Positions 1-64,000 of a DNA stretch of 64,000 nucleotides are shown here, piece by piece; positions within the stretch are counted from its first letter, which is position 1; each line of letters starts with the position of its first letter. The stretch is from Candidatus Poribacteria bacterium. Its GTDB lineage: Bacteria; Poribacteria; WGA-4E; WGA-3G. Both the position numbers and the translations under genes were made by a program. Location: positions 256,001 to 320,000 of the forward strand of contig CBDBFU010000020.1 of the NCBI GenBank assembly GCA_965205025.1, given 5' to 3'. A model generated the notes under the pieces. It did not search any database and had not been told where the DNA came from. It saw only the letters and a program-made list of their open reading frames with translations.

Positions 1-926
1 TAAATAGGATCTTTACGATGGGTAATTGCAGTAATCCGATAAACTGGATATTCATCTGGCATTGAATAAAATCCAGTATGATCACCAAATGGTCCTTCAA
101 TGCAAGTTTCATCTGGTTCAATAAATCCTTCTATGACAATGTCTGCTTCTGCGGGTACCATCATGTCGATTGTCTTAGCTGGAACCATTTCTACGTTTGC
201 CTTTCTTAGGAAACCAGCAAATAACAGCTCATCAATTCCTGATGGTAAAGGAGCAGTACCAATGTATGACATAATTGGATCACCTCCAATTGCGATTGCA
301 ACTGGCATCTGTTCTCCTGCTTGTTTATATTCACGATGATGTGCTGCCCCATCATGGTGTATTTGCCAATGCATTGCTAAAGCATGAGGATTTAGTTTTT
401 GTAGTCTATAGGTTCCAACGTTTCTCTGTCCGGAGTGTAAACTATGGGTGAATACTTGGGGTAAAGTAATATATTTATCAGCATCCAATGGCCAACATTT
501 AATAAGTGGCAACCTGTCCAGAGAGGCATCTTCTCCCGTTAAAACAACATCCTGAGAAGCTCCACGTTTAACGTTTTTAGGTGGAAAGTTAGTCAATTGA
601 GACAGTATTCTCAGCATTTTGACTTTATCTAAGAGAGATTCTGGTGGACCGATCTTTATCATACCCTCTATCTCGTAAGCGATACGAGATAGATCGTCAA
701 CTCCAAGTGCCATTGCCATACGCGAATATGAACCGTAAGTATTTATTAACAATGGCATCTCACTACCTTCAACGTTCTCAAACAGTAATGCTGGTCCCTC
801 AGATTTGCTAATGCGATCAGTGATTTCTGTTATCTCAAGATCTGGAGACACTTCAGTTTTTATTCGTTTTAATTCCCCTGCTCGATCAAGTGCTTTAACA
901 AAATCTCTAAGACTGTCGTATGCCAT
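1..926 (-). CDS. UbiD-family (prenylated-FMN) decarboxylase; 3' end lies outside the window
   Basis: Not in the ORF track. Manual translation from ATG at 926 gives MAYDSLRDFVKALDRAGELKRI..., with AAGGAGG RBS upstream. Later UbiD-type segments include NVGTYRLQ, MHWQIHHDGA and EGPFGDHTGFY. Confidence 0.88.
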   Translation of the reverse strand, partial: MAYDSLRDFVKALDRAGELKRIKTEVSPDLEITEITDRISKSEGPALLFENVEGSEMPLLINTYGSYSRMAMALGVDDLSRIAYEIEGMIKIGPPESLLDKVKMLRILSQLTNFPPKNVKRGASQDVVLTGEDASLDRLPLIKCWPLDADKYITLPQVFTHSLHSGQRNVGTYRLQKLNPHALAMHWQIHHDGAAHHREYKQAGEQMPVAIAIGGDPIMSYIGTAPLPSGIDELLFAGFLRKANVEMVPAKTIDMMVPAEADIVIEGFIEPDETCIEGPFGDHTGFYSMPDEYPVYRITAITHRKDPI

Positions 927-981
927 TAACCCCTCCTTTGTAATATATCAACGAAGTACTATTACACACCATAGTGTAATT

Positions 982-2801
982 TTATTTCTTTAATATCTGT
1001 TTTAACCCTTCTTGATAGATCAGGTTATTTGGTTCAATTTCAAGTGCTTTTCTAATAGATTCTTCTGCAGTCACCCGATCACCCATCTTGTAGGATATAA
1101 TCGCAAGGGTATTATAATAACTGGCAATTGAAGAATCTAACTCAATCGCAGTGTTAGCATAGGAAATCGCTTTCTGCAATTCGACTTTACGCTGGTTTTC
1201 CTGTTTTCTCATATCTGCTATATTAGTTGTTAGTTGAGCCAATGCATTATATGACTTAGCTGTACCCGCATTGAGATAAGCAGACATAGCTTTATTTACA
1301 TTATTCAACTTTTCATTTAGTTCTCCAATAATAAAATAGGTCTCAGGTAAAAAAGTATTTTGCAAATTCAAAATATCAGAACCCTTTGTACCCAAATCCA
1401 GCATACTCTTACCTATTTCGACTGCTTTATAAAGAGATGACAACGCCTTTGAATATTTCTCTAAATTGGCATAAGAGATTCCTATGTTATGATACAACTC
1501 TGCATCGTTAGGATTTTATAGCAATTGATGCTTGAAAAGCTGAAATAGCTTCTGAATATAATTGTTGAGTCATACGAATCAGACCTATTTTCTTATATGA
1601 TTCGGCTTTAACAGATAAATTACGATTCTCAGAATTATTTCCACTTAAGGAGATTGCTTGTCGATAATGCTTCAATGCCAATTCATAGTTCTGTTGCATC
1701 AAATAGGTTAACCCAAGGGATGCATGTGCATTAGCAAATTCTGGATTCAACGCCAATGCATTTTTCTGCGATTGTATTGCTTCAGGAAACCTTTTTAACA
1801 TAGTATAAGCAATCCCAATCCCGTTATGTGCTTCTACCACTTTAGGATTCAATCCAATTGCCTTTTCATATTCTAATACAGCCTTTTCATATTCATTTAA
1901 ATTAAGATAATATCTCGCTATATTTGCTTGTATTTTGGCTTTCTCATTCTGATTATTTGTTCTTTGGAATGTGCCTTTTAACTTATTCAATGGTTCAATA
2001 ACTGTCTGCCGTTCTTTAAATAAACGCATTTTTTCTCGAGCAGCATCTCTATTCCCATTTTGTAAATGTACCTGAGATAAGTTATAGAGTGATTGAATTA
2101 ATTCAGCATCCTCTGAGTAAGATTTTTCATAGGCATTAATTGAATCATTATACCTTTTGTCTTGAGCATATAATAAACCTAATTGATAATATGCTTCGGC
2201 AAAATTAGGACGGAAAGAAACAGCCTTTTCTTGATATTTAATCGCCATCAATGTATTTCCAAGTTTGCTATATAAGTTACCTAACTGGTGTAATATCATG
2301 GCATCTTTTGGTACAATGTCTGAAGCTGTTTCATACCTCTTTAATGCTTCATTGTAACGATGTAATTGAGATAATGCTGCTCCATAAGCAGCATGAATAT
2401 GACCGTGATTAGGATTATATTGAATTGCTTTCTTATATGCTTTTATAGCATCATCATATTTTTCAAGTCCAGCATATGATAAACCTAAACCGTAATAAGC
2501 TTGAACAAGAGTTTCTGCATTTTTTTGACATGTCTGATTCAGTGTTAATTATATACTGATATTCTATAGACCCAGACCTGTAATTCTCAATCTTCATAAA
2601 TATCTGTGCTAATTCCAATCTTAATTCTGTCTGATGTGGATTCAAAGAAAGTTGTCTTTGAAGAGAATCTATTTTATCTATAATTGATAGATTCTTGATA
2701 TCTTGACACCATCCAAGGGATGAACTAAGAAATGGATAACATATTGTCAATATGGTAAACCCTAATACGATTAGACTTTTTAGATCATTACATTTAATCA
2801 T
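982..2801 (-). CDS. Secreted multi-TPR protein, split into three ORFs by two single-base frameshifts (probably one gene)
   Basis: ORFs 2463-2801, 1508-2299 and 982-1497 all carry TPR repeats (e.g. AEAYYQLGLLY, EAHNGIGIAY). The breaks fall at T7 2520-2526 and T4 1514-1517. N-terminal signal peptide. Confidence 0.8.
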
Positions 2802-2823
2802 AATATTCTTTAGATATATAGAT

Positions 2824-2860
2824 AAAAGGGAGGCGTTTAATACTCTAAAACGCCTCCCTT
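2824..2860 (-). terminator. Rho-independent terminator downstream of the DUF1080-like gene pair
   Basis: 13-bp perfect stem aagggaggcgttt (2826-2838) / aaacgcctccctt (2848-2860), ending in a T-run on the minus strand. Confidence 0.75.
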
Positions 2861-2901
2861 AATAAGTTAAAATCTATAGTTGAGATACAATAATTGCGAA
2901 T

Positions 2902-3564
2902 CTAATGACGACCTTTGATTCGCCCCCAAGTTGTGGTTACTTTATCCAGAGGTTCAACAGGAACTCCTTGCCCTTCAATTTCATCACCCGAGACTTGGAA
3001 GTCATCAAAACTTGCTGCTGTTTGCCATCCCCACACGCCAGCTTGTCCAGCACCATACACATCATCTTTTACTTCACCTTGGAATTCACCATCAATTGTA
3101 AGACTGAAAGTATCACCTTCAACGGTAACTTTCATTTCATACCATTTACCGTTTTCAATTGTTACATTTTCTGCTGGAAGCTGTCCCCGATTATCTCGTG
3201 CAGTCCAACCCCCTGTCTTATGTCGCCAAAATTCAGTTTTGTTGTTTGGAACATTTAGATAAAAGACATAATACTCCATTTCACTTTTTGCACGAACTAT
3301 TAAACCTGCCCAATTCCCTGAATCAAGACGAACTTTCGCCTCTACTGTATAATTCTTCCAACCCGTATCTCCCACGAGAGAATGTTCAGCTTGAGCACCT
3401 AATGTAAGTTGGTAACTACCATCGTTCAGACCCCATGTTCCATTAGACACCTTCCACCCATCCGCATGAGAGTCAAATGTCCATAGTTGATCACCAGCAT
3501 AACCGAGTGTAGTTGCGAATGCAATTAGCACAAATACAATGAAAATCGAAAATTTCAATTTCAT
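2902..3564 (-). CDS. Secreted concanavalin-A/DUF1080-like beta-sandwich protein with C-terminal WGRIK tail
   Basis: Signal peptide; WxNYTVEAKVR..AGLIVRA..W..MKV.VEGD..FDDF pattern; ends VEPLDKVTTTWGRIKGRH. Confidence 0.75.
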   Translation of the reverse strand: MKLKFSIFIVFVLIAFATTLGYAGDQLWTFDSHADGWKVSNGTWGLNDGSYQLTLGAQAEHSLVGDTGWKNYTVEAKVRLDSGNWAGLIVRAKSEMEYYVFYLNVPNNKTEFWRHKTGGWTARDNRGQLPAENVTIENGKWYEMKVTVEGDTFSLTIDGEFQGEVKDDVYGAGQAGVWGWQTAASFDDFQVSGDEIEGQGVPVEPLDKVTTTWGRIKGRH

Positions 3565-3600
3565 AAATTCTCCTTAATCAATAAATAATAAATACAACTC

Positions 3601-4284
3601 TTATCGCGATTCTTTCAAACTTCCCCAAGTAGTTGTAAGTTTGCTTTTAGGATTCACATCCAATGTATCTACTATGTTTTTACCAGTTACAGTAAAATCA
3701 TCAAAACTGACACCAGTATCCCAACCCCATACTCCTACTTGACCTTTACCATAATCACCGTTTGTATCTTCGCTCTGTTTCTCATCATTTAGAAAATATG
3801 TAAATGAATCACCACTGACTTCTATTTTCATATCCATCCATTTTCCGTTTTCAATTTTCACATTACCAACAGCTGGGATTTGTTTCAAGTTCTGTCGTGA
3901 ATCCCAATTCGGTTTTGTATGTTTCCAAAGCTCTGTCTTATTGTTAGGAACATTCAGATAGTAGACATAGTATTCATGCTCACTCTGTGCACGGAAAACA
4001 AGACCACCCCAGTTTCCAGCATCAAGTCGGACCTTCGCCTCAATAGTATAGTCATCCCAATCTTCCTCACCGACGAGGGAATGCTCAGCCTGAGCACCTT
4101 TTTGTAATTTATAAATACCATCAGTAACGGACCAATTACCATTTGCAACTTTCCATCCTTCAGCATCTTTATTAAAATCCCAAAGTTGTGTACCTGCATA
4201 TGAGTGGATTGTGATTAGTGTACAACTAAAAACTAAAACGCAAAGAATACAAATTCTCCTAAAAATAATATAATTTTTCATCAT
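3601..4284 (-). CDS. Paralogous secreted DUF1080-like beta-sandwich protein with C-terminal WGSLK tail
   Basis: Visibly similar to 2902-3564 (shared GAQAEHSLVG, EAKVRLD, FYLNVPNNKTE/YYLNVPNNKTE, GVWGW); ends VNPKSKLTTTWGSLKESR. Confidence 0.75.
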   Translation of the reverse strand: MMKNYIIFRRICILCVLVFSCTLITIHSYAGTQLWDFNKDAEGWKVANGNWSVTDGIYKLQKGAQAEHSLVGEEDWDDYTIEAKVRLDAGNWGGLVFRAQSEHEYYVYYLNVPNNKTELWKHTKPNWDSRQNLKQIPAVGNVKIENGKWMDMKIEVSGDSFTYFLNDEKQSEDTNGDYGKGQVGVWGWDTGVSFDDFTVTGKNIVDTLDVNPKSKLTTTWGSLKESR

Positions 4285-4356
4285 ACTAATTCACCTCTAC
4301 TTTGTTATTTCTTAAATCCATCTTTGTTCATACAAAGAAGGTCTAATTGAGTTAAT

Positions 4357-4385
4357 AGAATATGCATTACGAGGAAAAAAGTCAA
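4357..4385 (-). promoter_or_regulatory. Sigma70-type promoter for the DUF1080-like pair
   Basis: TTGACT-17 bp-TATTCT on the minus strand, about 70 bp upstream of the start at 4284. Confidence 0.5.
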
Positions 4386-4594
4386 CAAGAAAAGTCTATG
4401 TCAAATTAAGACTATATCTCAGGTATTTAATTGAGTAAATATCCGTCATATCTATTCTATTTTAAATTGTTGCAAAATTTGGATACTCACGTTGGCGTGT
4501 AACGCATTTTTTAAATGATTCCGATATAATATACAGCTCAAATCGTCACAACGCAAAATCTAAATCTACCCTTTCCAGTATTGATACCATCGTA

Positions 4595-5200
4595 TTAAAC
4601 CTGTCCGCCAAATGCGGTCTCAAAACGTTGTCTAAGTATATCAGGACTCGTATGCATATAGATGAGTGTGGCATCCAAGCTGGAATGTCCTAATGCAATA
4701 CGTACCGATTCTAAGTCATTTGTTGCCCGGTATAATTCAGTACCAAAAGTGTGTCGTAAGTCGTGAGGTGTAAATCTAAGACCTAACATGTTTGATGCTG
4801 CTTCCATAATCCGTTGAAAATCTCTTGGTGCTAATCGATTCTTCGTGCGTAATGTGCAGAATAATGGACTTTCTAATCTATCTTCTTCTCCGCGCTCCAT
4901 TTTCCAGTCTATAAATACTCTAAATGCATCCCTTACGTCATTCACGAGAGGAATTCTTCTTGATACTTTATTCTTTGCGATTTCTGCCCGAACTTCTAAG
5001 GTTGTAACAATGTTACCAAATTTTAGGATATCACCAATATTCATCCCACATGCTTCTGAATTTCTAAGACCTGTTCTCAGACAGAAATGTACCAACATTC
5101 TATCTCGTTCTCTATTTTTTAGTGCATCCAATAGTACTTGTTGTTGTAATTCATCCAGAACTCGGGGTTGTAGTATTTTTCTTCTTTTCGTTTTTTCCAT
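4595..5200 (-). CDS. Tyrosine recombinase, catalytic domain only (about 200 aa, FimB/FimE-like size)
   Basis: Catalytic R (TGLRNSE), K (IAKNK), HxxR (HDLRH), LGH and terminal Y (TLIY) are all present. No N-terminal arm or core-binding domain. Confidence 0.9.
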   Translation of the reverse strand: MEKTKRRKILQPRVLDELQQQVLLDALKNRERDRMLVHFCLRTGLRNSEACGMNIGDILKFGNIVTTLEVRAEIAKNKVSRRIPLVNDVRDAFRVFIDWKMERGEEDRLESPLFCTLRTKNRLAPRDFQRIMEAASNMLGLRFTPHDLRHTFGTELYRATNDLESVRIALGHSSLDATLIYMHTSPDILRQRFETAFGGQV

Positions 5201-5264
5201 TTACGGTCTCCATCAGAATTTTGCCATGTTCGATTGTAACATGTATGATTAAAATGGTCAATAT

Positions 5265-5300
5265 TTTAATGACGCTTTGCACGTACAATACGTCATTAAA
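5265..5300. promoter_or_regulatory. Imperfect palindrome (15-bp arms, 6-bp spacer) upstream of the recombinase; candidate recombination core site or operator
   Basis: tttaatgacgctttg-cacgta-caatacgtcattaaa; the arms are 13/15 complementary. Confidence 0.45.
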
Positions 5301-5354
5301 TGCTGGTATAGTTACACTTTATATCATGTTATTCCGATTCTCTACAATTAATTT

Positions 5355-5507
5355 GAGAACCATCTATTTTTGAGAACCATCTATTTTTGAGAACCATCTA
5401 TTTTTGAGAACCATCTATTTTTGAGAACCATCTATTTTTGAGAACCATCTATTTTTGAGAACCATCTATTTTTGAGAACCATCTATTTTTGAGAACCATC
5501 TATTTTT
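5355..5507. repeat. Perfect tandem array of 9 x 17 bp (gagaaccatctattttt)
   Basis: Units start at 5355, 5372, 5389, 5406, 5423, 5440, 5457, 5474 and 5491; no spacers. Confidence 0.97.
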
Positions 5508-5697
5508 GAAAAATGTTGAATTAGTAGTTGGGATGATGTATTCTTATAAAACTACAACCTGCTATATAATTTTTGATTGAATAGATTCACTTCTCTCAAT
5601 TATCTGTAGATAGTTCTGTATTTTATAATACTTGCTGAATTCAATTTAAAAATTTATATTGTTACCTTTAATATACGTATATTATGGAGGAAGATTC

Positions 5698-6699
5698 TTG
5701 CTTAAGAAATTGTTGTGTATAATACCTGTATTAATTCTCTATAGCTCTATGTCGAATGTCCATTCTGCAAAAATTAATGTAGGGTTAATTTATGATGTGC
5801 GCGGTAGAGGAGATCTTTCATTTTGTGACGCTGCTTATGCTGGAGCAGAAAAAGCATCTAAAAAATGGGATATCAGAATCAAAGAAGTTAACCCTGGTCA
5901 AAGTACTGACATTGAAAGAGCTGTACGAGGCTTAGCAAAACTAAACTATAATTTAATCATTGGAGTCGGATTTCTATTCCGTGAACCCATGAATCGAGTT
6001 GCTGGTGACTTCCCAAATACTAATTTTGTTCTGATTGATGCTGAAGCAAATCCCTCAAATGTCGCTTCATTAATATATAAAGCACACGAAGGTACATTTC
6101 TCGCTGGGATAATAGCATCAATGAAAACTGATACTATGAAAGTTGGGTTTATTGGGGGAATGAAGATTCCTCTGGTTGAAGCATTTGAAATTGGGTATGA
6201 AGCAGGGATTAAGACTATTAATCCAAAGGTTGTACTACTCTCTAATTATGTTGGTGTCACACCCCAAGCATTTGATGATCCTGCAAAAGGAAAAGAGTTA
6301 GCTCTATCACAATATAAGAAAGGTGTGGATATTATTCTTGCTGCTGCAGGAGCAAGCGGATTAGGGGTTCTTGAAGCTGCAAAAGAGACAAAGAAATATA
6401 TTATATGGGTAGATTCAAATGGAAATAGTCTTGCTCCAGGTTTAGTTCTTACGAGTATAATTAAAGGTGTAGAATTATCCGTTTATCAATCTATTGAAAA
6501 TGTCGTCAATGGGACTTTTTCCGGGGGACTTAAAAGTTATGGGTTAAAAGAGGGTGGAGTCGAGTATATTGTTGATCATGTAAATAAGGATTTACTATCT
6601 AATACGATCATTCAGAAGGTTGAAGAATATAAATCAAAAATAATTGCTGGTGATATTAAGGTACCCAGTCAACGTAAACAGAATAAGAAGGGAATAAGT
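5698..6699 (+). CDS. BMP/PnrA-family (nucleoside ABC-type) substrate-binding protein; reads in frame into the next gene
   Basis: GRGDLSFCDAA, KVGFIGGM, FDDPAKGKELA, AAAGASGLG, WVDSN motifs. GGAGG RBS before TTG at 5698. Confidence 0.8.
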
Positions 6700-7660
6700 G
6701 TGGATAAGCTAACAATTGTTGTCCCAGGAGATTCTCCACCCCAAATTCAAGGATCACCACATTTGGAACGATTAAAACCATACGGGAATGTTGTAGTTTA
6801 TACAGATCGTCCAAAAAATGCAGTAGAGAAAATCCAACGAGCAGAGAATGCCGATATTCTGATTAATTCACGAGGAATGGTAAAATGGCAATACGATGTA
6901 TTACCGTTCTTACCAAAACTGAAATTAATTTCATTATGTTCTATTGGTACTGATATGATTGCACTTGATGAAGCTAAGAAGAGAGGCATAGTGGTTTGTA
7001 ATCAACCGGGACGAACAGCACCTGTTGTCGCAGAACATAGTTTTGGTTTGATGTTTGCCCTTGCAAAACGCGCTGCATTTATGACCTCTTCATTAAAAAA
7101 TGGAAATTGGCCACGAATGGATAATGTGTATCTACAAGGTAAAACATTAGGTATCATTGGAACAGGACATATTGGGGCTGAAATGGCACGTCTTGGGAAT
7201 GCTATTGGTATGAATGTTGTAGGCTGGACCTATCATCCGTCAGACGAACGTGCAAAAAAGTTGGGGATTCGATATGTTGATTTCGATGATCTACTTAGAA
7301 TCTCTGATGTTGTTAGCCTACATGTAAAACTTACAGAAGAGAGTATACATTTAATAGGGGAGAATGAATTATCTATAATGAAGCCAAATGCACTAATTAT
7401 TAATGTTGCTCGCGGGGAAAGTAATTGATGTCGATGCTCTTATTCTATCACTAAATAATGGTGATATTGGTGGGGCAGCTATAGATGTGTATGATCAAGA
7501 ACCATTACCAGATAATCATCCGCTGTTAACATGTGAACATGTGATTTTAACTCCACATTGTGCAGATATGACACCTGAAGGTGTTGATCTTCTAAATGAA
7601 GGTGCTGTAGATAATATCATTGCTTTTTTGGAAGGTTCACCTATAAATGTTGTTGTGTAA
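6700..7660 (+). CDS. D-isomer-specific 2-hydroxyacid dehydrogenase (SerA-like), with a frameshift at G4 7414-7417
   Basis: GTG at 6700 with AAGAAGGGA upstream. GKTLGIIGTGHIG and INVARG in frame 1; DVYDQEP and TPHCA continue in ORF 7403-7660. Confidence 0.82.
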
Positions 7661-7674
7661 TATAAAAGGTATTC

Positions 7675-9738
7675 ATGGATTCCTCAAAAAATAATTCAGC
7701 TCTACCAAAGACATATAGTAAGATCGGCGTTGATACCGGTGGTACATTCACAGATATTGTTCTATCTCACGGAACTTCTCTATATACACATAAGGTGGTG
7801 TCCACACCAAATAATCCCGCACATGCCGTCATAAATGGTGTAAATGAGATCTGTAGTTTGTATGGTGAAATGAAAATAAATGAAATCCAGATAATCCATG
7901 GTTCTACTGTGGCAATCAACGCTTTGTTGGAAAGAAAAGGTGCACGAATTGCTCTTGTTACGACAAAAGGGTTTGAGGATGTATTGGAAATTGGAAGACA
8001 GTCGCGTTCTGACCTATACGATTTATATGTTGACCGTCCAAAACAACTAATTCCTTCTGAACTACGTTTCGGAATCACAGAAAGGACATTATATACAGGA
8101 AAAATACAGACTGAAATCCAAAAAGATGAATTTGATTCATTGACTGAAACACTCAACAAGTTAGATTTAGATGCTATTGCGATCTGCTTTTTGTTCTCCT
8201 ATGTCAATCCAAAAAATGAGCAGATTGCAGCTGAATATCTCACAAAACTAAATTTACCAATCTCATGCTCACATCAAATCCTTCCTGAATATAGAGAATA
8301 TGCGCGTTTTAGTACAACAGTTGCCAGTGCTTATGTACGTCCAACATTAGAGAAACATCTAAATACACTTACTGATTCAGATAGATTCGCGTCCTCTCTC
8401 AAGTTAATGCTTTCAAATGGAGGTTGTGTATCTTCAAATAATATTGAATCCTCTGGAATACAAACACTATTATCTGGTCCAGCAGGTGGCGTGATAGGTG
8501 CATATCACATAGCAAAAACTGCTGGATATAATAGGATAATATCTTTTGATATGGGTGGTACTTCTACGGATGTAAGTTTATGCAATGAAGATATATCATT
8601 AACATCTGAAAATACAATAAGTGGTATACCAATTAAATTACCATTAATTGATATACATACTGTTGGTGCAGGTGGTGGGTCTATTGCTATACTTGATTCA
8701 GGAGGTGCTTTACGAGTTGGACCAGAAAGTTCTGGTGCAGTTCCTGGTCCAGTATGTTATGATCGGGGTGGTGAAGATATTACTGTAACAGATGCAAATC
8801 TATTCCTTGGTCGTATTTCAGCAAAATACTTCTTAAACGGTAAAATGTCTCTCTCAACTGATAAGACAAATAATAAGATAGAAGAATTCTCAAATAGAAT
8901 TGGTATTTCACCAATCAAGACTGCTGAAGGAATCCTTCAAATTGCAAATTCTACAATGGTAAGTGCTATCAAAGTCATTTCTGTTGAACGAGGTTACGAT
9001 TGTAGAGATTTTACTCTTGTTTCTTTTGGAGGTGCTGGTGGTTTACATGCAGCATTTCTCGCTGAAAACCTTGGTATACAGACAATACTAATCCCTCCAA
9101 ACGGAGGATTGTTATCTGCCTATGGAATGCTCTATGCAAATGTCATTAAGGATTATTCTCAAACGATTCTCCTACAAATCAAGTCAAAAAAGATAGATGA
9201 AATTGATGAAATTGTCGGACAACTTAGAGAAGGGATGGAAGAATTATTACGCCGAGCACTTGATGATATGGAATATGAAGGATATGACTTCTCTCAGTTA
9301 AATATCCTACGAACCCTTGATATTCGTTATTCTGGACAATCCTATGAATTGAATGTACCTTTTACTGAAGATAGTGTTGATTTCATAGATAAATTTCACT
9401 CAATACATAAGATACGGTTTAGTTATTCTCATCCTGATGCCATGGTAGAAGTGGTTAACCTACGATTATCTGCAATCAAGGAAACCGAAAAACCAAGAAC
9501 GATTTCTGAACCACTAATTAAAGAAATGCCTTTAAATGCATTAATTGATGAGAAATCAGTGGTCTTTGACAATGAGATGTATGATACCAAATTTTATCGT
9601 CGCGAGGAATTGTTACCTGGAAATAGTATTGATGGTCCTGCGATTATCACAGAATTTAGTGCTACAAGTGTTGTTCCACCGAGTTTTTATATCAATGTAG
9701 ATGCATATAGAAATATCATCATGAAAACTAAATCATAA
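7675..9738 (+). CDS. Hydantoinase/5-oxoprolinase subunit A (HyuA-like)
   Basis: IGVDTGGTFTD, HGSTVAINALLE, SGPAGG, DMGGTSTD, IHTVGAGGGS, FGGAGGLH motifs. Confidence 0.9.
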   Translation: MDSSKNNSALPKTYSKIGVDTGGTFTDIVLSHGTSLYTHKVVSTPNNPAHAVINGVNEICSLYGEMKINEIQIIHGSTVAINALLERKGARIALVTTKGFEDVLEIGRQSRSDLYDLYVDRPKQLIPSELRFGITERTLYTGKIQTEIQKDEFDSLTETLNKLDLDAIAICFLFSYVNPKNEQIAAEYLTKLNLPISCSHQILPEYREYARFSTTVASAYVRPTLEKHLNTLTDSDRFASSLKLMLSNGGCVSSNNIESSGIQTLLSGPAGGVIGAYHIAKTAGYNRIISFDMGGTSTDVSLCNEDISLTSENTISGIPIKLPLIDIHTVGAGGGSIAILDSGGALRVGPESSGAVPGPVCYDRGGEDITVTDANLFLGRISAKYFLNGKMSLSTDKTNNKIEEFSNRIGISPIKTAEGILQIANSTMVSAIKVISVERGYDCRDFTLVSFGGAGGLHAAFLAENLGIQTILIPPNGGLLSAYGMLYANVIKDYSQTILLQIKSKKIDEIDEIVGQLREGMEELLRRALDDMEYEGYDFSQLNILRTLDIRYSGQSYELNVPFTEDSVDFIDKFHSIHKIRFSYSHPDAMVEVVNLRLSAIKETEKPRTISEPLIKEMPLNALIDEKSVVFDNEMYDTKFYRREELLPGNSIDGPAIITEFSATSVVPPSFYINVDAYRNIIMKTKS

Positions 9739-9777
9739 TCACAGTCAATTGTTTAGCGACTTAATCAATATATGAAT

Positions 9778-9806
9778 TTGACATATACAATTAGGTGTGT
9801 TAGGAT
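9778..9806 (+). promoter_or_regulatory. Sigma70-type promoter for the LamG gene
   Basis: TTGACA-17 bp-TAGGAT. Confidence 0.55.
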
Positions 9807-9889
9807 TTACCTATTCTATCTATAGTAAGTATAGGATATGGAATTCTATCAAACAGTCTGGTCAAATCATTTAAGTAAGGAGTTAAATC

Positions 9890-10639
9890 ATGAAGACAAT
9901 AGCGATTACGTTATCTATTCTTTCCGTATTCTTATTTGTTAGTATAGGAATTGCTGCAGATGATGCAACTTTAGTAGCATATTATTCATTTGACGGGAAT
10001 GCTGAAGATGGTTCTGGAAACGGAAACAATGGTGAGATTAAGAATGGATCTAAATTTGATAAAGGTAAATTCGGAGACGCTATTTATCTTGATGTAGGTG
10101 CACACGTTGAGATGACTGTGTCTGAAACCCTTCATGGAGACCTATTTAAGAGTGATCCGTTTACTATATCAGTATGGATAAATCCTACCTTTGAAGGCGG
10201 GGCATGGCAACAAATATGGAGAAGTTTACCTACAGCATCTGGACATAATACATTTTTTGTAAATAAAGATCAAGGTTTATTATCTTGGCGCGGACAGGTC
10301 GGAGGTTGGACAGTTCTTTGTCAAACCGATGGAGGAATTGTAAAAAAAGATGTTTGGACTCATGTTGTAGTTCAGAGTGATGGTAAGAATTTCAGAATTT
10401 ATGCAAATGGAGAAAAGGTGCAAGAATCTGAATTCCAAGAAACACGTGGGAATAATCAAATCTACAGATTAGGAGGAGAAGGGGGTGAAGGATATGGTGG
10501 TGCATTGGATGACGCTGCTATATTCTCCAGAGCATTAGATGAAAATGAGATTAAAGCTATTATGAAAGGTTATGAGGAGTTTGCCCCTATAGAATCAAAG
10601 GGAAAACTCACTACAATTTGGGGGCGGATTAAACAATAG
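9890..10639 (+). CDS. Secreted LamG/concanavalin-like protein with C-terminal WGRIK tail
   Basis: Signal peptide; LVAYYSFDG..DGSGNGNNG, FTISVWINP, WTHVV, GALDDAAIFSRAL; ends PIESKGKLTTIWGRIKQ. Confidence 0.85.
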   Translation: MKTIAITLSILSVFLFVSIGIAADDATLVAYYSFDGNAEDGSGNGNNGEIKNGSKFDKGKFGDAIYLDVGAHVEMTVSETLHGDLFKSDPFTISVWINPTFEGGAWQQIWRSLPTASGHNTFFVNKDQGLLSWRGQVGGWTVLCQTDGGIVKKDVWTHVVVQSDGKNFRIYANGEKVQESEFQETRGNNQIYRLGGEGGEGYGGALDDAAIFSRALDENEIKAIMKGYEEFAPIESKGKLTTIWGRIKQ

Positions 10640-10750
10640 TGTAATTTATAATTGTAATTTTATTTCTCTACAAGTTGTTAAACAGATATAAAATTCCTGT
10701 AAACGATAATATCCATATCCGGGTTGTCCTTATCATCATTGGTGATAAAG

Positions 10751-10779
10751 TTGACAAACCCAGATATGGAGGTTATTAT
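10751..10779 (+). promoter_or_regulatory. Sigma70-type promoter for accD
   Basis: TTGACA-17 bp-TATTAT just upstream of 10803. Confidence 0.5.
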
Positions 10780-10802
10780 TTAATAGGGAAAAGAGATAGA
10801 TT

Positions 10803-11570
10803 GTGGAAACACCAGAAACAATTACATGTAGAAATTGTAATAGTGAAATTGAATTAGACACGTTTACTAAGAATTTAAATGTGTGTCCAGACTGTGATGC
10901 TCATTACCCATTAAGTGCATCTAATCGGATGAAGCTTCTTGTTGATACCGATAGTTTTGAGGAATATGATACAAACCTATACTCTATTGATGCCCTTGAA
11001 TTTCCAGAATATCCTGAAAAACTTGACAGAGATATAAATAAGACTGGACTTAGATCTGAGATGTTATCTGGAATTGCAAAAATTGGTGGTATCTCAGTTG
11101 CAATAGCAATTGGAGATGTAGGTTTTATAGGTGGAACATGTGGAGCAGTAATCGGAGAAAAAGTCACTCGTTGTATTGAAATGGCAGGAGAGAAGAATCT
11201 TCCACTTGTTATCGTATCGGTTAGTGGAGGTATGCGAATGCAGGAAGGAACTTTAGCGTTAATGCAGATGGCGAAGACTGCTGCTGCTTGTTCAGAATAT
11301 GTTAATAATGGAGGATTCTATATTTCAATTGTCACTGATCCCACATTTGGAGGTGCTACAGCAAGTTATACATCACTTGGAGATGTGATTATAGCTGAAC
11401 CTGGGGCACGTGTTGGTTTTGCTGGTCCACTTGCTGTTGCCAGTTTACAGGAGGAGTTACCAGAAGATTTTCAAAAGGCAGAATCATTAGTTACCCACGG
11501 TTTTATAGATCATATTGTCCATCGAAACGAGATGCGACAATTACTTACCCATTTGATTTCATATACTTGA
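10803..11570 (+). CDS. accD: Acetyl-CoA carboxylase carboxyltransferase beta subunit
   Basis: N-terminal CxxC...CPxC zinc finger; SGGMRMQEG, LMQMAKT, DPTFGG, GFAGP, FQKAE motifs. Confidence 0.88.
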   Translation: METPETITCRNCNSEIELDTFTKNLNVCPDCDAHYPLSASNRMKLLVDTDSFEEYDTNLYSIDALEFPEYPEKLDRDINKTGLRSEMLSGIAKIGGISVAIAIGDVGFIGGTCGAVIGEKVTRCIEMAGEKNLPLVIVSVSGGMRMQEGTLALMQMAKTAAACSEYVNNGGFYISIVTDPTFGGATASYTSLGDVIIAEPGARVGFAGPLAVASLQEELPEDFQKAESLVTHGFIDHIVHRNEMRQLLTHLISYT

Positions 11571-11867
11571 TTATATCACATCACTATCTTTCATTCTCAG
11601 TTGTTAGTGTAATTTGAGGAAATCTATTTCTTGATTCTTTGATAGATTCATCCTCTATCCCATTGTAGTAAATTCCCCAGCGATAGCGCACTGACAATGT
11701 AGTAAAACTTTCATTTCTGTTACTTTAAAAGAATTTAGACGTATTAAATAACGATAACCACATATAAACAAACTGAGAGTACTAACAAAAATAAGCAAAA
11801 GGTAGACTATGTATTCGTACTCATTTCATTAGACCCACAATGTTTAAGAAGGAAAAAGTAGAAGAAA

Positions 11868-14144
11868 ATGCCAAAATCATTAGTAGTTGTTGAATCCCCA
11901 GCAAAAGCAAAAACCATAGAAAAAATACTTGGGAAGGATTATATTGTCGACTCTTCAGTTGGACATATACGCGATCTACCTAAAAAGGAACTTGGAGTAG
12001 ATGTAGAGAACAAATTTACTCCTAAATATGTAACAATTCGGGGAAAAGGTCCCGTTGTTAAAGAAATCAGAGAAAAAGCTAAAAATGTCGATTGTATCTA
12101 TCTTGCTGCCGACCCTGATAGGGAAGGTGAGGCAATATGTTGGCACTTAGCAGAAGAATTAAAAAGAACCCAAAAGCCTATCCATCGTATCGTATATAAT
12201 GAGGTAACACAGAACGCAATATTGGAGGCGATTCAAAATCCAGGTACTATTGACCAAGCCCTTGTAGACGCACAACAAGCAAGACGTATATTAGATAGAC
12301 TTGTAGGTTGGAAAATAAGTCCTCTCTTATGGAGAAGTGTGAAACCTGGGTTAAGTGCTGGAAGAGTTCAATCTGTTGCTGTTCGACTAATTTGTGAACG
12401 AGAAGCAGAAATTGAAGCATTTAAACCTCAGGAATATTGGTCACTCACTGCCGCTTTGACTCCAATAGAAAAAGAACATCTGTTTCCTGCAAAATTACAT
12501 CGAATCGGCTCAAAAAAAGGAGAAATTAACAACTACGGTTTCTGTATTGACGAAAAACAAGCAAAAGAACATACTGCCGAAGCAAAAAAACATGATTTTA
12601 TTGTTGAGAAGATACAAAAAAAGGAACGGCAGCAAAAACCTGTTGCTCCGTTTAAGACAAGTACTTTACAACAGGAAGCCGCTCGTAAGCTACGTTTTAC
12701 TGCAAAAAGAACAATGATGGTCGCACAAACATTATATGAAGGCTTGGAAATTGGAAAAGAAGGTTTACAAGGTCTCATTACATATATGCGTACAGATTCT
12801 ACAAGAATCGCTCAAGATGCAATAGTTGAAGTGAGAGATTATATTAAGAAAACATTTGGTGATTCATATTTACCATCTCGCTCTGTCAACTACGCAACCA
12901 ACAAGAGTGCACAAGATGCACATGAAGCAATACGGCCAACAATACCATTACGTAGTCCGGAATCATTAAAATCATACCTTTCTAAAGATCAATATAAATT
13001 ATATGAATTGATCTGGAAAAGATTTATTGCCTGTCAAATGAAACCTACCATCCTTGATGCTACAACAATTGATATAAAAGCAGGAAAATACATATTTCGT
13101 GCTACTGGTTCTGTAATTAAATTTGACGGTTTTAGACGTATTTATATGGAAGGTCAAGATGATGTTGAAACAAACGACGATAATCCCAATCCTGAAAATA
13201 CTACATTACCAGATGTCAAGGAAGGTGAAAAACTTGACCTTAGAAAGTTAACACCCAAACAACATTTTACTCAACCACCTCCACGATATAATGAAGCAAC
13301 ACTTGTTAAGGCGTTAGAGGCAAAAGAAATTGGAAGACCCAGTACCTATGCATCTATTCTCTCCATAATTCAAGATCGCGGTTATGTCTCAAAGGAGAGT
13401 AATCGTCTTCACCCAACAGATATAGGTCGTCTTGTTAATACACTCTTAATTAGCGGGTTTCCAGATATTGTTGATGTTGAATTTACAAAGGAAATGGAAC
13501 TGAAGCTTGATACAATAGCTGAAGGTGATGTGGATTGGATAGATACACTGGGTGAATTTTACCCACCATTTCAAGAGGCATTAGAGAAAGCCCCTGATAA
13601 GATGTATGAAGCTCGTAAGGCATTAGAGACAGAATCAGACGAGAAATGTGAAAAATGTGGGGGAGGAATGATCGTAAAATGGGGAAGATATGGTCGTTTC
13701 TTGGGGTGTGCCAATTATCCTGATTGTAAAAATATCAAAGCTTTAAATCAAGATGAAACCCCTGTTGAAGAACCTGAAGAAACAGATACACCTTGTGACA
13801 AATGTGGTGAACCCATGGTTATAAAGCAAAGTAGAGTTGGAGCAAAATTCTTGGCTTGTAGTACATATCCCAAATGTAAAAATGCCAAACCAGTTCCTAT
13901 GGGTGTAGACTGTCCAGAATCAGATTGTGATGGTTATTTAGGAGAACGTCGTAGTAAACGTGGGAAAGTTTTTTATGGATGTAGTAACTACCCAACATGT
14001 GGATTTGCAAGTTGGGATAAGCCTCTTGCTGATGCTTGTCCAGAATGTGATTCACCTTATCTCGTAGAAAAAGTAAATAAAGAGGGTGTTTCTTTTCATG
14101 CTTGTGCATCTAAAACCTGTGATTTTACTAATCAGGTAGCATAG
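11868..14144 (+). CDS. topA: DNA topoisomerase I
   Basis: VVESPAKAKTI, DPDREGEAI, SAGRVQS, ITYMRTDS, AHEAIRPT, GRPSTY, and C-terminal zinc-ribbon repeats. Confidence 0.97.
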   Translation: MPKSLVVVESPAKAKTIEKILGKDYIVDSSVGHIRDLPKKELGVDVENKFTPKYVTIRGKGPVVKEIREKAKNVDCIYLAADPDREGEAICWHLAEELKRTQKPIHRIVYNEVTQNAILEAIQNPGTIDQALVDAQQARRILDRLVGWKISPLLWRSVKPGLSAGRVQSVAVRLICEREAEIEAFKPQEYWSLTAALTPIEKEHLFPAKLHRIGSKKGEINNYGFCIDEKQAKEHTAEAKKHDFIVEKIQKKERQQKPVAPFKTSTLQQEAARKLRFTAKRTMMVAQTLYEGLEIGKEGLQGLITYMRTDSTRIAQDAIVEVRDYIKKTFGDSYLPSRSVNYATNKSAQDAHEAIRPTIPLRSPESLKSYLSKDQYKLYELIWKRFIACQMKPTILDATTIDIKAGKYIFRATGSVIKFDGFRRIYMEGQDDVETNDDNPNPENTTLPDVKEGEKLDLRKLTPKQHFTQPPPRYNEATLVKALEAKEIGRPSTYASILSIIQDRGYVSKESNRLHPTDIGRLVNTLLISGFPDIVDVEFTKEMELKLDTIAEGDVDWIDTLGEFYPPFQEALEKAPDKMYEARKALETESDEKCEKCGGGMIVKWGRYGRFLGCANYPDCKNIKALNQDETPVEEPEETDTPCDKCGEPMVIKQSRVGAKFLACSTYPKCKNAKPVPMGVDCPESDCDGYLGERRSKRGKVFYGCSNYPTCGFASWDKPLADACPECDSPYLVEKVNKEGVSFHACASKTCDFTNQVA

Positions 14145-14220
14145 TATATTATTTTATAATACAGCATGTTTATATTACTTCATCTAATGAGAATACAATA
14201 TCTTTGGAATTTAAGATCTC

Positions 14221-14892
14221 ATGATACAGCTTCATCAAGTAAGTTATGCATATAGAGACTTAAGTGTACTTGAGAGAGCAAGTTTCCGATTAGAACGAGG
14301 AGAATTCGGGTTTCTCGTGGGTGAAAGTGGATCTGGCAAAAGTACACTTTTAAAACTCTTATATAGAGAATTGTATCCTACCGCAGGGTCAATCAGTGTT
14401 TTAGGACAACATTTATCCGATCTGACACCCTCTACACTTCCATTTTTCAGACGTAAAATAGGAATTATATTTCAAGATAATAAACTGCTCGAAACAAAGA
14501 CTGTTCAACAGAATCTTGAAATTCCGCAGAAATTAATTGGAACAAAATTTAAAATATTACGAGAAAATGTAAATAATTTACTTCACCAAATGGGATTAAT
14601 TCATCATAAGGATTCACATCCATCAGAGATTTCAAGAAATGAACGACAAAGATTGGCAATTGCTATGGCAATCATTAATAGTCCTTTGTTGATTCTTGCG
14701 GATCAACCGACAGAAATATTAGATCCTGAATTAACCCTTGAAATGCTATCCTTATTAGATGCTTTAAACTTTCAGGGTACAACAGTATTAGTCACTACAT
14801 CAGACCCTGAATTACCGAATAATTATTCTCAAAAGAAGAATACCAACCCAAAACGTGTTTTTACTTTGAAGGATGGACAAATAACTACTTAG
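14221..14892 (+). CDS. ftsE: FtsE-like ABC ATPase with degenerate catalytic motifs
   Basis: Walker A GESGSGKS, FRRKIGIIFQD and GTTVLV; lies directly upstream of ftsX. Signature, Walker B and H-loop are altered. Confidence 0.8.
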   Translation: MIQLHQVSYAYRDLSVLERASFRLERGEFGFLVGESGSGKSTLLKLLYRELYPTAGSISVLGQHLSDLTPSTLPFFRRKIGIIFQDNKLLETKTVQQNLEIPQKLIGTKFKILRENVNNLLHQMGLIHHKDSHPSEISRNERQRLAIAMAIINSPLLILADQPTEILDPELTLEMLSLLDALNFQGTTVLVTTSDPELPNNYSQKKNTNPKRVFTLKDGQITT

Positions 14893-14973
14893 ATCTATTT
14901 GGAAATATACATCTAAATACAATCTTAAGTTTAATTCTGGTTAGATTATACTCTACATTTTAGATATTAACAA

Positions 14974-15831
14974 ATGCGATATAAGATCGAAAATGCATTA
15001 GGTCATATTAGACATTCAGGATTGAATAATTTCATATGTCTAATTGCCCTTGCGTTTTTCATATTAATCCTCACAACCTTCTTATTCAATAATAGTTCAG
15101 TCTATAAAGAACTTAAACTTAAAAACTCCAGTCCTCCACTACTCGCTTTTTTAAATGATACAGTTGTAGAAGATGATGCTCGTGTGTTTGCAAACCAAAT
15201 ACAAAAAAATCATAAGATTCTCTATATACACTATATTTCTAAGCAAGAGAATTTTAACCGATATGAGAAACAACTTGGATCACTTGGTAGGTGGATTAAA
15301 GATAGTTATTCGGGAAGTAATCCATTTCCCGCCTCACTGGAAATATATGTTGAACCTTCAGGAGTTAGTAGAACATCTTTAGAGAAAATAGCATATGAAA
15401 TAGAAGCATACGATAAGGTTGATGATGTAAAACTTACCGGTTATGGAGTTTTCTCAGATCTTTTTCGTCAGACAAACCGAATGACTATTGCGTGTATAAC
15501 AATATCTGTTCTAATTACTCTCTTTATTATAACAGCTGCAGTATCAAGAACAGGAAGAATTCGACAAACAGAAATTCAATTGTTAGACTTAATTGGGGCA
15601 ACTCGAGCATATCTAAAAACACCTTTCTTATTTCATGGAATGTTCCTGGGTTTATTCGGTTGCATAATTGGGGTCACCAGTTTCTATATTTTATATATGA
15701 TATTCACATTTCAACTTGGTATACTTGACTTTATTCCTGTTTATCAAGTATTTGGTGTCATTTTTTCAGGTGGAATAATTGGATTAATTGCTGGAATTTT
15801 TGCACATAGAAAGTGTTTAAAAACCTTATAG
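14974..15831 (+). CDS. ftsX: FtsX-like cell-division permease
   Basis: N-terminal TM, periplasmic domain (YISKQE..NPFPASLEI), RQTEIQLLDLIGAT..IKTPF-type motif, C-terminal TMs. Confidence 0.8.
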   Translation: MRYKIENALGHIRHSGLNNFICLIALAFFILILTTFLFNNSSVYKELKLKNSSPPLLAFLNDTVVEDDARVFANQIQKNHKILYIHYISKQENFNRYEKQLGSLGRWIKDSYSGSNPFPASLEIYVEPSGVSRTSLEKIAYEIEAYDKVDDVKLTGYGVFSDLFRQTNRMTIACITISVLITLFIITAAVSRTGRIRQTEIQLLDLIGATRAYLKTPFLFHGMFLGLFGCIIGVTSFYILYMIFTFQLGILDFIPVYQVFGVIFSGGIIGLIAGIFAHRKCLKTL

Positions 15832-15983
15832 ATATAATCTAACATTTGATTACCTGAAAATTTAATCTTGTATAATCCAATTAAAGACATATACCTACAC
15901 AACATACCACCTTATATCCTTAGTGTTTTTATCTCCTAAATACAATATTAATATCTCTATAAGATTCCAGCATTACAACAGTG

Positions 15984-16114
15984 TATCTCATAAATACGAA
16001 TTGTTCACAACGATATAATTTCTCTTCGTAGGGACGGGGTCTCCCCGTCCGTTGTTCCAATATAAAGTACATGGTAAGATCGAAGAACTATCAAATTATG
16101 TGATTTATGAGATA
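15984..16114. mobile_element. MITE-like element family A enclosing a GTAG-REP hairpin
   Basis: 12-bp TIR tatctcataaat...atttatgagata; internal gtagggacggggtctccccgtcc (16028-16050); second copy at 30879-30990. Confidence 0.7.
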
Positions 16115-16438
16115 GGCTTATGATATATAGTAAAATCCAATAAATATCCTATTCAACCTGTAATTATTGTATAAATTCGTTTTTTGACTCAGTTAAGATT
16201 AGGAATTCTTATCATTGAAGTGAAATTTAATTATCTTTGTAATATCGATAACTGAAGTTTAATGTGCATAGACTTAGGTAAATACCTGTCACCATAATAG
16301 TATAACTCCTATCAATATAATGACTGATTTTTCAAATGATTTCTTTGATGTCCATTTGTTAGAAATACATTATAGGATATGTCAAAATTAACCCTGACTT
16401 AGTTGTCAAACATACGGTACATTTATGGGCAAATAATA

Positions 16439-18199
16439 ATGAAAAATATAGAAATAAGTAAGACTTTTTACAATATCGCCGCACTACTTCAAGTTCGAGG
16501 AGAACCCTCATTCCGTTTTCGCTCATACGAAAAAGCAGCAAGAATTATTTCTGATTTAACAGTTGAAGCGAGTGAATTAATTGAATCAGGAAAATTTCAA
16601 GACATACAAGGAATAGGGAAGACAATAGAAGAGAAAACCAAAGAGATATTAGAAACCGGAACCTGCAAGGCTTATGATAAACTTATAGATGAGATGGGAG
16701 TTGGGGTTCTGGAACTCTTAGATATTCAAGGAATTGGACCCAAAACTGCCAATCGACTTTATACGGATCACGAAATTAAAAATATAGATCAACTTGCTAA
16801 CGCGCTTGAGAATGGTAGTCTTCAGCAGATAAAAGGCTTAGGAAAAAAAACACTGGTAACGATTGCTGAAAGTCTGGATTTTCTATCATCAACACGCGGA
16901 TCTCGAATTATTTCAATGTCATTTGCATTAATGGCAAAAATAACTGAAATTCTCAAGGACTGTCCCGATATTAGTCGTTTTGAAATTACTGGAGACCTAC
17001 GCAGAAGAGAAGAGGAATGTCGTAGTCTTGAATTTGTTATTGAGTGTGGACAAGATATAGAGAATACTGGAAATGAGTTGATTGAGGTACTAAAAGATAA
17101 TAATTATCAGGTATTCAAACACCTACCTTCTATTCAGGAACAATCTGATAGGTCGCGTTTATTACAAGATATAGAAACACTCTATTTTTATATAGATAAC
17201 GATTTTCTTGTAGCAATATATTTATGTACAACAGGAAATTATGAGTCAACTCTTTTCGTTTCAACAACTACTGATGAACACTTCATTGCCCTACCAATTG
17301 ACAACCTAACAAACAATTCAAAAGAATTGTCTGGATTCTGGGAGGAAACCAAGAATCATAATGAAGTAAATATCTTTAAGAAGTTAGAGATGAGTTACAT
17401 ACCTCCGGAACTCCGTCAATGCAGTGATTCAGTATCATTAGCATTAGAAGACAAGCTTCCGTCTTTGTTGGAATTTAATGACATGCGAGGAGATTTACAT
17501 TCACATACTGAGTGGAGTGATGGTAGAAATACAATGAATGAAATGGTGGCAACTGCCAAAAAGCTTGAGTTGGAGTATTTTGCTATCACTGATCATTCTG
17601 TTTCATCTACTGTTGCAAATGGTTTAGACGAAGAACGTTTGTTGCAACAGTTAGAACATGTGCATAAAAAAGATGCTACAACAGATGGAATCATTCTACT
17701 TGCAGGGTCAGAAGTAGATATAAGAAGAGATGGAAGTCTTGATTACTCTAATGAAGTACTTGCTCAATTGGATATAGTTGTGGCAAGTATCCATAGCCAT
17801 TTTAATATTTCAGAAGTTGAGATGACAAATAGAATGATTAGTGCTATTGAAAACCCCTATGTTAATATCATTGGTCATCCAACAGGACGACTACTCGGCA
17901 GAAGACCGATGTATCCTATAAATATGGATGAAGTTTTAGCTGCTGCAGCAGAACATAATAAGATAATGGAAATCAATGGATCCCCAAGTAGATTGGATTT
18001 AGGACCAGAATATGTCCGTAAAGGTAAAGAGTTGGGAATTCTCTTTACTGTCAACACAGATGCACATTCGATACCACAATTTGAACGTAGAGAATATGGT
18101 GTGAATGTTGCCCGTCGTAGTGGGTTATCTAAAGAGGATGTAATTAATACTTATTCTATCGAGAGACTTCGTGAAACATTGAAAGAAACAAGAAAGTAG
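16439..18199 (+). CDS. polX: PolX-family DNA polymerase with PHP domain; non-canonical polymerase active site
   Basis: HhH motifs (IQGIGK, IQGIGPKTA, IKGLGKK), YIPPELR; PHP motifs DLHSHT..SDG, ITDHS, GSEVDI, HPTG, NTDAH. Confidence 0.9.
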   Translation: MKNIEISKTFYNIAALLQVRGEPSFRFRSYEKAARIISDLTVEASELIESGKFQDIQGIGKTIEEKTKEILETGTCKAYDKLIDEMGVGVLELLDIQGIGPKTANRLYTDHEIKNIDQLANALENGSLQQIKGLGKKTLVTIAESLDFLSSTRGSRIISMSFALMAKITEILKDCPDISRFEITGDLRRREEECRSLEFVIECGQDIENTGNELIEVLKDNNYQVFKHLPSIQEQSDRSRLLQDIETLYFYIDNDFLVAIYLCTTGNYESTLFVSTTTDEHFIALPIDNLTNNSKELSGFWEETKNHNEVNIFKKLEMSYIPPELRQCSDSVSLALEDKLPSLLEFNDMRGDLHSHTEWSDGRNTMNEMVATAKKLELEYFAITDHSVSSTVANGLDEERLLQQLEHVHKKDATTDGIILLAGSEVDIRRDGSLDYSNEVLAQLDIVVASIHSHFNISEVEMTNRMISAIENPYVNIIGHPTGRLLGRRPMYPINMDEVLAAAAEHNKIMEINGSPSRLDLGPEYVRKGKELGILFTVNTDAHSIPQFERREYGVNVARRSGLSKEDVINTYSIERLRETLKETRK

Positions 18200-18207
18200 A
18201 AGGAGAA

Positions 18208-20151
18208 ATGATGAATAGGACACAACATGCACCAGCAAAACGGGCCATAATCATTGGAATGGATGGGGCAAGTATGGAACTTGTCAATAATATGATTGAA
18301 TGGGGACATACACCTAATATGAAAAGACTACGTGATTTAGGTGTATATCGTCCTATGATTGGTGTGTTTCCAACCTTAACTCCACCTGGTTGGACAGCAC
18401 TCTCTACAGGTTCATGGCCAGGTACACACCAAGTCATGGATTTTAACATCCGCTCTGTCGGAGAACAACTCGATAAAACTATTTGGGGAATTAATACTGG
18501 ACTCTGTAAATCAGAATACTTGTGGAATCTCGTTGAACGTGTCGGACGTAAACCCATATTAGTAAAATGGGAAATGTCTTGGCCTCCGACAGTGAATACC
18601 GGTATCCAGGTAGAGGGAACAGGTCCAGGTGTTTCAAACCACCACCAGATTGCAGGTTATCATCTATTTGTCACCGGAAAATGGGCACCACGTCCGATTG
18701 GTGGTCAAAGAGATCCTGAAACACTTGATCCAAGTGCATTACAGAAGATTAAACATATTGATCCTGTAAAAATAAAACAACTTGATACTAAGATCTGGCA
18801 GGGAAGTTTCCCTGAATCCAACAAACCTTTACTTGAAGTAGAACTAACTATTCAACCTTTAGCGCGTGGCAGAGAAAATATGAACCGTGGTAAAACTGGT
18901 TTACCGAAGTCATTCTTCGGTTTGATTTATGCTTCTAATCAGGATGGATATAATAGAATCAGAATATGTAAGAATCGATCTACAGATGAAGCTATTGCAG
19001 ATTTAAGCGTAGGGGATTGGAGTGAATGGTGGTTGGATTCCTTCAATATAGATGGAAAAAATATTGATGGATATGTACGTATGAAGTTGATAACTCTTAC
19101 CGATTCAGCCGATGCATTTGAGCTTTTTGTACCACAGATTTGGCCAAGAACTGATTATACCATTCCTACCGATGTTGCAACATTAATTGATGAAAATGTT
19201 GGATCTTTTCTACAGAATCCTGCCCGAGATGCGCTTGGACAAGTTGATGATGACACCTATTTTGAACTGTTAGACTACCACCACCAACGCATCGCGGATG
19301 TTGCGACTTACTTGGCATCAAACAACGAATGGGATCTACTCATGGTAGAAACACATGCACCTGATTATGCAAGCCACTTTTTTCTTAGTCAAGCCGATGA
19401 AATAAGTGGTGCAGCACCAGATACTATTCATCGTTGTCGTGAAGGTTTACGCCGAACCTATGAATCGGTGGATAATATGATTGGACAGATTGTTGAACTG
19501 GCTGATGAAGATACAGTTGTCCTGATATGTGCAGACCATGGTGGTACCCCAAATCAATTTCGGGCAATAGATATAGAAGAAGTATTGGAAGAAACAGGTT
19601 TCATTGTAAAGGATTCTGATGGTAGAATTGACTGGACTAAAACAAGAGCAGTAAATGTCGGTTTAGTACATATCTTTATCAATCTAATTGATCGTGAACC
19701 AAATGGTATCGTCCCGATTGAGGATTATGAAGCCACACAAAGGGAAATAATAGCAGCATTACATGCATACCGTGATACTGAAACTGGAAGACACCCATTT
19801 TCATTAGCTGTGACACGGGAAGATGCAGAGATGTTGAATCTACATGGTGACCTCGTAGGAGATATTGTATATGCATTACGACCAGAATTTGATGGTGCTC
19901 ACGGAAAACAATTACCTTCCGTCAGTTTTGGTATCGGTGGACAACATTCAACCTTTATTCTATCTGGAGCCGGTGTCCGTAAAGGGGACGCTTTAAACAG
20001 GCAAGTGCGTGTTGTGGATGTATCACCAACAATCTGTTATCTCTTAGGATTACCCATGCCAGAAAATGTTGAGGGTGGGGTTATATATGAGGCATTAGAA
20101 GACCCAAATTGGCATTTAACACGACTTTCTGAATATGAAAACAATAGATAA
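18208..20151 (+). CDS. Alkaline-phosphatase superfamily protein (nucleotide pyrophosphatase/phosphodiesterase-like)
   Basis: IIIGMDGA, PTLTPPGWTALSTG, ICADHG, GAHG, DVSPTICYLLG. Confidence 0.85.
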   Translation: MMNRTQHAPAKRAIIIGMDGASMELVNNMIEWGHTPNMKRLRDLGVYRPMIGVFPTLTPPGWTALSTGSWPGTHQVMDFNIRSVGEQLDKTIWGINTGLCKSEYLWNLVERVGRKPILVKWEMSWPPTVNTGIQVEGTGPGVSNHHQIAGYHLFVTGKWAPRPIGGQRDPETLDPSALQKIKHIDPVKIKQLDTKIWQGSFPESNKPLLEVELTIQPLARGRENMNRGKTGLPKSFFGLIYASNQDGYNRIRICKNRSTDEAIADLSVGDWSEWWLDSFNIDGKNIDGYVRMKLITLTDSADAFELFVPQIWPRTDYTIPTDVATLIDENVGSFLQNPARDALGQVDDDTYFELLDYHHQRIADVATYLASNNEWDLLMVETHAPDYASHFFLSQADEISGAAPDTIHRCREGLRRTYESVDNMIGQIVELADEDTVVLICADHGGTPNQFRAIDIEEVLEETGFIVKDSDGRIDWTKTRAVNVGLVHIFINLIDREPNGIVPIEDYEATQREIIAALHAYRDTETGRHPFSLAVTREDAEMLNLHGDLVGDIVYALRPEFDGAHGKQLPSVSFGIGGQHSTFILSGAGVRKGDALNRQVRVVDVSPTICYLLGLPMPENVEGGVIYEALEDPNWHLTRLSEYENNR

Positions 20152-20165
20152 GTCTATAAAATTAT

Positions 20166-21584
20166 TTATTCGACACGTTGAAGATATATGTCATAATCAT
20201 CTCCGCGTGCATCACTCCACACAACAACAATTCCACCATCCCCAGTTGAAATAGCAGCTGGGGTAATTTGTTCCTTATCCGCAAGGCAAACTGGTCTCCC
20301 ATTCGCTTCCCACAGCATCTTTCCATTACTATCAACTCTTTGCGTATAAATAGCATCCTCTGTAACATTACCAAAGTCATTTCGATAATCCAGCCATGTT
20401 GCTATTGCACCTCCTATCCCATCAGGTACAAGGATCGGAATTTGCTGTACTCCCCCTTCAATACATACAGGTAAACCCTCCACATCCCAAAGTTTTTTAC
20501 CATCAGGTCCGACTCTTTGTATATATAGGTCGGCAAAGACATCCCTTTCATCTCTCCATATTACAATAAAACCACCATTACCATCACTCACACAGGAAGG
20601 CTGCTGTTGATTAAATTCTGATTTGCAGATGATAATTCCATCTTTCTCCCATTGAATTGTTCCATCAGCAGTAAAATGTTGAGCATACAAGCGTGCTGTA
20701 GTGAAAAAGTTTGGATCGTTTCTATAATCAGGCCAAATACAGTAAGCACCTCCATTGCCATTAGATACAATCGTTGAACCACCTTGATTGCCAGCTGCCG
20801 TGCATACAGGTATAGGTGTATCCCAAACCGGTTTTCCATTTCTATTGATACGTTGGGCATATATGTTCCAATCTGGGGTAGCAATATCCCACCATACAAC
20901 TATAACTCCACCATCACTATCACTAATTATAGCTGGATCATATTGATCACCTTCGATAGTATGAACCGGAACTCCATTTTCCTTCCATATTGAATCACCA
21001 TTAGCATTTATTTTTTGTGCATAGATATCCTGATTTCCAGAACGCCAATCCTCCCATACGGCAATAAATCCTCCGTCTCCATCTGGAATTAAGGTTATAT
21101 CATCCTGCAATGTATTATCTATACATACTTCAATACCAACTGGGTCCCACAATATTCTACCATTACTATCTATTCTTTGTGCATAACTGTCCTGATTCCC
21201 GTTGCGTGAATCGCGCCATACGATAAATGCACCACCTTGTGTGTCAGATACAATCTCAGGGATTGTTTGAGATGCCGGATGTTTACACACAGGAACACCA
21301 TCAGGTTGCCAAATAACATCACCTTGACTATTAACTCTCTGTGCATAAATATCGTAATTACCGTTACGTGCATCCCGCCAGGTAACAATTGCCCCATCCA
21401 TACCATCAGAAATCAGCATAGGAAAATGTTGATCATCTCCTGCAGTACAAACAGGTATATTTCCTTTCATTTCCAATTCAGTCTTGGATGTAGATAAGAA
21501 AAAAGTTAGTATAATTCCTATGTATAATACTAACTTAGGATATACATCCGGTAATAATAATTTTCGATTAGTAAATAATACCAT
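20166..21584 (-). CDS. Exported repeat protein with eight ~55-aa repeats, probably a beta-propeller
   Basis: Repeated (S/P)DGxGGxxxxWxDxR..DIYAQRxxxxGxxxW..PVC unit; hydrophobic N-terminus. Confidence 0.7.
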   Translation of the reverse strand: MVLFTNRKLLLPDVYPKLVLYIGIILTFFLSTSKTELEMKGNIPVCTAGDDQHFPMLISDGMDGAIVTWRDARNGNYDIYAQRVNSQGDVIWQPDGVPVCKHPASQTIPEIVSDTQGGAFIVWRDSRNGNQDSYAQRIDSNGRILWDPVGIEVCIDNTLQDDITLIPDGDGGFIAVWEDWRSGNQDIYAQKINANGDSIWKENGVPVHTIEGDQYDPAIISDSDGGVIVVWWDIATPDWNIYAQRINRNGKPVWDTPIPVCTAAGNQGGSTIVSNGNGGAYCIWPDYRNDPNFFTTARLYAQHFTADGTIQWEKDGIIICKSEFNQQQPSCVSDGNGGFIVIWRDERDVFADLYIQRVGPDGKKLWDVEGLPVCIEGGVQQIPILVPDGIGGAIATWLDYRNDFGNVTEDAIYTQRVDSNGKMLWEANGRPVCLADKEQITPAAISTGDGGIVVVWSDARGDDYDIYLQRVE

Positions 21585-21609
21585 TTCTAATTGAAGATGT
21601 CTCTTTTTT

Positions 21610-21633
21610 GTAACACAAACTTTCCAGTTTGTG
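21610..21633. repeat. Solitary REP-like hairpin, the core of MITE family B
   Basis: gtaacacaaactttccagtttgtg, nearly identical to the hairpin at 31948-31972. Confidence 0.65.
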
Positions 21634-21666
21634 GCGTATTAGATTACATTTCACAAAGACCTATCC

Positions 21667-21700
21667 TCCGCATAACCCGCGTAATCCGTGATTTAGACAA
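21667..21700 (-). repeat. Short dispersed repeat (ttgtct.aatc.cggattacgcgg.tta..cgga)
   Basis: Reverse complement matches 61164-61198. Confidence 0.6.
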
Positions 21701-21823
21701 CCCAAACAACAAAAACAATTAGTTAACTGACACAAGTCGTAAATAAAGACTTTCACACAACGGAAAGAAGTAAGCAGATACCACAACGGATACCTGCCAG
21801 AAAATTCTATACTATACCAGCGG

Positions 21824-22797
21824 TCAATCACTGTCTTGTTGCTTCACCTGACCCCACGTTACTTTTTTTTTGCCTTGTGGTGTTACAGAAAGCACATCAT
21901 CACTTATCCAATCCGGTCCGTAATCATCTACAGCAGGCGTGTTTGTCAGGTTAACCATTTCACCTGTAAAAAGATGATACCGGTAAATGTCATGCGTATC
22001 AGAGTTCGGCGGTTTGGCTGAAATCAACAGATATTTTCTGCCATAAAACACGCACTGTGGAGTATCCATTTGTCAGGGGTATCTACGACTTGCCGTTTGT
22101 TAGTTTTTATATCATGAATGACAACTTTTTCTGAATGACCATTCCATTCTTCATATAGAACAGACTTACTATCAGCAGACCAGCGCGGACCATCACGCCA
22201 ATGTGTCCTGTTACTCTTGACAAGTTCATGTTGTCCGCTACCATCGGCACGCATTAGATGGATTGTGGTACCCACTCCGGTCTTGTCTCGATACGCAATA
22301 TATTTACCATCAGGGGACCAAGTCACTTCTGTTGTCAATGAAACGGTGCGTGTCAGTCGCTGTAACGCTTTTGTTTCGATATTTATCCGCCAGGCATCGT
22401 TTTGAGCAGTTCCCGGTTTGGCAAGCCGGTCGCTTGTGAATACGAGGTGTTTCCCATCCGGAGACCACGACGCAATAAACTCGTCATCATCTCCCTCGGT
22501 AAGCCGATATTCACCTGTGCCATCGCTATTGATGATAAATACGGCATACGTAGGCGTTTGCTTTGGTACAATCGGTCGTTTTCGCAAAAAAGCGATCTGC
22601 TTCCCGTCCCGAGACCAAACAGGCCACAGGACCGACCTCCCGTCTACCCTTTTGACTAATACTTTGGCGTTACTACCATCATCGTCCATCACATAAATAC
22701 CTGGGTCAGACTTGAAAACGATTTTTGCGTGCGTGAGTGTCGGCAACAATAATAACAAGCAGCATAAGGTGAGACATTGCAACCGCATGAGTTCCAT
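21824..22797 (-). CDS. Secreted TolB-like (PD40) beta-propeller with C-terminal WGQVK tail; single frameshift near 22041
   Basis: WSRDGKQIAF, WSPDGKHLVF, WSPDGKYIAY repeats. ORF 21824-22069 continues it and ends VTPQGKKKVTWGQVKQ. Visibly more GC-rich than its neighbours. Confidence 0.8.
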
Positions 22798-22815
22798 CCA
22801 TTTTACGGTGTATCA

Positions 22816-22843
22816 ATAGGCACGGTTGTTACCCCGTGCCTAT
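22816..22843. terminator. GC-rich hairpin between a gene fragment and the TolB-like gene
   Basis: ataggcacgg / ccgtgcctat 10-bp stem. Confidence 0.4.
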
Positions 22844-22888
22844 CGTTGTTCTATATAAAATCAAAGCAACAAGAACTGCATTCTTTTA

Positions 22889-23080
22889 TCACTTGTCGTA
22901 CACATCGACTTTGTAGGATTTCGAGTAGACGCTTTGGTCCCATCTGTATACATAGGCCGTGATTTCATAATAAACCCGCTTTTCATCCCCTGGTATATTC
23001 GGATAATCAACATCATCAGGAAAACTAGTGGTCATAGTTGACTTTCTTGTTACACCGCCGCCAAAAACTGGATCACCCAC
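22889..23080 (-). pseudogene. Possible 3' remnant of an unknown gene
   Basis: 63-aa protein-like ORF with no convincing start, wedged between the TolB-like gene and the NYN gene stop. Confidence 0.3.
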
Positions 23081-23234
23081 AATCGGTAAGAATGTATGTT
23101 ACCAAGGGTCGTTAGGAAACAAGATATCAGCGTGTCAATTATCTTTCATACTTCTCACTGTTTTATTCAAATCATGGTTGGTTACGTTGTACGTGTGTCT
23201 TCTTGTCTTCCTCAACCATATCACATATCATTCA

Positions 23235-24812
23235 TTACATCAATAATTCCTCACCTATTGGAAAAAATTGGTCAGCAACTGCTTGTAAATCCATTGAAGT
23301 ATTGTGTTCAAATGCAACTACCTCAATCCGTTTATGTTGTTGCTTGATGAGTTCGGCTAATGGACAGAAGTCTCCATCACCACTTGCAAGAATTACAACA
23401 TCTAATGAACTAAGCATTGAAACGACATCAACCGCTATTCCAACATCCCAATCACCTTTCGCAGAACCATCCCCTCTTAATCGGAGATCTTTACTACGAA
23501 TAGTGTAACCATTGTGTTCTAATAATGAGATAAAATTGGATTGTTTGATTTCTGGAATTTGAACTATATATGCATAAGCTGTAAGAAGTTGACGTGGTCC
23601 AACAATTAAATCTAACAGTTTAATGAGATCAACCCGTCTTTCATACCTATCTTTTGCAGCATAGAATAAGTTTTGTACATCAACAAAGACACCAACTTGA
23701 TTAACTCTATCCTCGTTTTCATCATTTTCTCTCAATTCAAGCTGTGGACTATCAAAAAGATTTAAAGTGTTTCTGATTTGGTTTAGAGATTTTTGGGAGG
23801 CGGTATATGATCTTTCTATCATTTCAAAATGGTTATCAAAGTCAATCTTAATTTGTTCTAAGGCTTGATATTTCTTATAAACAGCTTCTTCAACCATTTT
23901 CAATTCTACAGAGAATACCTCTTTTGCTGTTTTTATTTCAGTTAACTCCTGTAGTTGTGTGATTACATTTTGATTCTCAGCCACTAATTTCCTGTTTTCT
24001 GATTCGAGTTTTAATAATGAAGCATTAGTTTCATCAAATTGAGATGCTTTCTGATGTAAATCTTCATTTTCTTGTTGAAGAGAAACAACCTGTTTTTGGC
24101 TTTCTTGATGGGTGCCTACCTTAGACTTCAGGTTTTCATTTTCTTCAATTAGGAATTGGCAATGTTCCTTTATTAGTTTATTGTTTTTCTTAATAGAGTT
24201 ATATTCAGCTTTTAAGTGTGCTAAATCCTTTTCTAATTGATCAATCTCACTATTTTGGAAATCATTTGATTCGTCAGTGCTTTCATTACCAATATCATCA
24301 GTAGCATTGTAGGTTGAATTATCTGATATGTTTTGATGCACATCCGAACTATATAATTGGTGATACTGTAAAGGTGGAACATTTGAGGGAGGATTATGAT
24401 CTTCATAGGCAGTAGTTAATAGGTTGTATCCATGTGAATGAACATCCTCTCTTGGGTCCATTAGTAATGCCCAAACAACTTCACCGAATTCACCAGATTC
24501 AATTAGGGGACCAGGTGCTTTAAAGAAAGTGTGTATCTCCTCTATCACCATATAGCCTACACGGGCTATTGCTGCTTCAGCTTTTTTTGAGAGATGTTCA
24601 GCAACGATTCTATCTATTTTAGAATGTTTAAATAATGCATTGGTTAACCGGCTTAACAATTCTTGCTTAGAAGTAGAATATAATCTATCTGGATCAGCTA
24701 AGATATTCGTCTGCATTAGCAAACGGAAAATATCTCTTTCATTTAAAACCAATGCAAGAAACCATATTAATTGCTCACGTTGTAAATTCGATTTTAACTT
24801 TAGTGGGGTCAT
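23235..24812 (-). CDS. NYN (LabA/DUF88, PIN-like) domain protein with long helical and coiled-coil N-terminal region
   Basis: C-terminal VFVDVQNL, KGDWDVGIAVD, LASGDGDF, LQAVADQF. Heptad-rich middle region. GGAGGA RBS before ATG at 24812. Confidence 0.85.
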   Translation of the reverse strand: MTPLKLKSNLQREQLIWFLALVLNERDIFRLLMQTNILADPDRLYSTSKQELLSRLTNALFKHSKIDRIVAEHLSKKAEAAIARVGYMVIEEIHTFFKAPGPLIESGEFGEVVWALLMDPREDVHSHGYNLLTTAYEDHNPPSNVPPLQYHQLYSSDVHQNISDNSTYNATDDIGNESTDESNDFQNSEIDQLEKDLAHLKAEYNSIKKNNKLIKEHCQFLIEENENLKSKVGTHQESQKQVVSLQQENEDLHQKASQFDETNASLLKLESENRKLVAENQNVITQLQELTEIKTAKEVFSVELKMVEEAVYKKYQALEQIKIDFDNHFEMIERSYTASQKSLNQIRNTLNLFDSPQLELRENDENEDRVNQVGVFVDVQNLFYAAKDRYERRVDLIKLLDLIVGPRQLLTAYAYIVQIPEIKQSNFISLLEHNGYTIRSKDLRLRGDGSAKGDWDVGIAVDVVSMLSSLDVVILASGDGDFCPLAELIKQQHKRIEVVAFEHNTSMDLQAVADQFFPIGEELLM

Positions 24813-24984
24813 GCATGTCCTCCAATATACTGTTGACATCGAATATATTAAGGAAAATTGCTTAACTAACTTTGAAAATGGGGTGAGTTTGAATATTATT
24901 AAACTATTCACTATATTGATATAATATCTGCAGATATAAAGTCAATACTTCAGAATTGGAATAATAGTGATAATTCCGAATATA

Positions 24985-26349
24985 CTATAATTTTATAATA
25001 TTATTGGGTGTAGACCGGATTGTGCGTGTTGCGTTTCTTGTATCAACGACAACAGTTGCATGTTTGGTGATTAATTCATAGTCTATATTACTATGATCAG
25101 CAATTATGACAACACAATCTGCACTTTCTACTAATGTAGTAGTAAGTTCTTGTGAAGTATATGTTCCCCTCTCCCCCAGGGTTATGTTTGGCACATGCGA
25201 ATCATGATATAGAATCTGTGCACCTTTGTCAAGCATAATTCGCATAACTTCTAAGGCAGGTGATTCACGGGTATCACCAATATCTTTTTTATATGATACC
25301 CCTATAATTAATAGACATGAACCTTTAATGACTCTTTTATTCATTTTTAATGCAAGCATGACCTTCTCAATAACATAAACCGGCATATTGTCATTGATTT
25401 CACTTGCAAGTTCTATGAATCGCGCATGATATTGGTATTTCTGTGTCATCCATGATAGATAGTGTGGATCAATAGGAATACAATGTCCTCCTAAACCTGG
25501 ACCTGGATAAAATGGCATAAAACCGAAAGGTTTGGTGGATGCAGCATCAATAATTTCCCAAACATCTAATTCCATTCGATCACAAATCATCGCAACCTCG
25601 TTAATTAGACCTATATTAACACTTCGAAACGTGTTTTCAAGTAGTTTTGTCATTTCTGCTGTTCTTGGTGAGGATACAGGATATACCTTTTTAATGAAAT
25701 GTTGATAAAAGGATGTGGCAATCTCGGTACATTTCTGTGTAACACCACCTACAATCTTTGGGGTATCTCTAAGGGAATAGTCACAATTTCCAGGTTCAAT
25801 TCGTTCAGGTGAAAAGGCAAGATAGAAATCTCTTCCAACACTAAGTGAATGTCTGATCGCAGAATTAACTTCCCTGGTAGAGTTGGATTGGTTTACAGTC
25901 TCAATAGATTGATGCGAATTAAGTATAGGCAGTACGACTTCTTCTGTTGTCCCTGGATATGTAGTACTCTCAAGTATTATCAACTGTTCACGATGTAAAT
26001 GTTTGGCGATTCTCTCGACTGCAGCTTTTATGTGTTGTATATCTGGAGTTTTGTTAGCACTCAATGGAGTTGGTACGCATATGTTGACAGTATCCATTTT
26101 TTTAAGTACAGTATAGTCTGTAGTGATAACAAATTGACCCGTTTGAACAAACCTACTCAACATTTCGTTAGAAACATCTGGAACATCTGAAATTCCTTGT
26201 TTCAAGTTATTTACTTTCTCAGGGCAGATATCAATACCTGTAACTCGATATCCTACTTCAGCAATTGCAATAGCAAGTGATAAACCAACATAGCCAAGTC
26301 CAATTATCCCCACTTGAGCCGTATGGTTTTCTATCTTATCTAACAACAT
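24985..26349 (-). CDS. Nucleotide-sugar dehydrogenase (UDP-GlcNAc 6-dehydrogenase WbpA/WecC-like)
   Basis: GLGYVG, ICVPTP, ESTTYPGTT, FSPERI, KLLENTFRSVNI, GPGLGGHCIPIDP, DTRESP. Confidence 0.92.
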   Translation of the reverse strand: MLLDKIENHTAQVGIIGLGYVGLSLAIAIAEVGYRVTGIDICPEKVNNLKQGISDVPDVSNEMLSRFVQTGQFVITTDYTVLKKMDTVNICVPTPLSANKTPDIQHIKAAVERIAKHLHREQLIILESTTYPGTTEEVVLPILNSHQSIETVNQSNSTREVNSAIRHSLSVGRDFYLAFSPERIEPGNCDYSLRDTPKIVGGVTQKCTEIATSFYQHFIKKVYPVSSPRTAEMTKLLENTFRSVNIGLINEVAMICDRMELDVWEIIDAASTKPFGFMPFYPGPGLGGHCIPIDPHYLSWMTQKYQYHARFIELASEINDNMPVYVIEKVMLALKMNKRVIKGSCLLIIGVSYKKDIGDTRESPALEVMRIMLDKGAQILYHDSHVPNITLGERGTYTSQELTTTLVESADCVVIIADHSNIDYELITKHATVVVDTRNATRTIRSTPNNIIKL

Positions 26350-26396
26350 AATTTACATTTTCTGAATATTCAAATATAAAATTGGGTATTAATAGG

Positions 26397-26966
26397 TTAG
26401 GTATATTCTTGAATCAACCAGCGTGAAGCAGAATGAAGATTAGTAAAAATCTTGTCTGGTTGGTATTTACGACACTTAGATTGAGTATTGATATAATGTT
26501 GATAAGACGCTAAACCGTGACCTGTTAAGACTAAAACCGGTGACATTCCGGCTTTTCTCCCTGCTTCAATATCTGATATAGAATCACCTATAAAATGTGT
26601 AATTGATGGGTCAAAGTCATGATCTTGTATCGCTTTCTTTAGCATTCCAGGTTTTGGTTTCCGACAATCACACCCAGCATCTGGGTGGTGTGGACAGAAA
26701 TATATCTTTTTTATATTCCCTCCAGTATCACTCAAAGTGGATACCATATTTGAATGGATTTCGTGTAACTGATTTATTGTAAAAATTCCCCTGCCAATCC
26801 CTGCTTGGTTAGTTGCAATAAGAATGTTAAAACCAGCATTTGTTAGATCACGAATTGCCTGAATAGAAGATGGTAGAAATGAAAATTCAGACCATTCACA
26901 AACATAACCCATATTTGAAGGGTTATGATTGATAACTCCGTCCCGATCAAGAATTAGATACCTCAT
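26397..26966 (-). CDS. gmhB: D,D-heptose 1,7-bisphosphate phosphatase
   Basis: LDRDGVIN, TNQAGIGRG, CPH..CDCRKPKPGM, IGDSISD. Confidence 0.9.
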   Translation of the reverse strand: MRYLILDRDGVINHNPSNMGYVCEWSEFSFLPSSIQAIRDLTNAGFNILIATNQAGIGRGIFTINQLHEIHSNMVSTLSDTGGNIKKIYFCPHHPDAGCDCRKPKPGMLKKAIQDHDFDPSITHFIGDSISDIEAGRKAGMSPVLVLTGHGLASYQHYINTQSKCRKYQPDKIFTNLHSASRWLIQEYT

Positions 26967-27006
26967 CTATATTTATCAAAACCATTCTTTGTAGATTACA
27001 GTATGT

Positions 27007-28044
27007 TTATTGTACATTAGATATTCCGTTATATAATTCTTGTATCGTAACGGTGGCACAACCCATTTTTCCAACTACGATACCTCCGGCAATGCTCGAT
27101 AGATGTGCAGCAGTAAGATAATCATCTTTTGTACCAAGACATAATGTGAATACAGCGACAACAGTATCACCAGCACCAGTCACATCTGTTACAACGGATG
27201 TTTGTGGGGGTATATGTTCTACCTGTAAATTCTTATTTGAATCAAATTGAAATAAAGACATTCCTTCAGCATCACGCGTAATTAACAAACTGTTAAGTTT
27301 CAGTCGTATCAATATCTCTTCACCTGCTGAGATTAAGTGTGATATATCAGTTATTTCACTTTGAACAGCTGCACCTGCTTCAACATGATTTGGTGTTAAA
27401 GCGGTAACACCTTCATATTTCCAAAAGTTATTACGTTTCGGGTCTGCCACAATCGGTATGTTATAGGGTTGTGTATATCGTATTATATCTTCAATTAGAT
27501 CTTTTGTAACAACACCTTTGTCATAATCAGAGAATATTATCCCATCAATTTCGGGTAATTTAGAATGAACAGCACTTAATAGTCTCTCTTTAAGCATTGC
27601 ATTAATCTCTTGTTTTGACTCTCTATCAATACGCAATAATTGATGTCCTTGGGATGAAACATTCTCATCTGATTGCTGCTCAAGATGAGGAGAATCGACT
27701 GTTGCTATGACTCGTGTTTTCTTGCTTGTAGGTCGTTGTACATCAACACAGATATTAGAAGTGTCAACATTTAGAGAGTTAATCATTTGAAGAAGTTTTT
27801 CACCATCCCTATCTTTTCCAATGACTCCAATTAATTCAGCATTCGCCCCAATACTGGTTATATTTTGGGCGACATTTGCTGCACCACCACATCCAATAGT
27901 TTCATCATACATATCAAAAACAGGAACTGGTGCTTCGGGTGATATTCGTTTTACTTCACCCCACATATACTCATCAACGATGATATCGCCAATTATGAGT
28001 ATTTTTTTATCTTGAAATTGAGAAATAAGAGTTCTATAATCCAC
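27007..28044 (-). CDS. D-glycero-D-manno-heptose-7-phosphate kinase (RfaE domain I / HldA)
   Basis: GDIIVDEY..RISPEAPVPV, GGAANVA, SDYDKG, TPNxxE, DVTGAGDTV. Confidence 0.9.
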   Translation of the reverse strand: MDYRTLISQFQDKKILIIGDIIVDEYMWGEVKRISPEAPVPVFDMYDETIGCGGAANVAQNITSIGANAELIGVIGKDRDGEKLLQMINSLNVDTSNICVDVQRPTSKKTRVIATVDSPHLEQQSDENVSSQGHQLLRIDRESKQEINAMLKERLLSAVHSKLPEIDGIIFSDYDKGVVTKDLIEDIIRYTQPYNIPIVADPKRNNFWKYEGVTALTPNHVEAGAAVQSEITDISHLISAGEEILIRLKLNSLLITRDAEGMSLFQFDSNKNLQVEHIPPQTSVVTDVTGAGDTVVAVFTLCLGTKDDYLTAAHLSSIAGGIVVGKMGCATVTIQELYNGISNVQ

Positions 28045-28186
28045 AGATTTATATTATCACAAATTAGTAGGATAATCAAGATACAATCATTACTAATCTT
28101 ATTACGTAAATTAGAGGAATGAACTGTCGAAATTTTCATTCATAATTGTCTAATTCAAGCATTAGTTATATTATATTATACTTTAT

Positions 28187-28235
28187 ATTGAGTCTCAATA
28201 TCAATATTATTAATAGTAATGAGTCTCATTATCAT
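28187..28235. promoter_or_regulatory. Two Fur-box-like palindromes
   Basis: attgagtctcaatatca (28187) and aatgagtctcattatca (28218) resemble the Fur consensus GATAATGATAATCATTATC. Confidence 0.4.
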
Positions 28236-28350
28236 ATGTTTCGTTATGTTTATTATTATAAATAAATATAACGGAAAAATTATTATAATGCGATATACAT
28301 AATATCATTACGATATATTATGAAAATATTTAAATTTTGTGATTTAACAT

Positions 28351-29809
28351 CAATACCTTCGCCAAAAACACTTGAATAAAAAGGGTGTTTGTCCTAAAGT
28401 TTTAAAATATCATTTTAACTTAGAAAGGACACACACCCATGCCAGAAATTATAGCATTATTTACTGTATTTAATCTATGTTTATCCACTACTATGATCCG
28501 CCAGTTATGTCAAGTTGTATTTGCCCTGCTTGCGATGACAGGTCAGGTCACAATGTTAAATATCTCCCGTTGGACATCAAAAGGAGGGAGTTATCGTACG
28601 ATACAACGCTTCTTTAGCACAGATCTCCCTTGGCCAAAGATGTGTTGGCTCTTTTTCAAAAAATATCTGTTTGATCCTAAAAGTTTGTATATCCTTGTAG
28701 CAGATGAAGTCACGGTGTCAAAAACTGGGAAAAAAACTTATGGTATAGATCGCTTCTTCTCCTCATTACATGGAAAACCGATTTCCGGTTTGTCATTTTT
28801 AGCGGTGTCCTTAGTAAGCGTCAAAGACAGGTGTTCTTACCCAATGATGATGGAACAAATCGTGCGTAGCAACGCATCAGCCAATATGGATGTGTCTGCA
28901 ATCGAAGATCAGGAGAATACACAGAAAGCCATAACAAAACGAGGGCGTGGTCGCCCCAAAGGGAGCCGGAATCGAAACAAAAAGGATGTTGTGTTCAGCA
29001 ATACTTTGAAACAACTTCAAACTATGGTGAAATCATTTCTCCAACAGATGGGAGATTGTATCAAACTCCGTTATTTTGTGCTTGATGGATATTTCGGACA
29101 CAATAATGCGCTACAAATGGTATCACAATGTGGTCTCCATCTCATTTCAAAACTTCGCACAGATGCTGCGCTCTATTATCCACCAACGACACCGTATAAA
29201 GGTCGTGGACGCCGCGCCCTCTATGGGGATCGTTTCAATCCACAACAAATGGATAACAAATGGCGTGTCTCTGTTGAAACAACCGATAACATCAGAACCG
29301 AAGTGTATCAAGTACACTTGCGTCATAAGCAGTTTGCGGATCCTCTCAATATTGTTTGTCTTCTCAAGACGCATCTGCTGACAGGACAAAAATCACACGT
29401 GTTATTGTTTAGTTCTGACCTAAAACTGAGTGCTCTAAAGATGATTGATTATTACTCCCTTCGTTTTCAAATAGAGTTTAACTTCAGAGACGCAAAACAG
29501 TATTGGGGGTTGGAAGATTTTATGAATGTCAAAAAAACACCTGTGAACAATGCAGCAAACTTATCCTTGTTTATGGTAAATGTGAGTGCGAAAATGGCAA
29601 ACACATTTCGGTCTAATAACACGGCGTGTAGCGTATTAGATTTGAAAGCAAAATACCGAGCTATGAAGTATTTAGAGGAAACATTAAAAATACTTCCGCA
29701 AAAACCTGAACCTATTGTTATTGAGCAAATCACACAGCACCTTAGTTCTATCGGTGCTATTCATCACACACAGTTAGAACTAAGCACAGGATAATTGGCG
29801 AAGGTATTG
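28351..29809 (+). mobile_element. Complete insertion sequence (IS4/IS701-like DDE), 1459 bp
   Basis: Perfect 15-bp TIR caataccttcgccaa (28351-28365) / ttggcgaaggtattg (29795-29809); 7-bp target duplication ttaacat (28344-28350, 29810-29816). Confidence 0.93.
28439..29794 (+). CDS. DDE transposase
   Basis: LVADEVT, VLDGYFG, YSLRFQIEFNFRDAKQ (Y-2-R-3-E-6-K signature). Confidence 0.92.
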   Translation: MPEIIALFTVFNLCLSTTMIRQLCQVVFALLAMTGQVTMLNISRWTSKGGSYRTIQRFFSTDLPWPKMCWLFFKKYLFDPKSLYILVADEVTVSKTGKKTYGIDRFFSSLHGKPISGLSFLAVSLVSVKDRCSYPMMMEQIVRSNASANMDVSAIEDQENTQKAITKRGRGRPKGSRNRNKKDVVFSNTLKQLQTMVKSFLQQMGDCIKLRYFVLDGYFGHNNALQMVSQCGLHLISKLRTDAALYYPPTTPYKGRGRRALYGDRFNPQQMDNKWRVSVETTDNIRTEVYQVHLRHKQFADPLNIVCLLKTHLLTGQKSHVLLFSSDLKLSALKMIDYYSLRFQIEFNFRDAKQYWGLEDFMNVKKTPVNNAANLSLFMVNVSAKMANTFRSNNTACSVLDLKAKYRAMKYLEETLKILPQKPEPIVIEQITQHLSSIGAIHHTQLELSTG

Positions 29810-30269
29810 TTAACATAAATTTTATTTAGAACTCGAGTATTGAGAATTCATTTAGTTTGAAGCAAGATGCACAAGATTGTGGATTTCTATTTCTACCACA
29901 AACTTTTAATTAGCGGATCAGGGTAATTTAGTTTTCGATATTTTTAGCTATAAGCAACACACATTAACAAGAAATTCTTAAAACTAAATTACCGTATTTG
30001 CGGAGTATAGGGTATAGACAATTATATAGAATCAAAAATTAACCATCCATTCACTCTTCACCCATCCAATGTCCATTCGCAATCTCCAATACATAATTCA
30101 AAATTAATTACATAACACATAGAAATAAAACTAAAATTAAGTGAAAAAATATTGAAGAAAACCAAACCATAATACAACTAAAACTATAATATGATTGATA
30201 TTACACTCTAAGTATAAATAGAAAAAGTAAATATATTGCAGAACTATTTCACATATGACAAAGTATCAC

Positions 30270-30299
30270 TTGACACATGTGATTTTATTATGTTACTAT
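30270..30299 (+). promoter_or_regulatory. Sigma70-type promoter inside the non-coding region
   Basis: TTGACA-18 bp-TACTAT with extended TGn; no long ORF immediately downstream. Confidence 0.4.
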
Positions 30300-30342
30300 A
30301 CATATTACATTAAAAGCATATCAGGAAAAGGTGCTATGTAGC

Positions 30343-30381
30343 TTTTACAACTGTTGTAAATGTTTTACAACAGTTGTAAAA
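30343..30381. repeat. Nested palindrome: 18-bp perfect hairpin whose arms are each near-palindromic
   Basis: ttttacaactgttgtaaa-tgt-tttacaacagttgtaaaa. Confidence 0.85.
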
Positions 30382-30878
30382 AGGAAATCGAAATCTCATA
30401 CCACTACAAACCTATACCAGAACAGGGTTTAGAACACTTCAAACATAAAAAGAGTATGAATTTTCAAAAAAAATAAAAATTCTAACAATTTTTTAGGTAT
30501 TTCTAACAAACCCTTTCTAGAACTGACTTTAGAGCAGTTCAAAAATAGGATATTTAAAAATTGTGTTGTAAAAATTAAACTATGGTGTATCTGATAATTA
30601 TGAATCAATAATCACATCTACAGAAAGAAGATAGAGCAATAAATAGGAAGATAAGAAATGACAATCCAACATTTTCATAAAAATACAATAAGACAGAGAA
30701 AAAATAGTGAAAGACTTCAACGCTCAGAAAAACCAGTAAAACCAGAAAATGGCATAAAACACAAAATTCTTAAATTTCAAGAAAATTACCATAAACCCAG
30801 TCTTATACAGGGATTAGAACAATATTACAAAGTTACACCATGTAACGAAAAGTGTAACTTTTTCATTTTACTACTGCG

Positions 30879-30990
30879 TATCTCATTAATACAGTTCCTC
30901 TTCGTAGGGACGGGGTCTCCCCGTCCGTATTTTCGATATACAATACATGACAAGAACAATAAAGCATCCAAATATATAATTTATGGGATA
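30879..30990. mobile_element. MITE-like element family A, copy 2
   Basis: tatctcattaat...atttatgggata ends; identical gtagggacggggtctccccgtcc core at 30904-30926. Confidence 0.65.
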
Positions 30991-31080
30991 TGTTCTAATA
31001 TCTTGTCAAAATTGACGGTTAAGATATTTCACATTCATACGATCCCAATTCGATGGATTAGAAGTAAAGAAAAAGATACA

Positions 31081-31210
31081 AAAATCATAATTTTTGCAAA
31101 TTCTTTTAACCTTAAAAAAGTGGCTATGAACTTAGCATAGGACTGACGGGAGAGAGGTTATATCAATGTCACACCGTGTGACAAAAAGTGTAACTTTTTT
31201 ACATTTTTTC
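31081..31210 (+). repeat. Dispersed ~130-bp element, also at ~30770-30870 (+) and 61421-61560 (-)
   Basis: Core tcaatgtcacaccg(t/a)gtgacaaaaagtgtaacttttt has one mismatch to the reverse complement of 61431-61467; the flanks also align. Confidence 0.75.
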
Positions 31211-31368
31211 AACATATACGATGAATACGATAACAACACGATCTACTGACTGACTATTTAGGACTAATTATCTGTTTTATATCATTTGACTATAAGAAAA
31301 ATCAGTTATTGATGAGTATTCTCAAAATTATAAGTCTATTTTTTGGAGTTTTCTATATCAAAAATACC

Positions 31369-31438
31369 GTACTCCAGCAGAGTACTATGTCTATAGAAAA
31401 CAATATCGGAACAATCTGGCACTCCAGCGGAGTGCTAT
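31369..31438. repeat. Pair of small REP-like hairpins 50 bp apart
   Basis: gtactccagcagagtactat (31369) and gcactccagcggagtgctat (31419). Confidence 0.55.
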
Positions 31439-31881
31439 CTCCCAATACACTTCGTATGAAAACATATTAGTACTCAATACACACTTAAGTTATAGTGTAA
31501 TTAACGAATGTGATTCACGGAAAATTGGTCTAATTAAAATTATAAACCCTTATAGAATAAGGACTCGTAAAAACGCTCCGTGAAGGTTTCCGTGAAAGTG
31601 CTATCATTTCAAAACGATAGATATTAACACTTTTTACATTCACATTATCCATTCATCCAACAGAATTAGGTGTTCAATCTCACTTTGAAAGCAAGAGTAA
31701 CATTGTTTGTAAAATGATTTCAGAGATAAATATTGGTATCTACATACTATTGCAGCGTAATGTTAGTGACAAATACTTTACATACCCCTACCGTCCAATT
31801 TCGCTTGTATTCATGACATATTGTTGTTAAAATACAATGTTATTATTAATATCTTTTTATTCATTTTATTCTCATTTACAA

Positions 31882-32027
31882 TAACGTCAGTTTGATAATA
31901 AAAAATGTCAGTTCGATAAACAGAATTTTGTCCTGAAGATAGTCTTTGTAGCACAAACTTTCCAGTTTGTGCACTCTGTTGTTAACTAAAAGTTTGGGTT
32001 AAAATGTGTCTTATCAAACTCACGTTA
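31882..32027 (+). mobile_element. 146-bp MITE family B, copy 1, enclosing a GTAG-REP hairpin
   Basis: taacgtcagtttgataa...ttatcaaactcacgtta TIRs; internal gtagcacaaactttccagtttgtgc; near-identical copies at 46225 and 50082. Confidence 0.88.
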
Positions 32028-32282
32028 CAATAACTAAAATATGTAGGAAAAATCAATTTCAGGTTACGTAATAACAAGCTCGAATTACAACAAGGAATTC
32101 ACTGGAATATGGCATTAACATTGGTGGGTATGTAGAATTTAAAGGAATAATAGTTCATTCATTTACATCTTCCTTCCTAAAATCTTACTCACTAAAAAAG
32201 TGAATTTTATTGAAGATAAATTACATATAGAACATCATACAAGATAAAGACTAAAATTAATTAATAGAAGGCGACTAAAAAA

Positions 32283-33467
32283 TTGAAGAATATTTCTTCC
32301 AGGAATAATGTATTTCTCATTCTTGTAATCATTTTACAGTTGATTTTCTTACCAACATATTTTGCTGATGAACACTCAAAAGACGAAAATATCGTCACTG
32401 ATATTCCTGCTTATCCAGATACATCAACATATAAAATGCAGATTGGAGACAGTATTGTCGTTACAGTTGAAGGATTTCCCGAATATACTAAAGACCGCGT
32501 ACCTATCCCAGTACAACCTGATGGATTTATTTCATATCCTTTGATTGGATTAGTAAAAGCTACTGAATTAACTGTTTCAGAACTTGAACAGAGAATGCAG
32601 GAAGTATTTTCAGCAAAACTACCAAGTGCACGGGTTTTTGTAACATTGATGCAGCCGAAACGCACCATTCTTGTATTTGGAGCAGTTGAACGGCGTCCAC
32701 GAGGAAATTCTCACATATTTGAGACTGGACAAGTATATCTGATGCATGCTTTAGCTGCTGCAGAAATCAATTATGAATTGGCTGATCTGACAAAAATTTC
32801 AATATTACGAAATGGAAAGGTATTTAAGACTGTTAACTTTCTAGAACATATTGAATCAACAGATGGAGATATTCCATTGAAAGATTATGATATTGTGTTT
32901 GTGCCTTCGATCTATGAACATAGACGCATACGTGTAATAGGGGCTGTTGTTGTACCGGGGTATTATGCAATACAGAATGAACAGATTCCAGCATCACAAG
33001 GTTTGAAACTTGCAGGTGGTTCCAGATCAGATTTTGCTAATCTAAAGAAAGCTGAAATTATAACTGAATCCGGTAATACACCTGTAGATCTTACTTCAGA
33101 TAATGTTACTGCAATGTTGTCAGCTGGTGATACTTTATATGTTCCATTAGCTGAAGCAAAAATTAGCGTTGTAGGTGCAGTGGATAAACCCGGACAATAT
33201 GTTATAACTGAACCAGTTCTCTTACGTGATGCGGTAGCAATGGCAGGTGGATTAGATGAAGAAAAAGCAAATCCAAAAAAATGTATCCTAACCCGATCTA
33301 ATGGAACACAAGAGGAATTGAACTTCAATATTATCCAATCTGAAGTACTTATAAACCCTAACGACCAACTCCGTATTTTAGAAAGAACACGAATAGATTG
33401 GCGGGTTTTAAGTTTTGCTGCATCGCTAACAAGTTTGATTGTTAATGTTTGGTCAAGATACAGATAG
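32283..33467 (+). CDS. Polysaccharide export protein (Wza/Poly_export + SLBB domains)
   Basis: YKMQIGDSI, VQPDGFISYPLIG, repeated VxGAVxxPG and AGG SLBB motifs. Confidence 0.85.
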   Translation: MKNISSRNNVFLILVIILQLIFLPTYFADEHSKDENIVTDIPAYPDTSTYKMQIGDSIVVTVEGFPEYTKDRVPIPVQPDGFISYPLIGLVKATELTVSELEQRMQEVFSAKLPSARVFVTLMQPKRTILVFGAVERRPRGNSHIFETGQVYLMHALAAAEINYELADLTKISILRNGKVFKTVNFLEHIESTDGDIPLKDYDIVFVPSIYEHRRIRVIGAVVVPGYYAIQNEQIPASQGLKLAGGSRSDFANLKKAEIITESGNTPVDLTSDNVTAMLSAGDTLYVPLAEAKISVVGAVDKPGQYVITEPVLLRDAVAMAGGLDEEKANPKKCILTRSNGTQEELNFNIIQSEVLINPNDQLRILERTRIDWRVLSFAASLTSLIVNVWSRYR

Positions 33468-33541
33468 AAATACCATCATCAGAAATTCCACCACAAATTA
33501 TCTTCCAATAACAATGATATTGAAACAAGTATGAGGAAAAC

Positions 33542-35897
33542 ATGTCCGATTCAGATCGAAAGATTGATGAAATTACCGAAATACGAATATTAGATTATTT
33601 TTGGATGCTCTATAGAAATAAATGGAGTGTAATTGCAATATTCATACTTTGTGTGTTAGCAGCATTCATTATTTCAGATCTAACACCACCAGTTTATCAA
33701 TCTGAAACAACAATTCGCATCCTTGAAAGTCAAACACCATCTTCATTATTATCAGGTCTAACATTGACAGGTATACTTAAGGGACCTACCTTAGGTTCAT
33801 ACTCCATGTTGCTACAATCACGAGACCTTATTATCGCGCCTACAGTAAATGAACTTATAGCCGAAGGATTGATAGAACCGCAGCCAATCTATTATGGCAA
33901 GTGGTTAAAATCGTTAGCAAACTTTGTTAATATCAATATCGATTCATCTGAAACAGAACAGGGAGACCTAACTGATGAAGAGTGGAGAGACTTCTTTGTT
34001 AAGACACTCATTGATGAAAAAATTAAAATTGATGAATCTCAGGATGGAAATGTAATTACTTTTACAGTAAAACAGATGAAGCCAGAATATGCACAACTTC
34101 TATGTAATCGGATTGCTACTACATTGATAAATGTTGTTGAAACTGAGAAATCGGAGAATACGCGTTGGTGGGAAAAACCTCTACCGATAGAGATGTTGAG
34201 TGAAGCAGAAGATAAACTAAAAAAATCGGAGAAAGAACTGTTTGATTTTCAATTAACCAATCCACAATTGACTTTGAATGCGGAAGGTGGCACGCAAGCA
34301 CAAATTATTGTTTCTCTACAAATGAGCGAAAATGAAGTGACAAGTCAACTCATTGGGGCAGAATTACAATATATTGCATATAAAAACGAACTTGAGGATA
34401 TTGAAGAACAACTTATATCAAGTACAATCACCAGAAATCCAACATATTCCAAGCTGAAAGAAGACTTAAATGACTATGAAATTGAAAGAAAATCATTAAT
34501 TGGTAAGTACGGTGACGTTGTTCATCCTGAGATAACATCTTTGGATGAAAAAATCGCTGAAACAGAAAACCGACTTGAAAGTGAAGAAAAAGATCTTACA
34601 AGTACTACCTCTTCATATAACCCTTTACATCAAGTAATTTCACAGAAGATCAGTGAGACAGAAGCAGCCATAACCAGTTTAAAAGAACAAAAAAAAGATA
34701 TATCAGAAAAAATAGCAGCTACAATGAAACAATTTGGTGAATGGTCAACAGAACAGATGGAACTATTCAGAAAAAAACGTGATGTTTTAGAATATAATGC
34801 TCAAGTTGTGGCATTAACCGCTAAGATTCGGGAATCCCAACTAATTGATGAAGCACGAACAGAAAGTCTAAAGGTCTTAGATCAAGGTCGACTCCCAGAA
34901 GAACCAATTAAACCCAATATTAAGTTAAATCTTGTATTGGGGGCTTTTCTTGGTGGTTTATTAGGATTGACATTTGCAGTTGTTAAAAATTACATACAGG
35001 ATACTTATTTACGTTTAGAGGATTCAGTACGCCAACTGGACTCACTCCCAGAACCACCAAGTTTCCTTGGTATTATACCATCCATTAAGAAAAGTAGTAC
35101 ATATCGAATACCTCTTATCAGTCACGATGCACCAAATTCAAGAAGTGCTGAAGCATTTCGTGTAATTATGGCAAAATTACCGTTCTTGAATCCTGGTAAT
35201 GAGTTAAAGACGGTATTAATTACCAGTTCAATGCGTGGAGAAGGAAAAAGCACTGTTTCCTCTAATCTCGCAGCTGCAATCGCGCAAAGCGGAGAAAGAG
35301 TATTGCTTATAGATGCTGATATGCGTAGACCTTCCCAACATACATTTTTTGATATTCAACAACTGTTACAGATTTCATCCAATGATGAAAACACATTATC
35401 AGATGATACCACTTCATCCCAGACTGTAACACATAGTGATGCACGAAAACCGGGGGTTAAGTGAAGCACTCATATCCATTAAAGATGATAATCAGTATGA
35501 TGTATTCAACGCAACTGTAAGAGATACTGGAATTCCTAATTTACACTTAATCCCTGGTGGAACAGTTCCCCCAAATCCGATTGAATTATTGAATTCGGAT
35601 ATGATGACGCAATTTTTAGAAATTGCTAAAACTGAATACGATATAATAATCATAGATTCCCCACCTGTCCGTGCAGTTGCTGATCCAATAATTTTAGCTA
35701 CAGTAACTGATGCTGTAGTGTATCTATTTGATATCACCAAGACTAAAAAGTTTGATGTATTGACAGGGATTAAACATCTTAAGGAAGTTCTTCCTGGTAA
35801 AGGTATTGGTGTGCTTTGCAATATGATAAATCCAAAGCATGCAAAATCGTATGGATATTATAATAAACACTCTGGATACTATGAACTCTCTGAGTAG
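33542..35897 (+). CDS. wzc: Wzc/GumC-type polysaccharide co-polymerase with BY-kinase domain; frameshift at G5 35452-35456
   Basis: Two TMs, coiled coil, Walker A GEGKS, LLIDADMRRP. ORF 35436-35897 has PPNPIELL, IIIDSPP and a Tyr cluster (YGYY..GYY). Confidence 0.85.
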
Positions 35898-35959
35898 AAT
35901 TTGGTGTTTTATCTTTACTGTGCTAATATACGAGAAAAGTTTAAAGGAGACATATAATA

Positions 35960-36829
35960 ATGTTTAAAGTCGGTGTAATCGGAGATGAAGTATCACAAGA
36001 CTTTGAAACCGTAGTGAATTTTGTAAAAGATTTCAATTTGGATTCAATAGAAATTCGATCTGTATGGGATAAACCACCACATCAACTTACAAATGCAGAT
36101 ATTGATAAGATGAAGGGGTTATTAGATGGAACAGATATTGAGATCATTGGTATTGCATCCCCTTTCTTCAAATGTGATATGGATAATGCAGAAGAGAGAA
36201 AAGAACATCTTGATATTCTCACTGGATGTATCCGTACTGCCAAAGCCTTTGATACAAATCTAATCAGGACATTTGTATTTTGGGATACTGGCAAGACAGA
36301 GGAACGTTGGGATGAAGTAATCTCGGCTTACGATGAACCTTTAAGGATAATTGATGGTGAAGGTATAATCTTAGGCATGGAGAACGAATCAACTACATCC
36401 CTTAGTACTGCTAAACTTACTGCCAAGTTTATTGAAGAAATTGATTCCCCGAATATACGCGGTATTTGGGATCCTGCAAATGAGGCACACGCAACTGACG
36501 GTGAGACTCCCTACCCTGATGCTTACAACCGTATGAAACCGACTATGATACATGCACATTTAAAGGATGCAGGACCAAATCCTGAATCTGGTGAGATTGA
36601 ATCAGTCCCAGTGGGAGATGGTGTTATTGACTGGCAAGGACAATTACAAGCATTTGTTGATGAGGGTTATGAAGGACATCTCTGTTTAGAAACGCACTGG
36701 AGACCTACATTAAAAATTGAAGAAGATCTACTCAATAGACCTGGAGGAAAAGCCTTCTCAGAAGCTGGTGAAGAAGCTTCACGTATCTGTATTGAGAAAC
36801 TTCAAGAGATGATAAATAATTTGACTTAG
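35960..36829 (+). CDS. Sugar phosphate isomerase/epimerase (xylose isomerase-like TIM barrel)
   Basis: GMENE, WDPAN, HAHLKD, GDGVIDW, LETH. Confidence 0.8.
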   Translation: MFKVGVIGDEVSQDFETVVNFVKDFNLDSIEIRSVWDKPPHQLTNADIDKMKGLLDGTDIEIIGIASPFFKCDMDNAEERKEHLDILTGCIRTAKAFDTNLIRTFVFWDTGKTEERWDEVISAYDEPLRIIDGEGIILGMENESTTSLSTAKLTAKFIEEIDSPNIRGIWDPANEAHATDGETPYPDAYNRMKPTMIHAHLKDAGPNPESGEIESVPVGDGVIDWQGQLQAFVDEGYEGHLCLETHWRPTLKIEEDLLNRPGGKAFSEAGEEASRICIEKLQEMINNLT

Positions 36830-36904
36830 TAATCTTCCTCAATATGAAATTGAGAGATAGATAAAGTGATTTCATGTAGTAAATGAAAGGTATCACCCAC
36901 AGAG

Positions 36905-37990
36905 ATGAAAATCAATGCAGTTCGAACAGCCCTTTATGATATTCCACCCCAAGTAGAACGTACGGATGCTATACAGGCATTTGTCTCTATGGAATTTCCA
37001 TATATTGAGATTGAAGATGAAGATGGTGTTGTTGGCACCGGTTTTTCCTACACCATAGGTAAAGGTGGTGAAGCAATTCGACAGATTATAGATGCTTATC
37101 TCACACCTATCCTTCTTGAAGAGGATGCATCTAATATAGACCGTATTTGGAATCGGATGTGGATGGAGACACACTGGGTTGGAAGAGGTGGAATAGTTGG
37201 CTTAGGTATCGCTGCTGTTGATATTGCTTTATGGGATTTGATGGCAAAACGTGCTAATCTACCATTATTTCGATTACTTGGTGGAGCAAGATCTGAAGTA
37301 CCAGTTTACAATACCGATGGGGGTTGGTTACATCTCACTGAAGATGAACTGGTTAAACAATCAGTCGAATATATCGAACAGGGATATAAAGGTATCAAGA
37401 TCAAAGTAGGTCGGGATAGTTTACATGAAGATGTTGCCAGAATTTTTGCTGTCAGAAAAGCGATAGGACAAGATCCATATTTGATGATTGACGCAAATAT
37501 GAAATGGAATGCCCGCGAAGCAATTCAACTTGCATGTCGTGTTGAGGAAGCAGACTTATTCTGGTTTGAAGAACCAATAGAAGCAGATGATGTAAAAAGT
37601 CATGTTGAATTAAAGCAAAAAACCACAATTCCAATTGCAATCGGTGAAACCATCTACAATAAGATTGTATTTAAGGAATACATCTCTCAAGAAGCAGCAG
37701 ACATACTTCAACCGGATGCAGTACGCGTGGGTGGTATATCAGAATGGATGAAAGTTGCACATACTGCAGAATGCTTCGGTTTATCTGTCTCTCCGCACTT
37801 TTTAATGGATTTACATGTTCATCTCTCTGCTGCCGTACCACATTCACTTTTCGTTGAATACATTCCATCTCTCGACCTTGTCCTAAGTGATACACTCACT
37901 CTGAAAGATGGACATTTTTCACCACCTGATCGTCCTGGACACGGGATAATGTTTGATAATGAGAAATTAAAACAGTACCAAATATCATAG
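36905..37990 (+). CDS. Mandelate racemase/muconate lactonizing (enolase superfamily) enzyme, probably an acid-sugar dehydratase
   Basis: AAVDIALWD, KIKVG, MIDAN, WFEEP, IAIGE, QPD..GGI. Confidence 0.88.
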   Translation: MKINAVRTALYDIPPQVERTDAIQAFVSMEFPYIEIEDEDGVVGTGFSYTIGKGGEAIRQIIDAYLTPILLEEDASNIDRIWNRMWMETHWVGRGGIVGLGIAAVDIALWDLMAKRANLPLFRLLGGARSEVPVYNTDGGWLHLTEDELVKQSVEYIEQGYKGIKIKVGRDSLHEDVARIFAVRKAIGQDPYLMIDANMKWNAREAIQLACRVEEADLFWFEEPIEADDVKSHVELKQKTTIPIAIGETIYNKIVFKEYISQEAADILQPDAVRVGGISEWMKVAHTAECFGLSVSPHFLMDLHVHLSAAVPHSLFVEYIPSLDLVLSDTLTLKDGHFSPPDRPGHGIMFDNEKLKQYQIS

Positions 37991-38040
37991 GAGATTGTCA
38001 TTACATTACACGTCTACTAATATAAACTTGAAGAAATGCT

Positions 38041-38751
38041 GTGAAACTTGAAAACCGTATAGCGATAATCACAGGCGGTGGACGCGGTATTGGTCGTGCA
38101 ACCGCCTTATCATTTGCAAATGAGGGTGCTGATATTGTTCTTGCTGCTCGTAGTGAAACAGAAATACACAATGTTGCAAAAGAGATTAAAAACCTTGGTA
38201 GAAATGCACTACCAATAGTGACTGATGTTCAATTAAAATCTAATGTTGAATCAATGGTTAATCAAGCAATTACGACATTTGGTAAGGTTGATATACTTGT
38301 AAACAACGCAGGTGTAGCAATCCACAATCCTATCCCAAACATTCGTGAAGAGGATTGGGATTTAACTATGGCTGTTAACCTTAAAGGTGTTTTTCTCTGT
38401 ACACAAGCAGTGTTCAGTCAGATGTGCCAACAAGAATATGGACATATTGTTAATATATCCTCTGTCTCTGGTAAATATGGACATGTGAATGGTGGTGCCT
38501 ATTGTGCGTCAAAATTTGCTGTGATTGGATTTACTGAGACAACCAACAATGAAGGAAGACAGTATGGGGTAAAAGCTTCCGTAGTTTGCCCGGGCCCAGT
38601 GGATACTAAGATGCGTCGTGACAACCATCCAGATGATGTGATTGAGCATTTAACACAACCAGAAGATGTAGCTGATCTCATTCTATTTCATGTCACGCAA
38701 TCCCCTCGGGCACACACACTTGAGAGCGTCATCAGAACACCGTTGATGTAG
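38041..38751 (+). CDS. Short-chain dehydrogenase/reductase
   Basis: TGGGRGIG, LVNNAG, YCASK. Confidence 0.9.
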   Translation: MKLENRIAIITGGGRGIGRATALSFANEGADIVLAARSETEIHNVAKEIKNLGRNALPIVTDVQLKSNVESMVNQAITTFGKVDILVNNAGVAIHNPIPNIREEDWDLTMAVNLKGVFLCTQAVFSQMCQQEYGHIVNISSVSGKYGHVNGGAYCASKFAVIGFTETTNNEGRQYGVKASVVCPGPVDTKMRRDNHPDDVIEHLTQPEDVADLILFHVTQSPRAHTLESVIRTPLM

Positions 38752-38807
38752 TGGAATATATTTGGAATGTGATAATAGGTAAGTTATCTCATCTTCATTA
38801 AATCAAT

Positions 38808-39584
38808 ATGTTTGTTGATTCACACACCCATATCCAACTCTCCCAGTTTAATCAAGACCGTGAATTAGTGCTTGAGCGTGCCAGAGCAGCTGAAGTGAAT
38901 ACCATTCTAATCATTGGATTTGACTTTGACACTTCTCTTGGTTCTATTGAACTTGCGGAAAAGCATGACAATCTGTATGCCACAGTAGGTATGCATCCCC
39001 ACGATGCAAATAAGTTAACCCCTGAGATATTAGATTCATTCCGTAGTAAATTAGAACACCCAAAGGTAATTGCTGTTGGTGAAATAGGTTTAGATTACTA
39101 TAGGAATCTCTCCCTCCCTGAAATACAAAAAGATGCATTTGAAAAGCAATTAGATCTTGCAGAAGAGTTGGATATGCCAATTATTATCCATAATCGTGAT
39201 GCTTATATGGACATTCTTCCCATCTTGGAAGGACGGAATGGTAAGATTTCAGGTGTATTACACTGTTTTACTGGTGATGTGGAATTGATGCATAGAAGCC
39301 TTGAGATAGGTTTTTATATTGGGATTGGTGGAATCGTAACCTATCCAAATGCAAAGGACTTACAAAAAGTCGCAAAGGAAATACCGCTTGAACGTTTGTT
39401 AATAGAAACTGATTGTCCATGGTTATCACCACAATTCAAACGTGGGAAACGAAATGAACCCTCTTATGTGCGTGCTGTTGCGGAAAAAATCGCAGAAATA
39501 CGAGACACGACTGTTGATTCAATAGGTCATATCACTACACAGAATTTCAATACACTGTTTGGGATTGATACTAAAAGGAATTAA
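38808..39584 (+). CDS. tatD: TatD-family DNase
   Basis: DSHTH, GMHPH, GEIGLDY, IIHNRDA, HCF, ETDCP, RNEP. Confidence 0.9.
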   Translation: MFVDSHTHIQLSQFNQDRELVLERARAAEVNTILIIGFDFDTSLGSIELAEKHDNLYATVGMHPHDANKLTPEILDSFRSKLEHPKVIAVGEIGLDYYRNLSLPEIQKDAFEKQLDLAEELDMPIIIHNRDAYMDILPILEGRNGKISGVLHCFTGDVELMHRSLEIGFYIGIGGIVTYPNAKDLQKVAKEIPLERLLIETDCPWLSPQFKRGKRNEPSYVRAVAEKIAEIRDTTVDSIGHITTQNFNTLFGIDTKRN

Positions 39585-39592
39585 CTCACTAT

Positions 39593-40702
39593 ATGAAGCA
39601 GCTAAATCTTCGCATGTATGGTATGGTAATAGCACTAGCATGTATATGGATTATATTCACGCTGCTGACAAATGGACTGTTCCTGAATACACGCAATCTC
39701 TCTAACCTTTCAAGGCAAGGGGCAGTGACAGCAATTCTTGCATTAGGTATGGTTTTGGTGATAATTTCTGCCAATATTGACCTATCGGTTGGTTTTGGGG
39801 CAGGTTTATTAGGGGCAATTACTGCAATTCTCAATATTTGGTGGGGAATACCCGTTTTCTGGACACTACTGATTGTAATATTTATTGGTATATGTATAGG
39901 AGGGATTCATGGTTTCCTTGTGGCATATCAACGGGTACCAGCATTTATTGTAACACTTGGTGGATTCTTGGTCTACCGAGGTATGATGTTAGGATTCACG
40001 AGAGGAGAGACAATACTTCTACAGGATAATTGGTTAAAGGCAATCGGTACAGCCCATTTGTCTAATACATTTGGCTGGGTTATAATGGGTGTTGGTATAT
40101 GTATTAGTAGCTATATCTTTTTCCGACAGATATCATCTATTCAATCAGAATACACTTGTAGTGCTTTTATATCTATTATTTTCAGATTTATATTTACACT
40201 TGTTGGTGTCATAGCTTTTGTTTATGTAATGAATTCATATAAAGGGATTCCAATTCCAGCATGTATTCTAATTGGATTAGCCTTCTTAATCCACTTTATA
40301 GCTAATCATACACGATTTGGGAGATATGTGTATGCTGTTGGAGGTAATTCTGAAGCTGCATATCTATCTGGAATCAATGTTCGAAATGTAACCTTACGCG
40401 TTTTTGTAATTATGGGAGTATTGATGGCAATTGCAGGAATAGTTATGACAGCACGTCTCGGTAGTGCAGGACCTGAGGCAGGACGCTTACTCGAATTAGA
40501 TGCAATTGCAGCATGTGTCATAGGTGGTGCGAGTTTAATGGGTGGTCGAGGGACAATCTTTGGAGCAATTTTAGGTGCATTTGTAATGGCAAGTCTAAGC
40601 AATGGTATGAGTATGGCAAATTTTGATAATGCATGGCAAGATATTGTTAAAGGTGTAGTACTTGTAACTGCAGTAGGATTTGATATGATTTCAAAAAAAT
40701 AG
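39593..40702 (+). CDS. Sugar ABC transporter permease (XylH-like)
   Basis: IDLSVG, PAFIVTLGG, FGRYVYAVGGN.EAA.LSGI, ELDAIAACVIGG. Confidence 0.88.
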   Translation: MKQLNLRMYGMVIALACIWIIFTLLTNGLFLNTRNLSNLSRQGAVTAILALGMVLVIISANIDLSVGFGAGLLGAITAILNIWWGIPVFWTLLIVIFIGICIGGIHGFLVAYQRVPAFIVTLGGFLVYRGMMLGFTRGETILLQDNWLKAIGTAHLSNTFGWVIMGVGICISSYIFFRQISSIQSEYTCSAFISIIFRFIFTLVGVIAFVYVMNSYKGIPIPACILIGLAFLIHFIANHTRFGRYVYAVGGNSEAAYLSGINVRNVTLRVFVIMGVLMAIAGIVMTARLGSAGPEAGRLLELDAIAACVIGGASLMGGRGTIFGAILGAFVMASLSNGMSMANFDNAWQDIVKGVVLVTAVGFDMISKK

Positions 40703-40711
40703 AGGAATTAC

Positions 40712-42070
40712 ATGAAAGTTACAATCATAGGAACAGGATATGTTGGACTGACGACAGCAGTGGTATTATCTTATCTAAACCACGATGTTTCTGCAGTTGA
40801 CAAAGACAGAAATAAACTTAATCTACTGCAGGAGGGTAAAAGTCCAATTCATGAACCAGGTATACAAGATCTACTTAACGAAGTTGGTAGTTCCATCCGT
40901 TTTACCCCTGACATTTCTGAAGTAGTTCCTGATTCAGAACTCATCATGATTGCCGTGGGAACACCACCTAAAAAGAGTGGAGAAGCGGATACAAGTCATG
41001 TTGAAGCAGCAGCTAAAGAAGTTGCTGAAGTATGCTGTCCAGATAAACATTATACACTTGTAATAAAATCGACTGTACCAATTGGTACCAATCGTCGTGT
41101 TTCTGTAGTCCTCGAACAGGTATTTTCACAGAGGAAAGTACAAGGGAACATATCTGTAGCATCCAATCCAGAATTCTTGCAAGAGGGTTTGGCTTTACAG
41201 GGAGCATTGTATCCAGACCGAATTGTCGTGGGTGGGAATAATGATACTGCATACAGTGATTTACGTCGTTTATATAAACCTATATTAGAACAGACCTTTG
41301 ATCCACCTACGATACTTCCTCGTCCAGAATCTTACCATCTTCCCCCAATGATGACAACTGATCCAAACAGTGCTGAGATGATTAAATATGCAGCGAATAC
41401 TTTTTTAGCATTAAAAATTAGTTTTATTAATGAAATTGCTGGTTTATGTGAGGATGTTAGTGCGGATGTAACAGAGGTGGCACGTGGAATTGGATTGGAT
41501 TCTCGTATTGGACATAGGTTTTTGCGTGCTGGTTTGGGTTGGGGAGGTAGTTGTTATCCCAAAGACACAGCAGCTTTATTGGGTGTTGCAGCCCAAACAG
41601 GATATGAAATGCCTATCACTGAAGCCGCCCGTATAGTGAATTTTGAACAACGAGTTCGTATTGTTGAGAAATTGCGAGATGTTTTGAAAACGTTAAACGG
41701 GAAGACAATAGGTATTCTTGGACTTTCCTTTAAACCGAATACAGATGATGTCCGTGAGGCCCCTTCTCTTGATATTATTAGACAACTAATATCTGAAGGA
41801 GCAAATGTACGTGCCCACGACCCAATTGCGATAGCTAATGCACAGAATATACTAAATGACATACAAGTTGATTTTATTGATGATGTCTACCAACTTCCAA
41901 TAAATACTGATGCAATTGTACTTGTAACAGAATGGGACATATACCATAAATTGGATCTTCGTAGATTGGCAAAACAGATGGTATCACCGATTCTAATAGA
42001 TGGTCGTAATGTCTTTTCACCACCAGAAGCATTGAATGCGGGTTTTCATTACATAGGTGTAGGTAGATAA
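40712..42070 (+). CDS. ugd: UDP-glucose 6-dehydrogenase
   Basis: GTGYVG, AVGTP, KSTVPIGT, SNPEFL, KYAAN.FLA.KISFINE, GWGGSCYPKD, FKPNTDDVRE. Confidence 0.9.
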   Translation: MKVTIIGTGYVGLTTAVVLSYLNHDVSAVDKDRNKLNLLQEGKSPIHEPGIQDLLNEVGSSIRFTPDISEVVPDSELIMIAVGTPPKKSGEADTSHVEAAAKEVAEVCCPDKHYTLVIKSTVPIGTNRRVSVVLEQVFSQRKVQGNISVASNPEFLQEGLALQGALYPDRIVVGGNNDTAYSDLRRLYKPILEQTFDPPTILPRPESYHLPPMMTTDPNSAEMIKYAANTFLALKISFINEIAGLCEDVSADVTEVARGIGLDSRIGHRFLRAGLGWGGSCYPKDTAALLGVAAQTGYEMPITEAARIVNFEQRVRIVEKLRDVLKTLNGKTIGILGLSFKPNTDDVREAPSLDIIRQLISEGANVRAHDPIAIANAQNILNDIQVDFIDDVYQLPINTDAIVLVTEWDIYHKLDLRRLAKQMVSPILIDGRNVFSPPEALNAGFHYIGVGR

Positions 42071-42085
42071 TCAGACTGATGAACT

Positions 42086-42655
42086 ATGGATAATTTTCCA
42101 CAACCAAATCCTTTTGATAGCAACTGTAATCGCTATTGTCCAGATGTGCCATTTCCATCGTATCGACACATCCCAGGTGTTACACCTCATCCGCTACGTG
42201 ATCCACTTGGACATAGTTACGGTTTAGAAGATGAGATAGAGGATGCTCAGTTATTACCAGAGATGTGGAGACAAAACAATACTTATTTATATGGTGTTGA
42301 TCTTTTCAATTTTGCATATTGGTGGGAAGCACATGAAGCATGGGAAGGATTATGGCATCCAGCAGAGGATACCTATCGTCTTTTCTTACAAGGATTAATA
42401 CAAGTATCAGCATCATTAATTAAATATCATATGCGTATGCTACGTCCGTTACGAACACTATCTACTGCTGGACGCGATAAATTGAAACAAGTGATTGTTG
42501 AATGTGGTGAAGATGAAGACTTCTATATGGGGATTGACCTAAGTGGTTTCATGGATATATTAGATGCATTTTTCTCACCATTTTTCTCAGAATTTGTTTA
42601 TGAGGATACATATCAGCAGCCACAAGCAAAACCCCTAATTTACCTTCAGATATAG
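42086..42655 (+). CDS. DUF309-family protein
   Basis: GVDLFN..YWWEAHEAWEGLW..FLQGLIQ. Confidence 0.75.
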   Translation: MDNFPQPNPFDSNCNRYCPDVPFPSYRHIPGVTPHPLRDPLGHSYGLEDEIEDAQLLPEMWRQNNTYLYGVDLFNFAYWWEAHEAWEGLWHPAEDTYRLFLQGLIQVSASLIKYHMRMLRPLRTLSTAGRDKLKQVIVECGEDEDFYMGIDLSGFMDILDAFFSPFFSEFVYEDTYQQPQAKPLIYLQI

Positions 42656-42705
42656 TTACCACAATTATACTCGGCAAGAGAGTAATCGTATCAGAGGATA
42701 GTCAG

Positions 42706-42987
42706 ATGGTGTCATTATTGTTTTTTAGTCTTATCTGCCTTGCTATTGTTGGATTACTCTTCATTCTATTTAAGATATTTTCATATTATGGAAAAAGCGA
42801 TTGGGATGAATTCCGTTCTATTCGTTGTCCACAGTGTAATACGCAGAAGAAACCGCAGAAAACAGGCGTTGTCCAGAATCTTGTAGAATTGGAAATGCAA
42901 TGTCCTATCTGTGGATTTTTATCATGGGATATACCACCAAAGACAAATCTCTCAAAACGAAAATCAGATTATGATCAAACAATTTAA
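42706..42987 (+). CDS. Small membrane-anchored zinc-ribbon protein
   Basis: N-terminal TM; CPQC and CPIC pairs; RBS present. Confidence 0.6.
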   Translation: MVSLLFFSLICLAIVGLLFILFKIFSYYGKSDWDEFRSIRCPQCNTQKKPQKTGVVQNLVELEMQCPICGFLSWDIPPKTNLSKRKSDYDQTI

Positions 42988-43041
42988 AACTATTTAATTT
43001 CCGAAGAGATTACAATCTTCTTATCTAACGGAATTTGTTCT

Positions 43042-44403
43042 ATGAATATTGTCTTTTTATTCTCAGATGAACATGCTGGACAAGCAATGGGACATAGGGG
43101 ACACCCAATAGTCCAAACTCCTAATTTTGACCGACTGGCAGAACAGAGTTATACATTCGATAATGCATATTGTAATTATCCAATATGTACACCATCCAGA
43201 TTGTCTATGTTAACTGGGAAGTATGCACATCAGATAGATGCATGGGATCTCGGTGTTATTCCTAACCGGGAACACAAGACTTGGGGAAATTATCTATCAA
43301 AGGTGGGTTATGAGACAATATTATGCGGACGAACACATTTCAATGGAAGTGATAGACTGAATGGGTTTTCTTCACGATTGTTAGATGATCTACCACGATG
43401 GTATAGTAGAAATGGTCGTCCACCGAATCGTAGTGCCGATGCTCGTAGGGGTTCAAACTCTCATGTTGCTGAATGCGGTCCGGGAGATCATGAACATACA
43501 AGATATGACAGAATAGTAACCGATTTAGCAGTAGATTTCTTACATAAGAAAGCTTTATCTTCTGATGAAAAGCCGTTTTTACTCTATTGTGGATATATGC
43601 ATCCACACTTTCCATTGATTGCTCCTAACGAATTCTACTCAATGTATGATCCAAGTATTCTACCATTACCCGATACTTGGAATGAACCACTCGAAACACA
43701 ACATCCAATAATTCAACACCATCGATGGTCATGGCGTAATGACATCCCTCCGCCAGAAGAGACAGTCCGTTGTGCATTAGCATCGTACTATGCTCTTGTG
43801 TCATGCCTTGATGCACATATTGGAAGGGTCATAGATGCTATTGATTCTACCAGTCTGTGTGAAAATACTGTTATCATATACACAAGTGATCATGGTGAAA
43901 TGGCAGGACACCATGGTATGTGGCAAAAACAGTGTTTATATGAACCGTCAGTAAAAGTTCCAATGATAATACGACTTCCATCTGGTGAGACAGGATGTCT
44001 CAGTCAGAATGTGTCATTAGTTGATGTGTTACCCACTTTGTTAGAGATTGTAGGTTTGGAGAAACCACCTGATTTGCCTGGAGAGAGTTTGTTGAATATC
44101 GCTCGTAATCAATCGAACGAGACAACACGGACAGTTTTTTCTGAATACCATGCTATGGGAATGATGAATGCAGGTTTTATGTTGAAGGAGGGAGACTATA
44201 AACTGTGTTATTACGTAGGGAATGAACCACAGATGTTCAATGTAGAGATAGATCCTATGGAGAATAATGACTTAGCATCAAATCCTGAATATGTAAAGAT
44301 TCGTAGCAATTTAGTAGAAAGACTTTTTGAGATCGTTGATCCGGAATTAGTAGATAATCAAGCGAAAGAAAATCAGATGACACGTAGATTTGAACATCAA
44401 TAA
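43042..44403 (+). CDS. Formylglycine-dependent sulfatase (choline-sulfatase-like)
   Basis: CTPSR..LTG, HPHFP, TSDHGEM. Confidence 0.9.
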   Translation: MNIVFLFSDEHAGQAMGHRGHPIVQTPNFDRLAEQSYTFDNAYCNYPICTPSRLSMLTGKYAHQIDAWDLGVIPNREHKTWGNYLSKVGYETILCGRTHFNGSDRLNGFSSRLLDDLPRWYSRNGRPPNRSADARRGSNSHVAECGPGDHEHTRYDRIVTDLAVDFLHKKALSSDEKPFLLYCGYMHPHFPLIAPNEFYSMYDPSILPLPDTWNEPLETQHPIIQHHRWSWRNDIPPPEETVRCALASYYALVSCLDAHIGRVIDAIDSTSLCENTVIIYTSDHGEMAGHHGMWQKQCLYEPSVKVPMIIRLPSGETGCLSQNVSLVDVLPTLLEIVGLEKPPDLPGESLLNIARNQSNETTRTVFSEYHAMGMMNAGFMLKEGDYKLCYYVGNEPQMFNVEIDPMENNDLASNPEYVKIRSNLVERLFEIVDPELVDNQAKENQMTRRFEHQ

Positions 44404-44509
44404 GATTGAACTAAGATTCATAGATAACAAAGATTATACAATTCTATGATTAATGTGTTTTAAATATTCTGATTAATTGTTTCAATATATTTCCGTATAC
44501 CGTAATTAG

Positions 44510-45571
44510 TTATACCTCACCATCGAAATAATCGAGTGTTTCATCCTTACGATATATTTTACGGAGAACATAAGGTAAGACTTTATTGGAATCTGGATAT
44601 TCACTCACATCATGAGGTATTGATGTACCCAGTATGAATAAGATGACAGGATTATCCCCTTCGTTGACGAATTTGTGTGCTCCTACTTCACCCGGTGGAA
44701 AAGCAATAAAATCCCCTTCACGAACTTCCATATCTCCTCTTGGTGTTTTGAGGGTGCATGTGCCTTCCATCACATAGCACATCTCCTCCCCGAAATGGTG
44801 TAGGTGCATTGGAAATGTAGCTTTACCGGGATGTAATTTGTAGACACAGTATCCTATATTTTTAGCACCGATAAAGGCATCAATATCTTTAAACTCAAAA
44901 CCAAAGGGATGTGGTGCATCTCTATGTACCCAGTCTAAATCTTCTATATTGATACGATTAATATATATGTCCTGTCGTGCTTGTAGACAATCAACCAATT
45001 CCTGTTCTCCATCTTTGAAAATGGAGTGTCCATCTCCTACGAGAACAGTATTGAACCGGAGTGCTAATACCTTGCGTAATTGGAGTGCTGCTTTTGAGGG
45101 ATCTTCCAATTTATCATCTGCAAGTAATGATAATCGTCCCATGGGTTCACCAGACACAATATCCCCAAAAAGTATTGCATTTTTATTTGAGAAGTAGAGT
45201 GCGATTTCACCTGGACTCTTTCCATATTGAAGATGGATTGCTCTTAATCCTGGAGCGATATTCTCTCCATCTTTAATTGTTCGTGTTGGTTTTATATTGA
45301 GCAGATTAGCATCTGCTTCATGGACTATTATCTCTGCCCCAGTCCATTTTTGGAATGCTTCCGCTTCTCGTTCATGGTCGCGATTTGTAATAACAATCCA
45401 TTTTACTCCACCCAGTTCTTCAAGTTGTTTTTGGTCTGTATCTGTCATTTCTACAGGATCAATTACGATATTTCCTTCATCTCTAACCCAAAGGTATCCG
45501 TTGAAATCAATCTGACGGATATCGCTAAAAACAGACCAAGTGTATATGTCTTCATGAATCAATCTTTTCAT
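44510..45571 (-). CDS. Fusion of a degenerate MBL-fold domain and a cupin domain
   Basis: N-half VIDP..TNRDHER..FGD..GDG; C-half HLHHFGEEMCYV..GDFIAFPPG..AH. Confidence 0.7.
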   Translation of the reverse strand: MKRLIHEDIYTWSVFSDIRQIDFNGYLWVRDEGNIVIDPVEMTDTDQKQLEELGGVKWIVITNRDHEREAEAFQKWTGAEIIVHEADANLLNIKPTRTIKDGENIAPGLRAIHLQYGKSPGEIALYFSNKNAILFGDIVSGEPMGRLSLLADDKLEDPSKAALQLRKVLALRFNTVLVGDGHSIFKDGEQELVDCLQARQDIYINRINIEDLDWVHRDAPHPFGFEFKDIDAFIGAKNIGYCVYKLHPGKATFPMHLHHFGEEMCYVMEGTCTLKTPRGDMEVREGDFIAFPPGEVGAHKFVNEGDNPVILFILGTSIPHDVSEYPDSNKVLPYVLRKIYRKDETLDYFDGEV

Positions 45572-46089
45572 TATTTTTCCTTAGATTTTAAGCCGTATAG
45601 TTCTAATTCGTGTATATAAGGTTTTCCTAATGCTCTTCTTGGTAGGATTCCACCATATCGTGGTGAATATTGGGGTGCTTTGCGTTTATCATCTTGTGTT
45701 CCAGTGACAAAGATCCGTAGTGACTGAACCACTTTACCTAAACGCATCTCAATATCAGGTCCAATATTATTCTTTATTTCTAATAGTGCTTGCCAGCGTT
45801 TATTTCCCTTTAGTTGATGATATACAACTGCATTCGAGATATTAGTGCCACGAATTCTGATCTTATGTATTGTTCTTTGGGTTGGTAATGTAATATCTAT
45901 CCGCCTACCAGATGCGTAACCCACTGATTTTAGGTCTCCATCAATCATTTCAAGCGAAGAACAGATCACACCTCTACCTAAAGATAGGTTTTCCCATTCT
46001 TGTGGTTCAATGAGCATTTGGATAGCTTTTGATTGGCAGCCAAGTAATCCGATAGTAAAAAATAAAATTGAAACAAGTAAAAAGCGCAT
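45571..46089 (-). CDS. Hypothetical lipoprotein
   Basis: Lipobox LLGC after a hydrophobic signal. Confidence 0.6.
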   Translation of the reverse strand: MRFLLVSILFFTIGLLGCQSKAIQMLIEPQEWENLSLGRGVICSSLEMIDGDLKSVGYASGRRIDITLPTQRTIHKIRIRGTNISNAVVYHQLKGNKRWQALLEIKNNIGPDIEMRLGKVVQSLRIFVTGTQDDKRKAPQYSPRYGGILPRRALGKPYIHELELYGLKSKEK

Positions 46090-46224
46090 AATTTAAAATT
46101 CCAATTTCTGATTAAAATTAAACTTCAGAATGTGAATTTAGTGATCTTGTATATATTTTGAATATGGGTCTAATTGAAGTATAGCATATAACATATCAAA
46201 ATCATATTAGAATGTACCTATTTT

Positions 46225-46370
46225 TAACGTGATTTTGATAAGACACATTTTAACCCGAACTTTTAGTTAACACCAAAGTACACAAACTGGAAAGTTTGTG
46301 CTACAAAGACTATCTTCAGGACAAAATTCTGTTTATCGAACTGACATTTTTCATTATCAAACTGACGTTA
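46225..46370 (-). mobile_element. 146-bp MITE family B, copy 2
   Basis: Reverse-complement near-match to 31882-32027. Confidence 0.88.
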
Positions 46371-46411
46371 TTTTATACAAATGATTTTCTTTAGACACCT
46401 TATGTTTTTTG

Positions 46412-46440
46412 TTGACAATAGCATATAGGGTGAGTATACT
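46412..46440 (+). promoter_or_regulatory. Sigma70 promoter of tRNA-Leu
   Basis: TTGACA-17 bp-TATACT, ending 14 bp before the tRNA. Confidence 0.75.
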
Positions 46441-46454
46441 AATGTATTCGTTAA

Positions 46455-46539
46455 GCCGGGATGCTGAAATTGGTAGACAGGCTAGATTCAGGGTCTAGTG
46501 TGCTTTATGCGCGTAAGGGTTCGAGTCCCTTTCCCGGCA
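46455..46539 (+). tRNA. tRNA-Leu(CAG), CCA not encoded
   Basis: Acceptor gccggga/tcccggc, D-loop TGGTA, anticodon arm ctaga-ttCAGgg-tctag, long variable arm, GGTTCGAGTCC. Confidence 0.95.
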
Positions 46540-46541
46540 TA

Positions 46542-47720
46542 TCATTCTCTTCTCAATGTTTCAGGAACTAACCATAGGAAGATGGATACTGCAAGATAAC
46601 CGATCCCACCCAATGCAAATCCTGAATAACCTAAACCGAATACATCCGCTATATTTCCGACAACCACAGGTCCAGCTGAACCCCCGAAATCTCCTGTTAA
46701 TCTCCATAATCCGAGAAACTCTCCTGTTCCATCTCTGGGTGCTAAATCCGCACCAAGTGTCATCATCGTACCTGATGCAATCCCATTGCCAAATCGCATC
46801 ATAACTGCAGCGAGAAGTAACCATAAGAATGAACTCGTAAAAGGCATCAATACCATACCAGTAGCAAAAATACAGATACCAGGTATTGTTGCAAATCTTC
46901 GTCCGAAACGATCCATGAGATAGCCAGCTAATGGGAACATAGACATGTCAACTGCGGAAGCAATCATTTCTATTTGACGTACTCCAGTAGCATTCAATCC
47001 GATAATATCTGCTGCATATAATGGAATGATAATGTGACATCCTCTTCGTAGAGTTTGAACGCAAACCTGTCCTACACCAGCAGTTGCCAATAAACTAAAA
47101 TGTTTTATAGAAACATTGAGAAGTTGTCTGAGATATGGTTCCTGTTTTTCCGATTTTGTCTTGAATTCATGCTTTGTTTCAGGTATTGAAAAATAACATA
47201 TCAATAGGGTAAGAACTGCTATTGCAGCATATATATAAAACGGAATACGAAGATTTGATCCGAGAAAAATAGCTGTGAATTTTCCTAAGAACGTTCCAAT
47301 GCGATTAACACCACCAAATAGTGCGATAGATCTTCCACGCTTCGATAATGGAATGACATCCGCCATATAGGCATGTCTGGATAACATCCATAAGGCATTC
47401 CCAATACCACCAATAAGTTGTGCACCGAAAAGATGAAATAGGTTTTGTGCTATTCCCATTGAGAGCGTTGAAATGCCAATCATTAGTAAACCCAGCAACA
47501 TAGATTGTCTTCTACCGATGCGTTCGACTAAAATACCAGCAGGTATATTGCCTATTACACTGATTGCAATGACAATCGTTGTGATTGTATATGTTAATTC
47601 AAATGATTTGATATAGATTGGTAAGGTAGGGGTGATGATACCTGCACCGGTTGAGAGAAGTAGAGCCGGGAGATAGATAGGAAGAATCAGTGATACCCGG
47701 CTGAAGTTCTTGGATGCCAA
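46542..47720 (-). CDS. MFS transporter
   Basis: Many TMs; GILVERIGRR and GYLMDRFGRR motif-A copies. Confidence 0.88.
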   Translation of the reverse strand: MASKNFSRVSLILPIYLPALLLSTGAGIITPTLPIYIKSFELTYTITTIVIAISVIGNIPAGILVERIGRRQSMLLGLLMIGISTLSMGIAQNLFHLFGAQLIGGIGNALWMLSRHAYMADVIPLSKRGRSIALFGGVNRIGTFLGKFTAIFLGSNLRIPFYIYAAIAVLTLLICYFSIPETKHEFKTKSEKQEPYLRQLLNVSIKHFSLLATAGVGQVCVQTLRRGCHIIIPLYAADIIGLNATGVRQIEMIASAVDMSMFPLAGYLMDRFGRRFATIPGICIFATGMVLMPFTSSFLWLLLAAVMMRFGNGIASGTMMTLGADLAPRDGTGEFLGLWRLTGDFGGSAGPVVVGNIADVFGLGYSGFALGGIGYLAVSIFLWLVPETLRRE

Positions 47721-47817
47721 ATTATGAAATCATCCTTTAGGATGGATAGGAATTATCTGTGAGAAACTGTGTTGTTAGTAATTTAATAGGATCTTATAGT
47801 GAATAATTTCTGGATAA

Positions 47818-49296
47818 CTATTCATTGTATTCAGAACGGTCTGTGTTTCCACCATATTTCAAAGTATATATCATAAGATTTGTCATGAATCGATATACAT
47901 CTGTAGACCGTCGTAATCGCAATGCTGTTCTGGATTCTATTTCTGCGGTCTCCATTGCACAAAGATAATCTTTTCTGTTGAATACTACACCGAGTCTATT
48001 GGTTGTTTTAAGGGTACCTTGAGAGTCCTTATATGTTAGGTTAGGTTGTTTTCTTCCACCCAGTGAGCGAGGGACATATATACCCCAATGGAATTTGAAT
48101 TTTGATGGTTGAGGTACATTTTCATTCTCCCAGAATCTGTCACCCCCTTCTGGTGGTTTTTTTAGATTATAGTAAATTCTATATATTTCGTGCTCAAATG
48201 GCAATTTCTCTAATGGATATTCTGGAAATATTAAACGTAATTCCTCTCTTATAAGATTTGCGAAACTTGCTTTAAACCCACAATCATCAAAAAATAGTGT
48301 ACCACCTCTATCAAGGACATATTTTCTGAGTGCAACGCGTTCTTCATCAGAGAACCCAGTAGTCATTTTCTGACCATCCCGCATCAGTTTACGGTTAATG
48401 GTCATATTTCGATCGTGTCCAGTCATTATAATCAGTGGTGCATCCAGAATGTTTTGATCTGTTAATGGTAATGCTCCACCAGCAAAGTTCATGTCGGCGC
48501 GTATAGTAGTGTTTTCCTGTAGCCATTTTATGAGAGACGGAATTGCTGTTGGATCCTGCCACCAATCACTTAGAGAATGCTTTAGTCTGATGATCCGTAT
48601 ATGAGCTTTAATATCTGAACCTGTCCCCTTAATGATACCTCCCAATTTCTGTCCTATTTCATCTTTCAGGGTAGGTAGTCTTCCAAAACCTTCACCTAAA
48701 TCAACATAACCTGAACCTGTACCAGTTCCTTTTGTAAAGTTTCCAAATCCAGAACCCTCATTTCCACGTATTGTTAGACCTGAAGCACCACCCCCTCCTT
48801 TACCACTTGCAGTTTTCATACCATCCTCCACACCATCGGTACCAGTAGACAATGAAGGTCCGTCAATTTTCGGTTGATTTAAGATTGATTGTGGTGAAGG
48901 GGCAAGTCGAGTAACATTTTCTATTAACGAGGGTGCATCGAGAGTTGTTTCTCCATCTACAGGCGTTCCAGGTTTTATGGCTATTGGATTTCGTGTTGAA
49001 CTTGAAATACCTTTAACACCAGATGTTAATACTTTCCGTTCTACCTTTATTTCAGGCTTGGGTCTGGGTTTAGGTATATCTTTTCTCGTTCTATTCTCTG
49101 GTAGTGAATCTATAAGTTCTGCGTATATCTGATTTTCTGGTGGTTGAATGACTGGTTTTAAGAGGTGTATCGCAAAGATTATTAATGCAATTACATGTAA
49201 ACCAATAGAAATCAAAAACGCATAACTTCGATTACGCTTTTTTCTGTATGTTTTATATATTTCAGAATTCATATCTATGCCTTGATGGATTATCAA
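47818..49296 (-). CDS. Membrane-anchored protein with Pro/Gly-rich linker and DUF4159-like C-terminal domain
   Basis: TM with SIGLH; DWWQDP, MTGH, LRKYVLDRGGTLFFDDC, HEIY motifs. Confidence 0.65.
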   Translation of the reverse strand: MIIHQGIDMNSEIYKTYRKKRNRSYAFLISIGLHVIALIIFAIHLLKPVIQPPENQIYAELIDSLPENRTRKDIPKPRPKPEIKVERKVLTSGVKGISSSTRNPIAIKPGTPVDGETTLDAPSLIENVTRLAPSPQSILNQPKIDGPSLSTGTDGVEDGMKTASGKGGGGASGLTIRGNEGSGFGNFTKGTGTGSGYVDLGEGFGRLPTLKDEIGQKLGGIIKGTGSDIKAHIRIIRLKHSLSDWWQDPTAIPSLIKWLQENTTIRADMNFAGGALPLTDQNILDAPLIIMTGHDRNMTINRKLMRDGQKMTTGFSDEERVALRKYVLDRGGTLFFDDCGFKASFANLIREELRLIFPEYPLEKLPFEHEIYRIYYNLKKPPEGGDRFWENENVPQPSKFKFHWGIYVPRSLGGRKQPNLTYKDSQGTLKTTNRLGVVFNRKDYLCAMETAEIESRTALRLRRSTDVYRFMTNLMIYTLKYGGNTDRSEYNE

Positions 49297-49342
49297 ATGT
49301 ATAGTGAATTATAACAATTTTGTGGTCATCGGTGCAATAAAA

Positions 49343-49485
49343 ACGTCAAATATCCCATGAAGATTAATTTTTAAATTCGGTATTTTTGGAGAAATATCCA
49401 GTGCGGTTAGGAAACCGCACCTACCGGGTTTGGGAAAAAAAGAATTACCGAACTATTTACTTAATCTTCATATGACATTTGACGT
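49343..49485. mobile_element. Nested inverted-repeat element (family C) enclosing a GTAG-REP hairpin
   Basis: acgtcaaat/atttgacgt, atgaagattaa/ttaatcttcat and ttcggta/taccgaa pairs nested around gtgcggttaggaaaccgcacctac (49401-49424). Confidence 0.7.
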
Positions 49486-49513
49486 GAGATCCTATCTTGG
49501 TTGTATTTTCTGA

Positions 49514-50068
49514 TTAGAGAATTGAAAGAGCATCTTCATAACAACCATAGGTAGCATCATCAAACAGTATAAATTGAATAATAGTAGGTATGTTATTATT
49601 GCCTTCAGCTAATTCCAGAATTGTTTGCAGCGCTACCTTAGCTGCTTTTTCTGTGGGATATCCATATACTCCTGTACTTATTGATGGAAAAGCAATAGAG
49701 TCTATACCATTCTCAGAGGCTAAGAGTAGACTTTCTCTATAGCAACTTGATAATAGTTTCGGTTCATTCTTATTTCCACCATCCCACACAGGACCGGCAG
49801 TATGGATGATGTGATTTGCTGGAAGGTTACCACCGGTTGTGATAACTGCTGTCCCTGTTGGACATCCTCCTTGTGCTGCTCTAATCTTATCACATTCTTT
49901 TACGACTTCTTCACCACCAGCACGTCGTATTGCACCATCTACACCTCCACCTCCGATGAGTTCTTTGTTAGCAGCGTTTACGATTGCATCTACATTTGCT
50001 TTTGTAATATCTCCTTGAATAAGTTCTACTTGTATATCTACAAACTGTTTCTTCATTCTTTTCTCCAT
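49514..50068 (-). CDS. Macrodomain protein (O-acetyl-ADP-ribose deacetylase, YmdB-like)
   Basis: GDIT..DAIVNAAN..GGGGVDGAI, IHTAGP, AFPSISTGVYGYP. Confidence 0.92.
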   Translation of the reverse strand: MEKRMKKQFVDIQVELIQGDITKANVDAIVNAANKELIGGGGVDGAIRRAGGEEVVKECDKIRAAQGGCPTGTAVITTGGNLPANHIIHTAGPVWDGGNKNEPKLLSSCYRESLLLASENGIDSIAFPSISTGVYGYPTEKAAKVALQTILELAEGNNNIPTIIQFILFDDATYGCYEDALSIL

Positions 50069-50081
50069 TCTGTATGTAATT

Positions 50082-50227
50082 TAACGTGAGTTTGATAAGA
50101 CACATTGTACCCCGAACTTTTAGTTAACACCAGAGTGCACAAACTGGAATGTTTGTGCTACAAAGACTATCTTCAGGACAAAATTCTGTTTATCGAACTG
50201 ATATTTTTCATTATCAAACTGGCGTTA
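50082..50227 (-). mobile_element. 146-bp MITE family B, copy 3
   Basis: Near-identical to 46225-46370. Confidence 0.88.
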
Positions 50228-50229
50228 AT

Positions 50230-51108
50230 TTAGTTTTTATTTTCAAGTACACCTATACGTTGCAAATCATCTAAGATAACTGATTCAATTCCCATCTCAG
50301 TGGATAAATTTATGTAATTTATTCCTTTCTGTTTACAGAAACTTTGTAGTGTACTACGAAAAGTATTCATCTCTCCACGGAAGTGTTGTAGTGTTTCATC
50401 ATTGATGGTAATCTCTTTTGTTTCACCTGTTTCAGAATCCTCCAATTGCCATTCACCTTGTGGAAGAAGTTCTATCTCCTCTGAACTTTGGATGTGTATC
50501 AATGAAACCGTGTAACTTCGTCCTAATAGAGAATTAATACCTTCTCTGTATCCATTAGAATCTAAAAAATCACTCAGTATTACGACTACACCTACTTTTG
50601 GTTGATAAACAGATAGATGAGTAAAACATTCAGTAAGATGTGTTGTCCCTTCTGGTTCAATTGGAAAAAGTGCTTTCTCAATTCGAGTATAGTGTGATTT
50701 TCCATAAGTGGATGGTAATACGGAAGATAGTCGATCTGATAATGTATAGAGAGAGATTCGATCTGTATTAGCTAATGTGATATAACCCAAAGCAGTAGCA
50801 ATCTGTTTTGCATATTCTAACTTTGAAGGTTCACCAAAGGACATGGATTGACTTGTATCAATGAGGATGGAAACAGATAATTCCTCGTCTGCTTGAAATA
50901 ACTTGATAAAAGGTTTTTCTAAGCGAGCATAGACATTCCAGTCGAGATACCGTAGGTCATCTCCAGGTTCATAACGTCTATAATCGGTAAATTCCAGACC
51001 TGTTCCCCGATTTTGACTTCGCCTTTCTCCCCTATATTTCCCGCGAAACGGTTTATGAGATTTAAATCGGAGTTGGTCAAGTTTATTAAGGAAATTGGAA
51101 CTTAGCAT
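50230..51108 (-). CDS. DUF58/VWA-associated protein
   Basis: GLEFTDYRRYEPGDDLRYLDWNVYAR, IDTSQSM, ILSDFL. Confidence 0.88.
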   Translation of the reverse strand: MLSSNFLNKLDQLRFKSHKPFRGKYRGERRSQNRGTGLEFTDYRRYEPGDDLRYLDWNVYARLEKPFIKLFQADEELSVSILIDTSQSMSFGEPSKLEYAKQIATALGYITLANTDRISLYTLSDRLSSVLPSTYGKSHYTRIEKALFPIEPEGTTHLTECFTHLSVYQPKVGVVVILSDFLDSNGYREGINSLLGRSYTVSLIHIQSSEEIELLPQGEWQLEDSETGETKEITINDETLQHFRGEMNTFRSTLQSFCKQKGINYINLSTEMGIESVILDDLQRIGVLENKN

Positions 51109-51116
51109 AAGATTGC

Positions 51117-53261
51117 CTACTTCAATATCAACATCTTACGGGTTGCAGTAAAATCTCCAGCTATGAGTGTGTAGAAATATACTCCACTGGCAACAGACTC
51201 ACCAAGTCTGTTTTTTCCATTCCAATGGGCTGCTCGGTCTGGTGAAATGTATTTTCCTGAAACTCTCATACCTAATTCCAGAGTCTGAAGAAGTGTACCT
51301 GATGAAGAATGTATAGTTATAGTAACATCAGCTGGTGAAGCCAATTGGTATGGAATCCAAGTTTCAGGATTGAATGGGTTAGGATAGTTAGGTAGGAGTG
51401 CCGTTTTCAAGATTACTTTTTCTGCTTTCTTAATTGAGTTAAGAATAATTAGTAGATTTTCCAGATTTGTAATACCCTCCCGATACTCATCTGATCCATC
51501 GTAACCTTCCCAAGCCATAGTAATCCATTCCTGAATCAATGTTGGGGAGAGTGCTTCCTGTGAATCTATATCCGCTTGTAAGTTAACCTGATTGGAAACA
51601 ATGATCAAGTCTCTAATATCAACCATTCGGTCCCCATTAAGATCCTCATTTGTAAGCCCCTCCTTGTAAAAATCAAATGATTGGACAACTTGCAACATAT
51701 CAAGAATACTGACTCTTCCGTCCCCATTTACATCTGCAGGATTTCTTTGTTTTTCACCATCACTTAGGTCTGGAAGAAGTGTATCATATTCAGTACCGGA
51801 TTCAAGGCCGAAGAAACCTGACCACCATCCTCTACCTTCGTATACCGCAACCAATAAGAAGTTTATCCCTTTGTTAAGAGTTAAAGGAAATGCATCTTGA
51901 TAATCTTCTGCATCTCTATCAACAGCTTTATTATGTATCAATTTACCGTTTAACCATATCTTCACTGCGTCCCCACTACCAACATACATGGTTGTTGATT
52001 GTTGAGCAGGGGAATTGATAATAATTGATCCATAAGCAACATGGTGATTAATATCATCAGTACCAAGTCCAATTTCGTTAGCGAGTTCATTGATGTTATT
52101 CCCACCTGATTTAGATAATCGACCTTCCTTCCATTCTTTTTTACCTACTTTTTCCGACTTAACGGCACCACGAGTAGCAACAATTTCTTCAGTTATAGTT
52201 CCAGCACTAACTTTAGAAAGATAATCGGTTCCCGATGAGGCAGCATCTGATCCAGATAAACCATCAGTAGGAACTATCACCCATAACCAAGGTCCACTGA
52301 TTTTTGGGGCATTGGGAGTAAATCCAGGATTATTAACCTGATTGATAAAGACTCCTCTTCTCTTAAGTGGATCTAAGGGTGCAAAATCCACAATTTCATT
52401 ATCTTCAAGAATTAAAAATGTTAGATTTGTCAAATTGACAAGCGGCTTTACGTCCGTTACTTCATTTTGTCTTAAATCCAAACGTCTAAGATTGATCAAA
52501 CTTGCTATAGGTTCTATATTGGATATATCATTATTTACAAGATATAACTCCTTTAAAGCAGTTAATCCCTGTATAGGAGATAGATCTGTTAATTCCCCAC
52601 CACAAATATCTATTCTCTCCAATTTAGGTAGTTCTGACAATGCCCCAAGGTTTCTTATTGGTGTACCCCATGAAGAGAATCTCGTAAGACTAATTAATCC
52701 GGATAAAGGTGTTAAATCTCCTAATGGATTTTCTGTGATTGCGACATGGGTTAACCGAATTAGATCCGAAAGAGGCGTTAAATCGGTTAATGCATTGTGT
52801 GAGAGATTTATATCTATAAGATTAAATAAACCTTTTAGTGGTGTAAGATCTGAAATTAGATTATCATCAAGTACAAGAATCTCTAAACTAATTAGGTCTT
52901 TAAGGGGTGTAAGGTCAGATATCCTGTTATTAGTCAACCTTAATCTACTTAGTTTTTTCAGATCGGTAATTGGAGTTAGATCAAAGATTGAATTGTTATG
53001 AAGATTTAGTTCAACGAGATTAGTTGCAAATTCCAATCCAACTATTTCTTCTATCTCTGCATTTCTAACATCAAGCAGAGATAATCTCAGCATTTCTTGA
53101 GCAGTAATTACCGTACCAGATGGCTTGGACAGATATTTTTCAATAGCTTCACGTAAGTTATCATCAGGAATATCAATTATTTGTGCAGATAAACCTGAAG
53201 AAATCAGTAAACAAAATACAAAAATTATGTATGAGAATATGATTTTTTTGTTCTGTAGCAT
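51117..53261 (-). CDS. Secreted internalin-like LRR + beta-sandwich + dockerin + FlgD-Ig-like C-terminal domain protein
   Basis: Signal peptide; LxLxxNxIxDLxPL repeats; DVNGDGRVSILD/DLNGDRMVDIRD pair; NYPNPFNPETWIPY..ATRKMLILK. Confidence 0.85.
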   Translation of the reverse strand: MLQNKKIIFSYIIFVFCLLISSGLSAQIIDIPDDNLREAIEKYLSKPSGTVITAQEMLRLSLLDVRNAEIEEIVGLEFATNLVELNLHNNSIFDLTPITDLKKLSRLRLTNNRISDLTPLKDLISLEILVLDDNLISDLTPLKGLFNLIDINLSHNALTDLTPLSDLIRLTHVAITENPLGDLTPLSGLISLTRFSSWGTPIRNLGALSELPKLERIDICGGELTDLSPIQGLTALKELYLVNNDISNIEPIASLINLRRLDLRQNEVTDVKPLVNLTNLTFLILEDNEIVDFAPLDPLKRRGVFINQVNNPGFTPNAPKISGPWLWVIVPTDGLSGSDAASSGTDYLSKVSAGTITEEIVATRGAVKSEKVGKKEWKEGRLSKSGGNNINELANEIGLGTDDINHHVAYGSIIINSPAQQSTTMYVGSGDAVKIWLNGKLIHNKAVDRDAEDYQDAFPLTLNKGINFLLVAVYEGRGWWSGFFGLESGTEYDTLLPDLSDGEKQRNPADVNGDGRVSILDMLQVVQSFDFYKEGLTNEDLNGDRMVDIRDLIIVSNQVNLQADIDSQEALSPTLIQEWITMAWEGYDGSDEYREGITNLENLLIILNSIKKAEKVILKTALLPNYPNPFNPETWIPYQLASPADVTITIHSSSGTLLQTLELGMRVSGKYISPDRAAHWNGKNRLGESVASGVYFYTLIAGDFTATRKMLILK

Positions 53262-53307
53262 GAATACTTCCTATTAAAGGTGTTGGGTAAACCAAAGTAT
53301 ATTAGTG

Positions 53308-56300
53308 TTATTTCATTAAATACATTTTACGGGTAGCCGTGAAGTTCCCTGCAGAAATTGTATAAAAATATACTCCACTTGCTACAATTTCACCAATTTC
53401 ATTCTTACCATCCCAATATGCAGCCCGACTACGACTCTTATAGAGACCAGCAGACTGATTACCTAATGCCAGTGTTCGAACTTTCGTTCCGTATGCACTA
53501 TAAATTGTCAGAACGACCTGTGTAGATTCTGAAAGTTGGTATGGAATCCATGTTTCAGGATTGAATGGATTAGGATATGCTGGAAGTAGTGCAGTTTGTT
53601 CTGGTACTACAACTAATTCTAACAAGAGGTTCAGTTTTTGAAGTCCTTGTTTAAAAACTGTTGATCCATCATCAGCTGCTTCTGCTTCATAGATCCACTT
53701 CTTGATTATTTCAGTTGTCAATTTATAAGGATCTGATGTCAGTAAAGCAGGTGCAGATGTTACTGATTCACCCAATGATTGTGCTACCATCACTAAATCA
53801 ATTATATCTATACTCCCATCATTATTCACATCAGCGTCTGGATTATCTGCCACATCGTCTCCAATTGATTGTGCAACCATTACTATATCCCTTATATCAA
53901 CCTCTCCATCCTTATTAATATCAGTTGGAAGATACGTGGAATCATCACCCATCACAAGGACAAGATATTCGGGTGCTACATTTGGCAAAGGATTTCCATG
54001 ACTTGAACCTACTTCAAAATCTTCAAGAGTGATTAGACTTTCACCAGGACCAATTACTGAAAAGACTATGGAACATAATGTGCCTTTTCCATTAACACTT
54101 TCTTCTGAAATGAGAATTGAATTTATATTTTTGACTTTTCCAATTTCATTATCTATAGTTCCACTATGAAACCGTGTAGTATCTTCTTCTGATTTTAGGA
54201 AATTGCCTTCATTCACTTCATCTACCTGTAGCACCTCTGAATTATAAATGAGATCTCCTTGCCATCCTGCCAAGTTTTTCGCATTTTCCACTATCAAATT
54301 GAGGGTAAAGGAATCTCCTATCTCGAAATTTGTAGTATCAGTATCAAATAAGAATCTAAGGTTAGGTTTAAATACTTTATATTTTGCGTCAGTTGCAAAT
54401 CCAAAATTACCGCCAAAACTACCATGTCCATGATTATCAATTGCGACTAATAATGCGTTTTTTCCTTGTATTAAAGTTACAGGAAAAACAGCATCGTAAT
54501 TTCCAGCACCCCGTGTGATAAATGCCTTATGTACCAATTCTCCGTTAAGCCAAACTTTGACGGAATCATTGCTTCCAACAAACATCTGAGTTTTTTGTTC
54601 AGTTGGAGAATCCAATATAGTAGCCCCGTAAACAATATGGTCATATATCTCACTTCCTGTACCCCAACCGAGTGATTCTGTCATTTCATTTATATTGTCT
54701 CCACTGGTAGAGATATTCGACCAGGTCCAAACACTATCTCCAACAGGTTTCCCGGCTGTTGCACCATTTGTAGACACCTTAATTTCAGTAGCAGCCCCAC
54801 CCGTTGCACGTGCCAGAAAATCAGTTATATCATCAAGACGTGTTCCTGGAACAATTGCCCATAACCAAGGTCCTGTAATTTGTGGTCCACCAATTGGAAA
54901 AGCAGGATTGCCAGATGTACGGACGAATGTGTTATCAGAAAATGCTTCTATAACCGAAAAATCTTTAATGGCATTATTGCGTACATCCAATCTATTTAGG
55001 TTAGTTAACCCACTGAGAGAGGATATATCTGTAATAATATTATTTTCAAGATATAAGACTTCTAATTTCTTCAGTTCAGCGAGTGGCGTTACGTCTGTAA
55101 TGAGATTTGCATCCAGATTTAGTATTGTTAAATTCTTTAGATTACTCAGAGGTCTCAAATCTTTGATATTATTATTAATTAACTCTAACCACTCCAGTTG
55201 GGTGAATTCTGAGAGAGTTGTCAGATCAGAAAAACTACATCCGTGAATTTCTAAACGGGTTAATGACTTTAGTCCCTTAAGAGTTGGGAGTTTTGTAATC
55301 CGTTTATCATTACCATATTCAACCCAATTCAAGCTTGGTAATGATTTTAAAGAGGAAAAATCGGAGATTGGTGTCTGCCATGCATCAATTCTATTTAAGC
55401 TTGTTAAGTTTGCGAGTGGTGAAATGTCCTCAATTGGGTTTCCAGAAATACCGATACCTTCTAATTTAACTAATCCTGATAGTGGTGTTAGATCAGTAAT
55501 CTGGTTACCTTCAAGACCTAACCAATCAACATTCGTTAAGTTCGCTAATGGAGTAACATCAGTAATATTATTTCCACGCAATTTAATGTTATTCAAACGA
55601 GTTAATTCAGTGAGAGGAGATAGATCAGAAATGGAGTTGTTTCTGAATTCTATTCGTTCTAAGTTTTTTGCATATTCAAGACCTGTTAGATAGATAATTT
55701 CTTTGTTATCAGCATCAATACGTGTAATTCGTTTCATCTCTTCCTTGGTAATTCTTGCACCGAATGGTTTATCAAGAATTTCCTCAATTACAGCTCGGAG
55801 GTTCAGATCAGGAATATAGACGATAGGATCATCAGGATCAGGTATGGGATCAGGTATAGGATCAGGTATAGGATCAAGATCTGGATACAGTCCATCTACG
55901 ACGTCTGGAAATACTGAAGTCCATGTATCCCTTTTTATTCTTTGATTTCCAGTGGCAAGTGTACCGACAATATTTTTTAAGTCTTGATTATTCTCAATTT
56001 TATCTAAGAACACAGGTGTTTCTAATCCTACCGAAGCTGCGGCGTATTTTACATCGAGTGATCTATAAAAGTTAGTATGGAATCTTTGTATTGGTTCGTT
56101 CTCAAGGTTATCAAGGAATCGTGTTTTTAATTGCTCATTTTCAAATGGTCCACCAATACTAATTAATGCCTGTTGAAATTTTTGTGTGTCTTGTTCAAGC
56201 AGATTATTTAGAACTGCTTGTTCTGGGTATAATCGTAATGCTTGAGCTTTGTCATATATAGGATTTTCGGCATTTTCAATTACAGCCCGTACTTCATCTT

Positions 56301-57552
56301 CAAATTTTCTCATTCCCTCTGTATGACATCCGATACAGGAGAGTCCATTTCGAACAGCTGGATCATCAGCAAGAGGATTTGATACGATATCTGTAGGTGC
56401 TACATCAAGACGGTTTCCAACAGCATCAACGAGGAAATACGCCTGTAACCCATTCGGTAAATTGAAGATTATTTCTCCGCCATCATGTTTAAATGATATA
56501 GGATGTTGGAAGATGTTCTGTACTCCGGAACTTCCGGCAAAATCGTAACTTTTCCAATATGCTCCATATTGAGATTTATGCCGTTCAACAACGCGATTGT
56601 GGTTCGATACTCCAGAGTCATTGAATCCTGCACGCCAGACGGAAACTCCCGGTGAGGTTTGGATATTTTCAGCCACATCAATATCAAGTACGTCCTCCAA
56701 TTCACGATCAGTCTGGGGTAATCCTAAAATGTCGTTATATAATGGAGGTAATGATGCTGTAGCAAGAAACCAATCCACATATATATAGGGTATTTGACAA
56801 TTCATATCATTTCGTAGATTTGTAATTTTATCCAACAGTTCTGTTTGTGTTTCTGGATTAAAATTAATAGTATATGGATAGACTGATTCAAGCTGTGACC
56901 ACCGATTCGGATCATCCTGCCACTTATAATGTCGTAGATCAATATAATAAACAGTATTGTCCGAATCAATTGGTGTTGGATTGATGATATCTACTTCCCA
57001 TGAAAGACTGTTTACTAATTTAGAAAGAGCAATTTGATAGTCATATAGTGTCTGATTGTTTTCACCTGAGTTATAGAGATGGGTTAATGTAAAATATCGT
57101 GCATAGGGACGGTCAAACGAGTCTAGTGAATTTAAGTGTTGTTGTATGATATCAAGCATTTGTTCAATGGAGATGAAATTTTTATCTTCAGAGTGGTTCC
57201 AATCAGGTGCTCCTGCAAGAATCCATTGACGAATAGTCTCAATGTCTTTTGTGGGTAACGGTTCACCACCCTGTGGCATAAGTAAATTACTTTCCTTAGG
57301 TACAATTAGTCGTTTGTATAGTTCTGATTCATTAGGATTATTAGGGATAACCGTCATTGTTTCAATGAGGTTGTTGTATTCAATCAATAAATTATCCTTA
57401 TATGGACCTTCTTCCCCATGACAAACCGAACAATTTTGTTCTAAAATAGTGTATGCATCTTGTGCAAGACTCAGTTGTGCTTTAGAATGCTGACAAGTTG
57501 AAAAAACAAAATAAAGACAAATTAAAATTATATTATATTTCCGTATTTGCAT
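53308..57552 (-). CDS. Large secreted protein: cytochrome c region (two CxxCH) + LRR + beta-sandwich + cohesin + dockerin + FlgD-Ig-like CTD
   Basis: CSVCH (Planctomycete cytochrome-c-like, ..MP..IRQWI) and CIGCH; PDPI linker; LRRs; cohesin-like LAGWQGDL..EGNFL..GTIDN; two DxNxDG motifs; YPNPFNPETWIPY. Confidence 0.82.
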   Translation of the reverse strand: MQIRKYNIILICLYFVFSTCQHSKAQLSLAQDAYTILEQNCSVCHGEEGPYKDNLLIEYNNLIETMTVIPNNPNESELYKRLIVPKESNLLMPQGGEPLPTKDIETIRQWILAGAPDWNHSEDKNFISIEQMLDIIQQHLNSLDSFDRPYARYFTLTHLYNSGENNQTLYDYQIALSKLVNSLSWEVDIINPTPIDSDNTVYYIDLRHYKWQDDPNRWSQLESVYPYTINFNPETQTELLDKITNLRNDMNCQIPYIYVDWFLATASLPPLYNDILGLPQTDRELEDVLDIDVAENIQTSPGVSVWRAGFNDSGVSNHNRVVERHKSQYGAYWKSYDFAGSSGVQNIFQHPISFKHDGGEIIFNLPNGLQAYFLVDAVGNRLDVAPTDIVSNPLADDPAVRNGLSCIGCHTEGMRKFEDEVRAVIENAENPIYDKAQALRLYPEQAVLNNLLEQDTQKFQQALISIGGPFENEQLKTRFLDNLENEPIQRFHTNFYRSLDVKYAAASVGLETPVFLDKIENNQDLKNIVGTLATGNQRIKRDTWTSVFPDVVDGLYPDLDPIPDPIPDPIPDPDDPIVYIPDLNLRAVIEEILDKPFGARITKEEMKRITRIDADNKEIIYLTGLEYAKNLERIEFRNNSISDLSPLTELTRLNNIKLRGNNITDVTPLANLTNVDWLGLEGNQITDLTPLSGLVKLEGIGISGNPIEDISPLANLTSLNRIDAWQTPISDFSSLKSLPSLNWVEYGNDKRITKLPTLKGLKSLTRLEIHGCSFSDLTTLSEFTQLEWLELINNNIKDLRPLSNLKNLTILNLDANLITDVTPLAELKKLEVLYLENNIITDISSLSGLTNLNRLDVRNNAIKDFSVIEAFSDNTFVRTSGNPAFPIGGPQITGPWLWAIVPGTRLDDITDFLARATGGAATEIKVSTNGATAGKPVGDSVWTWSNISTSGDNINEMTESLGWGTGSEIYDHIVYGATILDSPTEQKTQMFVGSNDSVKVWLNGELVHKAFITRGAGNYDAVFPVTLIQGKNALLVAIDNHGHGSFGGNFGFATDAKYKVFKPNLRFLFDTDTTNFEIGDSFTLNLIVENAKNLAGWQGDLIYNSEVLQVDEVNEGNFLKSEEDTTRFHSGTIDNEIGKVKNINSILISEESVNGKGTLCSIVFSVIGPGESLITLEDFEVGSSHGNPLPNVAPEYLVLVMGDDSTYLPTDINKDGEVDIRDIVMVAQSIGDDVADNPDADVNNDGSIDIIDLVMVAQSLGESVTSAPALLTSDPYKLTTEIIKKWIYEAEAADDGSTVFKQGLQKLNLLLELVVVPEQTALLPAYPNPFNPETWIPYQLSESTQVVLTIYSAYGTKVRTLALGNQSAGLYKSRSRAAYWDGKNEIGEIVASGVYFYTISAGNFTATRKMYLMK

Positions 57553-57619
57553 GTTAACTCCTAATATATTTTTATTTATGTAATTGAGATCAGAAATTCA
57601 TATTTCATATTAGCACTTT

Positions 57620-59650
57620 TCATTTAATAATTAACATCTTTCTTGTAGCAGAATAATTATCTGTAGTTAACGTGTAGTAATATATTCCACTTGAAACTCT
57701 TTCACCATAAGAGTTTTTCCCGTTCCAATAAGCTGCTTGTGTAGGACTTGTATAGAACCCCGCATCTTTATAGCCTAATTCAAGTGTGCGTATTATCATT
57801 CCGCCTGTATTATATATAGTTATTGTTACCTCTGTAGGTTTCCCAAGATGGAATGGGATCCATGTTTCGGGATTAAATGGGTTTGGATAGTTATTGAGTA
57901 ATATTGTATTTGCAGGATTTAAAGATGTAAGTAATTCTTGTAGTTTTGCAATACCCTTTAGAAAGGAGATTGAACCATCATTAATAGTTTGTGCCTTTGC
58001 TATCCATGTATTGATCATTAAAGACATTAATTCTTTAGTTGATGTCTTTTTTGAGTATATAATATTAGAGGGAGCGACTGTTGTATCATCGATATTTTGT
58101 GCAATAGCAATAATGTCTAAGATACCGATTGTACCATCCTTATTAATATCTGACTCTGGACTAACAGATGCATTCTCTCTTAAATATTGTGCAACATGTA
58201 ACAAATCTAATATATTCACTTTTCCATCCTGATTTACATCCCATAGACTGTATTCACGGTTCTCTATTGTGATTTTTAGATTTGGAAAATTAAGTGGAAT
58301 ACCTGCAAGGATGTTTGAACCAGCCTGTAAACTTGTTAACTTTATTTCTGTTTCTCCAATTTTAATTGCAGTAAATTTTATAGACAATAACCTTCCTGTA
58401 CCGGAAACACCACCATCTGAAAATCTTGCAGCACCAAGTTTTATAATCTTACCTGTTATGTTATCAACACTATAATCTAGAAAGTAAGATCTCCCACCAT
58501 CATCTTTTAGGAAATTACCCTCAATTACTTCATCAACTGTCAGATATTCAGGATCATACACCATGTCACATAACCATCCTGACAGATCAATGACATTTTC
58601 TATATTTAGATGTAACAAGAAGGTATCATGAATTTGTATTGGTTGATTATCTATGCTAAATGAAAGAGACGGTATATTTCCATTAATAGTGGATTGTTTC
58701 TCAACGGTGATGGAAATCTCAGGTAGAATCAATTGAACTGGTTCTAAATCGCTTGTAGTTGCTTTAAAATTGAGGATTTGTATTTGTGAATTCCCAATTG
58801 CCTTAGCCGTAAACATCACTGAAAATAAGTTTCCTGTACCGCTTACGCCACTACTGGAAAGTGTTGCAATTATTTTAGTAATATTGCCTATATTATTATC
58901 AATAATACCTCCTTGAAAGAAGGGAGAATTTCCTCCCTTTTTTAAGAAATCCCCTAAAACCACCTGATTAGCTTCAAGTATATTAGGATCGAATGATAAT
59001 TCACTTTGCCATCCAAATAAATCTGTAGCATCATCTATATTGATATTTAGTGTAAACTGATCACCTTCTATAATAGGAACATCATCAATCGTGTAAGATA
59101 ATTGAGGGTCATTACTTTCGTCTGGCAATTTTTCTTCTATAGTAATGACAATCTCAGGAGGAGTTATGGATATAACATCTAAATTGCTATTAGTTCCTTT
59201 AACATTTTCAATTTGTATCTGAGTTTCACCGTTTTCTATTACAGTAAAAACAACTGAAAACAATCTACCAGTGCCATTAACTCCTACAGTTGAGAGTGCT
59301 CCAAGAAGTTTAGTAATTTCACCTGCTTCATTATCAATTTTACCACTCTGAAAGAAAGGTATTTCCCCACCTTGTTTCAAGAAATCGCCTCCAATGACTT
59401 CTACGGCTTCAAGTATTTCTGGATCAAACAGGATCTTACATTGCCAACCTGATAAGTCATCGACATCTTCAATGTTGATGTGAAGCGTAAAATTTTCACC
59501 AATTTGAAGATTTGCTTCATCCAAAGAGTACGAAAGTTTCGTTGATTCAGTTTGAGCATCAATTGATAGAGGATATATTAACAAGAAAAATAGATAAATA
59601 GGTATTGTGGTAATTATTATCAACTTAGTATTCACTATATATTTTAACAA
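57620..59650 (-). CDS. Secreted scaffoldin-like protein: three cohesin-like repeats + dockerin + FlgD-Ig-like CTD
   Basis: Three ~145-aa repeats (FTLxINI..DLxGW..FDPxxL..GxFLKxGG..IDNxxGxI..GVxGTGxL..F); DVNQDGKVNILD/DINKDGTIGILD; NYPNPFNPETWIPF. Confidence 0.82.
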   Translation of the reverse strand: MLKYIVNTKLIIITTIPIYLFFLLIYPLSIDAQTESTKLSYSLDEANLQIGENFTLHINIEDVDDLSGWQCKILFDPEILEAVEVIGGDFLKQGGEIPFFQSGKIDNEAGEITKLLGALSTVGVNGTGRLFSVVFTVIENGETQIQIENVKGTNSNLDVISITPPEIVITIEEKLPDESNDPQLSYTIDDVPIIEGDQFTLNINIDDATDLFGWQSELSFDPNILEANQVVLGDFLKKGGNSPFFQGGIIDNNIGNITKIIATLSSSGVSGTGNLFSVMFTAKAIGNSQIQILNFKATTSDLEPVQLILPEISITVEKQSTINGNIPSLSFSIDNQPIQIHDTFLLHLNIENVIDLSGWLCDMVYDPEYLTVDEVIEGNFLKDDGGRSYFLDYSVDNITGKIIKLGAARFSDGGVSGTGRLLSIKFTAIKIGETEIKLTSLQAGSNILAGIPLNFPNLKITIENREYSLWDVNQDGKVNILDLLHVAQYLRENASVSPESDINKDGTIGILDIIAIAQNIDDTTVAPSNIIYSKKTSTKELMSLMINTWIAKAQTINDGSISFLKGIAKLQELLTSLNPANTILLNNYPNPFNPETWIPFHLGKPTEVTITIYNTGGMIIRTLELGYKDAGFYTSPTQAAYWNGKNSYGERVSSGIYYYTLTTDNYSATRKMLIIK

Positions 59651-59840
59651 CCTTTATTGAGAAAATTAATTGGTAGTGTTATGGTATGGAATGTCAGATT
59701 TCTCCATCTCTCAATCCATCTATATGAGACCATAACAACTGTTCTATTATGTCTTCTATATTCTATCACTTTTATTCAATTGTCCATAGAATTATTTGTA
59801 TCGCAATATCGCACGCCAATCAGAAAATTAAAAATAGGAT

Positions 59841-61148
59841 TTAAACCTCGTTACGGACGTCTATTTTACCGGTCACTGCTTCTGAGATAAGGGATTGTCG
59901 GTATTCTTTGAGGAGTTCAACTTTCTGTTGTTCTGCTAATACCAGTTCGTCAATTTGTTTTATTCTTTGGTCAAGTATGTTTGCGATTTGTTCTTGTTCA
60001 GATAACGGGGGATACGGAACAATCATATCCTTGAAATCTTCGAATCTTAATTCCCATTGTCCTGTTCTAATTCCATAAGACAACCTTTTATACTCCTGAA
60101 TATATGAATTAGACCTTAATAAATAATGGAAGTATTTTCCAAAGAAAGATTTCTTAGGTTTGCAAACAGTATAAGCCGGACTAACAATTCCTCTATATTC
60201 AGAGATTCCCAATGAACCTTGCCAACATTTCATTTTATTAAACACAAAATCCCCTGGTTCAACAAGCTTATAATTTGATGTATCTTCAGATATTCTGTTG
60301 TGATTATCGTCTCTACTATCTCTCCTAATGACACCATAATCTCTGTAAACTGATAAATTGATTTCCCCAGTAGTATTCTTTATATGCTTTAATTCAAACA
60401 GATTCGTACACCTAATTGTAATCCAATGCTTTGGTAAATCTCCAATCCATTCCACTCCCGATGGTTTCATCTCTACATGGGGGTCAAGTCCTTTTGTCAC
60501 TGCATAATTTATGAGTGCTGTGCGTTGTTCTTGTAGGAGTTCTATCTTTCGTTCTTTGATGCGTATGATTTCGTCAATTTGTTCTGTTTTTTGGTCAAGG
60601 AAGTTGGCGATTTGGGTTTGTTCTTGGTAAACCGGTATGGGAATCTGAAAATTCTCAACAAATTCAGTCGGTACTCGTTTAAGACCAACTGCGCTGGTCA
60701 TAAAATGTTTGCCAATACTACGAAGTGGATCACTGCGTAAAATATAATACAAAAAAGGGGGAAATACCCGTTGCAGATCAGGACGAATGACAATAAATTC
60801 AGTCGAGCCAAACCCAACTGAGGTCGCCAAATTCTTTATGCGTACAATCTTTCCATTTTCAAAACACGGAGTTACTTTTGCTATAAGAATATCACCTTCC
60901 TCAAAGTAAGTGTAACCATTTTTCAGTTGAGAATAAGGTGACCTTAATTCTTGGTCAATCGTCCCATCAGTCTGAACCCTTTCCATTGGAAGAAATACTA
61001 CAGGTTCATCATTAAGATGAGTGGTTTTGGAATTAGTCTTAGAAGGATTACTGGAACCTACTTGTTTAACTTTTAGAACTTTCCAGTGATTCGGGATCTC
61101 TCCAATCCAATCCACACCGCTGTCTTTATATTCAGGGTAACTTTTCAT
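59841..61148 (-). CDS. hsdS: Type I restriction-modification specificity subunit, with no adjacent hsdM/hsdR
   Basis: YKDSGVDWIGEIP.HW and SGVEWIGDLP.HW repeats, two TRDs, PPLSEQEQIA, LISEAVTGKIDV. Confidence 0.92.
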   Translation of the reverse strand: MKSYPEYKDSGVDWIGEIPNHWKVLKVKQVGSSNPSKTNSKTTHLNDEPVVFLPMERVQTDGTIDQELRSPYSQLKNGYTYFEEGDILIAKVTPCFENGKIVRIKNLATSVGFGSTEFIVIRPDLQRVFPPFLYYILRSDPLRSIGKHFMTSAVGLKRVPTEFVENFQIPIPVYQEQTQIANFLDQKTEQIDEIIRIKERKIELLQEQRTALINYAVTKGLDPHVEMKPSGVEWIGDLPKHWITIRCTNLFELKHIKNTTGEINLSVYRDYGVIRRDSRDDNHNRISEDTSNYKLVEPGDFVFNKMKCWQGSLGISEYRGIVSPAYTVCKPKKSFFGKYFHYLLRSNSYIQEYKRLSYGIRTGQWELRFEDFKDMIVPYPPLSEQEQIANILDQRIKQIDELVLAEQQKVELLKEYRQSLISEAVTGKIDVRNEV

Positions 61149-61163
61149 AATTCTAATACCTTT

Positions 61164-61198
61164 TTGTCTGAATCTCGGATTACGCGGATTACACGGAT
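61164..61198 (+). repeat. Short dispersed repeat, same family as 21667-21700
   Basis: ttgtctgaatctcggattacgcggattacacggat, with internal 9-bp cggattac(g/a) repeats. Confidence 0.6.
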
Positions 61199-61313
61199 AT
61201 CACATATTAGATCGGTAGATTTCAACTTGATTACATTGTTAGACTTTGTTTATTTTGGTCTTGAAAATTCTCTTCAATAACTGATTCATCTGGTTGTTAA
61301 AAAGGTATAAAAT

Positions 61314-61374
61314 CAGACATTTAATCCTAATATACAGACAAAAATTAATCCTAAAAACAGACATTTAATCCTAA
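61314..61374. repeat. Three direct repeats cagaca(n)ttaatcctaa at ~22-bp spacing
   Basis: Copies start at 61314, 61335 and 61358. Confidence 0.75.
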
Positions 61375-61420
61375 ATACTGAGACAGTTGATCGAGTTGTT
61401 GTTGCATTTCTCTATGCCTC

Positions 61421-61560
61421 GAAAAAATGAAAAAAGTTACACTTTTTGTCACTCGGTGTGACATTGAAATTGACACAAATTATACCTATAACGCCTGTCA
61501 TAGACTGCGTTTACGGCACTATGAATTGATTTTATAAGAATTTCAAAAAAATGTGATTTT
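61421..61560 (-). repeat. Dispersed ~130-bp element, copy of 31081-31210
   Basis: 37-bp core has one mismatch to 31163-31199. Confidence 0.75.
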
Positions 61561-61722
61561 GTGTTTTTGTTGTTCTTACGGATTTTGGTGCTCTCTACCG
61601 TTAAAAAGGTATGCTTTTTTGACGTAAATGAAACTTTGTAATTAGGATCGTTTTTATAGATAGTCATAAGTTTTAGTTATTGGTATTTATAGTAAACTTT
61701 AGATTTAATTAGACACTTTACT

Positions 61723-61766
61723 TGTAGGAGCGACCTCCTGGTCGCGACCGGGAGGTCGCTCCTACA
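61723..61766. repeat. Inverted GTAG-REP doublet (REPIN-like palindrome)
   Basis: tgtaggagcgacctcc...ggaggtcgctcctaca. Confidence 0.75.
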
Positions 61767-62295
61767 GAAGAGGTGTGGGACGCGAACGTAAGTTGAGCCA
61801 ATAGAAAATGTAGTATTCATTTTATTGTTTACTATAGTTATTTTTCTAACCCGTAATTTATTTTCATTTTGAGAAAAATTATTACTATGTTTTTCTGTTT
61901 TTGTGATATATATCTATGTTAGTTGTTAGAGATGCATGTTTTCTTCATATTTTATTTATGAAAATGTTTGATCCGTTTCATTTAATGCTTGTTAATGTCA
62001 TTAACTTTACATACCCTGCAATTGCGCAATTGATTCGGTAGGAAAATCGGATACTCTTTTCGCTTAGATTACTATTGTAGGACAATCTTGGTTAGATAGT
62101 GGACAAACTTACTAATGACAGTATATTCTATAGTTGAATTACTCGTTGTACCTGTCAGGTATAGACACAAAATTTAATTTGATGAGTCATTTTTGCTCTG
62201 TTCAGTTTTTTCTAAATCTTCTTTCTTTTTCATTTGTTTCTTAGTGAAGTGTCAACGGTAATTCAGACCACAAAACCAGCAAAATTATGACAAGT

Positions 62296-62418
62296 TAGGA
62301 CTTACGCAAGCACAATGAATTTCATTATTACGAATGCGTCTGCTTTTGAAAAACACACGTATTTACAAAGTCCTTATGTTTGTAGTCTGGGGATTATCGC
62401 TGTCTATGTTAAGTCCTA
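62296..62418. mobile_element. Degenerate MITE-like element (family D)
   Basis: Ends taggactta.../...taagtccta; internal GTAG at 62382; the right end overlaps the antitoxin stop codon. Confidence 0.45.
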
Positions 62419-62775
62419 TTTACGCGGACTCCGTAATAGATCGTGTAACACTGGATTGGACGTTATTTCTGTCGGTGGCAGATTAATGGGGAACACTCCT
62501 CCAAAAGAGGCGAAAATTGAACTAAGGATATGAAGAGATGGCATGGAGCCATTGTTTACAATGTCTGAAAGTAAGGTCGGATCAATGTTAACTTGTTCTG
62601 AAATGTTATGAATCCCACCTTGTGCTTCTATTACATTTTTTATTCCCTTTAGAAAAAATGCTTTGTCGCCATCATCTAAATATTCTTCAAGAGAAACTTC
62701 AAGATATCCGACAACATCTTCTGGATAAGAAAGACGTTCCATTAAAATTTCATGCCATGTTCTAAATCGTTCCAT
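62416..62775 (-). CDS. Addiction-module antidote-type HTH antitoxin
   Basis: YLEVSLEE..GD..FFLKGIKNVIEAQGG..ISEQ..L..G.MPSL..L pattern. Probable start MERFR at 62775. Confidence 0.7.
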   Translation of the reverse strand: MERFRTWHEILMERLSYPEDVVGYLEVSLEEYLDDGDKAFFLKGIKNVIEAQGGIHNISEQVNIDPTLLSDIVNNGSMPSLHILSSIFASFGGVFPINLPPTEITSNPVLHDLLRSPRK

Positions 62776-62833
62776 GGTTATGTTCCTTGTATCTTTGTTC
62801 GGCATCTAACGAATATTCTTTTGCTCGTTCAAT
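62762..62833 (-). pseudogene. C-terminal remnant of a RelE-like addiction-module toxin
   Basis: Translates IERAKEYSLDAEQRYKEHNHGTI* and overlaps the antitoxin start; the upstream toxin body is absent. Confidence 0.4.
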
Positions 62834-62905
62834 CTTTCCACCAAGTTCTGCCTTCAGCGTGTAGGTGCTATGATTATGGTGTTATAACTTTAATTTCCCT
62901 TCTAT

Positions 62906-63889
62906 TTATTCAATAAGTGAGACTTTTTCAAGTACCTCTGCAATTTGAGAAATACGTACCATGCCCCCATTAAGGTTGTTGTCATCCATCAGTTTTCTTA
63001 ATGGTTCATCAAAATAGCCATTTGCATACGGGGACATTGCGACAGTCTTTATTAATGTTCCTAAATTGACATTTATGTTGAGTCCTTCTTTAGGGATGTC
63101 TTTCAATATGTTAGTTTTTCCGGCATTGAATAATGAAAAGTCATATTCAAATAGTTTATCATTATAAAAAGGAATATCTGAAGTGTAAATTCGATCTAAG
63201 TATTTATTACATATAGAATCGAATGAAATTACAGCGCGGACTTCGTGTTCGTCGGCATATACATCTCTTTTATGTATAATAGGTGCGTAAAATAAATTAA
63301 GGACGTTTTCAGGTTTGTTTAAGTCTATTGCCGTAAAGTCCTCATAACCTTCAATATGTTCATTTTCATAATCTTTATATTTTACTGTACCTATATGTAT
63401 GTCGTATTCGGTCAATTCAAAACTATTGATGAGATCGCCGACAGTAGTTTGAATTGCTATTGATGTTGGACTTTTATCCCCATATTCTGCCCACATAGAA
63501 TGACTTTCATTATCACTTAGAAACCAGCAATTGCAAAACATTAGGTGTTTTGAAAATTTTGTTAGTAGTGTATCAAATGAATGAATAAGAGATAACATTT
63601 GTTTTTTCTCGAGTCCATCTGGATATTCTTCCATATCTTCCTTTCTTCTTCGGAAAACATCATCTTGTTCTATAGGTGTATTTTTATCATTTAATAAACT
63701 TGTTTTATAGACTTCTGTTCTGGACTTATCTGATAGTTCACCTTCATATTTGTCATTAAATACAGTAATTTTCGGAAAATAAATTAAGTGTGTTTTGAGC
63801 ATTGACATGAATTTATCTATATGCATATATCTCCATAAAATTTCTGTATTGGATGGAGTATCAAAGTAGGGACTTTCTTGGTAGGGCAT
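62906..63889 (-). CDS. DUF2971-like hypothetical protein
   Basis: LWRYM..KF, CNCWF..ESHSMW.EY, KR..Y.DE.EVR motifs. Confidence 0.6.
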   Translation of the reverse strand: MPYQESPYFDTPSNTEILWRYMHIDKFMSMLKTHLIYFPKITVFNDKYEGELSDKSRTEVYKTSLLNDKNTPIEQDDVFRRRKEDMEEYPDGLEKKQMLSLIHSFDTLLTKFSKHLMFCNCWFLSDNESHSMWAEYGDKSPTSIAIQTTVGDLINSFELTEYDIHIGTVKYKDYENEHIEGYEDFTAIDLNKPENVLNLFYAPIIHKRDVYADEHEVRAVISFDSICNKYLDRIYTSDIPFYNDKLFEYDFSLFNAGKTNILKDIPKEGLNINVNLGTLIKTVAMSPYANGYFDEPLRKLMDDNNLNGGMVRISQIAEVLEKVSLIE

Positions 63890-64000
63890 TTCGTGTTCTT
63901 TTTGATCCTCTAAATAAATTTTGAAAATATGGGCAGTAATGAGAAACCAATATTCATAATTTATTTCCTTTTACATTTACGGGATGTTATCCTAATTCTC

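Follow-up and report, generated by a model that had tools for sequence, protein, structure and literature searches.

A conserved gene trio in Poribacteria encoding cohesin-dockerin proteins with binding modules, a possible adhesion system

The three genes and their modules

The window analysed here is a stretch of 64,000 nucleotides from a Candidatus Poribacteria genome. It contains three co-oriented genes on the minus strand, A, B and C, separated by 67 nt (A-B) and 46 nt (B-C), and a DUF58/VWA-like gene that is possibly co-transcribed with C. The features are as follows (all on the minus strand).

57620..59650, minus: gene A, scaffoldin-like, 676 aa; signal-like N-terminus, three cohesins, dockerin, helical hairpin, T9SS-type tail
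59138..59545, minus: A cohesin 1, aa 36-171; best Pfam Cohesin stretch 42-156, internal repeat
58703..59110, minus: A cohesin 2, aa 181-316; Pfam and internal repeat, 53% identical to cohesin 1
58265..58675, minus: A cohesin 3, aa 326-462; internal repeat, 45% identical to cohesin 1
58076..58258, minus: A dockerin, aa 465-525, two Ca-loop/helix repeats; Pfam Dockerin_1 471-519
57899..58027, minus: A helical hairpin, aa 542-584, W..A...DGS..G..L..LL; homology to helices in the B model
57623..57895, minus: A T9SS type A / FlgD-Ig-like C-terminal domain, aa 586-676; Pfam, NCBIfam
53308..57552, minus: gene B, 1414 aa; two-haem head, LRR, jelly-roll sandwich, cohesin, dockerin, hairpin, tail
55843..57552, minus: B N-terminal two-haem module, aa 1-570; AF2 pLDDT 93.3, pTM 0.88
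57418..57432, minus: haem motif 1, CSVCH, aa 41-45; at least 90% conserved in 58 sequences
56323..56337, minus: haem motif 2, CIGCH, aa 406-410; C406, C409 and H410 invariant in 58 sequences
54883..55827, minus: B LRR array, aa about 576-890, internalin-like 22-residue repeats; LRR_4 (Pfam) E 2.6e-35
54358..54885, minus: B jelly-roll sandwich, aa 890-1065; no Pfam family over cut-off
53953..54363, minus: B cohesin, aa 1064-1200; Pfam 28.9 bits, AF2 and Foldseek matches to solved cohesins
53758..53940, minus: B dockerin, aa 1205-1265; Pfam, Ca-loop pattern, AF2 model
53587..53718, minus: B helical hairpin, aa 1279-1322; two helices in the AF2 model
53311..53583, minus: B T9SS-type C-terminal domain, aa 1324-1414; Pfam, NCBIfam, AF2 model
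51117..53261, minus: gene C, 714 aa; LRR, sandwich, dockerin, hairpin, tail
52326..53177, minus: C LRR array, aa about 29-312; LRR_4 (Pfam) E 1.4e-26
51747..52325, minus: C jelly-roll sandwich, aa 313-505; 42% identical to the B sandwich
51570..51752, minus: C dockerin, aa 504-564; Pfam, Ca-loop pattern
51423..51545, minus: C helical hairpin, aa 573-613; sequence alignment
51120..51392, minus: C T9SS-type C-terminal domain, aa 624-714; Pfam, NCBIfam
50230..51108, minus: DUF58/VWA-like gene, 8 nt downstream of C; Pfam DUF58 E 5e-43

An earlier note, made from the sequence of the window, had described three closely spaced genes for secreted proteins, with three cohesin-like repeats and a dockerin in A, two CxxCH motifs in B, the same beta-sandwich in B and C, and a common helical segment and tail. 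All of these features are present. Pfam finds Cohesin in A with an E-value of 8.5e-21 (75 bits); it gives two cohesin stretches, and the third is visible as an internal repeat. The sandwiches of B (890-1065) and C (319-499) align with an E-value of 1e-41, and the helical segment and the YPNPFNPETWIP tail can be aligned across all three proteins. The note had also proposed a search with three Pfam models: Cohesin is found in A and B, Dockerin_1 in A, B and C (33.8, 32.3 and 35.6 bits), and FlgD_ig in A and B (30.4 and 30.9 bits), with C under the cut-off of 27 (23.5 bits). The T9SS type A tail model TIGR04183 is over its cut-off of 23 in all three (29.8, 30.6 and 28.1 bits). Each dockerin shows the duplicated pattern of two DxNxDG Ca loops, each followed by a helix; the second loop of C has R in place of the usual G. 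When the AF2 model of the B cohesin is compared with solved structures, solved cohesins top the Foldseek list with a TM of up to 0.76 on the target (4u3s_A, E 4e-10; the non-cellulosomal cohesin 2xdh of Archaeoglobus fulgidus, target TM 0.74), and going by this model the domain is a true cohesin fold, as the note had supposed.

The head of B is laid out as a class I cytochrome c (about 28-118, with M92 and P93 invariant in the 58 sequences), a beta-rich haem domain (about 273-451) and a helical C-terminal part. The first haem domain resembles FoxE both by profile (E 3.2e-10) and by structure (Z of 8.3, with an rmsd of 2.8 over 87 residues). The likeness of residues 273-451 to cytochrome c'-beta/P460 chains is weak, as its Z of 4.4-6.5 lies under 8, the level where chance structural arrangements become unlikely. 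No Pfam model covers the module of roughly 530 aa, and the whole module has no match among solved structures (Foldseek, best E 0.39). The nearest Atlas clusters (scores 0.96-0.98) consist of stand-alone PSCyt1 proteins about 590-626 aa long, of the "cytochrome c domain-containing" type known from Planctomycetota and Myxococcota. On the basis of the model we are confident that the head is a new-looking fold, predicted to combine a class I cytochrome c with a weakly P460/c'-beta-like haem domain.

The LRR array and the sandwich are the best-conserved parts of B among orthologues, with 67-76% identity, compared with 52-60% for the head, cohesin and dockerin. Internalin models are the top NCBIfam matches of the LRRs in B and C, and the 22-residue repeats share the LxxLxLxxNxIxD pattern of Listeria internalins. 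However, with scores of 160 (B, internalin_A) and 139 bits, far under the cut-off of 1600, the LRR proteins are not internalins. Their LRRs are followed by the jelly-roll sandwich instead of the internalin inter-repeat domain.

Conservation and census

Order and strand of A, B and C are kept in all seven same-genus loci examined, which were picked by an A-like match, even where the flanking genes differ, which supports reading the three as a unit. The DUF58/VWA-like gene is no constant partner: it lies downstream of C in four of the seven, and the downstream DUF58/Macro genes are absent in three. The cohesin classes A1, A2, A3 and B and the dockerin classes A, B and C are each conserved among orthologues.

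The genome itself has 16 Cohesin matches (16-17) and 49 Dockerin_1 matches (about 49) in 50 ORFs, a dockerin to cohesin ratio of about 3 to 1. The Pfam survey of the cargo, which the earlier note had recommended, covered 46 of the 50 dockerin/cohesin ORFs and the three window ORFs; the recognised cargo comprises LRR, WD40, cadherin, VWA, solute-binding, thioredoxin and M23 modules. The note had recognised no glycoside hydrolase, and we likewise found no glycoside hydrolase or CBM family in A, B and C at E <= 0.01. None was found at E <= 1e-4 in the 46 other ORFs together with A, B and C, nor any PL or CE family. Across the phylum, Cohesin-region and Dockerin_1 matches occur in all 81 sampled genomes and in two of 14 control genomes.

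These observations are best summarised by the proposal that A, B and C are a conserved Poribacteria operon of a phylum-wide cohesin-dockerin system in which binding modules replace carbohydrate-active enzymes, a reading to which we give roughly an even chance.

Co-variation and competing readings

In 125 sequences of the B family, 19 of the 3010 cohesin-dockerin column pairs co-vary with Z>4. The count is zero for sandwich-cohesin, sandwich-dockerin, cohesin-hairpin, cohesin-tail, dockerin-hairpin and dockerin-tail pairs. The distance matrices of cohesin and dockerin are correlated with r = 0.82 (partial 0.70), while the next best domain pair reaches 0.62 (partial 0.25). Co-variation and co-divergence within the family thus point to a self-matched dyad, and they favour a matched, self-recognising pair in B rather than simple docking of neighbours. 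The earlier note had drawn a branched complex of different proteins; this detail does not fit well, because the co-variation argues against the simple picture in which the B cohesin is a socket for the plug of a neighbour. On the other hand, the signal could also arise if cohesin and dockerin were swapped jointly as one recombination block.

The same co-variation and co-divergence would also suit an intramolecular clasp, that is, a dockerin that folds back on the cohesin of its own chain as a stabilising or auto-inhibiting lock, with no assembly between proteins and with A as an Ig-like stalk. Moreover, cohesin and dockerin in one chain are always directly adjacent (envelopes 0-5 aa apart, with the first Ca loop about 10-14 aa away). 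We nevertheless regard the clasp as unlikely. A carries three cohesins and a single dockerin. About 35 proteins besides C carry a dockerin and no cohesin, and two carry a cohesin and no dockerin, so that most modules have no possible partner in their own chain. For B 1060-1414 the AF2 model, with a pTM of 0.45, gives no confident arrangement of the dockerin against the cohesin, and the same layout in Amy4 of Ruminococcus bromii was read as multimerisation (Ze 2015, PMC4611034).

Perhaps there is no socket and plug at all: the dockerin would be a Ca-binding spacer of the C-terminal sorting cassette, the cohesins an Ig-like stalk and the proteins single adhesins. The dockerin stands at a fixed 55-70 aa ahead of the tail in 34 of 49 ORFs and could therefore be part of a sorting or stalk cassette, not a plug. 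The excess of dockerins over cohesins points the same way, and partnerless non-cellulosomal dockerin-like modules are reportedly common. However, thirteen ORFs have a dockerin without any tail; in six of them, which encode solute-binding, thioredoxin or monooxygenase-like proteins, it comes directly after the signal peptide. In addition, the dockerin shows co-variation with the cohesin but none at Z>4 with hairpin or tail, and a mere stalk would hardly account for a conserved, cargo-free protein with several cohesins such as A. We consider this reading quite improbable.

It is less probable still, and to us very doubtful, that the locus encodes an extracellular redox machine, in which the two-haem head does the work (electron transfer with a mineral or host substrate, as in FoxE) and the LRRs and the cohesin-dockerin pair only position it. 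The match of the first haem domain to the iron oxidase FoxE, the conservation of both CxxCH motifs and the presence of haem maturation genes (three Cytochrom_C_asm genes for haem attachment) agree with it. But the haems are on B only, they lie far apart in the modelled 530-aa domain, which would make a poor wire, and B has six paralogues per genome with differing LRR arms. The B-type head is also widespread and often fused to kinases. Among 40 proteins examined outside Poribacteria it is joined to Ser/Thr kinases (4), FHA (2), WD40 (8), TPR (7) and FGE-sulfatase (5) domains, a range of partners that marks a module for sensing or binding rather than an electron conduit. This agrees with the heme redox or sensor unit suggested in the earlier note, the function being predicted from the fusion partners.

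Finally, a true polysaccharide-degrading complex whose enzymes escape current profiles is extremely improbable: the sandwich has a weak BetaGal_ABD2-like match (E 0.005; 18 bits, under the cut-off of 23) and about 800 aa of one dockerin ORF (C11:77822-80890) belong to no recognised family, but no solved enzyme matches that ORF, the recognised cargo is binding modules, and GH, PL, CE and CBM families are absent from the survey described above.

Known systems and a possible assembly

With clostridial and ruminococcal cellulosomes the Poribacteria system shares cohesins, type I-like dockerins and the excess of dockerins, and A resembles the adaptor scaffoldins, cargo-free proteins with several cohesins and a dockerin of their own. 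The differences are the lack of glycoside hydrolases and CBMs, the Gram-negative-type phylum, the usual placement of cohesin and dockerin side by side in one chain, and a T9SS-type tail on every subunit, whereas cellulosomes are anchored through SLH or sortase by few proteins. In Amy4 likewise, cohesin and dockerin share one polypeptide, the cohesin binds its own dockerin and multimers have been proposed; another R. bromii dockerin protein, CBL14720.1, carries LRRs and binds cohesins (both Ze 2015, PMC4611034). However, Amy4 is the amylase of a Firmicute, the Poribacteria operon has no enzyme, and self-recognition of B would follow from co-variation only. The fold is also known outside cellulose degradation: 2xdh of A. 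fulgidus and 2jh2, 2vo8 and 2w1n of Clostridium perfringens are among the Foldseek matches of the B cohesin. These come from other lineages, neither with a T9SS tail or haem head, and the C. perfringens toxin-complex cohesins sit on glycoside hydrolases.

Poribacterial LRR, WD40 and cadherin proteins with TIGR04183 (Por-type) tails have already been published (Kamke 2014, PMC3909097); the main text of that paper has no occurrence of cohesin or dockerin, and its authors report having found no Por structural genes. Our genome has 56 TIGR04183 tails and, in contrast to that report, three PorU-like and three PorV-like ORFs, and a SprA-like ORF (roughly 2160-2217 aa) is single-copy in five of five complete same-genus genomes, all of these T9SS-core matches being under curated cut-offs. 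No match to GldM was found in a search whose control was also silent. The earlier claim of an undescribed system therefore holds in part: public data contain a very large number of proteins of this family, and both the tails (PMC3909097) and LRR dockerins (PMC4611034) are in print, but we found no literature linking Poribacteria with dockerins.

For the preferred reading of an operon in which binding modules replace enzymes, we infer binding, location and function from the modules. A, B and C would be exported by Sec through their signal-like N-termini, and the two c-type haems would be attached to B in the periplasm. The folded proteins may then reach the cell surface by a divergent T9SS-like route that recognises the C-terminal domain; since solute-binding and thioredoxin proteins have a dockerin and no tail, part of the system may be periplasmic. 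At the surface, Ca-dependent cohesin-dockerin pairing would build multivalent arrays. Through its dyad, B most likely pairs with its own type and so forms chains or dimers in the manner of Amy4, and the three cohesins of A would supply further sockets. The head of B may serve as a redox or small-ligand sensing or binding unit, and the displayed arms, LRRs with a lectin-like jelly roll, would attach with high avidity to a conserved ligand of a host or particle. Judged by their sequences, the products of A, B and C thus look like a self-assembling adhesion layer made of binding modules without enzymes.

Gene layout, modules and conservation

The locus consists of three co-oriented ORFs on the minus strand, with a gap of 67 nt between A and B and of 46 nt between B and C:

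57620-59650, minus strand: gene A, 676 aa; three cohesins, dockerin, two-helix hairpin and C-terminal tail
53308-57552, minus strand: gene B, 1414 aa; haem head (residues 1-570), leucine-rich repeats (LRR), jelly-roll sandwich, cohesin, dockerin, hairpin and tail
51117-53261, minus strand: gene C, 714 aa; LRR, sandwich, dockerin, hairpin and tail

Searches of Pfam and NCBIfam returned Cohesin (75 bits), Dockerin_1 (33.8 bits) and a FlgD_ig/TIGR04183 tail for A; LRR_4 (E 2.6e-35), Cohesin (28.9 bits), Dockerin_1 (32.3 bits) and the tail for B; and LRR_4 (E 1.4e-26), Dockerin_1 (35.6 bits) and the tail for C. The cohesins of A and B and all three dockerins lie above the Pfam cut-offs, which are 24.1 bits for Cohesin (PF00963) and 22.9 bits for Dockerin_1 (PF00404). 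The features named in the earlier note are all present, and every module that it named is confirmed by Pfam and NCBIfam.

The cohesin repeats of A span residues 36-171, 181-316 and 326-462. Repeats 2 and 3 are 53% and 45% identical to repeat 1, and the three share 34-41% identity with the cohesin of B. We could rule out that they are chance Ig-like repeats, given the Pfam score of A and the three or four copies in the orthologues, which score 136-186 bits against an HMM made from the copies in the window. Each of the three dockerins has two tandem calcium-binding loops (DxNxDGxxxxxD) with a helix after each, as read from the sequence and, for B, with two helices in the structural model. Loop 2 of the C dockerin, DLNGDRMVDIRD, has R where G is usual. 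In all three proteins the C-terminal order is the same, namely the dockerin, the hairpin (W..A...DGS..G..L..LL) and the YPNPFNPETWIP tail. The N-termini, judged by eye from the sequence, are hydrophobic and signal-like.

We compared seven loci from genomes of the same genus, those with the best A-like matches on long contigs. In all seven, the gene order is A-like (683-824 aa), B-like (1398-1408 aa) and C-like (705-715 aa), with the three genes on one strand; as the loci were chosen by their A-like match, this count says that A implies B and C, not how frequent the triad is among genomes. The A-like genes encode three cohesins, and four in one case. The DUF58 gene starts 8 nt downstream of C, and DUF58 and Macro genes are found downstream in four of the seven related loci and are absent from the other three, so that the triad stays together while its flanks change. 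A-B-C is a unit.

Several details of the surroundings can be added. The four-cohesin protein (824 aa) belongs to one relative (L045, G029:C27), and in another (L043, G070:C1) a 620-aa gene bearing a tail is inserted between B and C. In the window, C is followed on its own strand by DUF58, Macro-domain and DUF4159 genes (47818-51108). Directly upstream of A there is a type I restriction-modification specificity subunit (Methylase_S, 59841-61148) and, further on, a DUF2971 protein (62906-63889). A gene 2.2 kb past the window end (L021, C20:322174-324405) encodes a WD40 protein of 743 aa that also has a cohesin, a dockerin, the hairpin and the tail; the operon therefore sits among further members of the system. 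At two other places in the genome (L009, C13:157291-169883, and L019, C20:37164-44346), B-like paralogues again have as neighbour a protein that shares the sandwich and has a dockerin but no cohesin. These neighbours are a C-like protein of 721 aa and a protein of 401 aa made up of sandwich, dockerin and tail; a B-like paralogue with two cohesins is also present.

A scan of 49000-60500 was uninformative: promoter-like sites numbered 46 (48.2 expected) and terminator-like sites 5 (6.0 expected). Two sequencing runs from a single study contain the complete stretch and may be its source. Other runs, with sponge, coral or marine labels, contain small shares of it (0.09-0.29), and none of the listed runs with the stretch is RNA.

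Cohesin-dockerin pairing and the binding arms

The AF2 model of B 1060-1414 (pLDDT 79.6) shows, in four parts, a beta-sandwich, the two helices of the dockerin, the hairpin helices and, at the C-terminus, another beta-sandwich. Its single domains are good, and its pTM of 0.45 speaks neither for nor against docking in cis. The cohesin blocks have a pLDDT of 85-97 and form a nine-stranded cohesin-type beta-sandwich. When this B cohesin model was compared with solved structures using Foldseek, the top matches were all cohesins (probability 1.00, target TM 0.60-0.76; 4u3s_A with E 4e-10), among them the non-cellulosomal cohesin 2xdh of A. fulgidus and cohesins of C. perfringens. For B, the module thus has the true cohesin fold on which the first reading of this DNA depended.

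Next, we looked at which modules vary together, using APC-corrected mutual information in 125 B-family sequences (effective number 71). Between cohesin and dockerin, 19 of 3010 column pairs had Z>4. The hairpin and the tail gave 3 such pairs, and in the same 125 sequences there was none for sandwich-cohesin, sandwich-dockerin, cohesin-hairpin, cohesin-tail, dockerin-hairpin or dockerin-tail. The distance matrices of cohesin and dockerin are correlated with r = 0.82, and with r = 0.70 after regressing out the other three domains; for the next-best domain pair the values are 0.62 and, after the same regression, 0.25. Since all of these domains sit in one chain, shared descent alone does not explain the contrast between domain pairs. 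As the co-variation indicates, cohesin and dockerin of the B family either co-evolve as partners or are swapped together as a block, and the adjacent pair is a matched dyad either way.

In proteins with both modules, the dyad is probably self-matched. This agrees with Amy4 of R. bromii, whose cohesin binds its own dockerin, with multimerisation thought to follow, according to the accessible part of Ze 2015 (PMC4611034); for B, self-recognition is suggested by the co-variation. On the other hand, A has three cohesins against its single dockerin, and most of the proteins that bear a dockerin lack a cohesin, so docking in trans may occur beside the matched dyad. Against the branched complex proposed in the earlier note, the co-variation within one chain points to a self-matched dyad. 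A complex prediction for cohesin 1 of A (33-row alignment) and the dockerin of C (24 rows) with two calcium ions scored 0.09 and 0.12 against a mark of 0.32, which speaks neither for nor against binding.

The arms of B and C share a domain of about 180 aa, the sandwich, at B 890-1065 and C 319-499 (42% identity, E 1e-41). We were not able to find any family above its cut-off for this domain. The label "lectin-like" is only a lead and not a result, because the BetaGal_ABD2 match is sub-threshold (E 0.005, 18 bits vs 23) and the Atlas clusters are unnamed. The LRRs are not those of an internalin, as the NCBIfam models InlA/InlH gave 160 and 139 bits against a cut-off of 1600. Among orthologues of B, identity is highest in the LRR (67-70%) and the sandwich (71-76%), and amounts to 54-59% in the head, 52-60% in the cohesin and 54-59% in the dockerin. 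Across the paralogous B family, in contrast, no domain diverges more than the sandwich (mean p-distance 0.53). Being best kept among orthologues (sandwich and LRR) and most divergent among paralogues (sandwich), these domains suggest that each B paralogue seems to keep its own ligand.

The haem head of B

The head has the motifs CSVCH at residue 41 and CIGCH at residue 406. Across 58 aligned head sequences there is no variation at C406, C409, H410, M92 or P93, and conservation is at least 90% at C41, C44 and H45. The AF2 model of the head is very confident (pLDDT 93.3, pTM 0.88). A Foldseek search of solved structures gave no match at E <= 0.001 (best E 0.39), and a search of their sequences returned only chance-level rows (best E 0.037).

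With an exhaustive structural aligner, residues 28-118 match class I cytochromes c, for example FoxE (Z 8.3, rmsd 2.8 over 87 residues). The profile of the 58 relatives also matches FoxE (E 3.2e-10) and Kuenenia c-552 (E 1.8e-7), in the first haem domain only. This domain has the CxxCH motif, the distal Met and the fold of a class I cytochrome c. In the second haem domain, strands at 305-382 precede CIGCH (406-410), and Foldseek found no match. Cytochromes c'-beta/P460 take five of the eight best structural rows for residues ~273-451; with Z 4.4-6.5, these could still be chance matches. The only cytochrome family matched by B in Pfam is Cytochrome_CBB3 (17.4 bits vs a cut-off of 27); a B paralogue on C13 reaches 23.7 bits for PSCyt1 (cut-off 22). 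Three Cytochrom_C_asm genes are present in the genome.

A search of 1.84 billion representatives gave 5203 relatives of the head at E <= 1e-3, 2787 at <= 1e-10 and 1492 at <= 1e-30. The closest clusters in the Atlas consist of free-standing PSCyt1 proteins, about 590-626 aa long, from Planctomycetota and Myxococcota. In 40 relatives that were scanned, the head is fused to WD40 (8), TPR (7), FGE-sulfatase (5), an N-terminal Ser/Thr kinase (4) and FHA (2), and further to VWA, EGF, DnaJ and TPM; 23 of these 40 have a PSCyt1 entry. A position after kinase and FHA domains is the pattern expected of an extracytoplasmic sensor or binding module. Since the head is often the extracytoplasmic part of kinases, we regard this two-haem head of ~530 aa as a candidate new sensor domain. 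The family (5203 representatives at E <= 1e-3) is without a Pfam model and without a solved relative.

A word search with the first 570 residues of B gave 3960 matches at E <= 1e-3 among 8000 scored. The best 120 of these are 57-62% identical to the query, and all except four (P0019, P0062, P0088, P0111) have LRR, Cohesin and Dockerin families. The names among these 120 are only "hypothetical" or [quoted passage not shown].

Elsewhere in the genome there are two proteins of ~540 aa with an N-terminal dockerin and Cu2_monoox_C (L006 and L013:4-1614; C11:106465-108084 and C15:160765-162378). Their residues ~155-211 resemble B 68-122, in the first cytochrome domain (42-47% identity, E 3e-6).

Cargo, export and relation to the cellulosome

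In the genome that contains the window (5.66 Mb, 33 contigs, 95% complete), 50 ORFs account for 16 Cohesin and 49 Dockerin_1 matches. We searched 46 of the genome ORFs and the three window ORFs against Pfam, leaving out one 56-aa fragment. The cargo includes LRR proteins, with five further B paralogues (52-57% identity in the head), and WD40 propellers, with eight tandem paralogues at C14:291581-311963. Other cargo comprises a cadherin with LTD, VWA, the solute-binding families Peripla_BP_6 and SBP_bac_5, thioredoxin, Cu2_monoox_C, M23 peptidase and Big_1/LDL-receptor repeats. The eight tandem genes (L011, L012) encode ~830-850 aa each, with WD40 propellers followed by a dockerin and a T9SS-type tail. 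The layouts of the 49 ORFs were sorted with HMMs from the window's own modules.

Table. Layouts of the 49 cohesin/dockerin ORFs
Dockerin, with the tail 55-70 aa later: 34 ORFs
Dockerin just behind the signal peptide, without tail: 6 ORFs
N-terminal cohesin-dockerin ahead of the cargo, without tail: 4 ORFs
C-terminal dockerin, without tail: 3 ORFs
Cohesin and tail, without dockerin: 2 ORFs

An N-terminal dockerin, alone or together with a cohesin, occurs without a T9SS tail in solute-binding proteins (SBP_bac_5, Peripla_BP_6) and a thioredoxin (L016, L028, L004:7739-9682, L015:4-1989, L023). Such tail-less proteins hint at a role for part of the system in the periplasm or on lipoproteins.

Across the phylum, Cohesin-region and Dockerin_1 matches were found in all 81 sampled genomes, with 3-68 dockerin matches each and tens in most; as a control, 2 of 14 well-known genomes had matches.

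The TIGR04183 tail scores 29.8 (A), 30.6 (B) and 28.1 bits (C) against a cut-off of 23 and ends at the last residues of each protein; the genome has 56 matches to it. There are three PorU-like ORFs of ~1740-2180 aa (best 300 bits vs 420), three PorV-like ORFs (at most 95 bits vs 250) and an SprA-like fragment at a contig end. All five complete genomes of the same genus have one ORF of ~2160-2217 aa with colinear partial SprA matches, all <200 bits. Note that the PorU-, PorV- and SprA-like matches are all below the curated cut-offs. A GldM search of the genome gave no match, and the control was silent as well. These matches suggest that a divergent T9SS-like route exports the tail-bearing proteins. 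The accessible text of Kamke et al. 2014 (PMC3909097) describes tails on poribacterial repeat proteins, and Por structural genes were not found in its single-cell genomes. One PorU-like (T9SS sortase) ORF of 2178 aa lies ~14 kb past the window end (C20:333539-339238; 288 and 71 bits), the other two at C32:130548-136106 and C2:157856-162223.

We can reject the identity with a cellulosome, as the defining enzyme cargo was looked for and is absent. With Pfam, no glycoside hydrolase, other CAZyme or CBM was detected in A, B or C, nor at E <= 1e-4 in the 46 further cohesin/dockerin ORFs. One ORF, C11:77822-80890, has ~800 aa without a family and gave no match to a solved enzyme. The likeness to a cellulosome lies in A, a multi-cohesin scaffoldin-type protein; however, A has no substrate-targeting CBM and no SLH or sortase anchoring, and bears a T9SS-type tail instead. 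By analogy, the system may work like a cellulosome, as a plug-and-socket surface display with binding arms and the haem head as cargo. The observation in the earlier note is right, and its interpretation partly right.

A far more specific proposal, which we consider improbable, is an "adhesosome". Poribacteria would here have converted the modules of the cellulosome into a calcium-dependent, enzyme-free surface lattice. Dozens of eukaryote-like binding proteins (LRR, WD40, cadherin) would be joined in it through self-matched dyads and an adaptor with three sockets. One class would carry the new two-haem head, whose P460/c'-beta-like five-coordinate haem would sense NO, O2 or redox state and so tune the attachment to host or particles to the chemistry of the surroundings.

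Dockerin proteins with LRRs have been described from R. bromii and R. flavefaciens, according to the accessible part of Ze 2015 (PMC4611034). Cohesin and dockerin are absent from the accessible main text of Kamke 2014. A literature search for both "Poribacteria" and "dockerin", in searchable text with supplements beyond its reach, found only an unrelated salt-lake preprint. What this locus contributes is a conserved unit of three genes that includes an adaptor with three cohesins, a complete inventory of the cargo in one genome, T9SS-like parts and a structural reading of the head.

To our knowledge, cohesin-dockerin pairing is understood almost entirely as the means by which Gram-positive anaerobes organise enzymes that degrade polysaccharides; non-cellulosomal cohesins and dockerins are reportedly widespread. 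Eukaryote-like LRR, WD40 and cadherin proteins have long been suspected in the contact between sponges and their symbionts. Judging from the genomes, cohesin and dockerin appear to be a standard fitting of the surface-protein repertoire across an uncultured phylum, on such eukaryote-like proteins. If the modules bind, they would offer a set of orthogonal protein connectors from a new lineage, and a concrete, testable mechanism for the display and multivalency of eukaryote-like proteins.
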